From a virus: a stretch of 5,750 nucleotides of DNA. The position numbers and the translations under genes are program-made. Each line of letters starts with the position of its first letter. Within the stretch, counting starts at the first letter, position 1. The stretch is taken from IMG/VR virus record IMGVR_UViG_3300045988_006665, positions 1-5,750 of that record; one strand, written 5' to 3'. Below, piece after piece: positions 1 through 5,750 of the stretch. Under the pieces are notes generated by a model. That model worked only from the letters and a program-made list of their open reading frames with translations. It had not been told where the DNA came from and did no database searches.

Positions 1-55
1 CTTCTGTCCGAACAGAATCCTTTGGGATAACTTCAAAAGATTCATGGGAGAAGCA
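1..55. repeat. Terminal direct repeat, copy 1 (exact duplicate of 5696-5750); overlap left when a circular genome was linearised
   Basis: cttctgtccgaacagaatcctttgggataacttcaaaagattcatgggagaagca at 1-55 recurs base for base at 5696-5750. The capsid reading frame is continuous across the join. Implied unit length is 5695 nt. Confidence 0.95.
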
Positions 56-1492
56 GACGATAGACCGTGGATGCCTACAGAGACATACCAAGTACCAAAA
101 ATCAAAATTGTGGGAAATCCAAACGAAGAAAACCAGCCAGAAGCATACAAAGGGCCAAAAACGCAAAGCATCCTGGACTATATGGGAGTACCGACACACC
201 TAAACGAAAAAGGAAAAGGCAACGATATTGAAATCAATGCACTGCCAGTAAGAGCATACATCAGAATATGGAACGAATTCTTCAGAGACCAAAACGTAGA
301 TAATCCGGCATGGTATCAAAAAGGAGATGAAGAAGTAAAATACTTCGACAGAGGAGACAACGGATACGTAGGTGAACAAACCGGAAAAGAATACTTAGAC
401 GCATACACAGGCGGGCCATGTCTCCCGGTCTCAAAATTCCACGACTACTTCACATCATGTCTGCCGTATCCTCAGCGCGGACCGGAAGTAAACATTCCTA
501 TCCAGCTGGAAGGAACAGCACCAGTTTATGCAGGCGACAAAACAAACGCAAAAACAAGTTCAGAAGAAAGCTGGAACAATCTAGGCCTATACAACGGACT
601 GGACAGCAGTTGGAGCAACGCAAAAAACGGCATCCGACTGGAAAACAATGGAACATTAATTACAGAAAGTACAAGCGGAATGCCAAACAATCAAATCTCA
701 CTCCACACAAGCCTGTACGAAGCATCCACAGTAAACATCACAATCAACCAGCTCCGGCAAGCCTTTGCGGTTCAGCACTATTACGAAGCACTGGCAAGAG
801 GTGGCAGCCGATACCGTGAGCAGGTGCGAGCACTGTTCGGCGTAAGCATCAGCGACAAAACCGTACAGATACCGGAGTATCTGGGTGGTGGACGCTATCA
901 CATCAACATTAACCAAATTGTGCAGACGTCTGGACAGCAGACCGAAGCAGACACGCCTATCGGCGAAACCGGTGCAATGTCTGTCACACCTATCAACGAA
1001 AGCTCCTTTACAAAGAGCTTTGAGGAACACGGGTTTATTATCGGTGTTATGTGTGTTCGACATAATCACAGCTATCAGCAAGGCCTAGAGCGATTCTGGA
1101 GCCGTAGCGACAGACTGGACTACTATTTCCCGCAGTTTGCAAATCTGGGCGAACAGCCTGTCAAGAAAAAGGAAATCATGCTAACCGGAACGCCAGTGGA
1201 TGACGAAACCTTCGGATACCAGGAAGCATGGGCAGACTATCGCATGAAACCGAACCGTGTAAGCGGTAAAATGCGGAGCAATGCGGAGGGGACGCTCGAC
1301 TTCTGGCACTATGCGGACAACTACGAAAGCATACCGACACTGAGCCAAGAGTGGATGAACGAAGGCAAATCCGAAATTGCACGAACGTTGATTGTTCAAG
1401 ATGAACCCCAATTTTTCGGCGCAATCCGGGTGATGAACAAGACAACTCGTTGTATGCCGCTGTACAGCGTACCGGGTCTGGAAAAGCTGTAA
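2..1492 (+). CDS. VP1: Major capsid protein VP1 (phiX174 F-like), C-terminal portion; the 5' part is at 5460-5695 across the circular junction
   Basis: The frame is open from base 2 (FCPNRILWDNFKRFMGEA...) to TAA at 1490-1492, so the ATG at 44 in the ORF track is internal. It is in frame with the 5460 ORF after subtracting 5695. The joined product is 575 aa, which fits a Microviridae capsid protein. The N-terminal motifs are listed under the 5460 feature. Confidence 0.93.
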   Translation, partial: FCPNRILWDNFKRFMGEADDRPWMPTETYQVPKIKIVGNPNEENQPEAYKGPKTQSILDYMGVPTHLNEKGKGNDIEINALPVRAYIRIWNEFFRDQNVDNPAWYQKGDEEVKYFDRGDNGYVGEQTGKEYLDAYTGGPCLPVSKFHDYFTSCLPYPQRGPEVNIPIQLEGTAPVYAGDKTNAKTSSEESWNNLGLYNGLDSSWSNAKNGIRLENNGTLITESTSGMPNNQISLHTSLYEASTVNITINQLRQAFAVQHYYEALARGGSRYREQVRALFGVSISDKTVQIPEYLGGGRYHININQIVQTSGQQTEADTPIGETGAMSVTPINESSFTKSFEEHGFIIGVMCVRHNHSYQQGLERFWSRSDRLDYYFPQFANLGEQPVKKKEIMLTGTPVDDETFGYQEAWADYRMKPNRVSGKMRSNAEGTLDFWHYADNYESIPTLSQEWMNEGKSEIARTLIVQDEPQFFGAIRVMNKTTRCMPLYSVPGLEKL

Positions 1493-1495
1493 AGA

Positions 1496-1502
1496 AAGGA
1501 GG
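1496..1502 (+). promoter_or_regulatory. Shine-Dalgarno AAGGAGG serving VP2, separated from the ATG by 29 nt that contain a hairpin
   Basis: A perfect AAGGAGG lies 3 nt after the VP1 stop. No other purine-rich SD lies between it and ATG 1532, and no alternative in-frame start exists between TAA 1490 and 1532. Confidence 0.55.
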
Positions 1503-1503
1503 A

Positions 1504-1530
1504 AGCCCGCAGAAATGCGGGCTATTTTAT
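1504..1530 (+). terminator. GC-rich hairpin with GAAA tetraloop plus T-rich tail between VP1 and VP2 (probable leaky terminator or attenuator)
   Basis: agcccgca (1504-1511), gaaa, tgcgggct (1516-1523) form a perfect 8-bp stem, followed by attttat. It begins 12 nt after the VP1 stop. Confidence 0.5.
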
Positions 1531-1531
1531 A

Positions 1532-2347
1532 ATGGCAGGATTAGGAACAATGCTGGCAAAAGCTGGCACGTGGCTTGCAAGTCATCCAGAAGTAGTAACG
1601 ACAGGAATGTCACTCATTGGCAACGGCCTATCAAGCTACTATGGACAGAAAAGCGAAAACCAGAGCCAAGGAAGCAACATGAGCCAAAGCCAAGGCGGAG
1701 GACAAAGCGCATCCATGAGCGAGGGCGGCACAAACGACAAACAAATCATGGACTACCTCAACAGATACTATCAGTGGCAAGGAGGACAAAATAGTTTTCA
1801 AAGTAAGACAAACCGCGAAAATATGCTCATGCAAATGGGATACAACACGTTGGGGGCAATCCAACAAGGAATATACAACCACATCGAGCAAAACGCAGCC
1901 ATGTCTTACAACAGCGCAGAAGCACTGGCAAACCGCAATTTCCAAGAAAGAATGAGCAGCACAGCATACCAAAGAGCGGTAGAAGATATGCGAAAAGCAG
2001 GACTTAATCCAATTTTAGCATACGCACAAGGTGGCGCAAGCACGCCGGGCGGCTCAGGCGCAACAATCACAGGCGCAAGTATGGGAATGCCAGCATCCAG
2101 TGCTTTAGGAGTATCAGCATTAAGTGGCACAGTGCCAAACAGCTACTTTAGCCGATCCGAAAGTAAATCACAATGGTACCAGCTAGCAGAAGCCGTGGGC
2201 AGTCAAATGAGCACAGGCTATAGCAGTCCGGTACAGCTAACCGAAGACCTTCTCAAAACCTATAAACAGATGGAAAATACAGAAAAAACCGTACCATTCA
2301 AAGCAGGTGGAGGAAAATTCCACACAGGAGGAGGAAGAAAAAAATGA
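1532..2347 (+). CDS. VP2: Minor capsid / DNA pilot protein VP2 (functional analogue of phiX174 H)
   Basis: The 271-aa ORF sits directly after VP1. It contains the segment NSAEALANRNFQERMSSTAYQRAVEDMRKAGLNPILAY, which matches the conserved FQE-MS-TAYQR...AGLNP-L core I recognise from gokushovirus VP2 proteins. The flanks are low-complexity and rich in Gly, Ser and Gln. The stop overlaps the VP4 start (ATGA). Confidence 0.85.
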   Translation: MAGLGTMLAKAGTWLASHPEVVTTGMSLIGNGLSSYYGQKSENQSQGSNMSQSQGGGQSASMSEGGTNDKQIMDYLNRYYQWQGGQNSFQSKTNRENMLMQMGYNTLGAIQQGIYNHIEQNAAMSYNSAEALANRNFQERMSSTAYQRAVEDMRKAGLNPILAYAQGGASTPGGSGATITGASMGMPASSALGVSALSGTVPNSYFSRSESKSQWYQLAEAVGSQMSTGYSSPVQLTEDLLKTYKQMENTEKTVPFKAGGGKFHTGGGRKK

Positions 2348-3363
2348 GTTGTTACAAGCCGCTAATCAGGCTGTACAACCCAGATAACAAAGAAGTGAGC
2401 GGGCGGGTATATTCACTCGCCCGCTTTTCTCAGTTAGCCGGGAAACAGCTAAAGTATGAAGATTTGATGTATAATCCGAAAGTTATGTTGATACCGTGCG
2501 GACAATGCATCGGGTGCAGAATAAGACAACGCGAAGACTGGACGACACGCATAGAGTTAGAAGCAAGAGATTACCCAAAAGAACAAGTATGGTTTATCAC
2601 ACTAACTTATGACGATGACCATGTGCCTGGCATGATAGTAAAGACAGGCGAAATCATGCGAAAAGTGCAGTACACATGGAAGCCGGGAGAGAAGCGCCCA
2701 GACAGCGTACAAATTCTGCTGTATGAGGATATTCAAAAATTCTTAAAGCGTCTCAGAAAGGCTTACAAGGGCAAATTACGCTATTTTGTAGCAGGTGAGT
2801 ACGGAGAACAAACAGCGAGACCGCACTATCACATGATACTGTATGGATGGGAACCGACAGACCTAGAAAATTTATACAAAATCCATCACAACGGATACTA
2901 TAACAGCAAATGGCTGGAAAGCCTATGGGGCATGGGTCAAATACAGATAGCGCAAGCCGTTCCAGAAACCTATAGATATGTTGCAGGATACGTTACAAAA
3001 AAAATGTACGAAATAAACGGAAAGAAAGCCAATGCGTACTACGAATTGGGACAAACAAAGCCTTTTGCTTGCATGAGCCTAAAACCGGGTCTTGGAGACC
3101 ATTACTATAAAGAACACAAAGCAAAAATCTGGCGGCAAGGGTACATTCAATGCACCAACGGAAAAAAAGCGCAGATTCCAAGATACTACGAAAAGCAGAT
3201 GGAAGTAGAAAACCCGGAAAGACTATGGAAAATCAAGCAAAACAGGCAAAAAGACGCAATCAATCAGAAGAGACTACAATTAGAGAGCCAAGACTATAAG
3301 ACAGTCCTAGAGACAAAAGAACGTGTAACCAAAAAACAAACGAAAAAGCGTGGTATTTTATAA
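2344..3363 (+). CDS. VP4: Replication initiation protein VP4 (HUH rolling-circle endonuclease, phiX174 A-like)
   Basis: The 339-aa ORF carries CGQCIGCR (Cys cluster typical of microvirus VP4), FITLTY (RCR motif 1), RPHYHMILYG (HUH motif 2) and YRYVAGYVTKK (Tyr motif 3). The SD AGGAGGAGGA lies at 2327-2336. Confidence 0.95.
   Translation: MSCYKPLIRLYNPDNKEVSGRVYSLARFSQLAGKQLKYEDLMYNPKVMLIPCGQCIGCRIRQREDWTTRIELEARDYPKEQVWFITLTYDDDHVPGMIVKTGEIMRKVQYTWKPGEKRPDSVQILLYEDIQKFLKRLRKAYKGKLRYFVAGEYGEQTARPHYHMILYGWEPTDLENLYKIHHNGYYNSKWLESLWGMGQIQIAQAVPETYRYVAGYVTKKMYEINGKKANAYYELGQTKPFACMSLKPGLGDHYYKEHKAKIWRQGYIQCTNGKKAQIPRYYEKQMEVENPERLWKIKQNRQKDAINQKRLQLESQDYKTVLETKERVTKKQTKKRGIL
2397..2428 (+). other. 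Intragenic stem-loop in the 5' end of VP4 with an AT-rich loop and a short T tail
   Basis: gagcgggcgggt (2397-2408) pairs with actcgcccgctt (2415-2426). The core agcgggcg/cgcccgct is a perfect 8 bp and extends to 12 bp with two G-T wobbles. The loop is atattc, followed by tt. Confidence 0.45.
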
Positions 3364-3375
3364 TTGGTGTCACCT

Positions 3376-3416
3376 AGCCCAGTACCTATCAAGTAAAGTA
3401 CTGGGCTTTATCATTC
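3376..3416 (+). terminator. Stem-loop 13 nt after the VP4 stop (probable terminator ending the long operon)
   Basis: agcccagtac (3376-3385) and gtactgggct (3398-3407) form a perfect 10-bp stem with a 12-nt loop, followed by tttatcatt, which is only a moderate T tract. Confidence 0.55.
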
Positions 3417-3420
3417 TAAT

Positions 3421-3470
3421 CGCGCACACACGTACACGCGAAAAGTACACGCGCACGCGTGCGCACGTAT
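3421..3470. repeat. Two tracts of strictly alternating pyrimidine/purine with GCGCAC/GTACACGCG repeats and a 14-bp perfect palindrome
   Basis: 3421-3440 (20 nt) and 3446-3470 (25 nt) alternate Y-R without a break, separated by aaaag. GTACACGCG occurs at 3432-3440 and 3445-3453. GCGCAC occurs at 3422, 3451 and 3461. GCGCACGCGTGCGC at 3451-3464 is self-complementary. Confidence 0.85.
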
Positions 3471-3481
3471 TATAATATAAC

Positions 3482-3502
3482 TTGTTGTAGTAGTAGTAGT
3501 AG
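3482..3502. repeat. Trinucleotide microsatellite (TTG)2(TAG)5
   Basis: ttgttgtagtagtagtagtag was read directly, immediately upstream of the GTTGAAA array. Confidence 0.9.
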
Positions 3503-3505
3503 AGT

Positions 3506-3671
3506 ATGTTGAAAAGTTGAAAAGTATAATTTTAAAACGTTAGAGCGTTAAAAATAAACAAAAAACAATGTTGAAAGATTTGTTGAAAACTTGTTGAATT
3601 GTTGAAAGACTCTGTTGTGCTAAAGTTTAACAATGTTGAAATGTTGAAAACTATGTTGAAAATGTTGAAAA
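3506..3671 (+). repeat. Array of ten direct, same-orientation (T)GTTGAAA iteron-like repeats in three clusters
   Basis: The GTTGAA core starts at 3508, 3516, 3570, 3582, 3593 (GTTGAAT variant), 3601, 3635, 3643, 3655 and 3664. Nine of the ten are preceded by T. Six read ATGTTGAAA and three read TTGTTGAA. Spacing within clusters is 8-12 nt. Degenerate copies lie at 3484 (gttgta) and 3614 (gttgtg). Confidence 0.9.
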
Positions 3672-3686
3672 GTCAATAGAAGCAAT

Positions 3687-3756
3687 CCGGAATCAGCCGG
3701 GAAAGCTAAGGCCGCGCTTCGCTGAAAGTTGCGCCGCGTAGCGCGCAACAGCGGCC
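3687..3756 (+). other. GC-rich island of nested inverted repeats (candidate ssDNA structural signal)
   Basis: ccgg-aatcag-ccgg lies at 3687-3700. An outer stem pairs ggccgc (3710-3715) with gcggcc (3751-3756). It encloses an inner hairpin of gttgcgc (3728-3734), an 8-nt loop, and gcgcaac (3743-3749). The island is embedded in otherwise A/T-rich non-coding sequence. Confidence 0.6.
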
Positions 3757-3940
3757 ATCTAATGAAAAATTCTTCAAAAATTCGAAGATGACGGAAGCAT
3801 AACAACAGTGCTAAAACTCAGTGCAGAGCCAAAATATGCAAAACAAAGAGCAGAAGATTACGCAAACAGGCATCCAGGACTGTACAGCCTGCAAAGAACA
3901 GAAACGGTAAAGATGTACTTTACCAAAAAAGAATGAACCA

Positions 3941-3970
3941 AAGACGGAGTTGACAGCTCCGTCTTATTTT
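3941..3970 (+). terminator. Intrinsic-terminator-like hairpin with T tract, overlapping the downstream promoter
   Basis: aagacggag (3941-3949), a 7-nt loop ttgacag, and ctccgtctt (3957-3965) form a perfect 9-bp stem, followed by atttt. Confidence 0.7.
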
Positions 3971-3978
3971 GATATAAT
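3950..3978 (+). promoter_or_regulatory. Consensus sigma70-type promoter TTGACA-17 nt-TATAAT
   Basis: TTGACA lies at 3950-3955, the 17-nt spacer at 3956-3972, and TATAAT at 3973-3978. It is followed by the SD AGGAGAGGAAGGA (3987-3999) and ATG 4006. Confidence 0.75.
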
Positions 3979-4005
3979 CCGAAATAGGAGAGGAAGGAAA
4001 CAGCC

Positions 4006-4389
4006 ATGAAAAACATCAAGTTCATCAAAGCAGATTACGGCAACCTGAGCACCCACTTCAAAGCAAAAGAGTTCCAGTGCAAAGATAAAAGCGAATATCT
4101 GTTAATCGCAACGGAGCTAATTGAAACACTGGAAAAAATCAGAAACCACTTCAACGCTCCGGTCATCATCAACAGCGGATACAGAACGCCAAGCTGGAAC
4201 AGCAAAGTAAACGGAGCGCCAAACTCCTACCACTGCAAAGGAATGGCCGCCGATATCGTAGTAAAAGGGTACAGCAGTAGAGAAATTGCAAAGTACGCAG
4301 ATAAAATCATGGAGCAAGGCGGCGTAATCAGATACACAAACTTCACACACATTGATGTACGAGAAGAACGATACAGAAAGGGGGTGTAA
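4006..4389 (+). CDS. Zn-dependent cell-wall peptidase, Peptidase_M15_3 / VanY-like family (endolysin-type)
   Basis: The 127-aa ORF has SGYRTP, an H-x6-D motif in SYHCKGMAAD (H76, D83) and THIDVR (H115, D117). This is the zinc-ligand pattern I recognise for M15A/M15_3 peptidases. There is a strong SD. The N-terminus has no signal peptide or hydrophobic segment. Confidence 0.88.
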   Translation: MKNIKFIKADYGNLSTHFKAKEFQCKDKSEYLLIATELIETLEKIRNHFNAPVIINSGYRTPSWNSKVNGAPNSYHCKGMAADIVVKGYSSREIAKYADKIMEQGGVIRYTNFTHIDVREERYRKGV

Positions 4390-4392
4390 CCT

Positions 4393-4497
4393 ATGGCATT
4401 AATCAAAGTCAAGGATCTGCGAGAGGCAATTCAGCTCATCAAGACTGTGCTGGAAAAACTTGACGAAATCTATCACGTCCTGAAGGAAAAGGAGTAA
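4393..4497 (+). CDS. Hypothetical 34-aa helical protein (below the ORF-track length cutoff)
   Basis: The product is MALIKVKDLREAIQLIKTVLEKLDEIYHVLKEKE. An AAGGGGG motif lies 8 nt upstream (4378-4384). The start lies 3 nt after the peptidase stop, and its own stop lies 3 nt before the next ATG. This tight packing is the only other support. Confidence 0.4.
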   Translation: MALIKVKDLREAIQLIKTVLEKLDEIYHVLKEKE

Positions 4498-4500
4498 AAC

Positions 4501-4746
4501 ATGATGAACAAGACATGGAATGTACGGGACCAGACCGAAGAAAACCTCAGGCTAGAGGCAGAAAGGCTATACAAACAGATAGAAGCAGGATACAAGCTGA
4601 TAAAAAAAGTATCCAAGCTGGAAGATGCCGAAAAGCTCATTAATCGAATCTGGATAATGAAGAAATGGGCTAACGACATCGAAATGGAACTAATCAGAAG
4701 GGAGTACACAAATGAAGCACAGGCAGCGGATGCCGGTACGCACTGA
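4501..4746 (+). CDS. Hypothetical 81-aa protein, charged and helical or coiled-coil-like
   Basis: An ATGATG start sits 6 nt after AAGGAG (4489-4494). I recognise no motif and see no hydrophobic segment. Confidence 0.6.
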   Translation: MMNKTWNVRDQTEENLRLEAERLYKQIEAGYKLIKKVSKLEDAEKLINRIWIMKKWANDIEMELIRREYTNEAQAADAGTH

Positions 4747-4831
4747 CAAGAGAATGTTCAACGTAACGGCACGAAAGACGAAGAGTATCAACCTCAGCCA
4801 AAAACCCATGCGGGGCGGCATCAGACTGTAA
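4712..4831 (+). CDS. Small basic protein, gokushovirus ORF8-like (putative DNA-binding/packaging protein, analogue of phiX174 J)
   Basis: The product is MKHRQRMPVRTDKRMFNVTARKTKSINLSQKPMRGGIRL (39 aa, below the ORF-track cutoff). It is rich in Arg and Lys and ends in the PMRGGIRL motif I recall from small microvirus basic proteins. AAGGGAG (4698-4704) lies 7 nt upstream. The ORF overlaps the last 35 nt of the 81-aa ORF in another frame. Confidence 0.65.
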   Translation: MKHRQRMPVRTDKRMFNVTARKTKSINLSQKPMRGGIRL

Positions 4832-4842
4832 AGGAGAAAAAC

Positions 4843-5085
4843 ATGATTCACGGATACTATGGAATCTATGACAGCGTAGCAAAGTGCTACTGCTACATCG
4901 GAGAAAGCAAGAGCAACGAAACCTTTGCACGAATGTGCAGTATCATGGCAAAGGACGAAAAAACGTTCCTGGGCCAGTCACCCGAAGACTACAAAGGCTA
5001 CCATATCGCAAACTTCAACGATGAAACTGGAAGCTTCGACAGCATCGAACCGGAAAAGGTCTGGGAGGGCAAACCGAATGAATAA
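4843..5085 (+). CDS. VP5: VP5-like non-structural protein of gokushoviruses
   Basis: The 80-aa ORF has AAGGAG (4831-4836) 6 nt upstream. YGIYDSVAKCY...ARMCS...SPEDYKGYHIANFNDETGSF fits the pattern Y-IYD-KA...A-R-F...PEDY...G-FD-ETG that I recall for this family. The family name is from memory, not from a search. Confidence 0.65.
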   Translation: MIHGYYGIYDSVAKCYCYIGESKSNETFARMCSIMAKDEKTFLGQSPEDYKGYHIANFNDETGSFDSIEPEKVWEGKPNE

Positions 5086-5473
5086 AAGATATGAAGAGGG
5101 GCGAAAGCCCTTCTTTTCAAATCCGGGTGAAAAACTGCGTAAACAGTACGTCTGGGGAAAAGACGAAAAAGAGAATAAAAAGCTGATTGAGACCGAACCA
5201 ATCGACATTCAGGCCGAAATTGAAAGCTATGCAGACGAATGCGACATCAAAAACATTGTCCGCAAAGCCAGTTTTGACCCTGAGTTCGCAAAAAGTCTAG
5301 TAGACAGCGCAAAAACAGACGAAACGATGGATATAACCGAATGGCCTACCAACATTCACGAGTATCACGCCATGATGGCAACGGCACAGGCCAAAGCAAT
5401 GGAACTGCAGAGGATGCAGGAAAAGGCCGCAAACGAGACAAAGAAGCAGGAGGAAAACAATGAACCGGAATAA
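5078..5473 (+). CDS. VP3: Internal scaffolding protein VP3
   Basis: I chose the start at ATG 5078 (MNKRYEEGRKPFF...). GGGAGGG (5063-5069) lies 8 nt upstream, and the ATG overlaps the VP5 stop (ATGAATAA). The product is 131 aa. ESYADECDIKNIVRKA matches the conserved ECDIN-I core I recall for gokushovirus scaffold proteins. The C-terminus is acidic, and the gene sits immediately upstream of VP1. Confidence 0.78.
   Translation: MNKRYEEGRKPFFSNPGEKLRKQYVWGKDEKENKKLIETEPIDIQAEIESYADECDIKNIVRKASFDPEFAKSLVDSAKTDETMDITEWPTNIHEYHAMMATAQAKAMELQRMQEKAANETKKQEENNEPE
5094..5117 (+). other. Hairpin with GAAA tetraloop just inside VP3, 9 nt after the VP5 stop
   Basis: aagaggggc (5094-5102), gaaa, gcccttctt (5107-5115) form a 9-bp stem with one G-T wobble, followed by tt. 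The architecture matches the 1504 hairpin. Confidence 0.45.
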
Positions 5474-5750
5474 TGAGAGACACTTTAACCAAGTGCCAAA
5501 AACACACGTCAGCCGGACACGCTTTAAGCGAGACCAGAATATTCTGACGACCTTCGATGCAGGCAAACTAATTCCGTTCTACGTTGATGAAGTTCTTCCG
5601 GGTGACACTTTCAGTGTAAACACAGCGGCAATCATCCGCATGACCACACCAAAATATCCTGTCTTTGACGATGCGTACATTGATTTCTACTACTTCTTCT
5701 GTCCGAACAGAATCCTTTGGGATAACTTCAAAAGATTCATGGGAGAAGCA
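5460..5750 (+). CDS. VP1: Major capsid protein VP1, N-terminal portion (runs off the window end and continues at base 56)
   Basis: It is absent from the ORF track because it has no stop within the window. AGGAGG (5448-5453) lies 6 nt before ATG 5460. The translation MNRNNERHFNQVPKTHVSRTRFKRDQNILTTFDAGKLIPFYVDEVLPGDTFSVNTAAIIRMTTPKYPVFDDAYIDFYYFFCPNRILWDNFKRFMGEA is the characteristic Microviridae VP1/F N-terminus (HF..VP, TTF.AG.L.P, EVLPGDTF). It overlaps the VP3 end by 14 nt. Confidence 0.93.
   Translation, partial: MNRNNERHFNQVPKTHVSRTRFKRDQNILTTFDAGKLIPFYVDEVLPGDTFSVNTAAIIRMTTPKYPVFDDAYIDFYYFFCPNRILWDNFKRFMGEA
5696..5750. repeat. Terminal direct repeat, copy 2 (identical to 1-55)
   Basis: Exact 55-nt match to the window start. 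Confidence 0.95.

Follow-up and report, generated by a model that had tools for sequence, protein, structure and literature searches.

A predicted DnaA-box and DnaA-trio module resembling a bacterial basal unwinding system in gut microviruses

The window analysed here, the whole stretch of 5,750 nt of the IMG/VR record IMGVR_UViG_3300045988_006665, is a gokushovirus-like microvirus genome. It encodes the major capsid protein VP1 (44-1492, with its start probably at 5671 across the window ends), the pilot protein VP2 (1532-2347), the HUH Rep protein VP4 (2344-3363; Pfam PF23343, phrog_942), an M15 peptidase (4006-4389), VP5 (4843-5085) and the scaffold protein VP3 (4925-5473). VP4 was the sole replication protein detected in the window, and no theta initiator was found. 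A preliminary description of this DNA had pointed out nine GTTGAAA heptamers and one GTTGAAT, arranged in three clusters in the same orientation about 140 nt 3' of VP4. Our pattern search of the + strand returned exact GTTGAAA at 3508, 3516, 3570, 3582, 3601, 3635, 3643, 3655 and 3664 and a single GTTGAAT at 3593, with in-cluster spacings of 8 nt, of 12, 11 and 8 nt, and of 8, 12 and 9 nt, and with the subtypes ATGTTGAAA (six copies), TTGTTGAA (three) and AAGTTGAAA (one), in agreement with that description in positions, spacings and subtypes. The distance from the end of VP4 at 3363 to the array measured 143 nt. The heptamer had also been called rare by chance and had not been noticed in the coding regions. 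Shuffled windows held a mean of 1.05 copies and a maximum of 4, none of 200 shuffles reached the observed nine, and a count over all 5750 nt found no GTTGAAA outside 3508-3670 on either strand. The intergenic region contained no further repeat family, and a scan of the window gave no Rfam family there.

The true repeat unit is a 9-mer, (T/A)GTTGAA(A/T)N, present in ten co-oriented copies with the consensus TGTTGAAAA, and the array is part of a module of about 205 nt (3468-3671) whose elements all read on the + strand. The module begins at its trio-distal end with the AT-only 13-mer TATTATAATATAA (3468-3480; 13 of 13 positions A or T), a candidate DNA-unwinding element; GC content is 0.15 at 3470-3489, abutting a block of 0.75. 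CTTGTTG (3481-3487), which with the preceding AA reads AACTTG, follows as a phage-specific insert between the AT-rich element and five perfect TAG triplets (3488-3502), the latter being candidate DnaA-trios on the strand where the boxes read TGTGGATAA-like. The 4-nt spacer AGTA (3503-3506) leads from the last trio to box cluster 1 (3507-3523), two co-oriented DnaA-box-like 9-mers beside the trios, TGTTGAAAA (3507-3515) and AGTTGAAAA (3515-3523). A spacer of about 45 nt with a small inverted repeat, AACG-N6-CGTT (3524-3568), precedes box cluster 2 (3569-3608), where four co-oriented 9-mers start at 3569, 3581, 3592 and 3600. Then come a second spacer, ACTCTGTTGTGCTAAAGTTTAACAA (3609-3633), which is kept within this lineage, other lineages carrying an alternative cassette, and box cluster 3 (3634-3671) with four co-oriented 9-mers starting at 3634, 3642, 3654 and 3663. 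Nucleotide similarity to other microviruses ends at 3670-3673, which is the end of the array. The TAG run and the AT-only 13-mer, although part of the same unit, had been overlooked in the earlier reading.

More than 60 GenBank gokushovirus records, from gut samples of human, pig, monkey and other origin, match the 308 nt that follow VP4 (3364-3671) at about 80% identity, and they include records in which nucleotide similarity to the genes of the window has been lost. The module was present in more than 150 IMG/VR microvirus genomes. It was absent from the classical gokushoviruses Chp2, phiMH2K and SpV4 and is thus not a family-wide trait, and we found no description of such arrays in the searchable literature, in line with the earlier remark that they are not known as an established feature of Microviridae. 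A dozen of the GenBank records and the IMG/VR genomes share a fixed order of AT-only stretch, CTTGTTG, TAG nnG TAG TAG TAG, 4 nt, a 9-mer pair and the box clusters, the last laid out as a spacer of about 45-50 nt, four 9-mers, a spacer of 25-37 nt and three or four 9-mers. Across relatives the 9-mer is (T/A)GT(T/G)GAA(A/T)N, and the proximal pair is usually TGTGGAAAA followed by GTTGAAAA. TGTGGAAAA fits the DnaA-box consensus TTWTNCACA with zero mismatch, and at the homologue of the box at 3581 nine genomes (L015, L024, L025, L026, L109, L130, L236, L238 and L280) carry TGTGGATAA, a perfect DnaA-box consensus and the perfect reverse complement of TTATCCACA. Some relatives have an inverted TTTTCCACA just after cluster 3, and box number varies, one genome (L269) being without most of cluster 2 and another (L264) without cluster 3. 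The module is common to clades whose VP4 and VP1 are only about 36% and 38% identical to those of the window. An assembly chimera was rejected on account of the phage-specific features and of the occurrence of the module in independent studies and samples. Four larger contigs from the first IMG/VR scan (L055, L073, L075, L076) proved to be chance matches in Ser/Thr-rich coding repeats, and an apparent duplication of the module in L117 is the terminal redundancy of a circular contig.

The layout recalls the basal unwinding system (BUS) of bacterial chromosomes, which consists of a co-oriented box pair, a spacer of about 4 bp, at least three trios (3'-GAT-5') and an AT-rich region (Richardson et al. 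2016/2019, Pelliciari et al. 2021, Oliveira Paiva et al. 2020). The published trio-box spacer is given as "4 bp on average" or "4 or 5 bp" and is often G/C-rich, and the current view has DnaA-ATP spreading from the boxes to the strand that bears the trios. The two boxes of a pair lie no more than 3 bp apart, with up to 2 mismatches to the box of the species in the better one and up to 4 in the other. Measured against TGTGGATAA, the window's TGTTGAAAA has 2 mismatches and its AGTTGAAAA 3; against the commonest origin box of Ruminococcus/Oscillospiraceae the figures are 0 and 1. All five trios have the middle A and lie on the right strand, the trio-box spacer is 4 nt, and the AT-rich element lies beyond the trios. 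What the module does not share is the location at a chromosome origin, beside dnaA or dnaN, since the window is a microvirus genome; we accordingly speak of a BUS copy or mimic carried by a phage and not of an oriC. The polarity of the + strand agrees with E. coli oriC, where R1, on the strand that gives TGTGGATAA, has the AT-rich 13-mers on its 5' side, with C. difficile oriC2, whose trio run is 5'-CACCTACTACTATTACTACTATGA-3' (the other strand reading TCA TAG TAG TAA TAG TAG TAG GTG), and with 64 of the 65 bacterial loci described below. Compared with the oriC BUS of B. subtilis (incC with DnaA-boxes 6/7 and DnaA-trios) or of C. difficile (oriC2), the phage module shares the box pair, spacer, trios, AT-rich element and further box clusters; it differs in lying in a 5.75-kb ssDNA phage, in its almost purely co-oriented boxes and in the additional CTTGTTG and (CGCGCAC)n.

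A search that started from the phage led to bacterial chromosome origins. We scanned one genome per bacterial and archaeal species with the phage-derived pattern GTAGTAGTAG-N3-7-GTKGAAA-N1-3-GTTGAAA, for which about 0.1 chance matches are expected by our own estimate from base counts. The pattern matched 101 contigs, mostly large and mostly of Ruminococcus, Oscillospiraceae, Acutalibacteraceae, Ruthenibacterium and unclassified Clostridia/Eubacteriales, with some of Selenomonas and Lachnospiraceae; one match was a microvirus, on a free contig of about 5.7 kb. By tblastn dnaA and/or dnaN lay beside the match in 93 of the 101 contigs. Among the 65 contigs with both genes, 64 had the match between dnaA and dnaN with the TAG strand opposite the gene strand, which is the canonical Firmicute layout dnaA-boxes-trios-AT-dnaN, and in all five loci tested Pfam confirmed that DnaA and the beta clamp DnaN flank the match. 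GTTGAAA reached a density of 21.8/kb in the dnaA-dnaN spacer, against 2.7/kb upstream of dnaA and 0.5-0.7/kb both in the genes on either side and over the remainder of the loci.

The likeness extends beyond what the pattern selected. Past the selected box pair the bacterial sequence again holds clustered GTTGAAA and GTGGAAA 9-mers, base frequencies agree also at the positions that the regular expression left free, and phage modules and bacterial origins differ little in their 9-mer spectra (TGTTGAAAA more frequent than TGTTGAAAG, followed by AGTTGAAAA and TGTGGAAAA). Origins of Ruminococcus and Oscillospiraceae can be aligned colinearly with about 200 nt of the window module at 66-70% identity; L164 (Ruminococcus flavefaciens) and L216 are among the best matches. 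The bacterial oriC has the same 9-mer pair at the position of cluster 1, a spacer of similar length between clusters 1 and 2 in the alignment, and a third box cluster colinear with cluster 3. Although the search admitted trio-box spacers of 2-6 nt, a length of 4 nt prevails, with 96 of 125 phage modules and 90 of 100 bacterial origins having it; AGTA in the window is not G/C-rich, many relatives having GGGC or AGGT. The box-proximal run counted 3-6 TAG in the module scans, whose pattern demanded at least three, and in a box-only scan trios were present in every evaluable microvirus array. An A/T-only run within 40 nt 5' of the TAG run occurs in both sets, with a median of 12 nt in phages and 15 nt in bacterial oriC. 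Two elements mark the phage version: CTTGTTG, found in 119 of 125 microvirus modules and in none of 100 bacterial origins (118 of 125 phage modules in a scan without selection for CTTGTTG), and a (CGCGCAC)n tract that abuts the AT-rich element in most phages. Phage boxes are nearly all co-oriented, with 1170 forward and 45 reverse, versus 752 and 207 in the bacteria. Taken together these comparisons make it very probable that the repeats, as predicted DnaA sites, form a BUS-like module.

The boxes also carry a hint to the host. On the opposite strand TGTTGAAAA reads 5'-TTTTCAACA-3', which is the box type of origins in the Ruminococcus/Oscillospiraceae group and differs from TTATCCACA at two positions, one of them position 6, where the stricter consensus TTWTNCACA has C. 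Residues D433 and L438 of E. coli DnaA domain IV have been reported to read the box. In GTTGAA-rich origins the accompanying DnaA has R-x-D-H-S-V-Y at positions 399/423/433/434/435/438/439 (E. coli numbering), whereas Selenomonas and Limosilactobacillus, with canonical boxes, have R-P-D-H-T-L-H at the same positions. The structure obtained by Fujikawa and colleagues in 2003 is said to have R399, P423, H434, T435 and H439 among the box-reading residues. When loci are summed with shared ancestry ignored, genomes with Y439 hold 375 GTTGAA-type and 66 GTGGA-type boxes and those with H439 hold 5 and 54, Y439 usually being accompanied by S435, V438 and a replaced P423. This pattern fits a lineage-specific box variant that covaries with substitutions in DnaA domain IV; the bacterial origins were picked by the phage-derived pattern, so that the generality of the variant lies outside the scope of this set. 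From genomic position and covariation we infer that DnaA would bind TGTTGAAAA, and the box type points to the Ruminococcus/Oscillospiraceae lineage as the host group of the phage. If the boxes match a lineage-specific DnaA in this way, the module should tie the phage to that group. Spo0A boxes were considered as well and rejected: the Spo0A box is TGTCGAA, and position 4 of the repeats is T or G and almost never C.

The preliminary description had taken the array for a set of protein-binding sites of the replication-origin type, to be bound by VP4 or by a host factor, and had drawn an analogy with the iterons of rolling-circle plasmids and CRESS-DNA viruses. Its general reading and the host-factor option are supported by our data, and the VP4 option is not. 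As iterons, the repeats would be VP4 sites that place the HUH protein at a rolling-circle origin, and they do share with Rep iterons that they are short direct repeats with near helical phasing in an intergenic region 3' of the Rep gene; the CTTGTTG that precedes the trios also recurs within cluster 2, as AACTTGTTGAA at 3588. Iterons of geminiviruses, CRESS-DNA viruses and rolling-circle plasmids covary with Rep, flank the nick-site stem-loop in a fixed orientation and are absent from the host origin, and all three properties fail here. The same 9-mers occur in the same arrangement in the dnaA-dnaN origin region of bacteria. The boxes remain unchanged while VP4 ranges from 35 to 100% identity. 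Orientation is not fixed either: of 153 complete-size genomes, 37, from at least three lineages, carry the module inverted with respect to their genes. In MG945388, L017, L061, L092 and L125 only the module of about 200 nt is flipped between unchanged flanks, and in a distant clade it lies just upstream of VP4 and points away from it. Non-coding GTTGAAA arrays are also found in viral contigs far larger than microviruses. We thus regard the iteron explanation as very unlikely; the match to bacterial origins, the independence from Rep and the free orientation argue for sites of the host initiator. Varied orientation together with a divergent Rep fits a self-contained element that acts on dsDNA through a host factor.

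VP4 may nevertheless act close by. The conserved hairpin nearest to the module (3376-3407, loop 3386-3397) lies about 100 nt away after VP4, and its orientation to the genes is constant in all genomes with an inverted module that we compared. On the + strand AACTTG occurs at 3479 (3479-3484), at 3588 and at 4457, the last inside a small ORF. The first of these resembles what we take to be the cleavage site of the 30-bp phiX174 origin, CAACTTG before ATATTAATAAC... (CAACTTG/ATA, the slash marking the cut). Similarity to the phiX174-type origin thus comprises AACTTG, placed at the edge of the predicted bubble, and a hairpin loop whose reverse complement is ACTTGATAG; the window has no match to the 30-bp phiX174 origin, and phiX174 has no counterpart of the repeat array. 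SpV4 contains AACTTGATA, inside apparently coding sequence. In the window AACTTG would lie at the edge of a DnaA-opened bubble and is an attractive candidate nick site for VP4, with the hairpin loop (reverse complement CTTGATAG) as a competing candidate. As concrete sequences, the nick-site candidates are AACTTGTTGTAG and either strand of the loop at 3386-3397. The A>T skew of the coding strand is +0.34 to +0.37 in both module orientations and does not flip, which counts weakly against the module carrying a strand-specific nick site or setting rolling-circle polarity.

A cluster of DnaA boxes need not open DNA. The boxes could bind DnaA so that the copies of the replicative form soak it up and block or deregulate host initiation, or report the growth state of the cell and tune phage genes. 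Ten co-oriented boxes multiplied by copy number would make a large sink, the natural variation in box number noted above agrees with such a role, and other viral contigs hold GTTGAAA arrays without trios. Known titration loci, such as E. coli datA and the DnaA-box clusters of B. subtilis, resemble the module as dense clusters outside the chromosomal origin, and they are not known to have a trio run or an unwinding element in origin geometry. Titration requires boxes alone, yet every evaluable microvirus array retains trios, 4-nt spacer and AT-rich element in the canonical arrangement, which points to duplex opening. Also against this reading, a scan of 3300-4050 showed one strong promoter, at 3950-3978, some 280 nt downstream of the array, and in other lineages the array differs in position and orientation. 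We consider a sink or sensor, the leading alternative, unlikely as the main function; the box cluster is always accompanied by trios and AT-rich element in microviruses, and titration could be a side effect.

The same promoter scan bears on the idea, also raised in the preliminary description, that the repeats are decoy -35-like hexamers or phased A-tracts giving curvature. On this view they would be a by-product of structure or transcription that no protein recognises specifically. Each unit does contain an A3-4 tract and TTGAAA resembles a -35 hexamer, but the array holds a single weak promoter-like match (9 of 12 positions), so that for want of a credible promoter inside the array the decoy idea was dropped. 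Such a by-product would in addition leave the TAG run, the fixed 4-nt spacer and the match to bacterial origins unexplained, and its probability appears negligible; curvature is no longer called for to account for the array. The colinear similarity to host oriC over about 200 nt could alternatively serve as a homology patch for recombination with the host origin, leading to integration or a chromosome-linked carrier state. However, an identity of 66-70% that consists mostly of short repeats is too low for efficient homologous recombination, and no microvirus integrated at oriC was found among the 101 bacterial matches, making this proposal highly improbable.

The reading we favour, and consider likely, is that the phage carries a copy or close mimic of the origin-opening module of its host, with DnaA-driven opening used for phage DNA synthesis. 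Host DnaA-ATP would bind the ten boxes on the double-stranded replicative form and oligomerise from the trio-proximal box pair onto the TAG strand, the AT-rich element would melt, and the open duplex would serve to start phage DNA synthesis. This could proceed by DnaA-dependent loading of the host helicase and replisome, loading in Firmicutes going through DnaD, DnaB and DnaI, and/or by exposing the phage-specific AACTTG at the bubble edge as a single-stranded substrate for VP4. That the role of the module is to initiate or boost phage replication seems to us somewhat more probable than not. On the other side, it is not evident why a rolling-circle phage that encodes an HUH initiator should need DnaA, and the classical gokushoviruses do without the module. 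The dnaA-dnaN portion of the B. subtilis origin by itself fails to support plasmid replication, and autonomous theta replication from the module is therefore not a given. We put forward only tentatively the further possibility that gut microviruses of Ruminococcus and Oscillospiraceae took over the origin module of the host chromosome and that their double-stranded form is a DnaA-dependent theta mini-chromosome, gated by the host cell cycle and possibly capable of a plasmid-like carrier state, with VP4 merely spinning off single strands for packaging. If this were correct, the module would set the host range, as it must match a lineage-specific DnaA, and BUS-like modules in contigs of tailed phages would mean that origin capture by phages is widespread.

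From a comparative point of view, mobile elements that recruit host DnaA through boxes beside an AT-rich opening region are familiar from P1 oriR, pSC101, F and RK2 oriV, theta origins that combine host DnaA boxes with an initiator of their own. These origins have one to few boxes plus iterons for their own initiator, whereas the phage reproduces the whole host module, and we know of no DnaA-trio run described in them. Microviridae are the standard example of rolling-circle phages, taken to replicate with an HUH initiator of their own and with host elongation factors, and a BUS-like module in well over 100 gut microviruses would imply a second, host-initiator-dependent step in replication or host takeover. 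The DnaA-trio unwinding system would then occur on mobile elements too. A 2024 review discusses DnaA-trios only for chromosomes. In full-text searches, which left most subscription journals outside their coverage and were judged partly by title and abstract, no description of DnaA boxes, an oriC-like module or trios in microviruses was found, and we did not find an earlier account of a phage-borne host origin-opening module in the searchable literature. The module offers a sequence-based clue to the host (Ruminococcus/Oscillospiraceae) of abundant uncultured phages of the human and animal gut, suggests that DnaA boxes of this lineage form a variant of their own, TTTTCAACA, which changes together with residues of the DnaA recognition helix, and, being small and portable, may be of use as an origin in genetic tools for gut Clostridia that resist manipulation.

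Origin-module capture may extend beyond microviruses. A wider scan of viral contigs used the pattern TAGTAGTAG, 3-5 nt and TGTGGAWAA, which again found the microviruses; its matches in contigs of about 95 kb were rejected as a chance match within coding sequence. Other larger viral contigs show an AT-rich run, 3-6 TAG, a spacer of 3-5 nt and canonical TGTGGATAA boxes, mostly with more boxes downstream. These BUS-like contigs have no dnaA or dnaN near the module, its neighbours being phage genes for a RecE-like exonuclease, a Holliday-junction resolvase and an ATPase.

The origin-like module of the microvirus genome, about 200 nt from its AT-rich element to the last box, occurs in either orientation: of 153 microvirus genomes, 37, from at least three lineages, have it flipped with respect to the genes. 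Examples are MG945388 (L004, 1500-1700), loci L017, L061, L092 and L125, and members of a distant clade (e.g. L016, L020 and L033), where the module lies about 70 nt upstream of the HUH Rep gene VP4 and is directed away from it. The A>T skew of the coding strand, from +0.34 to +0.37, was equal for both module orientations. The array of ten DnaA-box-like repeats also varies internally, since locus L269 lacks spacer 1 as well as most of cluster 2 and locus L264 carries unrelated sequence in place of cluster 3. Judged from these natural variants, not every one of the ten boxes is indispensable.

Directly adjoining the AT-only 13-mer is a GC-rich tract (3420-3467; up to 75% GC) of alternating purines and pyrimidines with CGCGCAC-type repeats. 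Such a tract was found in most related microviruses, was absent from the bacterial origins compared and, judging from L004, lies outside the invertible module. Possible roles of the tract are to concentrate supercoil-driven melting or to adopt the Z-DNA form. On the other side, just 3' of the array, a GC-rich, hairpin-prone element, GGCCGCGCTTCGCTGAAAGTTGCGCCGCGTAGCGCGCAACAGCGGCC (3672-3760), gave no match in Rfam, and in other lineages its position is occupied by a different GC-rich cassette (…GGCCAATAGAGCAGGGTGAGC…CCTAGGAAA).

Immediately 3' of the VP4 stop we found GGTGTCACC followed by a 10-bp hairpin (3366-3407; stem arms 3376-3385 and 3398-3407). Comparison across lineages showed that the stem varies by compensating pairs and that the loop is retained as (T)ATCAAG or ACAAGG. 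The orientation of this hairpin is fixed relative to the genes, even in genomes with an inverted module. Candidate functions for the hairpin are those of a terminator, of a complementary-strand origin and of the Rep site. The nick motif of phiX174 and pC194 is CTTG|ATA, and the reverse complement of the loop, CTTGATAG or CTTGTC, is similar to it but lies on the antisense strand. In SpV4 (L283), positions 1640-1648 read AACTTGATA on the coding strand, within apparently coding sequence. This sequence is identical to the core of the phiX174 cleavage site, a hint that the motif cleaved by gokushovirus Reps may be phiX-like.

The box type of the array has a bacterial counterpart. Among the bacterial loci L134-L234, origins of Ruminococcus, Oscillospiraceae and Acutalibacteraceae carry TGTTGAAAA (5'-TTTTCAACA-3') in place of TTATCCACA, for example at L164 6520-6765 and L170 2472-2715. 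This box type covaries with the DnaA domain IV changes P423x, T435S, L438V and H439Y (E. coli numbering). As raw sums that ignore kinship, GTTGAA boxes outnumbered GTGGA boxes by 375 to 66 in Y439 genomes, against 5 to 54 in H439 genomes. From these sequence comparisons TGTTGAAAA seems to be a variant of the DnaA box that is specific to a lineage.

Modules resembling the basal unwinding system (BUS) of bacterial oriC, with canonical boxes, were also present in larger viral contigs (L363/L383, L381, L393, L399, L425, L427, L391/L406, L377/L384, L386, L404, L422, L367 and L420). They consist of an AT-rich run, 3-6 TAG repeats, a 3-5-nt spacer and TGTGGATAA, usually with further boxes downstream. 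No dnaA or dnaN was detected near them, and in the sampled loci (L399, L425, L391, L377, L386 and L363) they are flanked by phage genes whose products include a Holliday-junction resolvase, an ATPase and a RecE-like exonuclease. Other larger viral contigs (L330, L346, L348, L352, L353, L320, L296/L308, L350 and L355) have GTTGAAA boxes arrayed in non-coding sequence but no TAG run beside them; these arrays may be DnaA-box clusters marking the origins of further phages that infect this host group. Two viral-labelled contigs, L343 and L237, contain what look like bacterial-type origins.

The VP1 (major capsid) frame is open across the window ends (5671-5750 plus 1-1492; ATG at 5671, 523 aa), and therefore the window is apparently a complete circular genome whose ends were placed within VP1. 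Two small ORFs were noted. The first (3808-3936; 42 aa) has a GTG start and no upstream ATG in the window, and is homologous to ATG-started small ORFs of the microvirus loci L007 and L012; the second (4394-4498; 34 aa) lies between the M15 peptidase gene and the next ORF. Just 5' of the peptidase gene, a sigma-70 promoter at 3950-3978, which scores a perfect 12/12 and has an extended -10, overlaps a terminator-like hairpin at 3941-3965.

What the first reader, a model, noticed from the sequence alone, without database searches (positions are those of the whole stretch)
3941..4389. Endolysin-type M15 peptidase as the first gene behind a perfect consensus promoter, with no holin-like partner
ORF 4006-4389 shows the SGYR, H-x6-D (H76, D83) and H-I-D (H115) zinc-site pattern of Peptidase_M15_3/VanY-like muralytic enzymes. 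Model microviruses lyse with the overprinted MraY inhibitor E (phiX174), and no lysis gene is established for gokushoviruses. As far as I recall, M15 peptidase ORFs have been noted only sporadically in metagenomic Microviridae and never characterised. In this genome the peptidase has no signal peptide, SAR or TM segment. None of the neighbouring + strand ORFs (34 aa, 81 aa, 39 aa) has a hydrophobic stretch, so how the enzyme would reach the murein is unexplained. It is also the promoter-proximal gene of the whole genome, which is odd timing for a lysis enzyme. Alternatives include a role in entry or virion function, or reliance on a host export route.
Basis: partly seen in the sequence, partly recalled or inferred. 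Interest (0 to 1): 0.72.

Follow-up and report, generated by a model that had tools for sequence, protein, structure and literature searches.

The report
Cell-wall peptidase in gut gokushovirus
A small single-stranded DNA gut phage carries a wall-cutting enzyme borrowed from tailed phages, placed just behind its main promoter and with no membrane-hole partner; the gene is real, but it has been described in these viruses since 2012 and its route to the cell wall is still unknown.

Summary
ORF 4006-4389 is a complete single-domain Peptidase_M15_3 (MEROPS M15A) zinc murein peptidase. All catalytic motifs are intact and it is under purifying selection. It lies 27 nt downstream of the only 12/12 TTGACA-17-TGnTATAAT promoter in a circular gokushovirus genome of about 5.7 kb. 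No + strand ORF, annotated or overprinted, has a conserved membrane segment in this genome or in 45 relatives, so the "no holin, no E-like gene" statement is sound.

It is not new. Roux et al. 2012 reported M15_3 peptidases in human-gut Gokushovirinae, proposed an endolysin role and noted the link to Faecalibacterium. GenBank relatives are annotated "peptidase M15", and hundreds of near-identical proteins sit on microvirus-sized contigs.

The most likely role is an accessory endolysin taken from tailed phages, where it sits next to a holin. How it crosses the membrane here is unresolved. The neighbouring 34-aa and 81-aa genes are backbone genes, also present in relatives without the peptidase, and not peptidase partners. 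Promoter-proximal placement is weak evidence about timing. Entry-enzyme and cytoplasmic-substrate readings are not excluded.

Verdict: already known. Interest about 0.3.

The parts
3941..3965 (+). Terminator-like hairpin (AAGACGGAGTT-GAC-AGCTCCGTCTT) followed by a T-rich run. Its apical part contains the -35 hexamer.
   Evidence: 11 pairs, T-run. (-15.5 kcal/mol, z = -5.2, 0 of 200 shuffles fold as well). In relatives the stem sequence differs but pairing is kept, while TTGACA is kept.
3950..3978 (+). Sigma-70/sigma-A type promoter: -35 TTGACA 3950-3955, 17-nt spacer, extended -10 TG (3970-3971) and TATAAT 3973-3978.
   Evidence: 12/12 plus TG, unique in the window. A promoter of at least 11/12 lies within 400 nt upstream of the peptidase in 32 of 46 genomes, and within 120 nt in 21 of 46.
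3986..3998 (+). Purine-rich Shine-Dalgarno region AGGAGAGGAAGGA, 7 nt before the ATG.
   Evidence: Read directly. Every gene of the genome has a GGAG/GAGG-type site upstream.
4006..4389 (+). Peptidase_M15_3 (MEROPS M15A) murein peptidase, 127 aa, single domain, no export signal.
   Evidence: dN/dS is 0.12 against 26 relatives.
4393..4497 (+). 34-aa heptad-repeat peptide gene. It is a conserved backbone gene and has no TM segment.
   Evidence: dN/dS 0.03. Present in gokushoviruses without the peptidase, MG945157 and KT264798. KD maximum 0.70.
4501..4746 (+). 81-aa helical protein gene. It is a conserved backbone gene and has no TM segment.
   Evidence: dN/dS 0.16. Homologues in 27 phage records, all gokushovirus or Microviridae. 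KD maximum 0.02.
1504..1523 (+). Terminator-like hairpin after VP1. It is a likely attenuator within the single transcription unit that starts at the peptidase.
   Evidence: (-16.7 kcal/mol, z = -4.0).

Best explanation
The ORF encodes an active-type, zinc-dependent, single-domain M15A (Peptidase_M15_3) peptidoglycan peptidase. A lineage of gut gokushoviruses acquired it from the endolysin gene of a tailed phage. It was inserted between the long non-coding region and the conserved 34-aa gene, directly behind the main promoter.

Inferred transcription: the enzyme is made from the genome-length transcript that starts at about 3985. That transcript is attenuated after VP1 and ends at the hairpin that overlaps the promoter.

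Inferred function: the enzyme accumulates in the cytoplasm and cuts peptide stems or cross-links of the murein at the end of infection, promoting or accelerating release of progeny. It therefore acts as an accessory endolysin.

It has no holin. Access to the wall must depend on a membrane lesion or export step provided by something else: an unidentified function of the gokushovirus backbone, or the host.

Shown: family membership, intact active site, purifying selection, promoter and terminator anatomy, and absence of any conserved membrane protein. Inferred: the lytic role, and dependence on a second, unknown factor.
For: Family and active site:
- Pfam M15_3 E=3.3e-23, full-length match. PHROG 894 endolysin 6e-38.
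- The motifs SxHxxGxAxD (S74-D83) and F113-x-H115 with D117 and R60 are all invariant. They correspond to the zinc triad and key residues described for the tested endolysin LysPM1.
- The best solved relative is 1LBU (E=1e-7). The model superposes on viral M15A peptidases at TM about 0.7.

Functional constraint:
- dN/dS 0.12.

Homologues in tailed phages are endolysins in lysis cassettes:
- L047 has holin-like and spanin-like neighbours.
- The gut phage MT835826 has a 146-aa copy, 50% identical, followed by a 68-aa two-TM protein.
- Faecalibacterium phage FP_oengus carries an annotated endolysin homologue.
- M15_3 endolysins degrade murein in vitro.

Prior proposal: Roux 2012 made the same suggestion for gut gokushoviruses.

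Accessory status:
- Related gokushoviruses keep the 34-aa gene, the 39-aa gene and VP5 without the peptidase.
- MT135277 carries only the C-terminal half of the peptidase.
Against: - No holin, signal peptide or SAR segment, and no overprinted membrane ORF, in 46 genomes. The step that brings enzyme and substrate together is therefore missing.
- No experiment exists for any gokushovirus copy.
- The host is unknown. There are no prophages in 185,579 species genomes. The only indication is a published CRISPR-based prediction of Clostridiales.
- Relatives without the peptidase show it is not strictly required, so its contribution could lie elsewhere, for example in entry.
- The structure model is only of moderate confidence (pLDDT 69.5).
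Confidence: 0.55

Rival explanations
1. Entry enzyme. The peptidase is carried in or on virions, or released with them, and opens the murein of the next host cell so that a tail-less 25-30 nm particle can reach the membrane. This would matter most if the host is a thick-walled monoderm of the Clostridiales.
For: - Gut gokushoviruses are predicted to infect Clostridiales.
- The promoter with extended -10 and the strong Shine-Dalgarno sites on every gene fit Firmicutes-type expression signals.
- In the gut tailed phage MT835826 the same domain is also the C-terminal part of a 680-aa protein, which looks like a virion-associated hydrolase.
- Traces of the hydrolase Gp7 were detected in virions of the microvirus Ebor.
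- The absence of a holin is not a problem under this reading.
Against: - The protein is free-standing and not fused to VP1 or VP2.
- The nearest free-standing homologues are endolysins next to holins.
- A T=1 capsid has little spare internal volume (established knowledge).
- Clade members without the peptidase or with a truncated copy exist.
Confidence: 0.2
2. Enzymatic single-gene lysis from inside the cell. The cytoplasmic peptidase hydrolyses murein precursors (UDP-MurNAc-pentapeptide or lipid I/II), as the M15 relatives VanX and VanXY do. This starves wall synthesis and the growing cell lyses without any holin. It would be functionally analogous to phiX174 E, but catalytic.
For: - No export signal and no holin in 46 genomes.
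- The M15/LAS clan includes cytoplasmic enzymes that act on D-Ala-D-Ala termini of precursors. VanXY and VanY structures are among the fold and profile hits.
- Small phages typically lyse by blocking precursor synthesis (established knowledge; restated).
Against: - The tested M15_3 endolysins ST79 and LysPM1 were studied as purified recombinant proteins. ST79 was produced in E. coli BL21 with 4 h of induction and no lysis was reported.
- The same domain coexists with holins in tailed phages.
- No direct evidence supports this reading.
Confidence: 0.05
3. An overlooked membrane or E-like lysis protein does the lysis, and the peptidase is a redundant passenger.
For: - Relatives without the peptidase must lyse by some other means.
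- Two + strand ORFs with hydrophobic stretches exist in the window: 885-1088, overprinted in VP1, and 3350-3475.
Against: - ORF 885-1088 is open and hydrophobic in only 6 of 46 genomes.
- ORF 3350-3475 overlaps a conserved hairpin. Downstream of it there are large insertions and indels that are not multiples of three.
- Alternative + frames of all genes show no conserved hydrophobic open stretch.
- The peptidase is under purifying selection, so it is not a passenger.
Confidence: 0.1

Closest known systems
M15_3 peptidases of human-gut Gokushovirinae described by Roux et al. 2012 (PMC3394797), and GenBank gokushoviruses annotated 'peptidase M15' (e.g. KX513877, KX513868, KT264792)
   Same: Same protein family. 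Same genome position, after VP4 and the non-coding region and before VP5/VP3. Same habitat. Identity is 46-72% to GenBank copies and 91-92% to metagenomic proteins named 'MAG TPA: peptidase [Microviridae sp.]'.
   Different: Nothing essential differs. The window has a perfect 12/12 promoter embedded in a terminator hairpin, which I did not find described in the papers read.
Single-domain Peptidase_M15_3 (M15A) endolysins of tailed phages: LysPM1 (Proteus phage Homer), ST79 peptidase M15A, and homologues in Vibrio, Proteus, Klebsiella and Faecalibacterium phages
   Same: Similar size (113-146 aa). Same motifs: SxHxxGxAxD, (W/F)xH, and the conserved Arg and Asp. Identity is 42-50%.
   Different: The tailed-phage genes sit in holin-endolysin(-spanin) cassettes. 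The microvirus copy has no membrane partner.
Streptomyces albus G zinc D-Ala-D-Ala carboxypeptidase (PDB 1LBU), type enzyme of M15A
   Same: Best solved relative by profile (E=1e-7) and by fold (probability 0.99, TMq 0.49). Shares the zinc-ligand motif.
   Different: It is a secreted 213-aa two-domain enzyme. Only the catalytic core aligns, and the bond specificity of the phage enzyme is unknown.
phiX174 protein E and other single-gene lysis proteins
   Same: A small ssDNA phage that must lyse with minimal coding capacity.
   Different: E is an overprinted membrane protein that inhibits MraY. No such ORF exists here, and the gene here encodes a soluble hydrolase.
Ebor Gp7 (Tainavirinae microvirus) peptidoglycan hydrolase, and the M15 metallopeptidases of Occultatumvirinae
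   Same: Microviruses with a horizontally acquired wall hydrolase that is presumed to act in lysis.
   Different: They belong to different microvirus subfamilies and infect Alphaproteobacteria. Gp7 is a different protein (146 aa; best HHpred hit 6SSC as reported). Ebor also encodes a predicted membrane protein, Gp1.

Membership tests
Peptidase_M15_3 / MEROPS M15A (LAS-type zinc peptidase) | Significant profile match across the whole domain, above the curated cut-off | tested here: met
   PF08291: 82.3 bits against a cut-off of 23.2, E=3.3e-23, profile positions 2-108 of 108.
Peptidase_M15_3 / MEROPS M15A (LAS-type zinc peptidase) | Zinc ligands H-x6-D within SxHxxGxAxD, plus a distal His | tested here: met
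   S74-Y-H76-C-K-G79-M-A81-A-D83 and H115. All are invariant in 16 sequences down to 35% identity. The motif is as defined for LysPM1 and ST79.
Peptidase_M15_3 / MEROPS M15A (LAS-type zinc peptidase) | (W/F)xH motif, a nearby acidic residue, and the substrate-carboxylate Arg | tested here: met
   F113-T-H115-I-D117 and R60 in SGYR. R60, H115 and D117 are invariant. They correspond to R47, F102/H104 and D106 of LysPM1.
Peptidase_M15_3 / MEROPS M15A (LAS-type zinc peptidase) | Hedgehog/DD-peptidase fold | tested here: inconclusive
   The AF2 model has pLDDT 69.5 and pTM 0.70. In the PDB search the best E-value is only 1e-2, though the hits are VanXY, 1LBU and Hedgehog. In BFVD, TM is 0.59-0.74 to viral M15A peptidases with E down to 7e-16.
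Peptidase_M15_3 / MEROPS M15A (LAS-type zinc peptidase) | Zinc-dependent hydrolysis of murein peptides | not testable with these tools
   Needs a zymogram or muropeptide analysis.
Canonical holin-endolysin lysis cassette | A small membrane protein (holin) encoded with the endolysin | tested here: not met
   No + strand ORF of 25 aa or more with a KD(19) of 1.5 or above is conserved in 46 genomes. Alternative frames are negative. Tailed-phage homologues do have one.
Secreted or SAR endolysins | N-terminal signal peptide or signal-anchor-release segment | tested here: not met
   The N-terminus MKNIKFIKADYGNLSTHFKAKEF is polar and the KD maximum is 0.26. Longer database versions only add Lys/Arg-rich read-through of the ribosome-binding region.
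Single-gene lysis (phiX174 E-like) | Small, usually overprinted, membrane protein | tested here: not met
   The two candidates in the window were rejected (for 3350-3475; 6 of 46 genomes for 885-1088).
Virion-associated peptidoglycan hydrolase | Hydrolase domain fused to a structural protein, or present in the virion | tested here: inconclusive
   It is not fused; it is a free-standing 127-aa ORF. Presence in the virion cannot be tested here.
Gokushovirinae (genome context) | VP1 (Phage_F), VP2 pilot, VP3 Chlamy_scaf scaffold, VP4 Rep, VP5 and a small Arg-rich protein, all on one strand of a circular genome of about 4.5-6 kb | tested here: met
   55-nt terminal redundancy. The nearest records are gokushoviruses.

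The most novel reading that the evidence does not exclude
The peptidase needs no holin because it never has to leave the cytoplasm. It hydrolyses murein precursors (UDP-MurNAc-pentapeptide or lipid-linked intermediates), as VanX- and VanXY-type M15 enzymes do. That would make it the first catalytic single-gene lysis system of a small phage. A less radical alternative is a wall-opening entry enzyme that lets a tail-less microvirus infect thick-walled Clostridiales; I put that at about 0.2.
Probability: 0.05. Interest if true: 0.8.

Novelty: already known. Interest (0 to 1): 0.3.

Why it matters
How gokushoviruses lyse their hosts is still unknown, as is whether the abundant gut lineages really infect Gram-positive Clostridiales. 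This gene is the only recognisable wall-active function in these genomes, so it gives a concrete experimental handle. One can knock it out or mutate it in a synthetic genome, test the enzyme on candidate host walls, and look for it in virions. The gene and the endolysin hypothesis have been in the literature since 2012, so the window adds another member and some regulatory anatomy, not a new kind of system.

Tried and rejected
- ORF 3350-3475 (41 aa, hydrophobic stretch) as a hidden holin: rejected. It overlaps a conserved, covarying hairpin after VP4. Relatives have large insertions and indels that are not multiples of three just downstream. It has no Shine-Dalgarno site.
- ORF 885-1088, overprinted in VP1 (67 aa, hydrophobic C-terminus): rejected. 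It is open and hydrophobic in only 6 of 46 genomes.
- Antisense ORFs: hydrophobic open stretches are common on the minus strand. The codon-aligned antisense frame of VP5 is open in most genomes. I attribute this to codon usage (few TTA, CTA and TCA codons) and to T-rich antisense sequence. Microvirus genes are on the + strand, so I did not pursue it.
- The 34-aa and 81-aa genes as peptidase-specific partners: rejected. The 34-aa gene is also present in genomes without the peptidase.
- N-terminally longer database versions of the peptidase as carriers of signal peptides: rejected. The extensions are Lys/Arg-rich read-through.
- Host identification through prophages: two scans of 185,579 species genomes gave nothing, except one complete microvirus contig (51% VP4 identity) binned into a Prevotella MAG, which is not evidence of a host.
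- Structure: the alignment available was shallow (81-92% identity) and gave only pLDDT 69.5. PDB fold hits were therefore weak.
- Rfam: no family reached its gathering score anywhere in the window.

Full report
**1. What the window is**

The first 55 nt are repeated at the end of the window, so this is a circular genome of 5,695 nt. All recognisable genes are on the + strand:

| Gene | Coordinates | Evidence |
|---|---|---|
| VP1 major capsid | 5460, wrapping round to 1492 | Phage_F, E=5.5e-100 |
| VP2 pilot | 1532-2347 | PHROG 8742 |
| VP4 replication initiator | 2344-3363 | |
| Non-coding stretch | 3364-4005 | about 640 nt |
| Peptidase | 4006-4389 | see section 2 |
| 34-aa ORF | 4393-4497 | |
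| 81-aa ORF | 4501-4746 | |
| 39-aa Arg-rich ORF | 4712-4831 | PHROG 10695 |
| VP5 | 4843-5085 | Phage_ORF5 |
| VP3 scaffold | 5078-5473 | Chlamy_scaf |

This is a gokushovirus. The nearest GenBank records are gut gokushoviruses from pigs, humans and monkeys at 77-81% nucleotide identity over parts of the genome.

**2. Check of the observation**

- The ORF matches Pfam Peptidase_M15_3 at E=3.3e-23 across the whole profile, and PHROG 894 'endolysin' at 6e-38.
- In an alignment that reaches tailed-phage homologues at 35-42% identity, the invariant positions include S57, R60, S74, H76, G79, A81, A82, D83, H115 and D117.
- These form the SxHxxGxAxD motif, the (W/F)xH motif (F113-T-H115), the acidic residue and the arginine described for the tested M15_3 endolysins LysPM1 and ST79 (PMC13461873 and PMC5025407).
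- The best solved relative by profile is 1LBU, the type enzyme of M15A (E=1e-7).
- The structure prediction had only close homologues to work with and reached pLDDT 69.5. It still superposes on predicted viral M15A peptidases at TM 0.6-0.74. In the PDB its weak top hits are VanXY, 1LBU and Hedgehog-type folds.
- The gene is under purifying selection: median dN/dS is 0.12 against 26 relatives.

**3. The promoter**

TTGACA-17-TATAAT with TG at -15/-14 scores 12/12 and is the only site above 9/12 in the window. The count of weaker sites is what shuffled sequence gives.

The promoter sits inside a terminator-like hairpin at 3941-3965 (-15.5 kcal/mol, z = -5.2). The -35 hexamer lies in the top of the hairpin and the T-run forms the spacer. 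In relatives the stem sequence changes while pairing, TTGACA and the -10 element are kept: GACGGAG/CTCCGTC here, ACCGGAG/CTCCGGT in L004, CCGGGG/CCCCGG in L016, CCCGG/CCGGG in L031 and GAACCC/GGGTTC in L003.

A promoter of at least 11/12 lies within 400 nt upstream of the peptidase in 32 of 46 genomes, and within 120 nt in 21. Several relatives have two in tandem, with a conserved 42-aa ORF between them. The peptidase is therefore the first or second gene behind the main promoter region in most of the clade, though not always the first.

I infer a single genome-length transcription unit. It would be attenuated by the hairpin after VP1 (1504-1523) and closed by the hairpin that overlaps the promoter.

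**4. No membrane partner**

- In the window, no annotated + strand protein has a 19-residue Kyte-Doolittle mean above 1.1.
- I fetched 44 microvirus-sized IMG/VR contigs whose peptidase is 58-91% identical, plus two GenBank genomes. The gene order from peptidase through the 34-aa, 81-aa and 39-aa ORFs, VP5, VP3, VP1 and VP2 to VP4 is conserved.
- Across these 46 genomes no hydrophobic + strand ORF is conserved.
- The alternative + frames of every gene contain no conserved hydrophobic open stretch.
- Two candidates in the window were examined and rejected. ORF 3350-3475 lies on a conserved covarying hairpin, and relatives have frame-breaking indels just downstream. ORF 885-1088, overprinted in VP1, is open and hydrophobic in only 6 of 46 genomes.
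- Database versions of the peptidase with longer N-termini only add Lys/Arg-rich read-through, not signal peptides.

**5. What the neighbours are**

The 34-aa product has a clean 3-4 heptad pattern (L9, I13, I16, L20, L23, Y27, L30; read directly from the sequence) and is extremely constrained (dN/dS 0.03). The 81-aa product is helical and polar.

The 34-aa gene also occurs in gokushoviruses that lack the peptidase: MG945157 and KT264798 have VP4 about 45% identical and give no tblastn hit to the peptidase. The 81-aa gene is confined to gokushovirus records and is missing from some genomes that carry the peptidase. Neither gene is linked to the peptidase.

MT135277, a close relative with VP4 83% identical, has only the C-terminal 66 residues of the peptidase. 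The peptidase is therefore an accessory insertion, and the backbone must have some lysis route of its own that nobody has identified.

**6. Where the gene came from, and the likely host**

In tailed phages the homologues lie in lysis cassettes. In L047 the homologue is flanked by TM proteins and a lipoprotein-like ORF. In the human-gut phage MT835826 a 146-aa copy, 50% identical, is followed by a 68-aa two-TM protein. In the same phage the domain also forms the C-terminus of a 680-aa protein, so the family is used both for lysis and, apparently, as a virion-associated hydrolase.

Roux et al. 2012 found the gokushovirus copies closest to Faecalibacterium and related Clostridiales genes. Shah et al. 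2023 predict Clostridiales as hosts of gut gokushoviruses. The extended -10 promoter and the GGAG/GAGG Shine-Dalgarno site before every gene fit that prediction and argue against Bacteroidota, but this is inference.

Two scans of one genome per species (GTDB) found no prophage. The only hit was a complete microvirus contig binned into a Prevotella MAG.

**7. Mechanism**

My best explanation (0.55) is an accessory endolysin that cuts murein peptides at the end of infection, with access to the wall provided by an unknown backbone or host function.

The rivals are:
- An entry or trans-acting wall-opening enzyme (0.2). This is attractive if the host is a monoderm.
- An overlooked lysis protein, with the peptidase redundant (0.1). 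Purifying selection argues against this.
- Cytoplasmic hydrolysis of murein precursors, as VanX and VanXY do (0.05). The routine study of M15_3 endolysins as recombinant proteins argues against this; ST79 was produced in E. coli BL21 and no lysis was reported.

The 'odd timing' argument carries little weight. In phiX174 the genes are not temporally switched and the lysis gene lies in the most strongly transcribed unit (established knowledge).

**8. Novelty**

Roux et al. 2012 (PMC3394797) reported M15_3 peptidases in 5 gut Gokushovirinae and 6 Alpavirinae. They showed horizontal acquisition, noted the holin neighbours in the donors, and proposed a lysis role.

GenBank records carry the annotation 'peptidase M15'. 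The protein collection holds 640 clusters at 90% identity, and the top 120 are all at least 81% identical and mostly on contigs of no more than 6 kb. Some are named 'MAG TPA: peptidase [Microviridae sp.]'.

M15 peptidases are also reported in Occultatumvirinae, and a wall hydrolase of the microvirus Ebor has been verified experimentally.

The finding is real, but already known. What remains open is the route to the murein and the choice between a lysis and an entry role. That question is also long-standing and cannot be settled by computation.

Noticed in passing
window 3941-3978: Composite terminator-promoter. The -35 TTGACA lies in the top of a stable hairpin, the T-run of the terminator forms the 17-nt spacer, and TGaTATAAT follows. 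In relatives the stem covaries while both hexamers are kept. On a circular genome with one main promoter, this would end the genome-length transcript just where the next one starts.
   Followed up: partly
window 3376-3407 (with flanks 3366-3412): Perfect 10-bp hairpin AGCCCAGTAC/GTACTGGGCT with a 12-nt loop CTATCAAGTAAA, right after the VP4 stop. The loop and the upstream GTGTCACCTAG are nearly invariant across the clade. The stem shows compensatory changes: GCCAAGTAC/GTACTTGGC, GCCTAGTAC/GTACTAGGC and GTCCAGTAC/GTACTGGAC. It is a candidate replication origin or nick site, or a terminator.
   Followed up: partly
window 3421-3469: Alternating purine-pyrimidine (CG/CA)n tract that includes the 14-nt palindrome GCGCACGCGTGCGC. 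Relatives have tracts of the same kind with different sequence. Function unknown.
   Followed up: no
window 3508-3670: Nine copies of GTTGAAA, all on the + strand within 163 nt, against 1.05 expected in the whole window; 0 of 200 shuffles reach 9. The arrangement is iteron-like. The block 3366-3670 is about 80-85% identical in gokushoviruses whose flanking genes no longer match at the DNA level.
   Followed up: partly
window 3808-3936: A 42-aa ORF with a GTG start lies upstream of the promoter. It is conserved in about 15 relatives (58-86% identity, dN/dS about 0.13 from few pairs). In several relatives it lies between two tandem promoters or abuts the peptidase start directly. It is probably a real small gene of unknown function.
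   Followed up: partly
window 1498-1534: The only Shine-Dalgarno sequence for VP2 (AGGAGG at about 1499-1504) is 28 nt from the ATG. The VP1 terminator hairpin lies between them, and folding it would bring the site close to the start codon. This looks like a split ribosome-binding site that couples attenuation and translation.
   Followed up: no
window 4393-4497: The 34-aa heptad-repeat peptide is the most constrained gene measured (dN/dS 0.03). It is conserved at about 50% identity even in a distant gokushovirus clade without the peptidase. It is unannotated in nearly all GenBank records.
   Followed up: partly
L054 (MT135277.1) 108-308: A close relative carries only the C-terminal 66 residues of the peptidase, without the SGYR half. 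This is either natural decay of an accessory gene or an assembly artefact.
   Followed up: no
L056 (MT835826.1) 399-3096: A gut tailed phage has two M15_3 copies. One is the C-terminal domain of a 680-aa protein. The other is a free 146-aa endolysin followed by a 68-aa two-TM, holin-like protein.
   Followed up: partly
window 4843-5085, minus strand: The codon-aligned antisense frame of VP5 is open over almost the whole gene in most of 45 genomes, and it is hydrophobic. This is probably a codon-usage effect, but I did not test it further.
   Followed up: no
window 3700-3765: GC-rich segment with nested inverted repeats (GGCCGC...GCGGCC and TTGCGC...GCGCAA). A similar GCCGCGCTTCGCGC motif lies just upstream of the peptidase in L009-L011, L014 and L017.
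   Followed up: no
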